DNA of 61,836 bases, the filler included. It is 4 parts of 4 records of this genome, joined end to end, with 100 filler letters (N's around TTAATTAATTAA, not from the genome) between each part and the next. Parts side by side here need not be neighbours in the genome. Positions count along the whole stretch, not along the records: positions 1 to 29,902 come from DRR378314_1423; 3 more parts are not named here. One strand, written 5' to 3'. A program made the position numbers and the translations under genes. Within the stretch, counting starts at the first letter, position 1; each line of letters begins with the position of its first letter. Positions 1 to 61,836 of the stretch are shown here, one piece after another. The notes below the pieces were generated by a model. The model searched no databases. It saw only the letters and a program-made list of their open reading frames with translations, and was not told the origin of the DNA.

Positions 1-56
1 AGAGCGCTGCCTTGACATGGCAGAGGTCGGTAGTTCGAGTCTACTCGGACGCACCA
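1..56 (+). tRNA. tRNA-Val(GAC), 5'-truncated by window edge
   Basis: Anticodon arm CTGCC-TT-GAC-AT-GGCAG (7-23), T-loop GTTCGAG, encoded CCA at 54-56. Confidence 0.93.
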
Positions 57-271
57 TTCTAAGTGCCCGGTTTACCCCATAGAAAAATACCTTTACTCGG
101 TTAATTGAAGTATCCCTCAAGTTTTATTCATTTACTTTGACTTTAATGGAAACACAACGGTTAAAGCCTGAACGGGTTCTGTCTGTGGTTTTCTTAATGG
201 AAATGAAGCATTGTTTGTATCGAAGTTTAACTAGCGCGGGCTTTAAGAAAGTAAAGGAAGTTTTTAGGGTA

Positions 272-302
272 AATTGCCGCCCGTCTAAAATGACAGGCGG
301 CA
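272..302 (-). terminator. Probable intrinsic terminator of the 319-876 OMP gene
   Basis: Minus strand TGCCGCCTGTC-ATTTTA-GACGGGCGGCA, then a short ATTT, just after the stop codon. Confidence 0.6.
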
Positions 303-318
303 GGCTTAACTGGATTGC

Positions 319-876
319 TTAGAAGTGCCAAGCAGCGCCAATAGAGTAGCCATCAAACCAGTCACTATCAAAACCATCAACATAAGTTGCACTTAAGCTG
401 AATTGGTTGTTGATGTACCAACGAGCAGACAATTCATATTCTTGCTCAGAGTCTACGAAAATATCGTTATCAACGTGACGTACCAGACCTGAGAACTCAA
501 CGGCAGGGTTTAAACGATAAACACCACCAACCTGCACTGCATAACCAGTATCATCGTCGATACCGTCAATATCTGCATAATAAAGATTAACATCAGCGAA
601 GCCAGCGAATTTTTCGCTGAAGTCATGCTTGTAACCGATACCAGCGAAGATTTGGTCAAAATCCGCATCGCCTTCGCTAAGCTGAGAGTAATCTGCAGTG
701 AAATAAATAGATTCACTCAGCATTACACGACCATCAAGGCCAAAACCATCAACATCATCACCGAAGTCGATAAAACGAGCTTCTACGCGATCAAAGTCAG
801 AACCCTGGTCTGCTGCTAAAGTTGCACCACTGAATAACGCGGCGCCGATAAGTGTAGCTAATACTGCTTTTTTCAT
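319..876 (-). CDS. Small acidic outer-membrane beta-barrel protein (Ax21/OMP_b-brl-like)
   Basis: Signal peptide, alternating aromatic/hydrophobic strands, C-terminal W-H-F. Confidence 0.8.
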   Translation of the reverse strand: MKKAVLATLIGAALFSGATLAADQGSDFDRVEARFIDFGDDVDGFGLDGRVMLSESIYFTADYSQLSEGDADFDQIFAGIGYKHDFSEKFAGFADVNLYYADIDGIDDDTGYAVQVGGVYRLNPAVEFSGLVRHVDNDIFVDSEQEYELSARWYINNQFSLSATYVDGFDSDWFDGYSIGAAWHF

Positions 877-1043
877 TCTTTAATACTCCGTTATGTCGTG
901 CGTGTCCCGCACTTACTACTTCCAAGCTGCCAGGCAGCACTGCTTCATTCAGCGAAGCAATGTGGGTAATAATAACGAAATAAACTTATACTTTTTGTTG
1001 TTTTTTGGTTGATTATCATATGATTATCGACATTTTTTACGAC

Positions 1044-1087
1044 AAAAAGCAAAGAGAGTATGAAGGTAGATATACCTGCATACTCTC
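1044..1087 (-). terminator. Terminator closing the catabolic operon
   Basis: GAGAGTATG/CATACTCTC outer stem plus AGGTA/TACCT inner stem; T-rich tail on minus strand, 10 nt past the cyclase stop. Confidence 0.7.
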
Positions 1088-1097
1088 GAGTGAAAAG

Positions 1098-2132
1098 CTA
1101 CTTAATAACGATAGGATTAATAGGAGAACCCGAGCCTCGCTCCATCTTTAGAGGCGCAGCAGTAAACATAAAGGTGTATTGACCATCTTCACGGCTATCT
1201 GCCGCCAAATCGTCCAGCCAGTAAAGCTCACTCAACACCACACCTAAGTCCCGAATGAGCGCACCATGTAGCGGGATCACATAATCTTTACCTTCAATCT
1301 TTTGCGGTACAAGTTCAACTGCCAGATTATCAGCCGCAATCACGGGTATCTCCATGTTATCAATCCATTTAATCAGGTCTTTGCTATAACACAAGCCGGG
1401 CTCTGTTGTTGCGCTCCACTCAGCATCTGGTTCCTCTTGATAAAAACGTCCTACAGATCCTGTTCTGATTAACAAAATATCGCGTTTTTCAACAGTTACA
1501 TCCTGCGCTTTTGCGGTGTCCTTGAGGTCTTGTAAAGTAATACATGAACCCGGTGCCAACCGTCCTATGTCACCACCTTTCAAATGCCCGACATCCAGCA
1601 GTACGCCGCGGCCAACAATACCGTGTTCAGCTAAGACACCAACATCAACATGATCATGCCCATGCACTGTGCTATCAGCCGATACCCCGCCATATACTTT
1701 ATCGCCATACCATGCGTGGCCTAGAGCATCCATGTGTGTCGTGCCCTGCAAGTACATGAAAACGGCATCGTCTGAGTACTTAACACCACCGGCCAGTTCA
1801 TCCAGCTTATTTACGCTGTACATACTCTCGTCCTGCGTCATGAAGTGCATTGCCGGAACGCGTCCCGGGAATACTGGCCCTACTCCATGGGTAATCGGCA
1901 GTTGAAGCGTAAAAGTTTCACCTGAACGAACGGCTTTTATACCACGTAAGGCCTGTTTTTCATCAAGGTAGTTAAGGGCGCCAAGTTGATCGTCATCGCC
2001 CCATTTCCCCCAGTTTTTGGGCATATCTTTTTGAAGGTTTTCAATATCGCTGGTCTGAGCCAACGAAACTCCGGAGGCACTCATAAGTGCGGTAGCTAAA
2101 GCCATTGATAGTACTGATTTTATTGTTTTCAT
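1098..2132 (-). CDS. Secreted cyclase-family (KynB/isatin hydrolase-like) metal-dependent hydrolase
   Basis: Sec signal ending SLA-Q; NWGKWGDDDQLGALN; variant metal motif QGTTHMDALGH; DILLIRTG; ADNLAVE; GSGSPINPI. Confidence 0.85.
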   Translation of the reverse strand: MKTIKSVLSMALATALMSASGVSLAQTSDIENLQKDMPKNWGKWGDDDQLGALNYLDEKQALRGIKAVRSGETFTLQLPITHGVGPVFPGRVPAMHFMTQDESMYSVNKLDELAGGVKYSDDAVFMYLQGTTHMDALGHAWYGDKVYGGVSADSTVHGHDHVDVGVLAEHGIVGRGVLLDVGHLKGGDIGRLAPGSCITLQDLKDTAKAQDVTVEKRDILLIRTGSVGRFYQEEPDAEWSATTEPGLCYSKDLIKWIDNMEIPVIAADNLAVELVPQKIEGKDYVIPLHGALIRDLGVVLSELYWLDDLAADSREDGQYTFMFTAAPLKMERGSGSPINPIVIK

Positions 2133-2165
2133 TGTTCTTCCTTTTTTGTTGTTCTAACGCTTATA

Positions 2166-3614
2166 TTAATAACTAAGTTTGATGTACTTAGTTTCTAAAT
2201 ATTCTTCAATTCCATGGCGCCCGCCCTCACGGCCAATCCCCGACGACTTAACGCCACCAAAAGGCACTGCCGCGTCAGATATAACGCCGCTATTAACACC
2301 AATCATTCCAACTTCAAGAGCTCTCGAAAGACGGTTAACCTGTCCTAAGTTCTGGCTGTAAAAATAAGCAGCTAATCCGGTTTGTTGCTGTCTGAGTTCT
2401 TCTAATAAAGCTGTCTCATCGTCGTATCGAACAATAGGTGCAACAGGTCCGAAAATTTCTTCATTCACACAACGCATAGAGCTATCGGCGTTAAGTAACA
2501 CGGTCGGGTAATACCAACGCTCTGAGTTTACCCAACGCTCTCCGCCACAGGCGATTACAGCACCTTTTCTCACAGCATCTGCGACTATCTGCTCTACTTT
2601 TTCGAGCGCATTTTCGTTAATCAATGGCCCGATATCGACGGACTCATTTTTGCCGTTACCCAACATAAGTTGATTTACTCGGGCGATAAGTTTCGCAGTA
2701 AACTCATCGTAAACATTGGCATGAACGTAAAAGGCATTAGCACATACGCAGGTTTGCCCCGCATTACGAAATTTTGATTGGATAGCTCCTTGCACAGCAC
2801 GGTCGACATCCGCTGTTTCACACACAATAAAAGGCGCATTTCCTCCCAGTTCAAGTGAAAGCCGTTTAACCGTTGAAGCTGAGGAAGCCATGAGTAAACG
2901 CCCGACTCGAGTTGAGCCGGTAAAACTTAATTTTCTGACTACAGGACTTTCACTGAATATTTTGCCAATAACCTCCCCGTCGCCGGTTACAATGCTTAAA
3001 ACGCCTTCGGGAATTCCCGCCTGTATTGCCAACTCCGCAATAGCAATAGCTGTCAGTGGGGTTTCAAGAGCAGGTTTCACCAGCATTGTGCAACCAGCCG
3101 CCAGTGCCGGCGCAACCTTTCTAGTGATCATCGCCGCAGGAAAATTCCAGGGCGTTATCGCAGCACAAACGCCTACTGGCTCGGTAATAACCATCATCGA
3201 TTCATCGGTTGATGAATACGGCAGAATGCTCCCCTGGTCTTGCAGGCCTGGCTGCGCATACCATTGAATGTAACTTGCCGCGTAACGTATCTCGCCTCGC
3301 GACTCAGATAATGGTTTACCCTGCTCACTGGTCAAAATGCCAGCCAGCTCCTCTTCCTTTTCAAGCATGAGCTCATACCAGCGGAAAAGCTTCTCGCATC
3401 GCTCTCTGAGAGAAACATCTCTCCACTTATAAAAGGCCGTTTCCGCAAACTCTATAGCGCGGCTTATTTGCCTCGGTGTTAAATCGGGTACGTGACCTAT
3501 CACATTTCCAGTTGCAGGATCATCAACAGCTATTGAGCTGTTTATTGACGTGCCAACCCCGCAGATTTGTTCTAACTCAACATTATCAGGCTGTAAAACT
3601 TGTTCATTATCCAT
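2166..3614 (-). CDS. gabD: NAD(P)-dependent succinate-semialdehyde dehydrogenase-like aldehyde dehydrogenase
   Basis: ITPWNFP, SFTGSTRVG, LELGGNAP, FRNAGQTCVC, EEIFGP, PFGGVKSSGIGREG. Confidence 0.85.
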   Translation of the reverse strand: MDNEQVLQPDNVELEQICGVGTSINSSIAVDDPATGNVIGHVPDLTPRQISRAIEFAETAFYKWRDVSLRERCEKLFRWYELMLEKEEELAGILTSEQGKPLSESRGEIRYAASYIQWYAQPGLQDQGSILPYSSTDESMMVITEPVGVCAAITPWNFPAAMITRKVAPALAAGCTMLVKPALETPLTAIAIAELAIQAGIPEGVLSIVTGDGEVIGKIFSESPVVRKLSFTGSTRVGRLLMASSASTVKRLSLELGGNAPFIVCETADVDRAVQGAIQSKFRNAGQTCVCANAFYVHANVYDEFTAKLIARVNQLMLGNGKNESVDIGPLINENALEKVEQIVADAVRKGAVIACGGERWVNSERWYYPTVLLNADSSMRCVNEEIFGPVAPIVRYDDETALLEELRQQQTGLAAYFYSQNLGQVNRLSRALEVGMIGVNSGVISDAAVPFGGVKSSGIGREGGRHGIEEYLETKYIKLSY

Positions 3615-4983
3615 CGTTCGGTAAGTCCCTTTTTTGCTCTATGCGCCAGCGTTTTTGCTTCTTAACTAAGGTCGACTGGTCAACTCCCAAAGCGCTGGCT
3701 GCTGCCCGGGTCGTACCATGTATCAATAACGCCTCTTCAATTACTTTCTTCTCAAGCATCTCTACCTGCTCTTTTAGTGAGCATCCCTCGCGCCCTAACG
3801 GCCTGTCTGTCGCTATTTCTATAGGCAACTGAGCCGTCGTGATCAGCGACTGCTCAGAAGTCACCATTAATCTTTCTGTCAGGTTAATCAGCTCGCGAAT
3901 ATTACCCGGCCATTGGTATTGTTTAAGACGAGCAATCACATCCGCATGCCAACGACAGTCCAGCTCATAGTTTTCATTGAAATGGTTGAGATAATGTTCA
4001 AGCAGTACGGGGATTTCTTCGATCCTTTCTCGCAAGGGAGGCAGTTCAATCGGTACCACACTCAATCGGTATAGCAAGTCTTCGCGAAAATGACTTTCGG
4101 CAACAAGTTTCTTTAAGTCATGATGTGTTGCAGAAATTAACCGAAAGTTCGTTTGCTTAAACGATGTCGCGCCAACTGGTAAAAACCGCTTCTCATCAAT
4201 AACTTTAAGTAATTTGGCTTGAAGAGTTAGTGGCAAATCACCAATTTCATCAAGAAACAAAGTGCCATTATTAGCCGCCTCAAGTAACCCAGTCTTGCCT
4301 TTCTCGGAAGCTCCGGTGAACGCCCCGGAAGCGTAACCAAATAACTCAGACTCAAGCAGAGACTCTGGCATCGCGGCACAATTTAATTCAATAAAAGGCC
4401 CATTAGCGACAGTGCTGTAACTATGAATAGTCCGTGCAAGCAGTGTTTTTCCGGTACCCGTTTCTCCCTGTAGCAATACTTTCGCAGAGGAACTTGCCAC
4501 TCGTTTCGCGAGATCATAGCAAGCTCTCATTTGCCGACTAATGACAAAAGGCTCTTTATGACCATCGGTTGAAACGGAAGCGCCATATTGCTCTCGTAAG
4601 CTCAGTAACTGTTCCAGTTTTTCCTGTGCTCTTTTGGCTTTTAACAGCTCAGTGACATCCCGAACCGTGGTAACGATGTATTCAATGCTACCGTCCGAGT
4701 CGAACATCGGCGTACCAGAAACTAAAATTTGATGCTCTTTACTTACGTCCTGCGTCAAAGTAACAGGTCTTCTCTCTTTCAAAACCTCCAAAGATACCGA
4801 GCGCGAAATATAGCCACGCTTTACAACTTCGGACATATGTAACCCCCGAAGCTTTTCCTTCGGAATACCGGTAATACGCTCATAGGCCGTATTGACCGTT
4901 ATCGTAATGCCGTTACCATCGGTGATATAAACGCCGTCGCTCATCGCATCTAATACACGTTGTAACCTATCGCTACCGAACAT
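3607..4983 (-). CDS. Sigma54 enhancer-binding activator (PAS-AAA+-HTH)
   Basis: N-terminal PAS, GETGTGKT, ESELFG, GAFTGA, FLDEIG, WPGNIREL, C-terminal HTH. Confidence 0.93.
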   Translation of the reverse strand: MFGSDRLQRVLDAMSDGVYITDGNGITITVNTAYERITGIPKEKLRGLHMSEVVKRGYISRSVSLEVLKERRPVTLTQDVSKEHQILVSGTPMFDSDGSIEYIVTTVRDVTELLKAKRAQEKLEQLLSLREQYGASVSTDGHKEPFVISRQMRACYDLAKRVASSSAKVLLQGETGTGKTLLARTIHSYSTVANGPFIELNCAAMPESLLESELFGYASGAFTGASEKGKTGLLEAANNGTLFLDEIGDLPLTLQAKLLKVIDEKRFLPVGATSFKQTNFRLISATHHDLKKLVAESHFREDLLYRLSVVPIELPPLRERIEEIPVLLEHYLNHFNENYELDCRWHADVIARLKQYQWPGNIRELINLTERLMVTSEQSLITTAQLPIEIATDRPLGREGCSLKEQVEMLEKKVIEEALLIHGTTRAAASALGVDQSTLVKKQKRWRIEQKRDLPNDG

Positions 4984-6334
4984 CCGTCAGCTCCTTTTTA
5001 GGTGCGCGCAAACGCCAGCCATATAGCAAAAAACATAACAGCAGCCCTGCAGCGAAAGCCCAGGTTGCTCCTTTAACTACAAGAATTGCCCCGATAATTC
5101 CAGCTATGCCCAGGTCGCGTTCCGTTTTTGCTTCCTGAATGCCAATACGAACGCTGACGTAGCCTTGTATAAGCAAAGTCAGAGCTAAAGCAATTCCCAG
5201 AATCGGTTGAACTAAGCTAACCACCGGCAGAAGTAAAAGGCCGGTATTGGTTCCCCAGCGAAAAGAACCCGCGCCTCCAAAAATGGAGTCCATCGCTTTC
5301 CGGCCTTTCTTAAAGCGCTCAACAATTACCACATGCATTGCCGCCCATAACGGTCCGCACATCGCAACATCAGGGCCAATAATACTCATACCAAAGTTGC
5401 GGGCACCAAAAATGAGATGCGCGCGGTCGGCGTTGTAATCAATTTTTTCGTCCTGACGCATCTCATCTGCTTCCGCCAGAATAGCTTTGCTCTGCAACAC
5501 ATCGCCGAACAGCACAATATAAGCTGCCAGCACCGTTGGTATGGCAGTTAAAAACATACTAAGAGGCGGTAGCCCGACACCAAAAACGGTGTAATGCGCG
5601 AATAAGGTTGCAAAGTCAGGTGATGTTATACCCCATTCGATATCTGGCCATGGAGCTTCTGAAGCTAGTGGTGCAATTACAATAGCCAACGCGATAATGG
5701 GAAAAATGCCGAGTTTACCCAGTACACGAAGAACCCAGTGTTTATTCTGAACCGTCGTGAAATGACGTGAAAAAATAAGATAAAAAGCAATGCCAACCGC
5801 AATTGAGATAGTAAACGGATAGGATTCGAAACGGCCTCCCTCCTCAAATACTACCGCTACCGCAGCTAATCCGGAGCCCATGATGATTCCAGCTTTTATA
5901 GCACTGGGAATAAGTTGTACAACCCGTTTTGCAACACCGGATGCTCCCAGCCCAATAGCAAAAAGTCCCAGCATCATCTGAAACGCTATCAAAGCATGCA
6001 CTCTCGCTTCCCCCTCCGGAAAGGTTGAGACGTACATCATCAATAAAGGAATAGCGGGCGTTATCCATCCTGGAACAACAGGGTCGCCCAATAAATGGTG
6101 CAGCAGATAAAACGCGCCGTTAATCAGAACAACCGCTAATGCCGCTTCAAATGGCATTCCCAATAATTCGGTCATTAATGATATTGCCGCCAAATCGACG
6201 GCGCACATTAATAACCCCTGCAGATAGTCTGGCCACTCAAAGCGATAATGCAGAAATGGCAATCTGACCTTGAATGGTCCCATAGGCCAGAAAGGTGCTT
6301 CCGCCCCGTCTTTTCGTTGTTTCCATAACGACAT
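4973..6334 (-). CDS. Multi-pass inner-membrane permease of unknown substrate (possibly NCS2/SLC23-like)
   Basis: 453 aa with many hydrophobic helices, inside a catabolic operon; family call tentative. Confidence 0.65.
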   Translation of the reverse strand: MSLWKQRKDGAEAPFWPMGPFKVRLPFLHYRFEWPDYLQGLLMCAVDLAAISLMTELLGMPFEAALAVVLINGAFYLLHHLLGDPVVPGWITPAIPLLMMYVSTFPEGEARVHALIAFQMMLGLFAIGLGASGVAKRVVQLIPSAIKAGIIMGSGLAAVAVVFEEGGRFESYPFTISIAVGIAFYLIFSRHFTTVQNKHWVLRVLGKLGIFPIIALAIVIAPLASEAPWPDIEWGITSPDFATLFAHYTVFGVGLPPLSMFLTAIPTVLAAYIVLFGDVLQSKAILAEADEMRQDEKIDYNADRAHLIFGARNFGMSIIGPDVAMCGPLWAAMHVVIVERFKKGRKAMDSIFGGAGSFRWGTNTGLLLLPVVSLVQPILGIALALTLLIQGYVSVRIGIQEAKTERDLGIAGIIGAILVVKGATWAFAAGLLLCFLLYGWRLRAPKKELTDVR

Positions 6335-6345
6335 AATGAGTCCTT

Positions 6346-7509
6346 TTAATAAGCGGCCTGATAAATGGCTTCGATATCATCGACGCTAAGTTCACGAGGG
6401 TTATTTCGCAGTAAACGAGTCACGCCACTCGCCGCTTCGGCCAGTGAACGCAGATCACTGCGTTCAATACCAAACTCTCTTAATCCGCCGGGAATTTCGA
6501 CAGCCCGGCAGAGGGATTCAAGTTTATCAATAACGAAGTCTCCTGCGTCGGCTTCGCTAATCGTTGCCTCAGCCCCCATTGCCAGCGCGATATTGAGAAA
6601 ATCATTTGGGCAGGATGATAGATTCCAGCGCATGACGTGAGTGAACATCAGTGCATTACTAACCCCATGCGACAAGTGATAACGCCCGCCCAGGGGATAA
6701 GCCAAGGCATGGACTGCACCAACTCCTGCATTTCCGAATGCCAACCCAGCCATTAAGCTACCGGTAGCCATACGCTCTCTCGCGTCGAGATCATCAGGAC
6801 GTCGATAAGCATCGGGCAAGGCGTTGACAATCATTTTTATGGCGCCTACTGATAACGCCCGGGTGATATCTGAAGCAAAATTAGAAATATAACTTTCTAC
6901 GGCGTGCACCAATGCATCAATGCCACTTGCTGCCGTTACAGATGGCGGGCAACTCTGCGTCAATTCCGGTGCAACAATCGCCACATCCGGCAGCAGTTCA
7001 TCGCTGACAATCCCCTTTTTCAGTTGTGCCTCTACGTCTGACAGGATGGATATGTTAGTGACTTCGGAGCCTGTTCCTGCGGTGGTCGGTAAACAAATTA
7101 AAGGTACGGTTCGCCGCGCACAGTTGTTCTCGCCAAACAGTTCGTTCAAAGCTCTCTTCTCACTTTGATATACCGCAACGGCTTTTGCGGTATCCATTGC
7201 ACTGCCGCCACCAATTCCAATAATCCCATCACAGCTTTCATTAATGAAAACGTCACGGCACGACTCAACGACATGGGTTTCTGGCTCCGCTGATATCTCA
7301 GAGTAAATAACAATACCCGTAATGCCCTGACTTTTAAGTTCGGTAACAATAGGTTGAATTAGCCCGGCATCAAGTACGCCTTTATCCGTTACAATTAAGG
7401 GATGCCTCAAGTTAAGCCTGCACATCTCTGAAAATAGCTGGTTACTTGCTCCTGAGCCGGTAAGCAATCGCCCCGCCGTTTTAAAAACCTGTACGCTATT
7501 AGCTGTCAT
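6346..7509 (-). CDS. Iron-containing alcohol dehydrogenase (hydroxy-acid/4-hydroxybutyrate dehydrogenase-like)
   Basis: GGGSAMDTAK, PTTAGTGSEVT, DALVHAVE, GAVHALAYPLG, HGVSNA. Confidence 0.9.
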   Translation of the reverse strand: MTANSVQVFKTAGRLLTGSGASNQLFSEMCRLNLRHPLIVTDKGVLDAGLIQPIVTELKSQGITGIVIYSEISAEPETHVVESCRDVFINESCDGIIGIGGGSAMDTAKAVAVYQSEKRALNELFGENNCARRTVPLICLPTTAGTGSEVTNISILSDVEAQLKKGIVSDELLPDVAIVAPELTQSCPPSVTAASGIDALVHAVESYISNFASDITRALSVGAIKMIVNALPDAYRRPDDLDARERMATGSLMAGLAFGNAGVGAVHALAYPLGGRYHLSHGVSNALMFTHVMRWNLSSCPNDFLNIALAMGAEATISEADAGDFVIDKLESLCRAVEIPGGLREFGIERSDLRSLAEAASGVTRLLRNNPRELSVDDIEAIYQAAY

Positions 7510-7552
7510 AGATTTCCTTCATCTATACCTTCAAGTTATGTCAATAAACTGT

Positions 7553-7568
7553 AGCAAAACCCGTACCA
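7553..7568 (-). promoter_or_regulatory. Sigma54 -24/-12 promoter of the ADH operon
   Basis: Minus strand TGGTAC-GGGTT-TTGCT vs consensus TGGCAC-N5-TTGCW. Confidence 0.85.
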
Positions 7569-7637
7569 CTCACAACAAAATTATATAACCCTTTGTTTTT
7601 AAATTACTTTACGTGATTTCACCTGCTGAAATTAAAA

Positions 7638-7694
7638 TATTTTGATGAATTAAATCATCAAAATACCCAGATTTGATGAGATATTTCATCAAAT
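7638..7694. promoter_or_regulatory. Tandem palindromic enhancer (UAS) sites TTTGATGA-N6-TCATCAAA
   Basis: TATTTTGATGA-ATTAAA-TCATCAAAATA (7638-7665) and ATTTGATGA-GATATT-TCATCAAAT (7671-7694), centres 31 bp apart. Confidence 0.8.
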
Positions 7695-7755
7695 AATTAA
7701 ATGTAAATACATTAAAAAATCATAAAAAACATAGAGTTATCTAAAGCCATCTGTT

Positions 7756-7771
7756 TGGCACAAGCATTGCT
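7756..7771 (+). promoter_or_regulatory. Sigma54 -24/-12 promoter of the porin gene
   Basis: TGGCAC-AAGCA-TTGCT, exact consensus. Confidence 0.9.
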
Positions 7772-7821
7772 ACTCAAACCGCTGACATTAGTCACATAAT
7801 AAAAAACCAGGGATTATAAAA

Positions 7822-8982
7822 ATGAATAACAAATACACTATTTACCGGTCGCTAGGTATTGCAGGAATGTTAATCAGTGGAAGCTCAGCAGCGCAGACAG
7901 CTCCGGACTGGGATTTCAATTTTAACGGCTACATCAATGCGCATGCGGTATACGCGAGCTGTGATGACTCTAATAATACCGTCGCAGGAAACGCCCTGCT
8001 CTGTATTGGTGAAGACGCTACGTCAGTATCAAATGGATACAGCCCGTCCAGCTTTCAATTCTCAGCAACAACTCAGACACATGATTTCGATATAAAAGCA
8101 TTTTTAGCAATTGAGCCAGGATCTACCGATAACAGTGCCTTTAACGGCAACGGAGATAATCGGGCTTACCGAGCGTATTTTACGGTAGGAAATGACGATG
8201 TCGGAACGTTAAAAGTCGGACGCGGATATGGAGTATTCGGCATTGATGTTGTTTTAGAGGATATGGCATTGAGTGGTGTCGGCGCGCCGGCCTCAATTCG
8301 CAGTCCATTAAATACCTCCTTGGGTGCTGCAGGCTATGGCTATATTTTTGCCGACCGGCTGTCTCAAATCACATACAGCCGGGCACTAGGCGAGAACTTC
8401 CACGCTGATATCGGTATTTTTCAACCTTTAGATTCGGTAAGTTTTGGCGGCAATGGCTATGTTGGCGACTCAGGTTCTGAGCGCCCGGGGCTTCATGGAC
8501 GGCTTCGCTATAACTACGACTACGGATTTGTTTCAACTACCTTCTATAATCAAAAGGTCAGTACCTCACTTGATGACTACGATGCAAAAGGAATCGATAT
8601 CACCGCCGCCATCCAGTTTGATGACACTCGTTTATCACTTTCCGCTTTTGATGCGTCAGGCCTGGGCTATTACGGGTTATTAATCGATGCAGCAGATGTC
8701 AACGGCAGTCCCCGCGATAGCTCAGGCTGGTTTACACAGCTAACCCATCAATTTGGTGCAACCAAAGTTGGGCTGAATTATGGCACGTCAAAAGTGGACT
8801 TAGCTGGCGTAGACAGCTTAGAGCAAGTCAAACAACAAACAAAAGTCAGCGCTGCCGTTTATCACACCTTATGGGAAATTTTTACGGTTTCGGCTGAAGT
8901 GTCGGCGCTAGAAGCAGAAAACCACATGAACCAAAGCATTAAAAACGAAGCTTTCAGTATCGGCTTTGCGCTGTCATTTTAA
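7822..8982 (+). CDS. Outer-membrane porin
   Basis: Signal peptide, beta-strand pattern, C-terminal Phe (ALSF). Confidence 0.8.
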   Translation: MNNKYTIYRSLGIAGMLISGSSAAQTAPDWDFNFNGYINAHAVYASCDDSNNTVAGNALLCIGEDATSVSNGYSPSSFQFSATTQTHDFDIKAFLAIEPGSTDNSAFNGNGDNRAYRAYFTVGNDDVGTLKVGRGYGVFGIDVVLEDMALSGVGAPASIRSPLNTSLGAAGYGYIFADRLSQITYSRALGENFHADIGIFQPLDSVSFGGNGYVGDSGSERPGLHGRLRYNYDYGFVSTTFYNQKVSTSLDDYDAKGIDITAAIQFDDTRLSLSAFDASGLGYYGLLIDAADVNGSPRDSSGWFTQLTHQFGATKVGLNYGTSKVDLAGVDSLEQVKQQTKVSAAVYHTLWEIFTVSAEVSALEAENHMNQSIKNEAFSIGFALSF

Positions 8983-9145
8983 TCATTAACATTATTCTCC
9001 AATAAACTGTCATTGCTCACACTTTCAGAGCAATGGCAGTCTAACCAGCAGTTCAATACCTGGCACCATTTGAAAATCTCCTTCCTGTCTTCTAAATTCA
9101 ATACTTTAGGTTCATTCAGCACTCCAACAGAAGTTGATCGAAGCA

Positions 9146-10018
9146 ATGGCGAATTCAGGCATCATACTGGTGGCGTCAGCGGCGCTGTTCTGGGGACTGT
9201 CCGGCGGAATAGCCGGCATTCTCATCAACGACGATTGGAATGCCGTTTTAGTATCTTTTTGCCGGGGTGCTGTCGGGCTTATATTTGTGCTGATGTGGTT
9301 GGTTTTAAGACCACGTAATAGTGGGCTCACTAACAGTAAGTTATGGTTATGGTCTATCATCGCCGGGTTTGGGGTCTCCGGAAATTTCGCTTTTTATTTC
9401 TTAAGTATTTCTGAGAGCAGCGTTGCCGTTGCAGCGACACTCATGTATTGCGCCCCCATATTTGTCTACCTAATTTCTTTCGCCGTTAAAATTGAACGCC
9501 CCACGTTAAGCAAATGTGCTGCAATATTGTTAGTCATGGCTGGTGTCCTATTGCTCACCCGTGTGTATCAAGTCGACAGCGGTGGTATCACTTCTATAGG
9601 CGTCATAGCCGGACTTCTTTCAGGTATGTCACTGGCGCTTTTTATTTTTGGTTTTAAATACGCAGCCAGGCAAGGCAGTCCTCAGGCCGTTCTTGCAATC
9701 GCGTTTTCTACACTGACATTGATTCTGGGCACATTAATCGATATCGAGGAAGCAGGCAGAGTCGTCAACTCCGTGGACTGGCCGCTCTTTGCTATTCTCG
9801 GAGTACTGGGTGGCGGCGCATCCTTTATTCTTTATATTATTGGGCTGAGAAGAACGTTGCCAGCACTGGCGTCCATAGTGGCGACAATAGAACCCGTTAC
9901 GGCCGCGCTATTCGGCGTCATCATTTTAGGTGAGGTTCTGGCTTACACTCAGGTACTCGGAATGCTGATAATACTGGCTACGGTCACTGCTCTGGGCGTT
10001 TATTCCAGCAAACAGTGA
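9146..10018 (+). CDS. DMT/EamA family transporter
   Basis: About ten TM helices, LMYCAPIFV, ATIEPVTAALFG; ATG at 9146 preferred over TTG at 9134. Confidence 0.85.
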   Translation: MANSGIILVASAALFWGLSGGIAGILINDDWNAVLVSFCRGAVGLIFVLMWLVLRPRNSGLTNSKLWLWSIIAGFGVSGNFAFYFLSISESSVAVAATLMYCAPIFVYLISFAVKIERPTLSKCAAILLVMAGVLLLTRVYQVDSGGITSIGVIAGLLSGMSLALFIFGFKYAARQGSPQAVLAIAFSTLTLILGTLIDIEEAGRVVNSVDWPLFAILGVLGGGASFILYIIGLRRTLPALASIVATIEPVTAALFGVIILGEVLAYTQVLGMLIILATVTALGVYSSKQ

Positions 10019-10104
10019 AGCTTTTACTTAGATTACCTCAGTATATTTGCGCGGAACCCTGTTACAATAACCACAGAAACCTGACACAGAAAGTGGCCCC
10101 TTTA

Positions 10105-11529
10105 ATGCCTATAAATACGCTTGAACATATCTCGGATAACACTTCTGAGACTTCACCTGAACTCCTTCACTTTAATCAACTGAACCTGCCGCCAGCGTTA
10201 CTGACACGGCTTGATGAAATTGGTTATCAACAAATGACACCGGTGCAGTCCTTAAGCTTGCCGGTTATTTTAAATAATACCGACGCTGTTGTTCGCGCGG
10301 ATACCGGTTCAGGAAAAACCACCGCTTTTTCGTTGACTTTGCTGGCAAAGCTGGATGCAAAAAGCTTTTCGCCACAGGCGTTGGTGTTGTGTCCTACTCG
10401 TGAACTCGCCCATCAGGTTGCTGACGAGGTTCGTAAGCTGGCTAAATCAATGCTTAATATCAAAATACTGACCCTGTGCGGTGGCGAGCCATCGCGTATT
10501 CAGACCAACTCGCTAGAGCATGGCGCTCATGTATTGGTTGGCACACCCGGGCGGGTACTTGATCATCTTGAGCAGCGCAATGTTGATTTGTCCATGTTGA
10601 CGACTCTGGTTCTTGATGAAGCCGACCGAATGTTAGAAATGGGATTTCAGGACAGCCTCAACGCCATCGTTAAACACATTCCAAAAACACGACAGACATT
10701 ATTATTCAGTGCCACCTACCCTAAAAATATCGCCGCGTTAGCAGAACAGGTGACAACTAAGGCAAGAAATATTGAGGCCATTCAAGAGCAGGCAAAGCCA
10801 CAAATCGAACAGCTCTTTTATGCCATGAATAATGAAGACAGCGCACAGCTGGTAATGAATTTACTGGGCGATCATCAACCCGAAAACTGTCTGGTTTTCT
10901 GCAACACCAAGAACGAAGTAAAAGACATTTTTAACACACTTAGGGCCAATAAATTCAGCGTATTGGCTCTGCATGGTGAGCTTGAACAAAAAGATCGCGA
11001 TCAGGCGATTATACAATTTAGTAATGGCAGTGCTCGCGTACTCATTGCAACCGATGTCGCTTCCCGTGGGCTGGATATCGCCGAACTTGATTTAGTGATT
11101 AGCGTTAATATGGCTCATGATTTAGACACTCATACCCACCGCATAGGTCGTACTGGACGCGCGGGCAAAGAAGGCGTCGCAATAACCTTAATTGCAGAAA
11201 AAGATGATTATAAAATGCGTTTGCTTGAGGATACTTTTGCGGCGCCTATTCAAGTACAGCCTGCGCCAGCGCTGTCTAACAACAAACCGTTGAAAGCGAA
11301 TATGTCGACCATACAAGTCAGTGGCGGGAAAAAAGACAAGTTGAGACCGGGTGACATTGTTGGTGCCCTAACGAAGGATAACGTTTTAAGTGCTGACGAC
11401 ATTGGAAAAATAAAGCTGGAAAGTACCTTTGGTTTTGTTGCGGTAAACTCCCGTTTGGCTAAGCACGCTTTAGGGCTTATCAATAATAATAAAATAAAAG
11501 GTAAGAAGTTTCGGGCGAAAGTACTTTAA
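10105..11529 (+). CDS. dbpA: ATP-dependent RNA helicase DbpA
   Basis: TGSGKT, PTRELA, DEAD, SAT, HRIGRTGR, C-terminal GGKKDKLRPGDIVGAL domain; start approximate. Confidence 0.92.
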   Translation: MPINTLEHISDNTSETSPELLHFNQLNLPPALLTRLDEIGYQQMTPVQSLSLPVILNNTDAVVRADTGSGKTTAFSLTLLAKLDAKSFSPQALVLCPTRELAHQVADEVRKLAKSMLNIKILTLCGGEPSRIQTNSLEHGAHVLVGTPGRVLDHLEQRNVDLSMLTTLVLDEADRMLEMGFQDSLNAIVKHIPKTRQTLLFSATYPKNIAALAEQVTTKARNIEAIQEQAKPQIEQLFYAMNNEDSAQLVMNLLGDHQPENCLVFCNTKNEVKDIFNTLRANKFSVLALHGELEQKDRDQAIIQFSNGSARVLIATDVASRGLDIAELDLVISVNMAHDLDTHTHRIGRTGRAGKEGVAITLIAEKDDYKMRLLEDTFAAPIQVQPAPALSNNKPLKANMSTIQVSGGKKDKLRPGDIVGALTKDNVLSADDIGKIKLESTFGFVAVNSRLAKHALGLINNNKIKGKKFRAKVL

Positions 11530-11567
11530 TTCCCGGTGCCTCAGCCTGCTCTCTTAAATGACAATGT

Positions 11568-11612
11568 AAAAAGCGGTGATACTCTCTTGGTTCTGAAGAG
11601 AATACCACCGCT
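11568..11612 (-). terminator. katG terminator (between convergent dbpA and katG)
   Basis: Minus strand GCGGTGGTATTCTCTT-CAGAACC-AAGAGAGTATCACCGC-TTTTT, a 16-bp stem with G:U pairs. Confidence 0.8.
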
Positions 11613-11626
11613 CACACGCTTAACTA

Positions 11627-13888
<2,262 letters not shown>

Positions 13889-14116
13889 TTACCCTTTTCG
13901 TTAGACACAATAAGTGCGTCAGTAATATAAAACAAACGCAGTGTTTTAGGGGGCTCAGATAGGCTCGAAAAATAGATTGCCATAATCGGATTGTCTGTCT
14001 TAACCAAAAAATTTGAGTCATAAATATGTTAAGAATGTTTAAAAATTGAGGTAAAAATAACGATCTGGGTATATACCTACAACTAAGTTAATTGTTAAAA
14101 CAGTGTAGGTTTTATT

Positions 14117-16933
14117 ATGAATAAACACAGAAAAAGCTACTTATCACTCTGTACTCTTGCCGCTTTAAGTTCATTTACTCTCCCCCCTCAGGTACTTGCT
14201 ATGCAGCAAGATCGCAGTGAAGATGATGAAGAGGCAATGGAAAAAATTACTGTGGTAGGCAGTAATATTAGAGGGGCGCAGGCTGCCGGACGACTCCCGG
14301 TGACTATCCTCGACTCAGATGACATCATTAATACAGGCGCTGTTACTGGAGATGAGCTGCTTCGCTCTATTCCTCAAGTGGGCGATATCAGTTTTAACAA
14401 CGAGCGATCTATTGGTGGCGTTAATGATGCCCGTGGCGATGTCGCTTCCATTAACTTGCGAGGCATAGGCACAGGTAATACCTTAACTCTGCTGAACGGT
14501 CGTCGCCTGGTTTTGCACCCGGGAACCCAGACCGAGAATTTTGTTCCTGTTACCACAGTAAACTCAAACACCCTTCCGGTAACCGGCTTAAGACGACTTG
14601 AAGTACTTCGTGATGGTGCCTCAGCACTTTATGGAACCGATGCCGTAGCTGGTGTCGTTAATTATGTGCTGAAAAAAGAAGTCACTCAAACTCAGTTAAA
14701 CCTGAGCGCCGGCAACGCTGAAGGAACTTCAATGCAACAGTACCTTGCCAGCGGTTCAACCGGCGTATTTTTTAACGACAATAAAAGCCATTTAAGTCTG
14801 TCTTTCGCTTATTACACCCGTGATGAAATTGGCGCCAATGAACGCCCATATTCAGCCAGTGAAGACCGGCGGTTTAACGACAGAATTCCAGATGCATTTG
14901 TTGGTGATACCCAATTAGACAACCGTTCGTTATCCAGCCCCTGGGCAATATACGATGGCGAAAATATTGGCCGTTTCCATATTCGCCCGGAATCTATGGG
15001 TGATTGCTTTCAAACTTTGTCTGATGGAGTCTGTGCTGCCGAAGGTTCCATTCCCAGAGATATGCGTTACGACTCAGCTCAGGATCAGAGCATGACCTCG
15101 GCAATAGACCGGGTAAACCTATTTGCTTATTACACACATTCTCTTGCGCCTAACTTAGAGCTTTTTGGCGAGGCCTTATACTACGAGGCGCTATCTAAGC
15201 GTCGCCGCGAGCAAAATGCCAACCTTACTGCGCAGCGCTTCACCATTAGCGAGGATGCCGCTTACAACCCATTTGGCGAAACCGTAACATTACGCAACAT
15301 ACGGCCAATGGATGTCGGCCCAAGAAGAATAGAAGTTGAAGACTCCAGTTACCGTCTACTGGGAGGCATAAAAGGTTACTCAAAACAGTGGGAATGGGAA
15401 TCCGCCCTGCTCTATTCCAGAGCTGACACGCTGGATACAGGCTATAACCGCATCCGCGTAAGTGCGCTGCAACAGGCGATTAACTCAACCAATATTGAAG
15501 AAGCTTATAACCCATTTATTGGCGGTAATCCGGAGAACGTAAATAACGGAACATCCGTTTATAACTCAGCCGCTGTTATAGCCGGACTGACTGAAGACAT
15601 AACCCGGGATAGCACTAGTGAGCTGGCGCAATGGGATTTCAAACTATCCAACCCGGCATTGGCAAACTGGTACGCAGGCGACATTGGAATTGCCGCGGGG
15701 GTCGAGTATCGTTACGAAGCCTACGCCGATGACCGACATTATTTGCTGGATGGCTCTACCCCTTTCTACGATCAAATCACTGGCGAGCTCATGACCAACT
15801 CCGATGTTCTGGGAAGCAGCTTTACACCGGACTCAGAAGGCAGTCGTAACGTTTTTTCCGCTTATACTGAGCTCCTGGTACCGCTGCACGAAACCATTGA
15901 CATGCAACTGGCGCTTCGTTACGAAAGATTCAGTGACGTCGGCAACGTAACCAAACCTAAAGTCGCCCTGAGCTGGTTACCGGTTGACTGGCTGCAATTA
16001 AGAGCATCGTACTCCGGCGGTTTCCGCGCACCCAACTTACCTCAGGTAGTTGAAGAAAGCGTGTCGCGAACCAACTCCAGAACCGATCCTGTTATTGATG
16101 ACCGCTACAGCATAACCGAGATTAGAGGCGGTAATAGCAAACTCACACCAGAAGACGACGAAATTTATAACGTTGGTTTTGCCATTACCCCTTTTGAAAA
16201 CTTTCTTATTACTGTCGACCGCTGGACAATTGAGCAGGAAAACGTAGTCGGAATTTTAAACAGCCAAACCCACTTACTTTATGATTCACTGCTACGCTCA
16301 CAAGGCAGCTCAAATCCTGCCGTTATACGTAACGATGATCTGGAGGTCGTTTACGTAAATAATCAATACGACAACCTTGAAGTTCGTGAAATTTCCGGTA
16401 CCGATATCAGTATTAATTATGAAGTTAACAGTGAAGCCTTTGGTTTATTCAACTTTTCGATCAACGCAGCTCACTTGCGTAAATTTATGCAAACCCCGGA
16501 CCCTATAAGTGCCATTGTTCTGGAAGCTCAGGAAAATGGTAACCCCGCTGTCCCTATTGACATTCCGGTGGTTGGCGCAGGTGATTTACGGCAAATGGAC
16601 GGGAACCCTAAATGGCGTTCGTTTGCTCGTCTAGACTGGGATCTCGGGAACTGGGGCGCTGGTATACGAGTCAACTATGTTGATGACTTTTACGAAACTA
16701 GCGTAACAACGTCTGATGGAGACATGATGCCAATTGATAGCTGGATCACAACCGATATCTATCTCGACTACTACTTTAGTCAGGAGTCACTCGACGGCTT
16801 AAGTCTGCGAATAGGTGCCCGCAATCTGGCTGATAAAAAACCGCCCATTGCAGATGAAAGCTTCGGTTACTTTTCCGATGTTCACTCAAACCGTGGACGT
16901 TATACATACGCCACTTTGTCGTGGGCATTTTAG
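14117..16933 (+). CDS. TonB-dependent receptor
   Basis: Signal peptide, TonB box EKITVVGS, plug NLRGIG..TLTLLNGRR, EVLRDGASALYGTDAVAGVVN, terminal WAF. Confidence 0.95.
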   Translation: MNKHRKSYLSLCTLAALSSFTLPPQVLAMQQDRSEDDEEAMEKITVVGSNIRGAQAAGRLPVTILDSDDIINTGAVTGDELLRSIPQVGDISFNNERSIGGVNDARGDVASINLRGIGTGNTLTLLNGRRLVLHPGTQTENFVPVTTVNSNTLPVTGLRRLEVLRDGASALYGTDAVAGVVNYVLKKEVTQTQLNLSAGNAEGTSMQQYLASGSTGVFFNDNKSHLSLSFAYYTRDEIGANERPYSASEDRRFNDRIPDAFVGDTQLDNRSLSSPWAIYDGENIGRFHIRPESMGDCFQTLSDGVCAAEGSIPRDMRYDSAQDQSMTSAIDRVNLFAYYTHSLAPNLELFGEALYYEALSKRRREQNANLTAQRFTISEDAAYNPFGETVTLRNIRPMDVGPRRIEVEDSSYRLLGGIKGYSKQWEWESALLYSRADTLDTGYNRIRVSALQQAINSTNIEEAYNPFIGGNPENVNNGTSVYNSAAVIAGLTEDITRDSTSELAQWDFKLSNPALANWYAGDIGIAAGVEYRYEAYADDRHYLLDGSTPFYDQITGELMTNSDVLGSSFTPDSEGSRNVFSAYTELLVPLHETIDMQLALRYERFSDVGNVTKPKVALSWLPVDWLQLRASYSGGFRAPNLPQVVEESVSRTNSRTDPVIDDRYSITEIRGGNSKLTPEDDEIYNVGFAITPFENFLITVDRWTIEQENVVGILNSQTHLLYDSLLRSQGSSNPAVIRNDDLEVVYVNNQYDNLEVREISGTDISINYEVNSEAFGLFNFSINAAHLRKFMQTPDPISAIVLEAQENGNPAVPIDIPVVGAGDLRQMDGNPKWRSFARLDWDLGNWGAGIRVNYVDDFYETSVTTSDGDMMPIDSWITTDIYLDYYFSQESLDGLSLRIGARNLADKKPPIADESFGYFSDVHSNRGRYTYATLSWAF

Positions 16934-16941
16934 GAGTATAA

Positions 16942-18111
16942 ATGCTCACACTAGCTAATGTTGCGTTATTAAGCCAGTTAGCACTTCAGCAGCCTGAAGA
17001 GACGGATAAAAAACCGAAGGACTGCTCTTTTGAGCAGATCGAGTTCACTATCAATTTTGCTGTGGGACGCCTGAACCATTGTGAGAAAACAGGTGATAAT
17101 CAATACAGGCTTTTTCTGGAGCCTGAACGAGAGAAAATTAACCCAAGTCCCTGGTATGCTTTTGCGGTAAAAAATAAAGCTGAAACAAGCCAAACAATCG
17201 ATATTACTTTGGTCGCCAGTGAAGGGGTTTCGCGATATAAACCCAAACGCAGCGAAGGCGATGATATTTGGCACGCAATTCCATTTTCTGAAGGCGACGG
17301 CACGCTTCAGTTTGAATTAACCCTTTCAGGCCAAACCAAAGAGTATATTGCCGGACAAGAGATTATTGATAACGTTCATTATATTGAGTGGCTCAGTAGT
17401 CTTATTAAAGAGCCGCAACAGACCGAAGTTATTTCTCTTGGTGTCTCCAGTGAAGGACGTAACCTGGCAGCTCTGGAGCATAGAGTTGAGTCCAGCGATA
17501 AATGGATAATTTTAATTGGCCGTCAACACCCTCCCGAAGTTACCGGCGCGTTAGCACTACTACATTTTGGTGAGTTGCTGTTTAGCGACGAGCCTTACGT
17601 CGTTAAATTTCGACAAAAGTACAACATTCTATTGGTGCCCAATATGAATCCGGATGGGGTCTACCATGGGAACTGGCGCTTAACCGCGGCAGGCATCGAT
17701 ATGAACAGAGACTGGAAAAATCTGACCCTACCGGAAACTCAGGCCATGGCTAATTATCTTAAAAAGCTGGTTAAAGACGGCGGGGAAATTGAATTTGCAA
17801 TTGACTTCCATTCTACCCGAAAAAATGTCTTTTACACCATGCCTAAAGACTACGAACCCCTCAGCGGCGTGCCTTTGAGAAACCCTCAAAGAGTCTACAA
17901 CTGGATTGAGGAAATTGAAGAACTTGTCGGTTCAGTAGAACTTGATTATCAGCCTGGAGCTCATCCTGAAAGTGGTGTTTTTAAGCAGTTCATCGCTGAT
18001 GAATTTGCCGCGCACGCCGTGACCTATGAAGTAAGTGACAACGAAGAACGCAATAACATTAAAAAAGTTGCGGAAGCCGCCCTCATCTCTTTAATTAATC
18101 GCTTAGATTAA
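16942..18111 (+). CDS. M14 zinc carboxypeptidase-family protein
   Basis: RQHPPE, NPDG, DMNRDW, IDFHST, terminal TYE motif. Confidence 0.88.
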   Translation: MLTLANVALLSQLALQQPEETDKKPKDCSFEQIEFTINFAVGRLNHCEKTGDNQYRLFLEPEREKINPSPWYAFAVKNKAETSQTIDITLVASEGVSRYKPKRSEGDDIWHAIPFSEGDGTLQFELTLSGQTKEYIAGQEIIDNVHYIEWLSSLIKEPQQTEVISLGVSSEGRNLAALEHRVESSDKWIILIGRQHPPEVTGALALLHFGELLFSDEPYVVKFRQKYNILLVPNMNPDGVYHGNWRLTAAGIDMNRDWKNLTLPETQAMANYLKKLVKDGGEIEFAIDFHSTRKNVFYTMPKDYEPLSGVPLRNPQRVYNWIEEIEELVGSVELDYQPGAHPESGVFKQFIADEFAAHAVTYEVSDNEERNNIKKVAEAALISLINRLD

Positions 18112-18216
18112 AGGTTTCGTAAAGGGCATTGCTGACTGCCACGGGTGTAGCTAGCTTTAAATAGAGATAACCGCTTGGTTACTTTTGAATAGTTACTCTC
18201 AACTTAAGGAAGAATT

Positions 18217-18825
18217 ATGAAGAAAACATTAATTGCAATTGCATTGATTGGAACTTCAACTAGCGCCTTTGCCGACTCTCCTAACTGGGATAAAATTCAG
18301 GCGTCCTACATAGAAACCGATATTGAAACACCTATCGACGACGATATTACAATGGATGGTTATGCCGTAGCCGGCTCGCTTTCACTAACTGACTCAATTT
18401 TTGTGCTGGCCAATTTCGACTCCGTTGGTGACGAATCGGATTTCGGTGACGTTGATTTAGACTCACTTAACGCAGGTATCGGCTTTAATCACGGTATCAC
18501 AGAGTCAACTGACGTTTTCGCTACAGTTACTTATGAAAAGCTTGAACTTGTTGGCTCAGTAGACGACCTTGGTTCAGAGTCTTTCGATGAATCAGGATAC
18601 GGAGCAGGCGTTGGCATTCGTTCAATGATCACCGACTTTTTTGAGCTATCGGTGAAAGCTGATTATCTGGACATTGATGACGAAAATGGTATTCGTTATG
18701 ACGCTTCAGCTTTCTTTCATTTAACTAACAACCTTTCTCTAGGTGTTGGTTATAAACTCTACGATTTAGACGAAATCGATCAGGACGTCGATACTGTCGC
18801 CGCAACAGTTCGGTACAGTTTCTAA
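18217..18825 (+). CDS. Small acidic outer-membrane beta-barrel protein
   Basis: Signal peptide AFA-D, beta-strand pattern, C-terminal YSF; resembles 319-876. Confidence 0.8.
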   Translation: MKKTLIAIALIGTSTSAFADSPNWDKIQASYIETDIETPIDDDITMDGYAVAGSLSLTDSIFVLANFDSVGDESDFGDVDLDSLNAGIGFNHGITESTDVFATVTYEKLELVGSVDDLGSESFDESGYGAGVGIRSMITDFFELSVKADYLDIDDENGIRYDASAFFHLTNNLSLGVGYKLYDLDEIDQDVDTVAATVRYSF

Positions 18826-19045
18826 CTCTTAGCCTGAATGCTTAAACGCTGGCGTGTCACCTTATATAGAGACACGTCAGCACACCTCTACAACATTTCT
18901 AACCTCTCTAATTCATTATTTTTACTGCAAAAAACCGATCTAACTTTAAGAAACGTCCGTAGCTCTCTATACTCTATTAGTAAATTTAGAATAAACGCTT
19001 AAATTCAAAGCGTAAAAACACCTATTTTTATACAGGGGAGAGCAA

Positions 19046-20740
19046 ATGAATAAAAAAGAAGAGGAAGTGCTCCGCGGGGACAAAGACCTCGAGCGCGAGC
19101 GCAAAGCCGACGACCCAATGATTCCTGACGGTGAAGTCAACCCAATCGATACGGATTACCAAGTAGGACAAGATAACGTTGTTATGAAAGTAGGACCTTT
19201 TGGTCTGGATTTCCATAACCGCGTATTCGCTATCTCCGGACTTGCGATCGTCGCCTTTGTGGTTATTACTTTAATGTTCCAGAATCAGGCGGAGCCGGTA
19301 TTCACAAGTACAAAAAATTGGTTAACGGCTAATTTAGACTGGTTCTTTATTGGTGCAGCTAATATTTTTGTGCTTCTGTGTCTATTCTTAATTGTTTCAC
19401 CATTAGGGAACGTGCGTTTAGGCGGCACTGAAGCAACCCCCGACTTTTCTTACCTGGGCTGGTTTTCAATGCTGTTTGCCGCAGGCATGGGTATTGGACT
19501 CATGTTTTACGGTGTCTCTGAGCCGATTACTCATTTTAGTGCTGCATTTGGTGGAACTGAGTTTAACGCGGATGGTATTCGTACCGACTCAGCACCTCTT
19601 GGCGGTGCTGGCGGTGACCAGGCTGCGGCAATAAAATTAGGCATGGCTGCAACCATTTTTCACTGGGCTCTGCACCCATGGGCTATTTACGCCGTTCTTG
19701 CTTTAGGTTTAGCCTTATTTTCTTTCAACAAAGGCTTACCATTAACAATACGCTCTATTTTTTACCCAATTCTGGGCGAGCGCGTATGGGGCTGGCCAGG
19801 ACATATCATTGATATTATCGCAATACTGGCAACCTTATTCGGTCTTGCAACATCACTTGGACTGGGGGCTTCTCAGGCGGCAGCAGGGTTAAACTTTCTA
19901 TTCGGCTGGGCTGAAGGTGATACCACCGATGTGCTGCTGGTTATGGGGATAACCGCTATCGCATTAATTTCAGTTCTTGCAGGCCTGGAAAAAGGTGTAC
20001 AGCGACTATCGCAAGTGAATATGTCACTGGCCGCTATTCTTATGCTGTTTGTCATTATTGTCGGCCCGACGGTAGCTATTTTCACCGGTTTCGCGGAAAA
20101 CCTTTACAATTACATTGTTAACCTCCCAGCCCTGTCAAATCCGGTTGGACGAGAAGACCTGGGTTACTCTCAAGGCTGGACATCGTTTTACTGGGCATGG
20201 TGGATTGCATGGTCACCTTTTGTAGGTATGTTTATTGCCCGCGTTTCAAGAGGCCGTACCGTACGTGAATTCTTAATTTCGGTACTATTGATACCTTCTC
20301 TGGCCTGCGTATTCTGGATGACAGTATTCGGTACCGCTGCAATAGAACAATTCGTTGCGGGAGCCGAACAAATAGCCAGTGAAAAGCTTTCACTCAAACT
20401 GTTTATTATGCTGGGAGGCTTGCCCTGGACAGAAGTAACCTCGTTTGTGGGTATTATTCTGGTTATGGTATTTTTCATTACCTCGTCTGATTCAGGCTCG
20501 CTGGTTATCGATACCATAAGCGCTGGCGGTAAAGTTGAAGCACCGGTACCTCAGCGTATATTCTGGTGTACGTTTGAAGGGTTAGTCGCAATTGCGCTGA
20601 TACTTGGCGGTGGTCTCGTTGCCCTGCAGGCAATGTCCTTATCCTTAGGCTTACCGTTTACCATTGTTTTATTGGCTTCCTGTTTTGCAGTCGTTCAGGG
20701 ATTGCGTTCCGAGCCAAGAGTTGGTAAACCTGCTAAGTAG
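19046..20740 (+). CDS. BCCT (betaine/carnitine/choline) transporter
   Basis: WFSMLFAAGMGIGLMFYG, FHWALHPWAIY, WAWWIAWSPFVGMFIARVSRGRT, TSSDSG. Confidence 0.95.
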   Translation: MNKKEEEVLRGDKDLERERKADDPMIPDGEVNPIDTDYQVGQDNVVMKVGPFGLDFHNRVFAISGLAIVAFVVITLMFQNQAEPVFTSTKNWLTANLDWFFIGAANIFVLLCLFLIVSPLGNVRLGGTEATPDFSYLGWFSMLFAAGMGIGLMFYGVSEPITHFSAAFGGTEFNADGIRTDSAPLGGAGGDQAAAIKLGMAATIFHWALHPWAIYAVLALGLALFSFNKGLPLTIRSIFYPILGERVWGWPGHIIDIIAILATLFGLATSLGLGASQAAAGLNFLFGWAEGDTTDVLLVMGITAIALISVLAGLEKGVQRLSQVNMSLAAILMLFVIIVGPTVAIFTGFAENLYNYIVNLPALSNPVGREDLGYSQGWTSFYWAWWIAWSPFVGMFIARVSRGRTVREFLISVLLIPSLACVFWMTVFGTAAIEQFVAGAEQIASEKLSLKLFIMLGGLPWTEVTSFVGIILVMVFFITSSDSGSLVIDTISAGGKVEAPVPQRIFWCTFEGLVAIALILGGGLVALQAMSLSLGLPFTIVLLASCFAVVQGLRSEPRVGKPAK

Positions 20741-20767
20741 CTATTAGCGAAAGCTCCTTACCCATTT

Positions 20768-20793
20768 AAAAGCGGCGCTGAAGCGCCGCTTTT
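20768..20793 (+). terminator. Hairpin/terminator after BCCT gene
   Basis: AAAAGCGGCGCT-GA-AGCGCCGCTTTT. Confidence 0.7.
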
Positions 20794-20811
20794 GCTATAA
20801 CAGGTACAATT

Positions 20812-22665
20812 ATGGAAGCCGAACATTTGGAAATTCTGAATTTTTTACGTCGTTTCCCTCCTTTCAATGAGTTACCTGAAGACGAACTTGTTGAGCTTGC
20901 CAAAAACACTGCAATCAGCTATTTCAAAGCCGGCTCTCAAGTACTTGAATATAATGAGTCAATTTCTGATTTATACGTCATTAGGAACGGTTCAGTAGAA
21001 ACCTACAACCGTAACGGCGACCTGTTTAATCGTTTAAGCGAAGGTGGTTTTTTTGGTGAAGCGGGTTTACTGCGTAAAGGCAAGGTTCGTTACCCTGTCA
21101 AAGCATTAGAAGATACGCTTATCTACTTTATTCCCGGCAGTTTGTTTAATCGCTTGTTCGATGAATACGACAGCTTTGCCGACGCAGTGGAAGTCGAAGG
21201 GCACAGGCGCGTAAATCAAGCCGTAAAAGAGCAGGAAAACCGTAATGAATCGCTTTCTGCGACCGTTGATACAATCATTACGCGCGAGCCGGTTTCTATT
21301 GATTTAAACGCCAGTATTCACGATGCTGCCGCAAAAATGACAGATGAAAAAGTATCATCATTACTTATTATCGATGAAACACAGCATCTTCCTGTGGGTA
21401 TTATAACGGACAAAGACCTACGCAAGCGTGTTCTGGCGGTAAACCGGTCCAGTACCCACCCCGTTTCTTCTATAATGACCGAGAACCTGACATTTGTTCA
21501 GCATAATAACCGCGTGTTCGAAGCTTTGTTGATAATGATGCGAACCAACCTTCACCATTTGCCGGTACTTAAAAAAGGTCAGGTTGTAGGCGTCATAGCT
21601 TTATCGGATGTGGCACAGCATGAGTCAAAAAGTACTCTGTTTATTGTCAGTGGTATTTTTAAGCAAAACTCTATTGAAGAGCTAACCGAACTTGCAGAAA
21701 GTGTCCGCGCCAGTTTTGTCCGCATGGTTAACGAAGATGCGAACTCGCGGATGATAGGTTCGGCAATGGCTACCATTGGTCGTTCGTTCAAACAGCGGCT
21801 TTTAGAGCTTGGCGAGGAGAAATTCGGACCGCCGCCGGTGCCCTACTGTTTCCTGGCTTTGGGTTCAATGGCACGTGACGAGCAAAGTATTGTCACGGAT
21901 CAGGACAACGCTATGGTTTTACACGACGATTTTGATCCCAAACAGCACGATGCCTACTTTAAAGAGTTAGCGGGCTTTGTGGCCGACGGTTTAAATGCCT
22001 GCGGCTATACCTATTGTACGGGCGGCATTATGGCCACCACCGATGCCTGGCGACAACCGTTAAAAGTGTGGAAAAACTACTTTACCGACTGGATTGAAAA
22101 CCCGTCACCGGAAAAGCTGCTGCACTCCTCCATATTTTTTGATTTGGACGGCGTCTGGGGGCAACAAAAATTCGCCGATGAGCTCAATTCACTGATACGA
22201 AAAAAAGCCAAAGGAAATAAACGGTTTTTAGGCTCTATGGCACGTAATGCGCTAAACCGCACGCCCCCTCTTGGCTTTTTTAAAGACTTTGTCATGGAAA
22301 AAGATGGCAAACACCGTGACAGCATCAATACCAAACGTCGCGGCACCGGCCCTGTTGCAGATTTGATCCGTGTTCATGCTCTGGCCATTGGTTCATCACA
22401 GCGCAATTCCTTTACTCGTCTTGAAGACATTATTGATTCACAAATTTTGCCACAAGGTCGCGGACCAGATTTACGTGATGCTCTGGAATTAATTTCTATG
22501 GTGAGAATTCGACATCAGGCGTTAGCCATTTCGGCTGGTGAAGTGCCTGACAATAACGTTGCTCCGGAAGACTTATCTCATTTTGAGCGTAAAAACTTAA
22601 AAGACGCCTTTCAAATTCTAAGTAACGCACAAAAATATTTGCGTTACCGTTACTCGGGAGGCTAG
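20812..22665 (+). CDS. cNMP-binding + CBS pair + DUF294 nucleotidyltransferase-like protein
   Basis: N-terminal cNMP domain (FGE), CBS (VGIITDKDL, HHLPV), ALGSMARDEQSIVTDQDN Pol-beta-type motif, C-terminal helical domain. Confidence 0.9.
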   Translation: MEAEHLEILNFLRRFPPFNELPEDELVELAKNTAISYFKAGSQVLEYNESISDLYVIRNGSVETYNRNGDLFNRLSEGGFFGEAGLLRKGKVRYPVKALEDTLIYFIPGSLFNRLFDEYDSFADAVEVEGHRRVNQAVKEQENRNESLSATVDTIITREPVSIDLNASIHDAAAKMTDEKVSSLLIIDETQHLPVGIITDKDLRKRVLAVNRSSTHPVSSIMTENLTFVQHNNRVFEALLIMMRTNLHHLPVLKKGQVVGVIALSDVAQHESKSTLFIVSGIFKQNSIEELTELAESVRASFVRMVNEDANSRMIGSAMATIGRSFKQRLLELGEEKFGPPPVPYCFLALGSMARDEQSIVTDQDNAMVLHDDFDPKQHDAYFKELAGFVADGLNACGYTYCTGGIMATTDAWRQPLKVWKNYFTDWIENPSPEKLLHSSIFFDLDGVWGQQKFADELNSLIRKKAKGNKRFLGSMARNALNRTPPLGFFKDFVMEKDGKHRDSINTKRRGTGPVADLIRVHALAIGSSQRNSFTRLEDIIDSQILPQGRGPDLRDALELISMVRIRHQALAISAGEVPDNNVAPEDLSHFERKNLKDAFQILSNAQKYLRYRYSGG

Positions 22666-22668
22666 GCA

Positions 22669-23415
22669 ATGCTTTATCTTGCCCCGGAAAACAAACAAAA
22701 ACAAAAGCCCAGAAAATCTAAGAACATTGACTGGCCCAAACAATTTGAAACCTTAGAACAGCTGAGCCACTCTCAGGCGCTTAAACGGTATTACAGTCAG
22801 GGCATCAGTTCGCCGGATACGCCCATTAATAAAACGCCCATGGTTGCCGTCGACTTTGAAACCACGGGCTTAGATCCTGAACAGCATGGCATAGTCAGCA
22901 TCGCCGCAATACCTATGACCACAGAGCGGATTTTATTTTCAGAGGCAAAAAGCTGGGTTGTTAAACCACGACGCAGTCTTACGGATGAATCCGTCGTTAT
23001 ACATGGTATTACTCATAGCGAAATTGAACACGCCCCCGATTTAGAAAGTATTATTGATGAGCTACTGGAGCTTGTCGCCGGAAAAGTCTGGGTTGTTCAT
23101 TACCACGGCATTGAACGCCCTTTCCTGCAACGGGGAATTAAAGAACGCCTGCACGAAAACATCCAGTTTCCGCTTATTGATACAATGGAAATTGAAGCTC
23201 GATTCCACCGTAAACCGTTATCCTTCTGGCAAAAACTACTTGGAAAAAAACCGGAATCAATTCGCCTTGCGGACAGTCGTACCCGCTATAACCTACCTTT
23301 TTATCCGCCGCATAATGCGTTAACTGACGCACTGGCATGTGCGGAACTTCTGCAGGCTCAGATAGCCTATCACTTTGAGCCAGATACCCCACTTGGTGAG
23401 ATTTGGCTGCCTTGA
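22669..23415 (+). CDS. DEDDh 3'-5' exonuclease (DnaQ-like)
   Basis: VDFETTGLD, IHGIT, HNALTDA. Confidence 0.88.
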   Translation: MLYLAPENKQKQKPRKSKNIDWPKQFETLEQLSHSQALKRYYSQGISSPDTPINKTPMVAVDFETTGLDPEQHGIVSIAAIPMTTERILFSEAKSWVVKPRRSLTDESVVIHGITHSEIEHAPDLESIIDELLELVAGKVWVVHYHGIERPFLQRGIKERLHENIQFPLIDTMEIEARFHRKPLSFWQKLLGKKPESIRLADSRTRYNLPFYPPHNALTDALACAELLQAQIAYHFEPDTPLGEIWLP

Positions 23416-23438
23416 TCTACTCGTTGGGAGGTACGCCT

Positions 23439-23466
23439 TAAAGGTGAGCGATTGTCGCGCCGATGA
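23439..23466 (+). promoter_or_regulatory. Putative sigma28 (FliA) promoter of the MCP gene
   Basis: TAAA-N16-GCCGATGA vs consensus TAAA-N15-GCCGATAA. Confidence 0.55.
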
Positions 23467-23510
23467 CAAATATAATATTCAATTTCGGCTTAGGCGAATC
23501 GAGGGCAAAT

Positions 23511-25502
23511 ATGAACTGGCTGGGCAATTTATCAATGCGCAACAAACTACTGTTGTTGGTGCTTCCCCCCTTATTTATGATGATATTTCTTGCGGTAACG
23601 AACTTAGTTTCGACATATCAGCGTTACTCAGAAGCACACCATATTGAATTATTAACTGATTTAACCGTTGCCAGTGCTCCCGTGGTTGGGGCCTTACAAC
23701 GTGAACGTGGTCTTTCAGCACTGACTATGGCCTCTGGCTTCAGTCAGAATAATGTAGACAATTTACAGCGGCAGCGCGATGAGCTGGATCAATTTATTAA
23801 CCAGTTCTTAACTAAAACACAAAATATTGCAGCTGAAATAACTTTTTCAAAGAAAATTCAGCAGAAAATTGAAGCTGTACAAAACAATAAACTGGATGAG
23901 TGGCGCGGTAAAATAGACAGCCGCCAAATGGATCGCCAGCAAATGGTGAACCTTTATACTCAAGCCATAAGCTCATTACTTAGTGTTGTCGACGATGTCA
24001 TTGCTGAGTCCTCAAATTCGCAAATTACGCGGGAACTCAGCACCTATTCTTTAATGGCAAATACAGCCGAAGCGGCAGGAAAAGAACGAGCGTCTGTCGC
24101 TGCTTATTTAGCCTCCGGACAAGCCAATACGAAAGAACTGGCTAAACTGCAAAGTTTGTCCGGACAACAGCATGCGCTATTGGATAACGCCTTCTATGCC
24201 GCGAATAAGTCGTTAAAACCGCTGATAGAAGAACTGATAAATTCGTCTCAGCTGGCTAAAGTAAAAGCCACACGCGAGCAGCTTCTGGAAAGCGATGTTT
24301 TTTCTCAACTGAGTGGTATGGAATGGTTCCAACTCAGTACTCAGTATATCGCCAGAATCAATAAAGCGAATCAGGCGGTGCTCGAAGTCGTTAGTGAATC
24401 CTCTATAGCAACAGCAAGCGAAACGTTAAGCCAGTTGTGGCTGCTAGTTATTCTGATTTCTGCTTTTATCCTGGCGATTGTAGTACTCACGTTCTTTATT
24501 CTGAAAGGAATATACAGCCAGGTAAGAGAGCTCCTCGAAGGCATAGACTTTGTAATGAAAAACAAAGATTTACGCCGGAAAGTTTCAAGTAAAACAACGG
24601 ATGAACTGGGGAATATTGGTTCGGCTTTTAACCAGTTGCTGGAGAAGTTTAACGCTTCTTTGAATAAAATTGATCAAATGAGTGTTCAGCTTGCCACGGC
24701 AACCGAAGAAACAAGCTCTACTGCTTCGCAAAACTCGGAGCAAATAACCCGTCAGCAAAAACAAACCGAACAGGTCGCTACTGCCACTGAAGAAATGAGC
24801 GCTACCGCATCAGAAATTAGCGAGAATATTCAACGCGTTGCCGATGCTGCCGATAGTTCCATCAACAGCAAAAACAAAGGTGAAGCCGCTGTTCGCGAAA
24901 GTATCAACAGTGTCAGAGCCTTAGCTTCTGCGATAGGAAATGTAGGCGAAGTAATTAGTCAATTGCAGGAACGCAGCGTTAACATTAATCGCGTTATTGA
25001 CGTTATTCAAAATGTCGCCGACCAGACTAATTTACTTGCGCTAAATGCTGCAATCGAAGCCGCTCGCGCAGGCGAACATGGTCGTGGGTTTTCAGTTGTG
25101 GCTGACGAGGTGCGAAAATTAGCAAGCCAGACTCATAATTCAACCAATGAAATTTCTGAAATGCTGACCGGTTTTCAGCAGCTATCAGATGCCGCCTATA
25201 AAGATGTGAATGAGAGTAAATCTATAGCCACAGCAACAGAGGAGCAAGCCAGAGAGCTAGAACAGGCTTTTGCAGTCATATCTGAGGACATAAATAGTAT
25301 CTCCGAAATGTCGACTCAAATAGCGACTGCATCAGAAGAGCAAGTTGCTGTAGCAAAAGATATTGCCAACAATATGGAGTCAGTTAATGAAGCGTCGCTT
25401 CTTATTCTGACAGGCTCGCAGGAGATTAAGAGCGTAACCGAGGAACAGGCTAAATCGGCCAGAGAATTACAAGATTTAGCGATGGAGTTTAAAACCGCTT
25501 AA
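23511..25502 (+). CDS. Methyl-accepting chemotaxis protein with NIT-like sensor domain
   Basis: Two TMs, LQRERGLS and GKERA NIT-type motifs, [46 protein letters not shown] before ATG 23511. Confidence 0.9.
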
Positions 25503-25521
25503 TTGTTACCTCAATGACTAT

Positions 25522-25556
25522 AAGGCCTGACTTTTTTATTGTCGGGCTTTCTCTTC
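25522..25556 (+). terminator. Probable terminator after MCP gene
   Basis: AAGGCCTGAC/GTCGGGCTTT stem with pyrimidine tail. Confidence 0.55.
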
Positions 25557-25724
25557 TCAGGCCGCTCAGAAAAGAGTCTGCGGGTAATTTCTTGTTTAAT
25601 TCAACGCGTGTGAAGTTAAGTAAAAAGTCTGGACTCTGACGCTAATTAATATCACCCTTGCTCTCTTAGTCTCAAAAAAACCACATCAGAAATTGGTTTT
25701 ATAAAAAGCAAAAAGGTAACAATA

Positions 25725-26339
25725 ATGAAAATCCGGCTTTCCATGCTTACTTTACTTTTAGGAACAGCATTATCTCATACCTCGATCGCTCAGGATCAAG
25801 TGATTAAACCAGCTCCCAGGGTTTCAACTCAGGCTCAGGCTGAGTTTTTTGCTGCTATAAACAAGCTTTGTGGTAATTCTTATGCAGGCGAGGTAACAGT
25901 CGATACGCCAACTTCAGAAGGGTTCGAAGGTGACTTAGTGATGCACGTTCGTAAGTGTGGTGAACAACGAATCGAAATCCCTTTTCATGTCGGAGACAAC
26001 CACTCGCGCACCTGGATATTAACCCAAACAGGCTCAGGTATTAGCCTAAAACACGATCACCGTAAACCTGACGGCAACTATGATCCGTTAACTATGTATG
26101 GCGGACATACCACTGACAAGGGCTATGCAACTGCACAATCCTTTCCTGTAGATGCCTATTCTAAAGAGTTATTTATTGAACTTGGCGTCCCGCAATCAAA
26201 TACAAACACCTGGCAAATGTACATTCACGACAATACCTTTACGTATCGTTTGGTTAGAGAAGGTCGCGAGTTTCGGGTGGACTTTGACTTAACGGAGCCG
26301 GTTGAAACACCAGCTACTCCATGGGGATACGCGGACTAA
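25725..26339 (+). CDS. Secreted conserved hypothetical protein
   Basis: Signal peptide SIA-Q, two Cys, IPFHVG..SRTW and LKHDHR motifs. Confidence 0.75.
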   Translation: MKIRLSMLTLLLGTALSHTSIAQDQVIKPAPRVSTQAQAEFFAAINKLCGNSYAGEVTVDTPTSEGFEGDLVMHVRKCGEQRIEIPFHVGDNHSRTWILTQTGSGISLKHDHRKPDGNYDPLTMYGGHTTDKGYATAQSFPVDAYSKELFIELGVPQSNTNTWQMYIHDNTFTYRLVREGREFRVDFDLTEPVETPATPWGYAD

Positions 26340-26355
26340 GGTTTGCCGAGTAAAA

Positions 26356-26610
26356 CTAATTAATATCGCTCCAGTGCGTATTTTTATTACTTTTTTCTTC
26401 CTTTTCCATTAGCACCAGAGTGAGATAAATTTTGGTGGGCAGCGACAGAATAACGCCAACAGCATTCATCGCTGCCCCCAAAATATAGCCACGAAAATCA
26501 ATATCATCGTTGCCAATAGTCACAGCCAGCACAACATGCCCTAACAAAATTAGGGTAATGCCGGTGACCATGGCAATTTTAAGTAACTTGACTTGCGTAG
26601 CTTTTTCCAC
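26356..26610 (-). CDS. Small two-TM membrane protein
   Basis: Two hydrophobic helices; GTG start abuts the prpF stop. Confidence 0.65.
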   Translation of the reverse strand: MEKATQVKLLKIAMVTGITLILLGHVVLAVTIGNDDIDFRGYILGAAMNAVGVILSLPTKIYLTLVLMEKEEKSNKNTHWSDIN

Positions 26611-27789
26611 TTAAAGAACGTCCCCCGGAATACGCACCTGCCCTTCCATTAACACTCGGGCACTGCGACTCATAATCGCTTTAATGGCTGTCCACTGACC
26701 ATTCACCTGTTTACATTCAGCGCCTACTTGCAAGGTACCTGAAGGATGGCCGAAATTCACCATAGTACGGTCTTTACCGCCCGCGGCTAAATTAACGGTT
26801 GTACCTGGAATAGCTGCAGCAGTGCCGATAGCAACAGCAGCAGTGCCCATCATGGCGTGATGCAATTTTCCCATCGACATCGCCCTTACCAGCAAGTCAA
26901 TGTCGTTGGCCTTAATGACCTTGCCACTGGATGCGGTGTAGTCTTTTGGCGTTGCCACAAAAGCCACTTTTGGGGTGTGCTGACGGTTAGCCGCTTCGGC
27001 AATATCATCAATCAAGCCCATCTTCACCGCGCCATAGGCACGTATGGTTTCAAAGCGCTCCAGAGCTTCCGGACTGCCGTTAATGACTTCCTGCAACTCA
27101 GTACCGTCGTATCCAATTTCCTCCGCATTGAGGAAAATGGTCGGGATGCCCGCATTAATCATCGTAGCTTTTAATGTACCAATGCCAGGAACCTCTAAAT
27201 CATCGATTAAGTTACCGGTCGGAAACATGGATTCGCCGTCGGCAGACGGGTCCATAAACTCCACCGGAACTTCAGCCGCCGGGAAGGTGACACCGTCCAG
27301 AATAAAGTCACCGGTTTCCTGCACTTCGCCATTAACCATAGGCACTTTATTGACAATGGTTTTGCCAATATTGGCTTGCCAGATGCGCACTTCGCACACA
27401 CCGTTTTCAGGTAAACGCTCAGCATCGACAAGACCGTTAGCAATAGCAAATGGTCCTACTGCCGAAGATAAATTCCCGCAGTTTCCGCTCCAGTCGACAA
27501 AAGGCTTATCAATAGACACCTGACCGAACAGGTAGTCTACGTCATGGCCTGGTTGCTCACTTTTAGAGACGATAACCGTTTTGCTGGTACTCGAGGTCGC
27601 ACCTCCCATACCGTCGGTATGCTTGGCATAAGGATCCGGGCTACCGATTACACGCATCAGCATGGCATCACGCACAGCACCCGGCTGTTGTGCCGGTTCG
27701 GGTAAGTCCTGCAAACGGAAAAATACGCCTTTCGAGGTCCCGCCACGCATATAGGTGGCGGGAATTTTAATTTGTGGTTTACTTGCCAT
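26611..27789 (-). CDS. prpF: 2-methylaconitate cis-trans isomerase
   Basis: YMRGGTSKG, DGMGGATSSTSK, GNCGN, SMGKLHHAMMGT, RSARVLMEG. Confidence 0.95.
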   Translation of the reverse strand: MASKPQIKIPATYMRGGTSKGVFFRLQDLPEPAQQPGAVRDAMLMRVIGSPDPYAKHTDGMGGATSSTSKTVIVSKSEQPGHDVDYLFGQVSIDKPFVDWSGNCGNLSSAVGPFAIANGLVDAERLPENGVCEVRIWQANIGKTIVNKVPMVNGEVQETGDFILDGVTFPAAEVPVEFMDPSADGESMFPTGNLIDDLEVPGIGTLKATMINAGIPTIFLNAEEIGYDGTELQEVINGSPEALERFETIRAYGAVKMGLIDDIAEAANRQHTPKVAFVATPKDYTASSGKVIKANDIDLLVRAMSMGKLHHAMMGTAAVAIGTAAAIPGTTVNLAAGGKDRTMVNFGHPSGTLQVGAECKQVNGQWTAIKAIMSRSARVLMEGQVRIPGDVL

Positions 27790-27801
27790 AATTAGAACTC
27801 C

Positions 27802-29902
27802 TTAGCTTGCTTCTGCTTCTAAAAAGTCCTGAGCAAAACGTTGCAGTACACCACCGGCTTCATAAATTGACACTTCTTCTTTGGTGTCTAAGCGGCACTG
27901 TACCGGCACTTCTTCACTGTCACCATTGGCACGATGAATCACCAGCGTTAGCTTAGACCCGGCCTCAGGTGTACCTTTCACATCAAAGGTTTCAGTGCCG
28001 TCAATATTCAGCGTTTTACGTGTAGTGCCCTCTTCAAACTGCAGCGGCAATACGCCCATACCAATTAAGTTGGTACGGTGAATACGCTCAAAACCTTCGG
28101 CAACAATGACTTCAACACCCGCTAAGCGCACACCTTTTGCCGCCCAGTCGCGTGACGAGCCTTGACCGTAGTCTGCACCAGCGACAATAATCAGCGGCTG
28201 TTTGTTTTCCATATAGTGTTCAATGGCTTCCCACATGCGCACGGTTTTACATTCCGGCTCAATGCGTGCCAGCGAGCCCTGAATGACTTTACCGTCTTCG
28301 CCTTTCACCATTTCATTAAACAGTTTCGGGTTAGCAAAGGTCGCGCGCTGCGCAGTTAAATGATCACCACGGTGCGTTGCGTAAGAGTTAAAGTCCTCTT
28401 CCGGAACCCCCATTTTCGCCAGATACTCACCCGCCGCACTGTCAGCCATAATGGCGTTTGACGGTGACAAATGGTCGGTGGTGATGTTATCACCCAGCAC
28501 GGCTAACGGGCGCATGCCCTTCATGGTACGTTCTGCAGCTAATGCGCCTTCCCAATATGGCGGACGACGAATATAAGTGGTTTGCGGGCGCCAGTCATAT
28601 AGCGGATTGTTTTTCTCGCCGTAATCCACCGACAGGTCAAACATCGGGTCATACACCTTACGGAATTGCTCAGGCTTAACACTCTGTTTCACAATGGCAT
28701 CAATTTCTTCGTCGCTTGGCCAAATGTCTTTCAGCGTTACCGGATTACCGTCAGGGTCAATTCCCAATACATCTTTCTCAATGTCAAAACGAATGGTACC
28801 CGCTATGGCGTAGGCTACGACCAATGGTGGAGACGCCAAAAACGCCTGCTTAGCATATGGGTGAATGCGGCCATCAAAGTTACGGTTACCGGATAGTACC
28901 GCTGTGGAGAACAAGTCGCGGTCAATGATTTCCTGCTGTATCTTCGGATCTAAAGAACCACTCATGCCGTTACAGGTGGTACAGGCAAACGCCACCACGC
29001 CAAAGCCTAAATCTTCCAACTCAGGCAACAATTCAGCTTCTTCCAGATACATTTTGACCGTCTTAGATCCCGGTGCCAGCGATGATTTCACCCATGGCTT
29101 ACGGGTTAACCCCAACTTGTTCGCGTTACGGGCAATAAGGCCAGCCGCAATCATATTGCGTGGGTTACTGGTATTAGTACAGCTGGTAATAGCCGCAATA
29201 ATCACCGCTCCGTCAGGCATTTTGCCCTCTTCCGGGTTCTCAATGTGCTTCGCAACACCACGCTCCGACAGTTCCGATGCCGGTAGCAGCGAATGCGGGT
29301 TCGAAGGCCCGGCCAGGTTACGCTTAACTTTCGATAAATCGAACTTAAGTACTCGGCCATATTCGGCAGACTTTAAGCTGTCGGCCCACAATCCGGTTTC
29401 TTTGGCAAAATGCTCAACCAATTCTACCTGGTCATCGTCACGACCGGTCAGTTTCAGGTAATCAATAGTTTGATCATCAATATAGAACATGGCCGCAGTC
29501 GCGCCGTATTCCGGTGTCATATTAGAAATGGTTGCACGGTCGCCAACGGTTAGGGCTTCTGCACCTTCGCCGTAAAACTCCAGGTAGGCGCCAACGACAC
29601 GCTCTTTACGCAAGAACTCGGTCATTTCCAACACTAAATCCGTGCTGGTAATACCCGGTTGCAGTTTACCGCTCAGCTCAACGCCAATAATGTCAGGCAA
29701 GCGCATATAAGATGCACGCCCCAGCATAACGCTTTCCGCTTCCAGGCCACCAACACCGACAGAGATAACACCTAAGGCATCAACCATTGGCGTATGGCTG
29801 TCAGTACCTACACAGGTATCGACAAAAGCGACATTGTCGCGTACCTGAACTACCGGGGACATTTTCTCCAGGTTGATCTGGTGCATAATGCCGTTGCCGG
29901 GA
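27802..29902 (-). CDS. acnD: Fe/S-dependent 2-methylisocitrate dehydratase (5'-truncated)
   Basis: GTDSHT, AITSCTNTSNP, ACTTCNGMSG, DHLSP, GSSRDWAAKG; adjacent to prpF; frame open to the gap. Confidence 0.92.
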
Positions 29903-30002
29903 NNNNNNNNNNNNNNNNNNNNNNNNNNNNNNNNNNNNNNNNNNNNTTAATTAATTAANNNNNNNNNNNNNNNNNNNNNNNNNNNNNNNNNNNNNNNNNN
30001 NN
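29903..30002. other. Artificial contig-join spacer
   Basis: N-run, TTAATTAATTAA (stops in all six frames), N-run. Confidence 0.97.
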
Positions 30003-30003
30003 T

Positions 30004-32013
<2,010 letters not shown>

Positions 32014-32172
32014 CCCTTTAAATAGAAGTAACTTTTAATCTTACGGTGTTCTGTTCTTTTATGTATGGCCCCAAAAAGAACCAAGGCCGAACAATAAAGC
32101 CGGGGTTCGTTTGCCTATCTCATTTCAATGCCCCTACGGACTTTGAAATGCTGACTTACTAATTAAAAGGAA

Positions 32173-32952
32173 CTATTCGGTCAAATTTGCCTTAAACCAG
32201 AAGTCGATCGTAACTTCTTCGGATCTTTGATCCTGCTGTGGTGGACCGCCACCTGGGCCTCCACCCTTGGGACCACCACCTTGGCCTCCCCCTCTGGGAC
32301 CACCACCTTGACCGCGGCCTTGACCTACTCCTCCAAAGCTGATATTTGAACCTTTGTTTTCAGTATCCCTTTCCATTTTTGGGGTTACCACACCTATGGA
32401 CATTTTTGAAAAATCAATACCGCCATCGGCTATGCGCTGTTTTGGCATCTTAAGATCATATCGCAATATTTTACCTTCTTCCTCATAATTGTAACTAATG
32501 GAGATACCCAATTCATTAAGATCAAGATGAAATTCTTCTTCGTAATCATTCTTAATATAATTGGCTTTTTTTGGCATGGCATCCAACATAAATAAAATAT
32601 CAGGTCCTTCATGATCAACTTCTTCTTTTTTCCCGCTGTTGCCCCCGTCCCTATCATTTCTTCCTTCTGATCTTTGTAGCGGTTCCATTTCTAAAGGATA
32701 TTGAACGGACACTTTCTTTTTTTTCTTCCCCTTGACATCAAAATAAACATAGAATCCACGGTGCAACATAGCAAGCATAGTGGATTGATCGTCAGTACTA
32801 AGTTGCACATAAATGTTTTCTGTATCCATAGAACTATTATATTCAATATGGTCTTCGGTATTTTCCTTTGGAGATTGAGCATGACTTATTGAAAATGCAA
32901 ACAACCCTATAACACAAAGCGATAGTCTAATCCTATTAAAAATAAACCCCAT
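32173..32952 (-). CDS. Secreted hypothetical protein with Gly/Pro-rich C-terminal segment
   Basis: Signal peptide SHA-Q; GGGPRGGGQGGGPKGGGPGGGPP. Confidence 0.75.
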   Translation of the reverse strand: MGFIFNRIRLSLCVIGLFAFSISHAQSPKENTEDHIEYNSSMDTENIYVQLSTDDQSTMLAMLHRGFYVYFDVKGKKKKKVSVQYPLEMEPLQRSEGRNDRDGGNSGKKEEVDHEGPDILFMLDAMPKKANYIKNDYEEEFHLDLNELGISISYNYEEEGKILRYDLKMPKQRIADGGIDFSKMSIGVVTPKMERDTENKGSNISFGGVGQGRGQGGGPRGGGQGGGPKGGGPGGGPPQQDQRSEEVTIDFWFKANLTE

Positions 32953-33306
32953 TGTTTTTTACTTCTATTTATTAGTATTGGGGACAAACCTAATGAATAA
33001 CAAAAGGCGATTTTTGTACTTTCTGCCAATAGGGATTAGTTTGGAGCGAATGAGGGATTATTTCCTGCGAGTCCAATTTTATATCTTTTAAGGGCAACCC
33101 AAAACACCCCTGAAGGTAAATATTATTCAAAAGGAAATTTCAATAACTGATTATCAATTATAAATCGGTCGAACTTACATTTCTTAACATTTTTAAAGAA
33201 TATTTTATATTTTATTTAGAATAAATTAAAAATAATCGCCATTTTATTAGGAATTATGCAAAAAATTGTTAAATTATAAGTTATAACTAATAATTAAAAC
33301 AAATAT

Positions 33307-34167
33307 ATGAGGCAACTTAAGATCACGAAACAAATTACAAACAGAGACACCAAATCCTTAGAAAAGTATTTTCAAGAAATATCAAAAATTGAATTGATTA
33401 CCCCAGATGAGGAGGCGGAACTGGCCAGAAGAATTCGTGAAGGAGATCAAATTGCCCTTAATAAATTAGTAAATGCCAATTTACGTTTTGTGGTTTCTGC
33501 TGCAAAACAATATCAAGGTAAGGGCTTACGCCTTTCCGACCTAATTAACGAAGGAAATATTGGCTTGGTCAAGGCGGCCCAACGTTTTGACGAAACCAGA
33601 GGTTTTAAATTTATCTCTTATGCCGTTTGGTGGATCAGACAATCTATTTTACAAGCGATGTCCGAACATTCACGTATGGTAAGATTGCCCCTGAATAAAA
33701 TTGGTGAAATAAGTAAAATAAACAAGGTATTCTCTGCCTTGGAACAAACCTTTCAGCGCCCTCCCAGTGCCGTAGAAATTGCTAGAGAGCTCGACATGAG
33801 TCCCACTCAGGTAAAATTGGCGATTAAAAATTCCGGAAAGCATTTGTCTATGGATGCACCTTTTGAAGAAGGAGAATCTTCCAATTTATACAATGTTATA
33901 AAATCGAAAGAGTCCAACAGTCCAGATACCAAAATGATGAGAGACTCCCTTAGAACGGATATTGAAATGGTATTAAAAACGCTTCCCAGTAGGGAAAGTG
34001 AAATTATACGCCTCTACTATGGTATTGGGGAACTTAACCCAAAAAGTCTGAGCGAAATTGGAGAACTCTTTGATATTACTAGGGAACGTGTACGGCAAAT
34101 TAGGGAAAAAGCCTTACGGATCCTACAAAGCAAATCCCGTAACCAAATATTAAAGGCGTATTTGTAA
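33307..34167 (+). CDS. Bacteroidetes-type RpoD/SigA family sigma70 factor
   Basis: MRQLKITKQ start, ANLRFVVS, DLINEGNIGL, FISYAVWWIRQ, ITRERVRQIREKA; no region 1.1. Confidence 0.93.
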   Translation: MRQLKITKQITNRDTKSLEKYFQEISKIELITPDEEAELARRIREGDQIALNKLVNANLRFVVSAAKQYQGKGLRLSDLINEGNIGLVKAAQRFDETRGFKFISYAVWWIRQSILQAMSEHSRMVRLPLNKIGEISKINKVFSALEQTFQRPPSAVEIARELDMSPTQVKLAIKNSGKHLSMDAPFEEGESSNLYNVIKSKESNSPDTKMMRDSLRTDIEMVLKTLPSRESEIIRLYYGIGELNPKSLSEIGELFDITRERVRQIREKALRILQSKSRNQILKAYL

Positions 34168-34194
34168 GAGTACATATGCCGCATCATATAATTT

Positions 34195-34220
34195 AAAGCC
34201 GACACCAAAAAGTCGGCTTT
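34195..34220 (+). terminator. Terminator after sigma gene
   Basis: AAAGCCGAC-N8-GTCGGCTTT. Confidence 0.65.
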
Positions 34221-34418
34221 CCTTATTATGACCTCTTCCTAATCCTTGTTGCTCCCTATATTCCAGGGCTTAAAACTGTAAGCCTATTTTCCCAGTTTTC
34301 CCAATGCAATAATTATGAGCCTAATTAACAAGGTTCGATTAAAAATGGTTATCTTTAAGACAATCAATTATTTAGCATCCATTGTACATAATTAATCAGT
34401 AATAAATCAATATCTATT

Positions 34419-34652
34419 ATGGGCCGATTAAAAGAACTAAAATACCTTACTTTGGTCATGCTCCTATTTGGTTTTGTTGCAACCGCTTCATTGAGCTCAT
34501 GCAGGGAAACAAAAAAAGAGGACAAGACCGAACAGCAAGAAGAGCAGATGACAGAAGAGGAGTCCGTTCATGAGGAACATCCCACTGAGGGTGGCGACGA
34601 ACACCCCAAAACCGAAGGGGACGAACATCCTACGGATTCCGATCCAGAATAG
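34419..34652 (+). CDS. Small acidic lipoprotein with three EHP repeats
   Basis: Lipobox LSS-C; EEHPTEGGDEHPKTEGDEHP. Confidence 0.75.
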   Translation: MGRLKELKYLTLVMLLFGFVATASLSSCRETKKEDKTEQQEEQMTEEESVHEEHPTEGGDEHPKTEGDEHPTDSDPE

Positions 34653-34679
34653 GCTTTTTATATCAATGAGAGATTATGC

Positions 34680-36023
34680 TCAGTTTTCCCTAAGAAACGA
34701 AAAAAATGTTTTTGGGTAAGCTGGAGTCTGTCCAATTTCCATGACCGGGTAGGCCAAAAAGTTTATTGGGCCTGACTTAGGACCTGGCTCTATTTGCAGA
34801 TCCCTCCCCTTACTGAATTCAATTCTATTTGCCGGATGCCGCCCAAAATAATAGGTAGCGAGCGCGCTATATTTATTGGCTTCACTAATATCTACAGGCC
34901 ACCATTTTTCTTCAGCATAAAACTCTGCCCAACAGTGGTAACCATCAATACCCCCGTCGTCACGATCGGAAGGAATGGCGGCCCCAACGGCAAATCGCGC
35001 TGGTATTCCGGCAGACCTGGCCAAGGAAATGAACAAGGCGTGGAATTCCGTACAGTTGCCACTTAGGACATCACAGGCGTAAACGGCATCTCCCGTACCG
35101 TATTTCCCAGCCTTTATATACCGCATATTATCTATAACGTAATCATAAAGTGCCCTGGCCCGCATTATGGTACCTCCGCCCCCTTTATTACCAATAATGG
35201 AATCTGCAAGGATTTGAAAACGGTCGCCTACAGGCATCAATAAATTAGGCTTGAGATAAATGGTAGGCGAGGCCTCTTCTGAATATGGTTTTTTTTCCTG
35301 CCGTAATACATCGTAAACAAGTTTTAGTTTCTTTCCACTATGTACCGGGGAAAGTTCCATATATAGGATAGTATTGCCATAATATTTTTCACGGAGTAGC
35401 TGATGCGCCGTTGGAGCTTCTATTTCCAGTAATTTCACGCTTTGAAAGCGGTCGCTCTGCGGTACGGGAATCCAAATCTTTGCCGTCTCCTGCATTTCTG
35501 GTAGGTTAACCTCATAATGAAACTCAAACCTGTCCTCTCCTTCTTTGATTCCGAGTAAATCCGTAGAGGCGTTTTCTATGGGCATTCTATACCAGCTCTT
35601 ATCCTTACGCTGTTTCCAAGTGTAATAGGGTTTGCCATTAAGCTTGTGCAAGGTAGTTTCTGTAACGGTCATACTTCCGGGGTCGCCCTCCAAGAAAAAA
35701 TCCACATCATAAACATCACCACTAATATCGGCCAGATCAACACATGCAAAATGCCGTTGAGGGCCCAAATTGGATAGGTATTCGGTATGTACCCGCACCA
35801 ACTTTAGCCGTAGATCCCTGTCTTCGGTTGACATGTTAAAATATCCGCCCCCTTCTTCAACCTTTTTGGCTATATTGGCCTTAATGCCCGCCTCTATATC
35901 CGAAGTAACTACCTTCGGGATTTTTTTAACTGCGAGCATTTCCTCTTTTTTCTGCTTTGTGCCCGAATTGCAGGACATAAGTGCGCAAAAAAGCAATGCC
36001 AAAATAATCCGATAATCATTCAT
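34680..36023 (-). CDS. Lipoprotein with unknown N-terminal domain and transglutaminase-like domain
   Basis: Start MNDYRIILALLFCALMS-C; triad GNCTEFH / YHCWAEF / WWPVD. Confidence 0.85.
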   Translation of the reverse strand: MNDYRIILALLFCALMSCNSGTKQKKEEMLAVKKIPKVVTSDIEAGIKANIAKKVEEGGGYFNMSTEDRDLRLKLVRVHTEYLSNLGPQRHFACVDLADISGDVYDVDFFLEGDPGSMTVTETTLHKLNGKPYYTWKQRKDKSWYRMPIENASTDLLGIKEGEDRFEFHYEVNLPEMQETAKIWIPVPQSDRFQSVKLLEIEAPTAHQLLREKYYGNTILYMELSPVHSGKKLKLVYDVLRQEKKPYSEEASPTIYLKPNLLMPVGDRFQILADSIIGNKGGGGTIMRARALYDYVIDNMRYIKAGKYGTGDAVYACDVLSGNCTEFHALFISLARSAGIPARFAVGAAIPSDRDDGGIDGYHCWAEFYAEEKWWPVDISEANKYSALATYYFGRHPANRIEFSKGRDLQIEPGPKSGPINFLAYPVMEIGQTPAYPKTFFSFLREN

Positions 36024-36202
36024 AGTGGGATAACATAATGGTTTCCATGAATTTACAACAATTCCATGGTTCTTCCAATAAGGATACAACTCTTCAACAG
36101 CTATCACTCAACTGATGAAAATCTCATTCTGCACTTTGCGCTCTCACCTGTCCACAAATGCTATGTATTAAATAAGCCCTTTGAAGAAACCTTATTTTGG
36201 AA

Positions 36203-36463
36203 TTATTCCTTGAGCGATTTCATATCTATGACAAATCTATAATTCACATCGCTCTTAAGCATACGCTCATAGGCAACATTGATGTTCTGCATTTTAATGA
36301 TCTCGATATCCGCAGTAATTTTATGTTTTCCATAAAAATCCAACAGTTCCTGGGTTTCTGCAATCCCTCCAATTAAAGATCCTGCCACTGCCCTACGCCC
36401 CATAATCCTATGCACGGTTACCAGTATTGGATCCAAGGGCCTTAAATAACCAACAACTACCCA
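36203..36463 (-). pseudogene. C-terminal remnant of a Zn-dependent NAD(P) alcohol dehydrogenase (YahK/CAD-like)
   Basis: GRRAVAGSLIGGIAETQELLDF..YERMLKSDVNYRFVIDM; no room for the N-terminal part before the M13 stop. Confidence 0.8.
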
Positions 36464-36488
36464 GAATTTAGTTTCAATTCTGGGACCT

Positions 36489-38516
36489 TTACCATATCCT
36501 AATTCTTTCGTCTTCCGGTTTGTAATTACGATCGCCTGGCTTAACATTAAATGCCTCATAAAAAGGCGTAAAGTTCATTAACGGACCATTTACACGCCAA
36601 ATGGGCGGCGAATGCGGATCGGTCATCACATAATTGCGCAAGAATTCCTCCCGCATTTTAACTCGCCATATACGTGCAATGGATAAAAAGAAGCGCTGGT
36701 CTGGAGTAAAGCCTCCAATCTTGGTAGTGTCCCGGCCTTGTTCTGTTAGTTTAAATGCATCATAGGCAATGGCAATCCCCGCATTATCCGCGGTGTTTTC
36801 CCCAACCGTCAAAGCCCCCTTTAAATGTATACTATCCAAAACCTTAAAGTCCGAATATTGATCTATAATTTTTTGTGTCCTGGCCTTGAACTGTGTATAA
36901 TCGTCATCGGTCCACCAATTGGCAACATTTCCATTTTTGTCATATTGTGCCCCTTGGTCGTCAAAGGCATGGGTGAATTCATGACCTATTACCATTCCTA
37001 TACCCCCGTAATTCACGGCATCGTCCGCATACAGGTCAAAATATGGAGCTTGCAAGATTCCGGCGGGAAATACAATTTCGTTCAACGACGGGTTATAATA
37101 TGCGGTTACCGTAGAGGGAGTGGTATGCCACTCGTCCCTATTGGGCGCCCTATTAAGCTGTTTTAGCTCATATTGATATTCATCTTGTTGCAAGGCCACC
37201 ACATTCTCAAAGAATTTATCCCGATCTATAACTACATCATAGGTTCTCCACACATCCGGATAGCCTATTTTTTTGTTAATGGCATATAACTTGTCCTTCG
37301 CTTTTAGTTTGGTGCTATCGCTCATCCAATCCAAGTCGTCTATGCGTTTCTCCAATACTTTCTGAAAATTATTGACCAAATCCAGGGCCCGTTTTTTGGC
37401 ATCCTCCTTAAAGTATCGCTTTACATATAATTGTCCAAGGGCAAAGCCTATTTGGTCATCCACCCTACGTACCATTTGCTTTGCCCGTGATTGTTGCTGT
37501 GCCTGACCGGATAAAACTTTACTATACTCAAAAGCAGCATCCCTAAAAGGTGTGCTTAAAATATTGGCATGTGAATCTATGGAGTGAGCTTTCAAGTACA
37601 ATTTCCAATGGGCCAATGGCACATTAGTCAGTAACTTGTTCAAGGTATCATAATAATTTGGCTGTGAGACATCCAAGGAATCTATCTCTGCTCCCAAATT
37701 TGTCAAAAATGATCTCCAGCCCAAGTTAGGATGTTTTTTATCCAGATCGGAAACAGATATTTTGTGATAGTTTTCTTTAATTATCCTGCGTTCAATACGC
37801 GTCTTATGGGCTTGGGCCAATTGTTTTTCAATACCGTAAACAATAGCTGCCAGGGCGTTTGCATCCCTCTCCCCTACCAATTTAAACAGTGAGGTCAAAT
37901 AGGTTTTGTACGCCTCCTGAATACTTTTTACAGATGCATCTTCCTGAAAATAATAATCCCGATCGGGCATGCCCAATCCGGACTGGGCAACATGCAAAAT
38001 ATTAAGGGAGCTATTCTCCTGATCGGGAGACACATAAGGCATAACCATGGAATAATCGCCAGATTTGATCTGGATGGATACAAAATCCATAATGCCGGAA
38101 ATATCATTTATGTCTTCTATTTGGTCCAATAGGGGTTGTATAGGTGTAATTCCTCTTGCATCAATACTAAGGGTATCCATTCCCGATGCATAAAAATCGC
38201 CCACCTTTTGTTCAATACTCCCTTTGGGATTTTCTTGTTGCGACACTTCCTGCAAAATATTTTTAAGCAGTTCCTGCTGTGGAATATTTAAAAATCGATA
38301 GGACCCCACTCCAACTTGATCCTCTGCGATTACAGCTTTATTGAACCATGTTCGGTTAACGTGGTCGAAGAAATTATCACCTGGTTTAATGGAGTCTGTA
38401 ATACCCTCAAAAACCACTGTTCTATCTACAGTTTGAGAATCACTTTTTAAGGACGGTTCGTTTTTACAGGAAATACATAACCAAAATATCAAAGAGACAT
38501 AACATAGTGTTTTCAT
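36489..38516 (-). CDS. M13 (neprilysin/PepO) metallopeptidase lipoprotein
   Basis: Lipobox ISC, AYY..NEIVFPAGILQ, GHEFTH, GENTADNAG, DPHSP. Confidence 0.93.
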   Translation of the reverse strand: MKTLCYVSLIFWLCISCKNEPSLKSDSQTVDRTVVFEGITDSIKPGDNFFDHVNRTWFNKAVIAEDQVGVGSYRFLNIPQQELLKNILQEVSQQENPKGSIEQKVGDFYASGMDTLSIDARGITPIQPLLDQIEDINDISGIMDFVSIQIKSGDYSMVMPYVSPDQENSSLNILHVAQSGLGMPDRDYYFQEDASVKSIQEAYKTYLTSLFKLVGERDANALAAIVYGIEKQLAQAHKTRIERRIIKENYHKISVSDLDKKHPNLGWRSFLTNLGAEIDSLDVSQPNYYDTLNKLLTNVPLAHWKLYLKAHSIDSHANILSTPFRDAAFEYSKVLSGQAQQQSRAKQMVRRVDDQIGFALGQLYVKRYFKEDAKKRALDLVNNFQKVLEKRIDDLDWMSDSTKLKAKDKLYAINKKIGYPDVWRTYDVVIDRDKFFENVVALQQDEYQYELKQLNRAPNRDEWHTTPSTVTAYYNPSLNEIVFPAGILQAPYFDLYADDAVNYGGIGMVIGHEFTHAFDDQGAQYDKNGNVANWWTDDDYTQFKARTQKIIDQYSDFKVLDSIHLKGALTVGENTADNAGIAIAYDAFKLTEQGRDTTKIGGFTPDQRFFLSIARIWRVKMREEFLRNYVMTDPHSPPIWRVNGPLMNFTPFYEAFNVKPGDRNYKPEDERIRIW

Positions 38517-38790
38517 AGCAGAACTGTTTTATGCACTCTAAGATATGTTTTTCTTATGATTTTGTAGACAGAGGAAGGCTATAGAAGATGATAAAAGTTT
38601 ATCTGCCTAAAATAGCGTTTAGTTTAAACCGATCAAGCTCGTTTTATGAATTAATCAATGCCTGTTATTGAAGTGCATGGTATTCCTTCTTCTAGCACCT
38701 CAATAGAACTAACCCCTAGCTGCGAAAGAATACGGGAACATAGACAGGGAACAAAAACAATTGATGTTGTTACTCCACTTGCACTAACGC

Positions 38791-38828
38791 AAAAAAAAGG
38801 AGGGTAATTAAAAAATTAATTACCCTCC
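38791..38828 (-). terminator. Intrinsic terminator of 38858-39454
   Basis: GGAGGGTAATTAA-AAAA-TTAATTACCCTCC, 13-bp stem, T8 tail on minus strand. Confidence 0.85.
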
Positions 38829-38857
38829 CGTTCACTAATTAACCAATCTAACCATCT

Positions 38858-39454
38858 TTATTCCATATCTATAAAGCCTACTACTTCGTAGGCCCTACTG
38901 CCATTTATTTGTACTTTCTCATAAAGGATGCTGGAATATTCGTAAAATTCCATTCCATTTATGGCTACTTTTTCATAATCATCCGGAAGCTCATAAACTA
39001 TGGTTCCTATTTCGGGTTCTACCACTTCATATTCATTATTCATTTGAATATAAAAGACCCCTTGGGCATTGTAATAATTGTAACCATTAAAACTAACCCG
39101 CTTGTATTTTGGAGGTAAGCTGCTTATTCTGAATCCTATTTTAGGAGCAATTACAATATACCTTCCCCTGGATTGTGTGTAATACTTATTATTGGCATAA
39201 TAGTAATCCTGTCCGTTATGCTTAACAACTTTTCTATCGGGCACCGAACGCACTGAAACCACTTTTTTCATTGGAGTTTTATAAGTGACTTTAGTACTAG
39301 GCACTCTATTGTTCACCGTTTTCTTTGCTGTAGTCGTTTTGGTATCTCTTGTGGATCTAGAATTTGAGTTACCAACAGATTGCGCAGTTGCTTGTGTAAC
39401 AAAAGCTAGGGCAATTAAAATTGATAAGGTGTATATTCTATTAAATGTTTTCAT
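38858..39454 (-). CDS. Secreted Tyr-rich hypothetical protein (DUF6515-like)
   Basis: Signal peptide ATA-Q; three repeats of type LP..Y.....NG..YY..G.FY. Confidence 0.75.
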   Translation of the reverse strand: MKTFNRIYTLSILIALAFVTQATAQSVGNSNSRSTRDTKTTTAKKTVNNRVPSTKVTYKTPMKKVVSVRSVPDRKVVKHNGQDYYYANNKYYTQSRGRYIVIAPKIGFRISSLPPKYKRVSFNGYNYYNAQGVFYIQMNNEYEVVEPEIGTIVYELPDDYEKVAINGMEFYEYSSILYEKVQINGSRAYEVVGFIDME

Positions 39455-39887
39455 AAACTCTAAGATTTAAGGTTCTAATTGTTTTTAATACGTGGACGTT
39501 GCAACGTATTTACAGGATAAAGGTATTGGTACCTTGAAGAATTATGAAAGCAAATAGACCATGACTGGTTTTCTATCTATGAATATCTGAATTTAACAGA
39601 TTAAAAGGAAAGGGCTATAAGTAAATGTGGAGTTTTGCTAGTGCCATCGGCTTAGATGCATGGTTGGTAATATTTAATTAATGCCGCCTTAGCAAGTGAT
39701 TATTATTGGTGACACAATTGCATTTAATGACGCCTAGGTACTATACATTTGAGCTAAAGCCGAATACTACCTAATAAAATGCTTCAGGTCGACTTTTAGG
39801 CTACTTTCAACTTTTAAAAATACTTTCTTATTAAAAAAAGATGTTCTTTGAAACTTCAACAAAAACTGAAGTAAAAATCCTACTTAT

Positions 39888-41971
39888 ATGACCACCCCAA
39901 AACCATTGTTACTCGCTTGTCTAAGTTTATTGTGCATATCCATTTCCTATTCCCAATGGACCCAATCCGCAGGTCCGGAAGGAGGCTATACCAATGATAT
40001 TGTAAAAGTTGATAATACTTTGATTGTATCAGCTGGCGGAGGGGGAGTCTATATATCCACAAACAATGGCGATTCATGGGAACCCAGTAATGAAGGGTTA
40101 CCACTTCATCCACATGTGTATCGTATAGCCAGTTATGGTGATAACGTGTATATAAGCCTTTATCAAGGTGGCGTTTATAGGTCCGTTGATAAGGGTAGTA
40201 CCTGGTCACCAGCAAATAATGGTGCGGACCGATTAACTTTCTATTCTTTGTTTACCAATGGTCAGGAAATATATGCTGGAAGTGCTGACGGAAAGCTTTA
40301 TTATTCGGCAGATTACGGAGCTAATTGGTCTGAAAAAAATAATGGCCTCCCAGGAAATTCTATCTCTGGATTTGTAAGTTATAATTCAAAAATGTACGTA
40401 GGAACAGCAGATGGATTGTTTGAAAGCGTAGACAATGGGAATATTTGGAATGCGATAAATATTCCTGGTTTATCCGCCAATGGCATTCAATCAATGACTG
40501 AATATAATGGTGTGTTTTATGTTACCAATGATGGGCAGATGTTTGTATCCAATGATAATCTTGCCTCTTGGATTCTTACTCCTTTAGGTGGTGGAAGCAC
40601 TTTAACAAATTTAGTGGGTTACGAGGGGGTAGTATATACCACAAATTCCTTCGGAAGATACTATTATTCCAGTGATAATGGAGTCAACTGGACCATGGGC
40701 CAAAACACCCAAACAGATAGTTCTGCAAATAATATCCTATTATCAAATGATAAGTTATTCATGTTGACCAGCGAGGGCGTCTTTGAATCTGTGGATTACG
40801 GTTCAACCTGGGCATTCAACAGTAAGGGGATTAAAGCACATAGTATAAGTGCATTGGCCGCTAATGACACCTATTTATTTACCGGTACCTCGGAAAATGG
40901 AATATTCAGGTCTAGCGATAATGGTGCCACATGGACCCCAATTGGTATAAGCTCGACCGATTTAAATTCAAAGTCAATTAATGATATCATCGTAATAGAC
41001 AATACGATATTCGCTGCAACCTCTGCGGGAATTTATATGTCCAACGACATTGGTGATAATTGGGTTATAAAATTGGAACCTGATTTAAATTTGAGCACAG
41101 CAGCCTTGGATTACGACAACGGAGTATTGGCAACTACCATGAATGGGAAGGGTGTGTATCTTTCTAACGATTTGGGAGAAACATGGACACTTTCTCCTAT
41201 AGAGGGGATTGATCCATCCCAAATGGGTTATGAAAATATTCTAATTCGTGATCAAGTTATAATAGTAAGTACGGCCAATGCAGAACTATTTATTTCTACC
41301 GATTTGGGTCAAGCCTGGTCTAATATTTCCATACCCAATGACTATTATCTCACCCAAGATCTTGAGTTTATTGAAAATAGAATATACGCTGCTACAGCAA
41401 GAGGTTTAATGGCCAGTGATGACCTTGGTGATAATTGGTATCGTTTCTTAGCTCAGGATTACACATCTGTACAAGATATTATAGTGAAGGACAATATTAT
41501 ATATGGCGCAACTGCCTATGGGATATTTGCAAGTGAGGCTGGAAGGGAATGGTGGTATCCAGCTATGGATGGTATGAAAAATGATTATATGACCGAAATT
41601 ATTATAAAGGACGACAAATTGTTCCTAGGAACATATGGCTCAAGTGTTTGGTCGCGTCCCTTATCTGAAATTGTCGTACCTCCCTTAGATGATGACAATG
41701 ATGGAGTAATTAATGAGGATGACCTTTGCCAAGGTACGCCCTGGGGTTCTGAAGTAGACAGCAATGGCTGTGCCGCTTCCCAACTGGATGATGATAAAGA
41801 CGGAGTTGCCAATGATTTGGACGTTTGTGCCAATACTCCGGTTGAGGCCGAAGTGAACAGCAATGGTTGTTCCGCTTCCCAATTGGATGATGATAACGAC
41901 GGAGTTACCAATAATTTGGACCTTTGTGCCGATACTCCTTTGGATGCTGAAGTGGACAGCAATGGTTGTGC
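39888..41971 (+). CDS. Secreted BNR/Asp-box beta-propeller protein with thrombospondin type-3-like repeats (3'-truncated)
   Basis: Signal peptide, many S-x-D-x-G-x-x-W boxes, DDDNDGV..D.C..TP....V..NGC repeats running into the gap. Confidence 0.85.
41688..41971 (+). repeat. 99-bp (33-aa) coding tandem repeat, at least 3 units
   Basis: DDD codons recur at 41688, 41787, 41886. Confidence 0.9.
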
Positions 41972-42071
41972 NNNNNNNNNNNNNNNNNNNNNNNNNNNNN
42001 NNNNNNNNNNNNNNNTTAATTAATTAANNNNNNNNNNNNNNNNNNNNNNNNNNNNNNNNNNNNNNNNNNNN
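41972..42071. other. Artificial contig-join spacer
   Basis: N-run, TTAATTAATTAA, N-run. Confidence 0.97.
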
Positions 42072-42722
42072 ACCACCGGCAAAAACGTACTGCCGCGTTT
42101 GGCTGCCTTAAAAGATGTTAGCCAGCTGTCCGACGTGATTGGCGTTGAAAGTGCTGACACTTTCCTGCGTCCCATCTATGCGGGCAACGCCATCGCCACA
42201 GTAAAAAGCGACGACGCGCTGAAAGTGATGACCGTGCGTACCACCGCGTTTGATGCGGTCGAGAGCACGGGTAGCGCCTCTGTAGAAGCGGTCGAAGTAT
42301 TGGTTGAAAATGGTCAGTCTAGCTTTGTTAAGCAAGAGCTGGCGCAATCCGACCGCCCTGAACTTGGCGGTGCTAAAGTCGTGGTGTCTGGTGGTCGTGG
42401 TATGGGCAACGGCGAAAACTTTAAGCTGCTTGATGGCATCGCTGACAAGCTGGGTGCTGCCATTGGTGCATCACGAGCGGCCGTAGACGCAGGCTTTGTG
42501 CCCAATGATATGCAGGTTGGCCAAACCGGTAAGATTGTGGCCCCTGAGCTGTATATTGCCGTGGGTATTTCTGGCGCTATTCAGCACTTGGCGGGCATGA
42601 AAGACTCCAAAGTCATTGTTGCGATCAACAAAGACGAAGAAGCGCCAATCTTCCAAGTCGCCGATTACGGCTTGGTGGGTGATCTCTTCGAGGTTCTGCC
42701 GGAGCTTGAAAGCAAGCTATAA
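42072..42722 (+). CDS. etfA: Electron transfer flavoprotein alpha subunit (5'-truncated)
   Basis: [44 protein letters not shown]. Confidence 0.95.
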
Positions 42723-42743
42723 GCCACTGAATCTAAACTGGCT

Positions 42744-42775
42744 AAAAGCCGACTTCACCAGAAGTCGGCTTTTTT
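42744..42775 (+). terminator. etfA terminator
   Basis: AAAAGCCGACTTC-ACCA-GAAGTCGGCTTTTTT. Confidence 0.85.
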
Positions 42776-42954
42776 ATTGGCGATGAATTCGATAAACTGC
42801 CAATAGTTGACTAAGGTACTGGGGTATAAAATGTATCGGTTATCAATAATCGCTACTCACGGTAATTAATTATAGCCGTGATGGTTGAAAAAGGTGGGGT
42901 AAGACCACACTTAGTTATGTGAACGTAACAAAAGCCACTTAAGGAGAAGTTAGC

Positions 42955-43566
42955 ATGGCACATACACTTCCAGAATTACCGTACGCTTATGACGCACTTG
43001 AGCCGCATATCGATGCGATGACGATGGAGATTCACCACTCTCGTCACCACAACACTTACGTCACTAGTTTGAATGCTGCGCTTGAAGGCACAGGCCTTGA
43101 AGACGTGCCGGTAGAAGAGCTGGTTGCCAATCTTGATCGTGTACCTGAAGAGAAGCGTCAAGCCGTTATTAATCACGGCGGCGGCCATGCCAACCACTCT
43201 ATGTTCTGGCAAATGATGTCACCTAATGGCGGCGGCCAGCCTCAGGGTGATGTAGCAAAAGCGATTGAAGCCGAGCTAGGCGGTCTTGACGCGTTCAAGG
43301 AAGCGTTCAAGGCAGCAGCGCTGGGTCGCTTTGGTAGCGGTTGGGCATGGCTCTCCGTGACACCTGAGAAAAAGCTGGTTGTTGAAAACACCCTGAACCA
43401 AGACAGCCCGCTAATGCATGGCAACACGCCGGTATTGGGCCTGGACGTTTGGGAGCACGCATACTACCTGAAGTTCCAGAACAAGCGTCCTGATTACGTA
43501 GCAGCCTTTTTTAACGTCGTTAATTGGGAAGATGTTGAGCGTCGTTATCAGGCGGCTATCGCCTAA
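42955..43566 (+). CDS. sodA: Superoxide dismutase, Mn-type
   Basis: [26 protein letters not shown] (Mn-type signature residues). Confidence 0.9.
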
Positions 43567-43610
43567 ACTCACACGCTGTGAGAAAGGCGCCAAGCTAGTT
43601 GGCGCCTTGG

Positions 43611-43646
43611 AAAAAAACCGCTTCCATTGGGAAGCGGTTTTTTTTT
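43611..43646 (+). terminator. sodA terminator, preceded by a second hairpin at 43584-43608
   Basis: ACCGCTTCC-ATTG-GGAAGCGGT followed by a T-run. Confidence 0.88.
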
Positions 43647-43815
43647 GTTTTTGGGAGAAGGTTCAGCTGTTTCTGAAACAGCTCTTGTGATGACCCTAAT
43701 GAGGGCTATTGAGAGCGTTCCTGGGGTGGTTCGGGGAAAGGCGTTTTAGGCGGCTATTGAGAGGCCGCTGGGTATGATATTGGGTACGAGCTGTCAATAA
43801 CCTGTGGATGAAAAA

Positions 43816-43862
43816 ATACCATATATGCTTGAATTGATTTTCTCATGGTCTATATATAGTAT
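43816..43862 (+). promoter_or_regulatory. Tandem NrdR boxes
   Basis: ataCCATATATGCttg (43816-43831) and ggtCTATATATAGtat (43847-43862), 31 bp apart, upstream of nrdH. Confidence 0.7.
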
Positions 43863-43940
43863 GCGTTGTGTCTTCCAGAGAGGGCGAGCACAAGATATGC
43901 TCTACCCGAAAAACACCGCTATGAAAAGGAAAAAATAGCC

Positions 43941-44162
43941 ATGGATATCCAAATTTATAGCAAGCCTGCTTGTGTTCAATGCACTGCTACCTACCGTGCA
44001 CTGGATAAGCAGGGCCTAGAATATACCGTTATCGATATCACTGCTGAAAGCGGTGCCCAGGAAGAAGTGGAAGCGCTGGGTTATCGTCAGTTACCCGTCG
44101 TGGTTGCGGGTGAGGATCATTGGTCTGGTTTTCGTCCTGACCGCATTCAAGCACTAGCGTAA
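43941..44162 (+). CDS. nrdH: Glutaredoxin-like NrdH
   Basis: CVQC, WSGFRPD; RBS AAGGA before ATG 43941. Confidence 0.95.
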   Translation: MDIQIYSKPACVQCTATYRALDKQGLEYTVIDITAESGAQEEVEALGYRQLPVVVAGEDHWSGFRPDRIQALA

Positions 44163-44587
44163 AACGTCGCTATGCAAAACGCTGATGTGGAAGCTGGGCG
44201 TAATCGTTCGTTAGTTTATTTTTCCACTAAGTCAGGCAATACCCACCGTTTTATACAAAAGCTTGGCTTAAGCGCCCAGCGGCTGCCACTAAACCGTGAA
44301 GAACCAACGCCACGCGTAGAGCAGCCCTACATATTAGTGACACCTACCTATGGTGGCGGCTATGCCGAAGGGGCAGTGCCGGGGCAGGTGATTCGATTTT
44401 TAAATGATGAGCACAATCGGCACCTCCTTAGAGGTGTTATTGCCGCTGGTAATACGAATTTTGGTGAGGCATACGGATTGGCAGGGCGAATTATTGCTCA
44501 AAAGTGCCAAGTGCCGCTGCTTTATCGATTTGAACTGTTTGGCACTGACGACGATGTCGCCAAGGTCCGCAAAGGAGTAGAAGAGTT

Positions 44588-47816
<3,229 letters not shown>

Positions 47817-47874
47817 GCTTATCGTTGGCGGCTTTGCAACGTCATTGATAGCTTGATGAGGCAAGGAGGGAGCA

Positions 47875-48285
47875 GTGCCGGGCAATACTGATAAGGCGCA
47901 GAATTTGCTGAAAATAGCAGCGGCAGTCGTGAGCGACTCTTCAGGGCGCTTGCTATTAGTGCGCAAGCAGGGCACGCGCTTTTTTATGCAGCCAGGCGGT
48001 AAAATCGAGCTGGGAGAGGAAGCCATAGCGGCACTCTGCCGTGAGTTAGAGGAAGAAATTGGCTTACATATAACAGGTGATCAGCTACTTCCTTTGGGCA
48101 TGCAGCGTGCTTTAGCAGCCAATGAGCCAGACACTGTGATTGAAGCGCAGTTGTTCAGTCTGATGATTGATCAGCCTGTCCATGCTGGGGCGGAGATTGC
48201 TGAAGCGGTTTGGGTAACCCGCGAAGAGGCATTAAAGCTGCCGTTGGCACCGCTGACCAAACAGCATGTTGTGGTTGCTGCTTAG
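47875..48285 (+). CDS. Nudix hydrolase (MutT-like)
   Basis: Nudix box GGKIELGEEAIAALCRELEEEIG. Confidence 0.88.
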   Translation: MPGNTDKAQNLLKIAAAVVSDSSGRLLLVRKQGTRFFMQPGGKIELGEEAIAALCRELEEEIGLHITGDQLLPLGMQRALAANEPDTVIEAQLFSLMIDQPVHAGAEIAEAVWVTREEALKLPLAPLTKQHVVVAA

Positions 48286-48327
48286 AAGCGCTTTCCCTGT
48301 ATTTTTACTGACCCTGTGTTTTTACTG

Positions 48328-48352
48328 AAGGGCGCCACTTGGCGCCCTTTTT
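48328..48352 (+). terminator. Terminator after the nrd/Nudix genes
   Basis: AAGGGCGCC-ACTT-GGCGCCCTTTTT. Confidence 0.8.
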
Positions 48353-48391
48353 AATGGTGGAGTGACGGTCTGCAACGAAACGCCATTGAAT

Positions 48392-48410
48392 GCTAATGAT
48401 AAATATTGTC
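48392..48410 (+). promoter_or_regulatory. Fur box upstream of the TonB operon
   Basis: GCTAATGATAAATATTGTC, 15/19 match to GATAATGATAATCATTATC. Confidence 0.75.
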
Positions 48411-48530
48411 ATTTATTCTATTAGTGTTAGGCTATGCACTGCTTAAACGAAACGCAAATCGTTCATTATACCTAATGAGTTTCTAGCGCGCCGTTAATGG
48501 CGACGTGCTAATCAGTAACGGAGACGTAAC

Positions 48531-49313
48531 GTGCTGAAAAGGCCTTTCTTTGCCTTGCATGGAGGCTGGCTTGCCGGAGTGCTGGTCAGCGGTACGCTAA
48601 TGGCAAGTGATGAGACAGTCGATCAAGCGGCCCAGAGTGTCGAGGCCCAGCAAGCGCAGTCCGCACTTCAGCAGCAAATTGATGAGGCTGATGACGCCAC
48701 GCGTTCAGCGATTGAAGAGCTGCGCCGCCTAGAGCGGGAAACCCGCCAGATGGAAACATCCAATGCTGCTTTAAGTGGTCGTCTGGCCAGTGAAGCCGAG
48801 CGTCTGCAGCGCCTTGGCCAGGCGCTCGATACGTTGAGCGACACGCGCGCCGCGCTGCCTGCTGTTGAGCAGGACATGACTGAGCAGCTAATCAGTTGGA
48901 TCGAATCTGACCTGCCGTTTCTGAAAACCGAGCGTTTGGCGCGTGTTCAACCCACTGAGCAGCAACCGTCAGAAAGTGCGGCGCGGATTGCCAATTTGCT
49001 GGAAGCTTGGCGTGCCGAGTTAGCGTATGGCCGTGAAGTGGATAGCTGGCGTGGTCGTTTGCAATTAGCAGAAGGTAATCCGCGTGAAGTGGACTATTTG
49101 CGCATTGGCCGAATCGGCTTTTATTACCTAACCCCTGATGGTCGAGAAGGGGGCGTGTGGGATAAGGCGAGCGGTGAGTGGCAGGTGCTTGATGAAAGTG
49201 CTCGCCGCGAGGTGCGTAACGGTCTACGTATTGCTGACGATCAGCGCACGCCAGAGCTGCTGCGTCTACCGCTTTCCATTATTGCTAATGACCACGCAGG
49301 GGGCCAGCAATGA
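48531..49313 (+). CDS. DUF3450 / TtpB-like periplasmic coiled-coil protein
   Basis: Signal peptide, coiled coil, DLPF..ER, E..YG, VDYLRIGRIG. Confidence 0.85.
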   Translation: MLKRPFFALHGGWLAGVLVSGTLMASDETVDQAAQSVEAQQAQSALQQQIDEADDATRSAIEELRRLERETRQMETSNAALSGRLASEAERLQRLGQALDTLSDTRAALPAVEQDMTEQLISWIESDLPFLKTERLARVQPTEQQPSESAARIANLLEAWRAELAYGREVDSWRGRLQLAEGNPREVDYLRIGRIGFYYLTPDGREGGVWDKASGEWQVLDESARREVRNGLRIADDQRTPELLRLPLSIIANDHAGGQQ

Positions 49314-50680
49314 GTCTGTTAACACGCCAGCGAGGCGCGCGCAGAAGCATCATCTGTTTTGCATTACTGGCAAGCCTTTTGGGCGGCAGTATGGCAATGG
49401 CGCAGACTGACAGCGTTGGTTCGTTACGTGAAGCTCGCGAAGCCGCTGAGGCGCGTGACCAAGCGCGCTTGCAGTCGTTCCTAGATGATCAAGAAGCGTT
49501 GGATGAGGCACTAGCAGAGGCGCGGGCTGAGCATCAAGCTGCGGAAGAACAGCAAGTCGCATTAGCCGCGCAGCAGCAGGAACAAGCGCAACAGGCTCAA
49601 GCGCTGGCCGCGCGCCAGGAAGAGCAGGGCGAAGCGCTAACCTCGCTACTGGCGGATCTGTCACGGCACAGCGAAGAGGTACGTAACGAGCTAGGTGGTG
49701 ACAGCTGGTTAACGCTGGATGCTGATGCGTTACCACCGCGTCTCAATGAGATCGAGGTGCTGGAGCGTCAACAAATCGAAACTGTCGTGGACAGTTTAGC
49801 GACGCTAACGCTGAGCACTGGGCGTGCCGAGCGCCTTGAATTACCGGTGGCCGATGCCAGTGGCGAGATTGAATCGAGAAGCGTTGTGCGCTTGGGTGAT
49901 TTTGCAGCGTTTACTGACACAGCGTTGCTCAGCAAAGGCCAGGATGATGGTGGCTTGGCTGAAGTGCCGAATACTCCTGCTGAAATCAGCGATGTGCTGG
50001 CGGCCTATCATCAAGGTCAAAGCCGTGTATTTGCCATTGATCCTACCCAAGGCAGCGTGCTGCAAGCTCTCGCTCAACAGCCAAGTCTTTGGGAGCGATT
50101 TCAACAGGGTGGTTATGTCGGTTACGTCGTGGTCGCGCTGGGTGGTTTTGGCCTATTAGTGGCATTGGCGCAGTATCTTTACCTGGTCGTCGTCAGTGCG
50201 CGGGTGCGACGTCAGCGTAAGACGCTGGATCAACCGAATGCTAATAACCCGCTGGGTCGCGTGCTTCAGCGTTTCCAGGAGTTGGATAAGCACCAAACAC
50301 CGGAAGCACTGGAAGCAAGGCTAGATGAGTCAGTATTGGCTGAACTACCGCGCATTGAGCGTGGCCAGCCGATTGTTAAGCTGCTGGCAGCCGTGGCACC
50401 GCTGCTGGGTCTGTTGGGCACAGTGACCGGCATGATTGTTACCTTTCAGGCGATTACCGTGTTTGGCACCGGCGACCCGCAGCTAATGGCGGGTGGTATT
50501 AGTCAGGCGCTGGTAACAACGGTGTTGGGTCTTGTAACAGCAGTGCCGCTACTATTTGCTCAGACGGCCTTAGCGAGTCGCAGTCGCTTGATTACCCAGG
50601 CCATTGAAGGTGAAGCAAGTGCCACCTTAGCTGACCATCTTGAAGCGCAGTCGACGGCTAATGCGCAAGCGGTGACCTAA
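49310..50680 (+). CDS. TtpC-like long MotA/TolQ/ExbB proton-channel protein
   Basis: IDPT.G, APLLGLLGTVTGMI.TF, MAGGISQALVTT. Confidence 0.88.
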   Translation: MSLLTRQRGARRSIICFALLASLLGGSMAMAQTDSVGSLREAREAAEARDQARLQSFLDDQEALDEALAEARAEHQAAEEQQVALAAQQQEQAQQAQALAARQEEQGEALTSLLADLSRHSEEVRNELGGDSWLTLDADALPPRLNEIEVLERQQIETVVDSLATLTLSTGRAERLELPVADASGEIESRSVVRLGDFAAFTDTALLSKGQDDGGLAEVPNTPAEISDVLAAYHQGQSRVFAIDPTQGSVLQALAQQPSLWERFQQGGYVGYVVVALGGFGLLVALAQYLYLVVVSARVRRQRKTLDQPNANNPLGRVLQRFQELDKHQTPEALEARLDESVLAELPRIERGQPIVKLLAAVAPLLGLLGTVTGMIVTFQAITVFGTGDPQLMAGGISQALVTTVLGLVTAVPLLFAQTALASRSRLITQAIEGEASATLADHLEAQSTANAQAVT

Positions 50681-50681
50681 T

Positions 50682-51224
50682 ATGCCCACGTTACCTCTTT
50701 GGCTTGAGCCCGTTGAGCGGCTGCTTGATGCCGGTGGTGCCGTTTTAGTGGTGCTGGCATTCGTTGCCGTGTTGGTGTTTGGGATGGCAATTGAGCGCTG
50801 GTGGTATTACCGCTTTAGTTGGCGGCGTGCCCGTCGCCAACTGATTCGTCGCTGGGCGGCACGCAGTGATCACCGTAGCTGGAGTGCACGCACGCTACGC
50901 AATGTCTGGACAGAGGCGCTGGTTGCTAAGCTACGCCGCCCGTTGCCATGGATCAAGCTGCTGGTAGCGCTATGCCCACTGCTAGGCTTACTGGGTACTG
51001 TCACCGGTATGATTACCGTGTTCGATAGCCTTTCTCTTAGTGATACTCATCAGGCGCGGGCCATGGCCGACGGTGTTGCCCGTGCCACGCTGCCCACGCT
51101 AACCGGCATGGCAATTGCTGTGGTGGGGTTGCTGTTTATTAGTCGTTTAGAGCACGTGATTCGTCGCGAAGACCAGCGGTTACACGACCGCTTAGCCCGT
51201 GCCTTGGAGGAGAATGATGCGTAG
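50682..51224 (+). CDS. exbB: ExbB
   Basis: CPLLGLLGTVTGMI, MADGVARATLPT. Confidence 0.85.
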   Translation: MPTLPLWLEPVERLLDAGGAVLVVLAFVAVLVFGMAIERWWYYRFSWRRARRQLIRRWAARSDHRSWSARTLRNVWTEALVAKLRRPLPWIKLLVALCPLLGLLGTVTGMITVFDSLSLSDTHQARAMADGVARATLPTLTGMAIAVVGLLFISRLEHVIRREDQRLHDRLARALEENDA

Positions 51225-51624
51225 ACGCCGTTCCATAGACACCACGGCTGATAGTAATGAAGTTAACCTAACGCCGATGCTGGACGTTGTCTTTATCATG
51301 CTGATCTTCTTTATTGTGACGACCAGCTTCATTAAAGAGAGCGGTGTTGAGATTGAGCGCCCCGAAGCGGCAGCGGCAAGCCCGCGCCCCGATGCACAGG
51401 TGCTGATTGCTGTGACGCCGGAGGGGGCTGTTTGGGTCGATGGAAAGCCAGTCGATGTGCATCGTATCGGCCAGCAGGTTGCCGGCATGTTGAGTGATGA
51501 TGGCTCCGTTGTTATCCAGGCTGACCGGGAATCCACGACTGGCTTGTTGATTGAAGTGATGGATCGCCTTAAGCAGGCGGGTGTTGACCAGATCGCCGTG
51601 GCAGCGAGCCGGAGTGCACCATGA
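51217..51624 (+). CDS. exbD: ExbD
   Basis: NLTPMLDVVFIMLIFFIVT, IQAD; RBS GGAGG at 51206. Confidence 0.92.
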   Translation: MRRRRSIDTTADSNEVNLTPMLDVVFIMLIFFIVTTSFIKESGVEIERPEAAAASPRPDAQVLIAVTPEGAVWVDGKPVDVHRIGQQVAGMLSDDGSVVIQADRESTTGLLIEVMDRLKQAGVDQIAVAASRSAP

Positions 51625-52388
51625 TTCGTCATGTTCTTTCGATACTGGGCGGCATTGCCTTAGCCGTTGGCTTGTTTTGGATGTTAGCGCTACTGGTAAC
51701 GCCCCCGGAGCGTTCGCCTGAGACGCCGATCATGACCATGTCGATGACCATGATAGAAGCGCCAGAGATGGCGCAAGAGCAGGAGGCGCCGCCGCCGGCG
51801 TCTTCAGAGGTAGCGCCAGTAACACCGCCGCCGATGCCTATGCCAGCGCCGGCACCTATCGCTGAGAGTGCGATTGCGCTACCTGAGGTAGAGCTTCCTG
51901 ACGAGCCAGTGGAACCGGTTGAGTTGGAGAGTGAGTTACCAGAGCTGACTGAGATTACTCCCGAACCCACCCCGCAGCCCGCGCCGAAGCCGTCTCCACG
52001 ACCAGCGCCGCAACCTGACCCTGCGCCACAGCCAGCAGAAACGGCAGCGCCTTCTCCTGCGTCTTCGACAGCGCAGCGAGAGGCCGCGCCAGTGGCAGAG
52101 CCGGCGCCATCGAATGAGCCTGTCAGTGTCGGGCAAGTTGCCCCGACCAGTCGCGTGAATCCTTCTTATCCGCCGCGTGCTCAGCGGCGGGGCATGGAAG
52201 GCTTTGTTGAGGTGGAGTTTGTTATTCGCCGAGATGGTAGCGTCGATAACGGCACGATTCGCGTGACGCGGGCGCAGCCGAGGCGAGTGTTTGAAGATGC
52301 AGCCCGCGAAGCGATCGCGCGCTGGCAGTTCGAACCCGGTCAGCAGCTTCGTCGCGCCACGCAGCGCATTGAGTTCCAGTTGAGATAG
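51621..52388 (+). CDS. tonB: TonB
   Basis: N-terminal TM, Pro-rich linker, YPPRAQRRGMEGFV, WQFEP. Confidence 0.92.
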   Translation: MIRHVLSILGGIALAVGLFWMLALLVTPPERSPETPIMTMSMTMIEAPEMAQEQEAPPPASSEVAPVTPPPMPMPAPAPIAESAIALPEVELPDEPVEPVELESELPELTEITPEPTPQPAPKPSPRPAPQPDPAPQPAETAAPSPASSTAQREAAPVAEPAPSNEPVSVGQVAPTSRVNPSYPPRAQRRGMEGFVEVEFVIRRDGSVDNGTIRVTRAQPRRVFEDAAREAIARWQFEPGQQLRRATQRIEFQLR

Positions 52389-52493
52389 CCCGTTGAGATA
52401 GCCGTTGAGTTAGTCCGTTGGAACAGCTCGTTGGAATAGTTCGTTGGAATGGTTCGTTGGAATGGTTCGTTGAGTCAGTCCATTGAAAATGCC
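52378..52493 (+). repeat. Degenerate ~13-bp tandem repeat (cgttgRRWYRGYY), 8-9 units
   Basis: agttgagatagcc cgttgagatagc cgttgagttagtc cgttggaacagct cgttggaatagtt cgttggaatggtt cgttggaatggtt cgttgagtcagtc cattgaaaatgcc. Confidence 0.85.
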
Positions 52494-52508
52494 AGTCGAG
52501 GAAAGAGT

Positions 52509-53609
52509 ATGCAGCGTTGGGTGGGAATCGTCGTATTAAGCGCGCTAAGCGTAATGGCGCACGCGAACGAACCGCTGCCGGGTGACATTGTTCGCGATCT
52601 TAATGGGTTACAAAGCCAATTAGCTGAGCAGCCCAGCGGCGAGGCTGATAGCGATGTGCTCAACCGTATTGCGCGACATGCGCGATCCCAGGCAGAGCGC
52701 CTCGCTGGCGGCAATCGTGCGGACCAGTGGGCAAGTGCGCTCTATCATCAGCTCGCTGCGAGTGCGTTGGTGCGTCAAGGTGATCACGTTGCGGCAGCTG
52801 ATGAGTTAGCCAGCGCACGGCAGCGCCCTAGCGTGCCTAGCAGCCAAATTTTGCGCTGGCTGCGTGATGAGGCGTCGCTGCGTCGCGCAGGTAACCAGCG
52901 TACTGAAGCCATCACGCTATATGAGCAGTGGCTCACTCAATCCCAGGGCAGTCCTCACTACGATGAATCGGCATGGCGGCTGATTCGCTTATTGGCGGAA
53001 GTGGAGCGCTGGGATGACGCCGCTGAATGGCTGTTCCCGCTACTGCAAAAAGGTGGATTGACTGACGCGCAGCAGGCACTAACCACGGTGGTGTTACGCA
53101 ATGCGGGACAAAACGAGCAAGCTCTCGGTTGGCTAGTGGGTGATTTGAATGCGCAGAGCGAGCCTGATGCTTGGCGTCAGGCGGCAGGGCTTGCCCAGCA
53201 AGCAGGCCAGGCTGGTGTGGCGGCTGGCGTGTGGGAGATGGCATGGCAGCTGGGGAAGTTCACCACGACTGAAGATCGCTTAACGTTAATTCGTCTGCAT
53301 TTAGCGGGTGGTACGCCAGCTAGGGCAGGCGAGCACTTGGAAGCGGCTATTCAAGAAGGTGTGTTGGAGCGTGATGAAGAAACGTTACGGCTGCTGGCGG
53401 GGGCGTGGCAGCAGGCTAGGCATGTTGATAAGGCGTTAAGCGCTTGGAGAGCGCTTGCTGAGAACACTCAGCAAGCGGAAGACTGGCGGCAGTATGGACA
53501 GCTGGCTTATCGCTGGGGGCAAGATGGTCAGGCCGAGGAAGCGCTTATCAAGGCGGCGAATCTTGGTGACGATCAGGCAGAGCAGTGGTTGGCGAATTTT
53601 GAGGAGTGA
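52509..53609 (+). CDS. Periplasmic TPR-like helical-repeat protein (TtpD-like)
   Basis: RBS GAGGA, signal peptide AHA-N, Ala/Leu helical repeats, last gene of the TonB operon. Confidence 0.78.
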   Translation: MQRWVGIVVLSALSVMAHANEPLPGDIVRDLNGLQSQLAEQPSGEADSDVLNRIARHARSQAERLAGGNRADQWASALYHQLAASALVRQGDHVAAADELASARQRPSVPSSQILRWLRDEASLRRAGNQRTEAITLYEQWLTQSQGSPHYDESAWRLIRLLAEVERWDDAAEWLFPLLQKGGLTDAQQALTTVVLRNAGQNEQALGWLVGDLNAQSEPDAWRQAAGLAQQAGQAGVAAGVWEMAWQLGKFTTTEDRLTLIRLHLAGGTPARAGEHLEAAIQEGVLERDEETLRLLAGAWQQARHVDKALSAWRALAENTQQAEDWRQYGQLAYRWGQDGQAEEALIKAANLGDDQAEQWLANFEE

Positions 53610-53678
53610 AGTGACAAGCCCACAGTAGACGCCCCTCGAATAACGTAAGGGGCATACGTGTGTTTGGCTTGTTTGCGC

Positions 53679-54512
53679 TTAGTCTGTCTGGGCAAGCGTC
53701 AGCGCAAAATCACTCCAGGTAGGAGCGTGATCGGAAGGTCGCTCCATGCCGCGCAGTTCATAATCAATGCCTGCACCGGTGACGCATTCGGCAAGCGATT
53801 TAGACACCAGAATGTAGTCAATGCGCAGGCCGCGTTTTGGCTCGCGGTCAAAACCTTTTGAGCGATAGTCAAACCAGCTGAACCACTCACTGTTATCTGG
53901 GTGGCACAGCCGATAGCTGTCGCTAAGGCCCCACGCTTTTATACCTTCAAGCCATTCTCGCTCGATAGGCTGAAAGCTGGCTTTGCCCTCGCGCAACCAG
54001 CGTTTGCGGCTCGGTTCACCAATGCCAATATCCTGATCTTCCGGCGATATGTTGAAATCCCCCATGATCGCCAGTTGCTCTTCAGGATGGTGCTGGTTTT
54101 GTAGCAGGCTTGCCAACTGCCGATAGAAGCGCGCTTTATGTGGGAATTTAGTTGGGTGTTCAACGTTTTCACCCTGGGGGAAGTAGCCATTCCAAACAGT
54201 GACCGGTTCACCATTATCGGCTAGTAACCGCACGCCAATCATCCGGCGTTGGGCGTCTTCCTCATCATCAGGGAAGCCATAAAATACCGCTTGGGGTTTT
54301 TGCCGACACATTAAGGCAACCCCGTAATGGCCTTTTTGACCGTAATAAAAAACGTGATAGCCCATGGCTTCAACGTCAGCCAGAGGAAACTCACTGTCTT
54401 GTACTTTGGTTTCCTGTAGGCCAATGACGTCTGGCTGCTGCGTATCAATCAGCGCTTGAAGCTGATGAAGCCGTGCCCGAATGCCGTTGATATTAAACGA
54501 GACCAAACGCAT
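53679..54512 (-). CDS. xthA: Exodeoxyribonuclease III
   Basis: SFNINGIRAR, LQETK, GDFN, WFDYR, RIDY, SDHAP. Confidence 0.95.
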   Translation of the reverse strand: MRLVSFNINGIRARLHQLQALIDTQQPDVIGLQETKVQDSEFPLADVEAMGYHVFYYGQKGHYGVALMCRQKPQAVFYGFPDDEEDAQRRMIGVRLLADNGEPVTVWNGYFPQGENVEHPTKFPHKARFYRQLASLLQNQHHPEEQLAIMGDFNISPEDQDIGIGEPSRKRWLREGKASFQPIEREWLEGIKAWGLSDSYRLCHPDNSEWFSWFDYRSKGFDREPKRGLRIDYILVSKSLAECVTGAGIDYELRGMERPSDHAPTWSDFALTLAQTD

Positions 54513-54760
54513 TACGAACGATCTCCTGAAGGGTTGTCTCCTTCTTTATCAGGATGGATGGCAATATTCTGTCCGTCTTGCTGGCGTGCCAGTTTACGCA
54601 CGGCTTGAAGCTTGCGTTGTTGCTGTTTCTTAGCCACAAAGCGGCGTGAAGGAGCCACTTGGTCAGGGTTGTCATGGCGCCATTTTTTGTAATCTTTGCG
54701 GCGACCAGTGCGGATAGTTACCTTATCCGCTAGCGAACGAGTTTTTTTCTTACGCGTCAT
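54512..54760 (-). CDS. Small, highly basic hypothetical protein
   Basis: RBS AAGGAG; stop overlaps xthA start (TAATG); Lys/Arg-rich. Confidence 0.7.
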   Translation of the reverse strand: MTRKKKTRSLADKVTIRTGRRKDYKKWRHDNPDQVAPSRRFVAKKQQQRKLQAVRKLARQQDGQNIAIHPDKEGDNPSGDRS

Positions 54761-54905
54761 GTCGCGCTCCTTGGGTTAATTTATGCCTCATTCTAACAGG
54801 CAAGCGCACTCCTTCGACAGCAGGACGCGCTCTTATCGCCAACCCCTGGTACAATGCGCACTTCGTGATGCCTAACATCCACAGCAATGGACAGATACAC
54901 AGCCT

Positions 54906-55446
54906 ATGAGCGAGTCGGAACAGACCACAGCATCGGCCCAGAACCGCAAGCCTAAACGCCGCCGTCGGAAGCCGCGTCGTCGTCAATCGAACTGGGATCT
55001 TCGTCAGTTTCAGGTGCCCGCCGTTGCCGGCAAGTGGCGCTTCCATGACTTTGATTTGCCGCTGCCTTTAATGCGTGCCATTCATGCCCAAGGGTTTGAA
55101 TACTGCACGCCTATTCAGTCAGAGGCGCTGCGTCACACGTTGCTGGGTGGCGATATTGTCGGCAAGGCGCAAACAGGCACCGGAAAAACCGCCGCCTTTT
55201 TGATCTCGGTAATGGCTTATTTTCTGGAAGAGCCGACCCCTGATGGCCAAAAACAAGGCGCACCCCGTGCGTTGATTATTGCGCCTACCCGGGAGCTGGC
55301 ACTGCAAATTGAAAAAGATGCTAAAGCGCTTGCTCGCTTCACGCAGCTCAATGTGGCCAGTGTTGTCGGCGGCATGGACTATCAAAAGCAGCGCGACAGC
55401 TTGGGTAAGAAGATCGATATTCTGGTGGCAACACCCGGTCGCTTAC
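54906..55446 (+). CDS. rhlB: DEAD-box RNA helicase, RhlB-like (3'-truncated)
   Basis: [34 protein letters not shown]. Confidence 0.8.
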
Positions 55447-55546
55447 NNNNNNNNNNNNNNNNNNNNNNNNNNNNNNNNNNNNNNNNNNNNTTAATTAATT
55501 AANNNNNNNNNNNNNNNNNNNNNNNNNNNNNNNNNNNNNNNNNNNN
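55447..55546. other. Artificial contig-join spacer
   Basis: N-run, TTAATTAATTAA, N-run. Confidence 0.97.
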
Positions 55547-55867
55547 GATGTTGATCTTGTATTCCAGCGTTGTGTAGACCGAGCCCTTCGGCACCCGGGT
55601 CATCACCGCACAGGCCATGGCGCTGTCCAGCAAGGTGCCGTACCAGCCCCCGTGCACCGTGCCCATCGGGTTGGTGACGTTGAATTCGGGGGTGCCGCGA
55701 AACACCACGCGACCGGCGGTCACGCTCGTCAAATGGTAGCCCATGGTCTCGCCGATGGGCGGGCCGGGCAGGCGGCCCTCGAGGATGCCGGTCATGAAGT
55801 CGAGGCCGGAGATCGTAGCGATCTCGGCCATCGGCATCAGATCATTTGGGGATGTTGCAACCGCCAT
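55547..55867 (-). CDS. PaaI-family hot-dog thioesterase (3'-truncated)
   Basis: NPMGTVHGGW..LLDSAMACA, TTLEYKIN. Confidence 0.88.
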
Positions 55868-55925
55868 GGCGTCCTCCTGTCAGCGTTGCGCGCAGGCTAG
55901 GAGGACGCCGGGGCGTCAACAAGTC

Positions 55926-56801
55926 TTACGCAACGTTCTCGAGGCGCACCTTCGAGGTCACGCCAAGCGCATGGCAGACATCGCGGGTCAGTTCGGGACG
56001 GTTGAGCGTGTAGAAATGCAGCTTCTTGACGCCGCCCTCCAGCAACTCGGTGCAAAGCTCGCTGCACAGTGCGGTCGCCAGGAGGTCACAGCGATCATCG
56101 CGCGCGGCCTTCTCGAACGCCTCGTCGAGCCAGGCCGGGATCGTGGTGCCACAGGCCTCGGCAAAGCGGCGCACGCCTTTCCAGTTCTCAATGGGCAGGA
56201 TGCCCGGCGTGATGCGATCCGTGTCGAGACCCGCCTTGGCGCAGGCATCGCGAAAGCGAAAGAAGCTCTCGGGCTCAAAGAAGAACTGGGTCAGCGCCTC
56301 ATCCGCGCCCGCATCAAGCTTGCGCTTCAGCCACTCCACGTTGGCCTGCTGGCTGGCAGCCTCCGGGTGGCTTTCCGGATAGGCGCCGACGCGCAGGTTG
56401 AATTTCCCTTTCGCAGCCAATGCCTCGATCAGTTCAACAGAAGAGCCAAACCCATCCCTCGTGGGCGTGAAGCGGCCCTGTTCTTTGGGCGGGTCGCCCC
56501 GCAGGGCGACGATGTCGGTGATCCCCGCCTCGGCATATTGGTCCGCAATATCAAGCGTTTCCTGACGGGTTGCGGACACGCAGGTCAAATGCGCGGCAAC
56601 CTTGAGGCCGGAGTTTTTGTGCAGCGTGGTCACTGCGTCGCGGGTGAGTTCACGGGTGGTGCCGCCCGCGCCATAGGTGACGGAGACGAACCGCGGTGCC
56701 AGCGGTGCCAGGGATTGAACCGTGTCCCAGAGCCGGAAGGAGGCCTCCAGGTTCTTGGGCGGGAAGAATTCAAAGGAAATCTCGGGCGTGGTCACTGTCA
56801 C
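55926..56801 (-). CDS. metF: 5,10-methylenetetrahydrofolate reductase
   Basis: SFEFFPPK, VSVTYGAGG, AHLTC, ALRGDPP, TQFFF, HFYTLN. Confidence 0.96.
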   Translation of the reverse strand: MTVTTPEISFEFFPPKNLEASFRLWDTVQSLAPLAPRFVSVTYGAGGTTRELTRDAVTTLHKNSGLKVAAHLTCVSATRQETLDIADQYAEAGITDIVALRGDPPKEQGRFTPTRDGFGSSVELIEALAAKGKFNLRVGAYPESHPEAASQQANVEWLKRKLDAGADEALTQFFFEPESFFRFRDACAKAGLDTDRITPGILPIENWKGVRRFAEACGTTIPAWLDEAFEKAARDDRCDLLATALCSELCTELLEGGVKKLHFYTLNRPELTRDVCHALGVTSKVRLENVA

Positions 56802-56915
56802 TGTCTCCTCGGGGGGCCGGTAGGGCCGAAAATGGGCGTTCTGCGCACGGGGTGTCGCATTGCGGCTGGTAAGCGTCGCAAGTCGTTTGACCCCTTGTCA
56901 CACGAGAGATAAGAG

Positions 56916-56928
56916 TGAAGCAAATTCA
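56916..56928. promoter_or_regulatory. MetR binding site
   Basis: TGAA-GCAAA-TTCA matches TGAA-N5-TTCA, between divergent metF and metR. Confidence 0.7.
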
Positions 56929-56962
56929 TATTTCTCAAGAACAACATGAGGTGAACCACAGG

Positions 56963-57868
56963 ATGCATATCGAATTCCGTCACCTTCGCACGATCAAGGC
57001 GATCCACGAGGCGGGCGGCATGGCGCGTGCGGCCGATCAGCTGAACATCACCCAGAGCGCGCTGAGCCACCAGATCAAGGGTCTGGAGGAGCAAACCGGG
57101 GTGGAGCTGTTCCAGCGGCGCTCCAAGCCGATGAAACTGTCAGCGGCCGGCATGCGATTGCTGCGGCTGGCAGAGCAGATCCTGCCGCAAATCGAGGCGG
57201 CACAGGCGGAATTTGCGGCCCTGCGCGAAGGTGAGGCCGGGCGGTTGCATATCGCCATCGAATGCCACGCCTGTTTTGAGTGGCTGTTTCCGGTACTGGA
57301 GTCCTTCCGCAAGAGCTGGGGCGATGTGGATGTGGACATCCGGCCCGGTCTCGCGTTCGAGGCGATGCCGGCCCTGAAGCGTGAGGAGGTCGACCTGGTG
57401 GTCTCCTCCGATCCCGAGGAAATGCCGGGCGTCACCTTCATCGAACTGTTCGACTATAGCCCGGTCTTTGTCGCCTCGGCGCAGCATCCGTTGGCGAAGA
57501 AGCCTTTTGTGGAGGCCGAGGATTTTCGTGGCCAGACACTGATCACCTACCCGGTGGAGCGCACGCGGCTGGACATCTTCAGTCAGCTGTTGATCCCGGC
57601 GGGGGTGGAACCTGCGGGCATCCGCAAGGTCGAGCTGACGGCGGTGATCCTGCTGCTGGTCGCGTCGAACCGCGGGGTGTCGGTGCTGCCGGACTGGGTG
57701 GTGCGCGAGGTGAAGTATTCCTCCGATTACGTCACACGCCCCCTGACCGAGGCGGGGATCACACGTCGTCTTTATGCCGCTATCCGAACAGAGGATGAGG
57801 CAAAGCCCTACATGCAGGAGCTGATCCGTCTGGCGCGTGTCGAGGCACGCAAGCTTCAGACGCAGTGA
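56963..57868 (+). CDS. metR: LysR-family regulator MetR
   Basis: LNITQSALSHQIK, IAIECHACFEWL, YPVERTRLD; divergent from metF. Confidence 0.9.
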   Translation: MHIEFRHLRTIKAIHEAGGMARAADQLNITQSALSHQIKGLEEQTGVELFQRRSKPMKLSAAGMRLLRLAEQILPQIEAAQAEFAALREGEAGRLHIAIECHACFEWLFPVLESFRKSWGDVDVDIRPGLAFEAMPALKREEVDLVVSSDPEEMPGVTFIELFDYSPVFVASAQHPLAKKPFVEAEDFRGQTLITYPVERTRLDIFSQLLIPAGVEPAGIRKVELTAVILLLVASNRGVSVLPDWVVREVKYSSDYVTRPLTEAGITRRLYAAIRTEDEAKPYMQELIRLARVEARKLQTQ

Positions 57869-57997
57869 TCGGCGCGCGTTGCGGCGCGATGCGCATGCCG
57901 GGCCGTCAGGCCCGGCATGCGCGGGTCCGATCCGTCAGGATCGGAAGCCGCTCAGGGCGGAGTGGTCTGTATTGCGCGACAGATCGGCAGTCCGCGA

Positions 57998-59020
57998 TCA
58001 GGCGAGTTTGACCACCTGCTTGCCGGTGTTGCCGCCCTTCAGCATTGACATGAAGGCATCGGGGGCATTCTCCAGCCCCTCAGCCACGTCTTCCATAAAT
58101 TTTACCTGACCGGAGTCCACCATCGGGCCGACCTCCTGCAGGAAGGCGGGGTATTGGTCAAAGTGATTGGCGATAATGAAGCCGTTGATCGACAGATGCT
58201 TCACCAGCACCGTGCGCCAGATTCCCGGCCCACTGAGTTGCGTGTCCGCAGCGCCATCATACCAGGCGATCATGCCGCACAGCGGGATGCGGCCAAAGCG
58301 GTTCATCAGGGGCAGGACCGCTTCCAACACCTTGCCGCCGACATTTTCAAAGTAGATATCAATCCCGTCCGGGCAGATCTCGGTGAGGGCCGCCTGCAGC
58401 TCCTGCGCCGTGTCATAGGCGCGGTGGTCAAGGCAGGCATCAAAGCCGAACGTCCTGGTGGCCAGGGCGCATTTCTCGCCGCCCCCCGCAATGCCGACGA
58501 CGCGCAACCCGGCGGCCTTGGCCAACTGTCCCACCATGGAGCCGACAGGGCCGGTGGCCGCTGCCACGACCAATGTCTCGCCCGCCTTGGGGCGGCCATG
58601 AACGTTCAAGCCATGCCACCCGGTAAACCCCGGCATGCCCAGGGCACCCAGTGCCAGCGAGGTCGGCGTCAGGGAAGCGTCGAGTTTTTGCAGCTCATCA
58701 CCGGGCACAGCCGCATGTGACGCCCAGCCGAACATGCCCAGGACCTTGTCTCCTGGCGTCAGATCGGGATGGTTCGAGATCAGCACTTCGCCCACCGCGC
58801 CGCCTTCCATTTGCGCGCCGACCGCGACTGGGGCCGCATAGGATTTGGCATCGTCCATCCGCCCGCGCATATAGGGGTCGAGGGACATATACTCCGCTTT
58901 TACAAGAACTTCGCCCTTGCCCGGTGTCGGGATGTCCAGGCTCTCAAGGCGAAAGTTCTCAGGGGTGGGCGCGCCGTTGGGGCGGCTGGCGAGTACGATC
59001 CGTTGCATCTGGTCGGTCAT
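57998..59020 (-). CDS. NADP-dependent oxidoreductase (CurA/YncB, PTGR-like MDR)
   Basis: LASRP.G, SLDPYMRGRM, LGMPGFT, AAATGPVG, YFENVGG; RBS AGGAGG. Confidence 0.9.
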   Translation of the reverse strand: MTDQMQRIVLASRPNGAPTPENFRLESLDIPTPGKGEVLVKAEYMSLDPYMRGRMDDAKSYAAPVAVGAQMEGGAVGEVLISNHPDLTPGDKVLGMFGWASHAAVPGDELQKLDASLTPTSLALGALGMPGFTGWHGLNVHGRPKAGETLVVAAATGPVGSMVGQLAKAAGLRVVGIAGGGEKCALATRTFGFDACLDHRAYDTAQELQAALTEICPDGIDIYFENVGGKVLEAVLPLMNRFGRIPLCGMIAWYDGAADTQLSGPGIWRTVLVKHLSINGFIIANHFDQYPAFLQEVGPMVDSGQVKFMEDVAEGLENAPDAFMSMLKGGNTGKQVVKLA

Positions 59021-59077
59021 GTGGGGTGTCCTCCTATCGAGATGAATGGGGCAAGTGGGCTGCATCCTGTTTGCATG

Positions 59078-59099
59078 AACTGAACTAGTCAGTTCAGTT
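59078..59099. promoter_or_regulatory. Palindromic operator upstream of the oxidoreductase
   Basis: AACTGAACT-AGTC-AGTTCAGTT, perfect 9-bp arms. Confidence 0.65.
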
Positions 59100-59237
59100 G
59101 GGGGCGACAACCCCCTCTCCGTTTACCACGAGGTCGACAGATCCCGATGGGGGCAGGTTTCGCCCTTGGCAAGCGGGCGCGAGGCGTGTATGGGCACCCT
59201 TTGACCGACATCTCCCCCCGCAAGGACAGCTCGTACA

Positions 59238-60023
59238 ATGATTGGTAGCGCAAATCTCAACGTGATGATCAAGGCCGCTCGCAAGGCAGGCCGCTCCCTG
59301 GTGAAAGATTTCCGCGAGGTCGAAAACCTGCAGGTCTCTACCAAAGGGGCCGGGGATTTCGTGAGCCGCGCCGATATCGCCGCCGAGAAGATCCTGAAAG
59401 ATGAGCTGATGGGCGCGCGCCCGACCTATGGCTGGTTGGCCGAAGAAGGCGGCGAAGAACCCGGCGAGGATCCGACCCGTCGCTGGATCGTCGACCCGCT
59501 GGACGGCACCACCAACTTCCTGCACGGTCTGCCCCATTGGGCGGTGTCCATTGCGTTGGAACACAAGGGCAAGATCGTTGCGGGCGTGGTTTATGACGCG
59601 GCCAAGGACGAGATGTTCTTTGCCGAAAAGGGCGCAGGCGCCTGGATGAACGAAACCCGCATGCGTGTCTCTGCACGTCACCGCATGATCGAGTCGATCT
59701 TTGCCACCGGGTTGCCGTTTGCCGGTCGTGCCGACCTGCCGGAAACCCTGAAAGATCTGGCGCGTTTGATGCCGGCCTGTGCCGGTGTGCGTCGCTGGGG
59801 GGCTGCCGCCCTCGACATGGCCTATGTGGCTGCCGGACGGTATGAGGGCTACTGGGAACGTCGCCTGAACGCCTGGGACGTTGCCGCAGGGATCATTATC
59901 GTCAAGGAAGCAGGTGGTCTGTGCGAAGGGCTCGACCCCGAGGCCTCCATCATCGAGAGCGGGAATGTGATCTGCTCCAACGAGCCTATCTTTGAGAACT
60001 TTGCCAAGGTTATCCGGGGCTGA
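59238..60023 (+). CDS. suhB: Inositol monophosphatase family protein
   Basis: WIVDPLDGTTNF, RRWGAAALD, WDVAAG. Confidence 0.92.
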   Translation: MIGSANLNVMIKAARKAGRSLVKDFREVENLQVSTKGAGDFVSRADIAAEKILKDELMGARPTYGWLAEEGGEEPGEDPTRRWIVDPLDGTTNFLHGLPHWAVSIALEHKGKIVAGVVYDAAKDEMFFAEKGAGAWMNETRMRVSARHRMIESIFATGLPFAGRADLPETLKDLARLMPACAGVRRWGAAALDMAYVAAGRYEGYWERRLNAWDVAAGIIIVKEAGGLCEGLDPEASIIESGNVICSNEPIFENFAKVIRG

Positions 60024-60088
60024 TCGAGCCCGGGACATACGCATCGGTTTCGGGGGAGACCCCGGTGCCATCCAAATGAACTGATCTG

Positions 60089-60128
60089 ACACCCCGGCGG
60101 CGCTCCTGCCTCGGGGTGTTTTTTGTTT
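60089..60128 (+). terminator. Terminator after suhB
   Basis: ACACCCCG...CGGGGTGT followed by T-run. Confidence 0.8.
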
Positions 60129-60169
60129 CGGACGATCATGGCGACCGGGGCATTTGCCTCAGATCCGGC

Positions 60170-60466
60170 TCAGGCTTCGATGAACTCGTAATGTTTGATC
60201 GATCTGAACTGGACGAGATCTGCCTCGGCCGGGTCGATATGCGGGCTGTCGTAATCCTCGCCGACAAAGTCCTTGAGCGCATCGAGGCTCTCCCAGACCA
60301 TGACAAGGCTGAAGTCCCGCGGACTGTCGTTGCGCGCGGCGCCGGGGAATACCGAGATGACGCCCTTGGTGGCTTTCATCATGGGGATCGCGGTGCGGTG
60401 AAAGAATTCGGCAAACTCGCCTTCCTTCCCCGGATGGGTGATAACTTGAAAAATGCGCATGATCAT
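60170..60466 (-). CDS. ABM (antibiotic biosynthesis monooxygenase)-like protein
   Basis: 98 aa, PGKEGEF, VMVWESLDAL; RBS GGAGG. Confidence 0.75.
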   Translation of the reverse strand: MIMRIFQVITHPGKEGEFAEFFHRTAIPMMKATKGVISVFPGAARNDSPRDFSLVMVWESLDALKDFVGEDYDSPHIDPAEADLVQFRSIKHYEFIEA

Positions 60467-60636
60467 GGCGAGGCCTCCCTGAAGTGAACGGGCGTCCTGA
60501 CGTATGTCTGCCTCTGCGTTTCTACGGCTTGTCAGCTAAGGTAGCATAAAAGCGGGCTGTGGTCGCCATCTGACGCAAGTGTTCGGGCGGCATCATTCAG
60601 AGGGCAAGGGAGGATGGGTGCGCTCGGAACCTGAGC

Positions 60637-61014
60637 TTAGCGGTCGGCCGGGTGGTTGACGCCGTCGGTCCAGGGAATGTCGCCAAAGCTGTCGGCATGG
60701 GTACGCGGGTTGCCGCCCTCGATACAGCCGAGGTTGACGCCGCATTGCGCCGGGTCAGAGCGCCGTTGGTGATAGACATAGATGCCGCAGATCTTGCAGA
60801 AATAGTGCTTTGCGGTGTGGCTGCCCCATGTGTAGCAGCTGAGCGCCTCGCTCCCGCGCAGCATCTTGAGGCTCTGCGTGAGGGCGGTCACCGCAGGGGC
60901 GCCGCGGCGCAGGCAGAAGGAACAGTCGCACCGGCTGGCGGAGGTCAGCCCGTCCGGGAAGTCGGCGCTGATTTCAACGGCCCCGCAATGGCAGGTGGCG
61001 TGGCGGGTTTCCAT
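60637..61014 (-). CDS. GFA/CENP-V family Zn protein
   Basis: CHCG, CDCSFC, FCKICG; RBS AAGGAG before ATG 61014. Confidence 0.9.
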   Translation of the reverse strand: METRHATCHCGAVEISADFPDGLTSASRCDCSFCLRRGAPAVTALTQSLKMLRGSEALSCYTWGSHTAKHYFCKICGIYVYHQRRSDPAQCGVNLGCIEGGNPRTHADSFGDIPWTDGVNHPADR

Positions 61015-61025
61015 ATCCGTCTCCT

Positions 61026-61796
61026 TCACTTGCCCCAGGGGCCGGGACGGCGGGCTGGGGTGTGGCGCGGGATGCGTGGAATGCGGCTGGTGCTGTAGGT
61101 CGTTTCCGGGTGCGGCGGCTGACCGTCTGTGCGGGTCCAGAACCTTGGGCCGCCGCGCTTGATCCAGAGCGGCACCGTCAGCGCCAGCCCGATGAAGAAG
61201 CCCCCCGCATGGGCCCAATATGCGACGCCGCCCAGATTGGGATCGGCGTTGAGGCCACCGAGGAACTGCATGCCAAGCCAGAGACCCAGCATGATGAAGG
61301 CGGGCACGGGAATGATGCGGAAGAAAATGATCAGTATGATCAGGATATCCACCCGCGCCTTCGGGAACATCAAGAGGTAGCCGCCCATGACACCGGCGAT
61401 GGCACCGGAGGCTCCCACCAGCGGCACCAGTGACTGCGGCGCCGACACCACATGCGCCAGTGTCGCGCCGACACCAGACAGCAGGTAGAACAGAAGGAAG
61501 GGCAGGTGGCCCATCTCGTCCTCCATATTGTCGCCGAAGATCCACAGGAACAGCATGTTGCCCGCCAGATGCAGAATGCCGCCGTGGATGAACATTGACG
61601 TCACCAGCGTCAGCGGCGCCTCTCCCATCATGATCTCTCGCGGGACCGTGGCGAAGGCACTGTAAAAGAGCGCAAGGCTGCGATCTGTCGAAAAACTGGT
61701 GGAGTACCACAGATACCCAAGGATGTTGGCCGCCATCAGAAGATAAACGACATAGGGCGTGCGGCCGGATGGGTTGTGATCGCGCAGTGGAAACAT
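61026..61796 (-). CDS. Rhomboid intramembrane serine protease
   Basis: HGGILHLAGNM, GASGA, AYWAHAGGF. Confidence 0.93.
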   Translation of the reverse strand: MFPLRDHNPSGRTPYVVYLLMAANILGYLWYSTSFSTDRSLALFYSAFATVPREIMMGEAPLTLVTSMFIHGGILHLAGNMLFLWIFGDNMEDEMGHLPFLLFYLLSGVGATLAHVVSAPQSLVPLVGASGAIAGVMGGYLLMFPKARVDILIILIIFFRIIPVPAFIMLGLWLGMQFLGGLNADPNLGGVAYWAHAGGFFIGLALTVPLWIKRGGPRFWTRTDGQPPHPETTYSTSRIPRIPRHTPARRPGPWGK

Positions 61797-61836
61797 GCGC
61801 AGACGCTGGGCCGAGGCCGCGCCGAGGTCAAGGCGA

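Follow-up and report, generated by a model that had tools for sequence, protein, structure and literature searches.

The window, by which we mean the whole 61.8 kb stretch of DNA that was analysed, comes from a marine Idiomarina and carries, between positions 1098 and 8982, a five-gene operon on the minus strand together with a divergent porin gene on the plus strand. Following the minus strand, the first and last junctions between operon genes are gaps of 11 and 33 nt, and at the two junctions in between the genes overlap by 11 and then 8 nt. The region between the operon and the porin gene contains a sigma-54 promoter for each of them, together with two TGATGA-N6-TCATCA palindromes. Gene content was scanned in ten ORFs covering the first 13 kb, using Pfam and NCBIfam. 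The six genes which an original prediction had placed here were all recovered at their positions by ORF calls, Pfam and NCBIfam, and the features of the locus are as follows.

1098..2132, minus strand: PF04199 cyclase-like metal hydrolase of 344 aa, a predicted periplasmic esterase/lactonase (Pfam, 5IBZ match, signal peptide)
2166..3614, minus strand: SSADH-like NAD(P)+ aldehyde dehydrogenase (ALDH) of 482 aa (PF00171, 530 bits)
3607..4983, minus strand: PAS / sigma-54 AAA+ / HTH activator of 458 aa (PF00158, 219.7 bits; PAS; HTH_50)
4973..6334, minus strand: DUF3360/PurT-family permease of 453 aa with 14 TM segments (homology to 7TAK)
6346..7509, minus strand: iron-type (group III) alcohol dehydrogenase (Fe-ADH) of 387 aa (PF00465, PF25137)
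7554..7568, minus strand: sigma-54 (-24/-12) promoter of the operon, TGGTAC-N5-TTGC (pattern match, conservation)
7643..7660, no strand: palindrome TGATGA-N6-TCATCA, candidate activator-binding site 1 (perfect match, conserved)
7674..7691, no strand: palindrome TGATGA-N6-TCATCA, candidate activator-binding site 2 (perfect match, conserved)
7756..7770, plus strand: sigma-54 promoter of the porin gene, TGGCAC-N5-TTGC (pattern match, conservation)
7822..8982, plus strand: 16-strand outer-membrane porin of 386 aa (AlphaFold model, Foldseek, atlas features)

The cyclase-like hydrolase (hereafter the cyclase) matches PF04199 with 62.2 bits, against a gathering cut-off of 23.1 (Pfam). A Sec signal can be read from its N-terminus, MKTIKSVLSMALATALMSASGVSLA/QT, with K2 and K5, a hydrophobic core and then S-L-A, which fits the exported enzyme of the original prediction. 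Signal peptides, as judged by eye, occur in 17 of the 18 aligned homologues, the leader of a haloarchaeal homologue is of the RR (Tat-like) kind, and the first ~28 residues are missing from cytoplasmic relatives. The nearest solved relative is MGS0169 (PDB 5IBZ; E 2.5e-63 over residues 39-344), a marine-metagenome carboxylesterase of the same fold and family (Popovic et al., 2017), with ~39% identity as counted from the printed alignment. Eight residues of the cyclase, Q129, H133, D135, H139, R91, F88, H289 and E302, are invariant among 18 homologues and align, in this order, to Q127, Q131, D133, H137, R87, F84, H286 and E299 of MGS0169. Six of the seven residues in the MGS0169 active-site set are identical in the cyclase (Q129, D135, H139, R91, H289, E302), the exception being Q131; this second motif residue is His133 in the window enzyme, which differs from MGS0169 also in its clear signal peptide. 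The canonical HxGTHxDxPxH metal motif is absent, the corresponding stretch reading Q129-G-T-T-H133-M-D135-A-L-G-H139, and the first His of the motif is Gln in all 18 aligned homologues.

In the accessible part of its description, MGS0169 is a Mn/Mg-stimulated carboxylesterase with a kcat/KM of ~2e5 on pNP-acetate, ~1000x its isatin activity, and mutagenesis confirmed Q127, Q131, D133, R87, H286 and E299 (PMC5341072). The substrates listed there are aryl and alkyl monoesters, lactones and hydroxy-acid esters not being among them, and neither a natural substrate nor a gene context is given in the same part (PMC5341072). The trans-dienelactone hydrolase of Pseudomonas reinekei, likened here to the window cyclase by description only, is presented in that part as a PF04199 member which has the same modified Gln motif and opens a gamma-lactone ring (PMC5341072). 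Esterase activity in the PF04199 fold is already precedented, and the window cyclase is predicted to be a periplasmic metal-dependent esterase or lactonase. In Pseudomonas reinekei MT1, the trans-dienelactone hydrolase works in chloroaromatic degradation.

With regard to the two dehydrogenases, the Fe-ADH falls under every NCBIfam equivalog cut-off, scoring best on ErcA (339.9 bits, cut-off 550) and reaching 246.3 bits on the 4-hydroxybutyrate DH model (cut-off 500). The ALDH scores 624.7 bits on the SSADH model TIGR01780, slightly below the cut-off of 646.35.

The permease had been described as unknown in the original prediction, and it does lack a match in Pfam and NCBIfam; nonetheless, it is homologous to PurT of Colwellia psychrerythraea (PDB 7TAK), with an E of 4e-110 over residues 6-443 and approximately half of the aligned residues identical. 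PurT is a NAT-fold H+/purine symporter which, according to the portion of its description available, has affinities of ~2-3 uM for guanine, xanthine, adenine and hypoxanthine and transports xanthine with H+ in vitro. The homology extends over the full length, and the proton-coupling Asp276 in TM8 of PurT is kept as D278, a residue invariant in 16 permease sequences. Identities of 70-89% were observed across Gammaproteobacteria, Alphaproteobacteria and Bacilli; more distant relatives are found in sulfonate-like and acyl-CoA contexts. Unlike PurT, the window permease falls in a narrower group, of 70% identity or more, whose members are consistently linked to alcohol dehydrogenases in the contexts examined. 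An ADH lies at most 5 kb away in 61 of 79 metagenome permease loci, and within 5 kb in 42 of the 43 with 4 kb or more of flanking sequence on each side, three non-orthologous ADH types being represented among these loci. No purine-metabolism gene was seen in the annotated or Pfam-scanned permease contexts looked at. The permease is proposed to act as an H+ symporter for a hydroxy acid.

The porin ORF has no Pfam match, and its assignment comes from a 16-strand AlphaFold model (pTM 0.70, pLDDT 67.5), the Foldseek porin matches and the atlas features, all of which agree with the divergent porin that had been predicted. Residues 138-178, between strands 5 and 6, form a low-confidence stretch of the model that we take for the inward loop, and the C-terminal residue of the sequence is F. 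In Foldseek the model matches best to Omp32 with malate, to DcaP and to the anion-selective porin 1E54 (E ~1e-13), so that its closest structural counterparts are 16-strand anion-selective porins of the Omp32/DcaP type, at a sequence identity of only 13-14%; the atlas neighbours are Porin_4 and Porin_1. Orthologues in gammaproteobacterial clusters are 60-99% identical, and relatives with 28-29% identity head two flavobacterial clusters.

The translated activator contains a GAFTGA loop, and its gene sits within the operon that it should switch on. The pattern TGGYAY-N5-TTGC was matched only at the two promoters in the 61.8 kb, both of which are of the GG-N10-GC form, while the palindrome, allowing at most one mismatch, occurs three times in the window against 0.13 expected, a count reached in none of 100 shuffles. 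All seven orthologous divergent intergenic regions retain the two promoters and a minimum of two matches to the palindrome, in line with the enhancer that operon and porin gene had been thought to share. The activator itself is 56-75% identical in orthologous clusters, a sigma-54 promoter precedes the Fe-ADH gene in five of six clusters of the colinear type, and rpoN was found in the nearest genome.

The full six-gene cluster is also present in Pseudidiomarina, Aliidiomarina, Alishewanella, Paraglaciecola and Spongiibacter. Flavobacteria have a version comprising a porin-like gene, cyclase, Fe-ADH, permease and ALDH, with a class-III aminotransferase in addition, which fits a shared semialdehyde hub. 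A search of gene neighbourhoods, suggested along with the original prediction, found porin, cyclase, permease, ADH and ALDH together across two phyla. In a set of 40 genome loci encoding cyclases of the exported clade (at least 55% identity), an ADH stands beside the cyclase in 32 (Fe-ADH in 18, Zn-ADH in a further 14), with the permease in 21, ALDH in 19, porin in 15, the regulator in 14 and an aminotransferase in only four, although many of the loci counted come from related organisms and hence are not independent. The permease is missing from the other 19, and at 12 Marinobacter/Halomonas-type loci without it the cyclase directly follows an ADH and a Liv-type ABC importer, which indicates that a hydrolase, an importer and an ADH stay together as a set even where the individual members have been exchanged. 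Conversely, Fe-ADH, permease, regulator and SSADH occur without the cyclase at eight metagenome loci (L112, L164, L171, L175-L178, L180).

An analogy to blcABC (attKLM) of Agrobacterium, a pathway that ends in succinate, had been drawn when the cluster was first noted. As far as the consulted part of the literature goes, blcABC breaks down GBL via GHB and then SSA (PMC5924552). The analogy gains weight from orthologues of the window permease, 70-76% identical, that lie inside genuine blc/att operons. An Agrobacterium plasmid locus (L094) combines a permease orthologue (73%) with Fe-ADH, SSADH, IclR and an AttM lactonase that scores 481 bits against a cut-off of 390, a metagenome contig (L166) has the order LacI-permease-AttM(81%)-FeADH-SSADH, and on Thioclava plasmids the permease orthologue adjoins IclR, SSADH and Fe-ADH. 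The two systems appear to follow the same logic, from a hydrolase to an Fe-type ADH and an SSADH-type enzyme. Nonetheless, the blcABC hydrolase is AttM, a cytoplasmic lactonase of the metallo-beta-lactamase fold, whereas in the window and its relatives the hydrolase position is taken by an exported PF04199 enzyme, and scanning ten ORFs of the window's first 13 kb gave no AttM/Lactamase_B match. Control is also distinct, the window regulator being a PAS/sigma-54 activator and not the IclR-type repressor BlcR, and a dedicated porin is added. The window Fe-ADH is of a different subfamily, with 38% identity to the Fe-ADHs of blc-like operons, while the ALDH is 51-53% identical to the SSADHs of blc-like plasmid operons. 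These comparisons support the view that the cluster encodes a pathway of the blc kind in which the hydrolase is exported and not homologous to that of blcABC. The hydrolase role first attributed to the cyclase likewise receives comparative support, its nearest characterised homologue being a metal-dependent carboxylesterase, and is probably correct.

On balance, we favour as reasonably probable a sigma-54-controlled catabolic cluster in which a 4-hydroxybutyrate-type core of permease, ADH and SSADH-type enzyme has acquired a periplasmic front end. We infer the chemical steps, as well as the identity of the substrate and inducer, as follows. An ester would enter via the porin encoded in the cluster. 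A gamma-lactone such as gamma-butyrolactone (GBL) is the simplest candidate for it, and another is an omega-hydroxy acid in the form of an O-acyl or oligomeric ester. The exported metal hydrolase would cut the ester bond in the periplasm, and the permease would take up the released omega-hydroxy acid, most likely 4-hydroxybutyrate, which the Fe-ADH would convert to a semialdehyde and the SSADH-like enzyme to a dicarboxylate (succinate). The activator would bind both palindromes and turn on both divergent promoters in the presence of a pathway intermediate. GBL is small and membrane-permeant, so that a dedicated porin and a periplasmic lactonase look unnecessary for it; for this reason, the real substrate may be larger than GBL, or charged.

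Other functions can be envisaged for the exported enzyme. It could be an add-on which scavenges or detoxifies assorted esters and is uncoupled from the core, with the operon importing free 4-hydroxybutyrate-like acids. The cyclase-free core of the eight metagenome loci and the Thioclava plasmids would agree with this, as would the cyclase loci without the permease and the broad in vitro activity of MGS0169, described in the available part of its report as extending across an 89-ester library. We consider this unlikely, as the cyclase still follows an ADH and an importer at the permease-less Marinobacter/Halomonas-type loci, and as porin, cyclase and permease are kept together in two phyla. About as unlikely is an amidase or lactamase that acts on a gamma-lactam (2-pyrrolidone) or an N-acyl omega-amino acid, yielding a GABA-like product to be transaminated to the same semialdehyde. 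Isatin hydrolase and kynurenine formamidase are among the characterised PF04199 members, the aminotransferase directly adjoins the cyclase in the flavobacterial clusters, one of which also has PxpABC-like (oxoprolinase-type) genes, and MGS0169 is weakly active on isatin. However, the same partial account has MGS0169 favouring esters ~1000-fold, the window has an ADH and no aminotransferase was found in its first 13 kb, and an ADH is by far the more frequent neighbour of the cyclase in the 40 loci.

The permease invites alternatives of its own. The pathway might handle an isethionate-like hydroxy-sulfonate, or a different small hydroxy anion, in place of 4-hydroxybutyrate, considering that on a Fusobacteria plasmid a 55%-identical permease is accompanied by a TauE exporter, an Fe-ADH and a glycyl-radical enzyme together with its activase, a locus which we take to resemble isethionate sulfite-lyase clusters. 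Permeases with 77% identity are flanked by TauE and a Zn-ADH (L114), and the window Fe-ADH reaches 285.6 bits on the sulfoacetaldehyde reductase model. On the other hand, the ALDH scores only 294.1 bits on the sulfoacetaldehyde dehydrogenase model, less than half of its SSADH score, the 13 kb examined from the start of the window revealed no desulfonating enzyme, and among permeases with a recognisable hydrolase nearby those closest in sequence belong to AttM/SSADH operons, all of which makes this substrate class very improbable. The suggestion that the permease is a PurT-like purine importer, its position in the operon unrelated to the dehydrogenases, draws on the retained Asp and on the in vitro binding and transport of purines by PurT, its closest studied relative. 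It is hardly credible in view of the gene contexts looked at, in which purine-metabolism genes were absent, and of the almost constant ADH at well-flanked loci; moreover, the PurT tests reported in the available portion of that work cover nucleobases, nucleosides, ascorbate and glucose only.

Under the favoured reading of an esterase front end joined to a 4-hydroxybutyrate-type core, the cluster suggests natural roles for three protein families formerly without one. A more tentative proposal, possible albeit doubtful, is that in nature DUF3360/PurT proteins import small hydroxy acids (here 4-hydroxybutyrate) and not purines, with the Q-x3-H esterase and a private porin completing an undescribed route. 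If true, this path from outer membrane to cytoplasm would let marine bacteria, Flavobacteria included, harvest an esterified or lactonised C4 compound, which could be a lactone signal, an oligoester of 4-hydroxybutyrate or a marine metabolite that is abundant but has gone unrecognised.

A weak hint that the cluster is expressed comes from RNA-library contigs (three runs, two samples, one study), which bridge cyclase and ALDH as well as ALDH, regulator, permease and Fe-ADH. These contigs leave positions 7542-7783 bare, one ending at 7541 and another starting at 7784, so placed that contig ends nearly coincide with the predicted starts of transcription, from which they are only a few bases away.

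The five minus-strand genes of the cluster, which comes from an Idiomarina, are closely packed between 1098 and 7509 and are faced by a porin gene on the opposite strand. From the iron-type alcohol dehydrogenase (Fe-ADH) onward, the successive junctions are a gap of 11 nt, overlaps of 11 nt and 8 nt, and a gap of 33 nt.

Genes of the cluster
6346-7509 (-): Fe-ADH, iron-type alcohol dehydrogenase
4973-6334 (-): permease, membrane protein of 453 aa without matches in Pfam or NCBIfam
3607-4983 (-): activator with PAS, sigma-54 AAA+ and HTH domains, GAFTGA present
2166-3614 (-): aldehyde dehydrogenase (ALDH), 624.7 bits against the succinate semialdehyde dehydrogenase (SSADH) model, slightly below the cut-off of 646.35
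1098-2132 (-): cyclase, 344-aa PF04199 protein with an N-terminal signal-like segment, the mature form being predicted to begin at about residue 26
7822-8982 (+): porin, 386-aa ORF opposite to the operon, with no match among family models

Neither the Fe-ADH nor the ALDH reached an equivalog cut-off among the NCBIfam models. In a metagenome-assembled genome (MAG) record of Idiomarina, the cyclase shares 99% protein identity with that of the window and the other five cluster proteins share 94-99%. Modelled together with 10 orthologues, the porin ORF is predicted to form a 16-strand barrel (pTM 0.70), which in structure comes closest to two anion-selective porins, Omp32 and 1E54, and to the dicarboxylate-linked DcaP (E ~1e-13); its language-model neighbours fall in the Porin_4 and Porin_1 clusters.

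The nearest solved structure to the cyclase is PDB 5IBZ (E 2.5e-63 over residues 39-344), which corresponds to MGS0169, a cyclase-like protein that came out of a function-based carboxylesterase screen. Excerpts of the original report describe stimulation of this enzyme by metals, Mn2+ having the strongest effect, followed by Mg2+ and then by Co2+ and Ni2+, with pNP-acetate and phenyl acetate as the best substrates (kcat/KM ~2e5) and an approximately 1000-fold weaker activity on isatin. They also describe a modified motif, Gln127-x3-Gln131-x-Asp133-x3-His137, a requirement for Arg87, His286 and Glu299 revealed by alanine scanning, and the presence of this modified motif in the trans-dienelactone hydrolase of Pseudomonas reinekei MT1 (PMC5341072). 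As traced in the printed alignment, the counterparts of the motif residues, Arg87, His286, Glu299 and Phe84 in the window protein are Q129, H133, D135, H139, R91, H289, E302 and F88, the sole change among these residues being Gln131 to His133; all eight are invariant across 18 aligned homologues. Taken together, the MGS0169 esterase and the dienelactone hydrolase, as reported in those excerpts, provide a precedent in this PF04199 branch for the hydrolysis of esters and of at least one lactone. The putatively exported cyclases form a clade distinct from cytoplasmic relatives, those of Corynebacterium and Blastomonas starting approximately 28 residues later and carrying a Q-x3-Q motif. Inspected by eye, aligned homologues of at least 59% identity have a hydrophobic leader, the Halorussus homologue has an RR leader and the LLLGC stretch of the Flagellimonas homologue could be a lipobox.

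The permease is related to PDB 7TAK (E 4e-110, with D278 aligned to Asp276), the PurT protein of Colwellia psychrerythraea. Excerpts of the PurT paper describe a 14-TM dimer of the NAT fold with a purine affinity of ~2-3 uM and proton-coupled transport of xanthine, and mention nucleobases and their analogues, nucleosides, ascorbate and glucose as substrates (PMC10438392). The purine activity of PurT implies a fold able to bind quite different ligands. Compared with this relation, the group to which the window permease belongs is much tighter, with 70-89% identity over Gammaproteobacteria, Alphaproteobacteria and Bacilli. One of its members is labelled 'DUF3360' by one source, and its atlas neighbours comprise 'benzoate transporter', BenE and xanthine/uracil permease clusters. 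In a sample of the GTDB class, the permease was detected in 7 of 400 genomes at E 1e-60, only two of them exceeding 70% identity, and in one sampled genome with a permease none of the panel genes was nearby.

The most telling genomic contexts of the permease are on plasmids. An Agrobacterium tumefaciens plasmid has IclR and SSADH genes followed by a permease of 73% identity, opposite which lie an Fe-ADH and an N-acyl-homoserine lactonase. Since the lactonase reaches 481 bits on the AttM equivalog, above the cut-off of 390, and the SSADH likewise exceeds its own with 705.5, this locus is assigned as a true blc/att operon, a type described in excerpts of the literature as converting gamma-butyrolactone to gamma-hydroxybutyrate and then to succinic semialdehyde (PMC5924552). 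Thioclava plasmids carry an IclR gene with an SSADH-FeADH-permease set from which the hydrolase is absent. A metagenome scan with the permease alignment yielded 80 loci, 79 of which had a scorable permease, many contigs being near-identical so that the counts below overstate independence.

Neighbours up to 5 kb from the permease (first among all 79 loci, then among the 43 that are flanked by 4 kb or more on each side)
ADH of one of three non-orthologous types: 61/79; 42/43 (exception L158)
ALDH: 25/79; 18/43
Sigma-54 regulator: 24/79; 16/43
Cyclase: 15/79; 11/43
Porin: 11/79; 9/43
AttM: 1/79 (L166, ordered LacI-permease-AttM-FeADH-SSADH); 1/43

Purine-metabolism genes were found in none of the annotated permease contexts, plasmid and metagenome loci included. 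More distant permeases accompany a glycyl-radical enzyme, its activase, TauE and an Fe-ADH on a Fusobacteria plasmid (55% identity), and acyl-CoA dehydrogenase, acyl-CoA synthetase, 3-hydroxybutyryl-CoA dehydrogenase and enoyl-CoA hydratase on a Halomonas plasmid (41%). Judged from these contexts, the PurT/DUF3360 family overall looks tied to small organic anions rather than to purines. In a separate metagenome contig (L142, 5794-13942), the permease lies between a PQQ quinohaemoprotein alcohol dehydrogenase and a TPP enzyme, a blc-type Fe-ADH and a PhaE-like PHA synthase subunit, a context in which the transporter may be tied to diol or polyhydroxyalkanoate metabolism.

A genome scan for the cyclase likewise gave 80 loci, 40 of which have a cyclase at least 55% identical to that of the window. 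Among these 40, the permease was nearby in 21 (17 of the 31 loci flanked by 6 kb or more on each side), the Fe-ADH in 18 (15 of 31), the ALDH in 19 (16 of 31), the regulator in 14 (12 of 31) and the porin in 15 (12 of 31). The full six-gene set recurs in Idiomarina, Pseudidiomarina, Aliidiomarina, Alishewanella, Paraglaciecola and Spongiibacter. In 14 more loci a class-III-like Zn-ADH replaces the Fe-ADH; 12 of these belong to Marinobacter, Franzmannia or Aquisalimonas and show, where the flank permits, an AtoS/AtoC-like sigma-54 two-component pair, one or two Peripla_BP_6 proteins, a Liv-type permease and ATPase, and the Zn-ADH followed by the cyclase. A Bacteriovoracaceae MAG has SSADH-ZnADH opposite cyclase-permease, and a Flavobacteriales MAG has the order aminotransferase-cyclase-permease-ZnADH-ALDH. 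With Fe and Zn types combined, an ADH adjoins the cyclase in 32 of the 40 loci; of the eight others (L013, L020, L023, L025, L030, L034, L038 and L049), three have little flanking DNA and L013 is interrupted by an IS element. In Ulvibacter and Marixanthomonas, a porin-like gene, a class-III aminotransferase, the cyclase, Fe-ADH, permease and ALDH occur together, and the Tenacibaculum cluster also has PxpABC-like genes and a biotin carboxylase. The cluster is patchily distributed, the cyclase having turned up in 5 of 25 sampled species of the genus and in 2 of 401 sampled from the GTDB order.

Several individual loci deserve description. In the Tenacibaculum MAG (L024, 8558-20171), biotin carboxylase, class-III aminotransferase and LamB/YcsF, CT_C_D and CT_A_B genes of the 5-oxoprolinase-like PxpABC type are interleaved with the cyclase, Fe-ADH, permease and ALDH, which hints at an ATP-dependent lactam-opening branch next to the esterase. 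The cluster of a Pseudoalteromonas sp. (L013, 6725-11032) is decayed, with a DDE transposase in place of the Fe-ADH and permease, after which come 195 aa left of the C-terminus of the sigma-54 activator and an intact ALDH and cyclase. In a Paraglaciecola MAG (L025, 7089-12113), paralogous DUF2608 proteins stand on both sides of the permease and cyclase, and the ADH, ALDH and regulator are absent nearby. A small, mobilisable 23-kb plasmid of Corynebacterium stationis (L099, 6727-8963) carries a two-gene module in which a cytoplasmic cyclase-like protein with the Q-x3-Q motif is encoded opposite a Zn-ADH that shares 47-49% identity with the partner ADHs of Marinobacter and Bacteriovoracaceae, so that the ADH-cyclase pairing reaches non-exported relatives. 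The permease was never near the 40 more distant cyclases of the genome scan, from haloarchaea and Streptomyces. No recurrent neighbours were seen for the haloarchaeal homologues (38-48% identity, Tat-like leader), which stand beside SnoaL, enolase-superfamily, aldolase, AMP-ligase or Cu amine oxidase genes; the Streptomyces homologues share 35-38% identity. Cytoplasmic relatives beside acyl-CoA ligases and an unannotated Cupriavidus record were considered as context clues and set aside as loose hints only.

As far as gene content can tell, three parts of the system are swapped while the overall design is kept: import is assigned to either a DUF3360 permease or an ABC system of the Liv type, alcohol oxidation to one of two Fe-type dehydrogenases or a Zn-type one, and hydrolysis to AttM or the exported cyclase. 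The putative constant comprises a hydrolase, an importer and an alcohol-oxidising step, usually joined by aldehyde oxidation of the SSADH type. The original prediction had the substrate entering through the porin and the exported cyclase hydrolysing an ester or lactone in the periplasm, after which the permease would import an omega-hydroxy acid and two oxidations would yield a dicarboxylate. This route is backed by the permease in AttM operons, the flavobacterial aminotransferase and the SSADH-like ALDH, which together make succinate semialdehyde, or a compound closely homologous to it, the likely hub and 4-hydroxybutyrate the probable imported acid. If the Bra ABC system of Agrobacterium is of the Liv type, it would fit the Marinobacter variant. 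Excerpts of the literature attribute GABA uptake in Agrobacterium to this Bra system and the Atu2422 binding protein (PMC5924552).

The core occurs without the cyclase in eight loci of the metagenome permease scan, which makes the cyclase an extension rather than a necessity. Given that gamma-butyrolactone hardly needs a porin or an outside lactonase, the real substrate may be a larger or charged ester, candidates being 4-hydroxybutyrate esters in O-acyl or oligomeric form and acyl-homoserine lactones, the latter of which, when opened, also have a primary alcohol.

The individual folds and the blc logic are already known, while the combination of an exported Q-x3-H cyclase-like esterase with a porin of its own, a permease of the DUF3360 family and control by sigma-54 appears undescribed. 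In searches with most subscription journals outside their scope, no paper was found on DUF3360, none tying cyclase-family proteins to lactonases and no follow-up to the original MGS0169 paper; nor, judging from titles and the opening lines of abstracts, did any of the matches listed for gamma-hydroxybutyrate, gamma-butyrolactone, lactonases and transporters deal with a bacterial member of this transporter family. The cluster offers a testable natural role for the MGS0169 family, a crystallised esterase without a known substrate, for PurT/DUF3360, a crystallised transporter whose purine assignment comes from in-vitro assays only, and for a porin family without a model. In a blc-like pathway, the AttM lactonase would have been replaced non-homologously by an exported enzyme, and a C4 hydroxy-acid ester or lactone is indicated as a carbon source of many marine heterotrophs. 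Should the substrate include lactone signals, the cyclase would constitute a periplasmic quorum-quenching activity of new fold.

The 312-bp spacer between operon and porin contains two predicted promoters.

Promoters in the spacer
7554-7568 (-): sigma-54 promoter toward the operon, TGGTAC-N5-TTGC
7756-7770 (+): sigma-54 promoter toward the porin, TGGCAC-N5-TTGC

These are the only matches to TGGYAY-N5-TTGC in the 61.8-kb window, and two perfect TGATGA-N6-TCATCA palindromes lie between them. Allowing at most one mismatch, the palindrome has three matches in the window against 0.13 expected, and none of 100 shuffles gave three. Both promoters and at least two palindrome matches are kept in all seven orthologous divergent spacers, namely those of the window, Pseudidiomarina (three species), Aliidiomarina (two) and Alishewanella; this conserved layout confirms the shared enhancer that had been proposed for operon and porin. 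In clusters with the porin downstream on the same strand, a sigma-54 promoter precedes the Fe-ADH in five of six and the palindrome is not conserved. An rpoN gene was found in the nearest genome. Scans for sigma-70 promoters and terminators gave nothing above shuffles, and no terminator was found within the operon.

Metatranscriptome contigs, which come from three libraries made from two samples in one study, match the window at 90-99%. Their coverage comprises 1263-3002, joining cyclase and ALDH, 3052-7474 in one contig spanning ALDH, regulator, permease and Fe-ADH, with a different contig extending to 7541, and the porin at 7784-8952, leaving 7542-7783 uncovered. The contig ends lie a few bases away from the starts predicted from the two -12 elements, near 7542 (-) and 7782 (+), in libraries that may contain DNA and with contigs that cannot prove transcript ends or single transcripts; the coverage is a weak hint of expression of the cluster. 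A fourth RNA run gave a single 19-kb contig across everything, including the intergenic region, and was uninformative on transcription.

On either side of the cluster, two further ORFs were observed. At 319-876 (-), a protein of 185 aa with a signal peptide and a weak match to the OMP beta-barrel family PF13505 (E 0.0026) is encoded downstream of the cyclase at a distance of 221 nt and trails the cluster in Idiomarina relatives only (72-95% identity), being absent from Pseudidiomarina and other genera. At 10015-11529 (+), a DbpA helicase ORF is listed as 504 aa from a GTG start; the DbpA model aligns only from residue 52 onward, so that the true start is probably further downstream.
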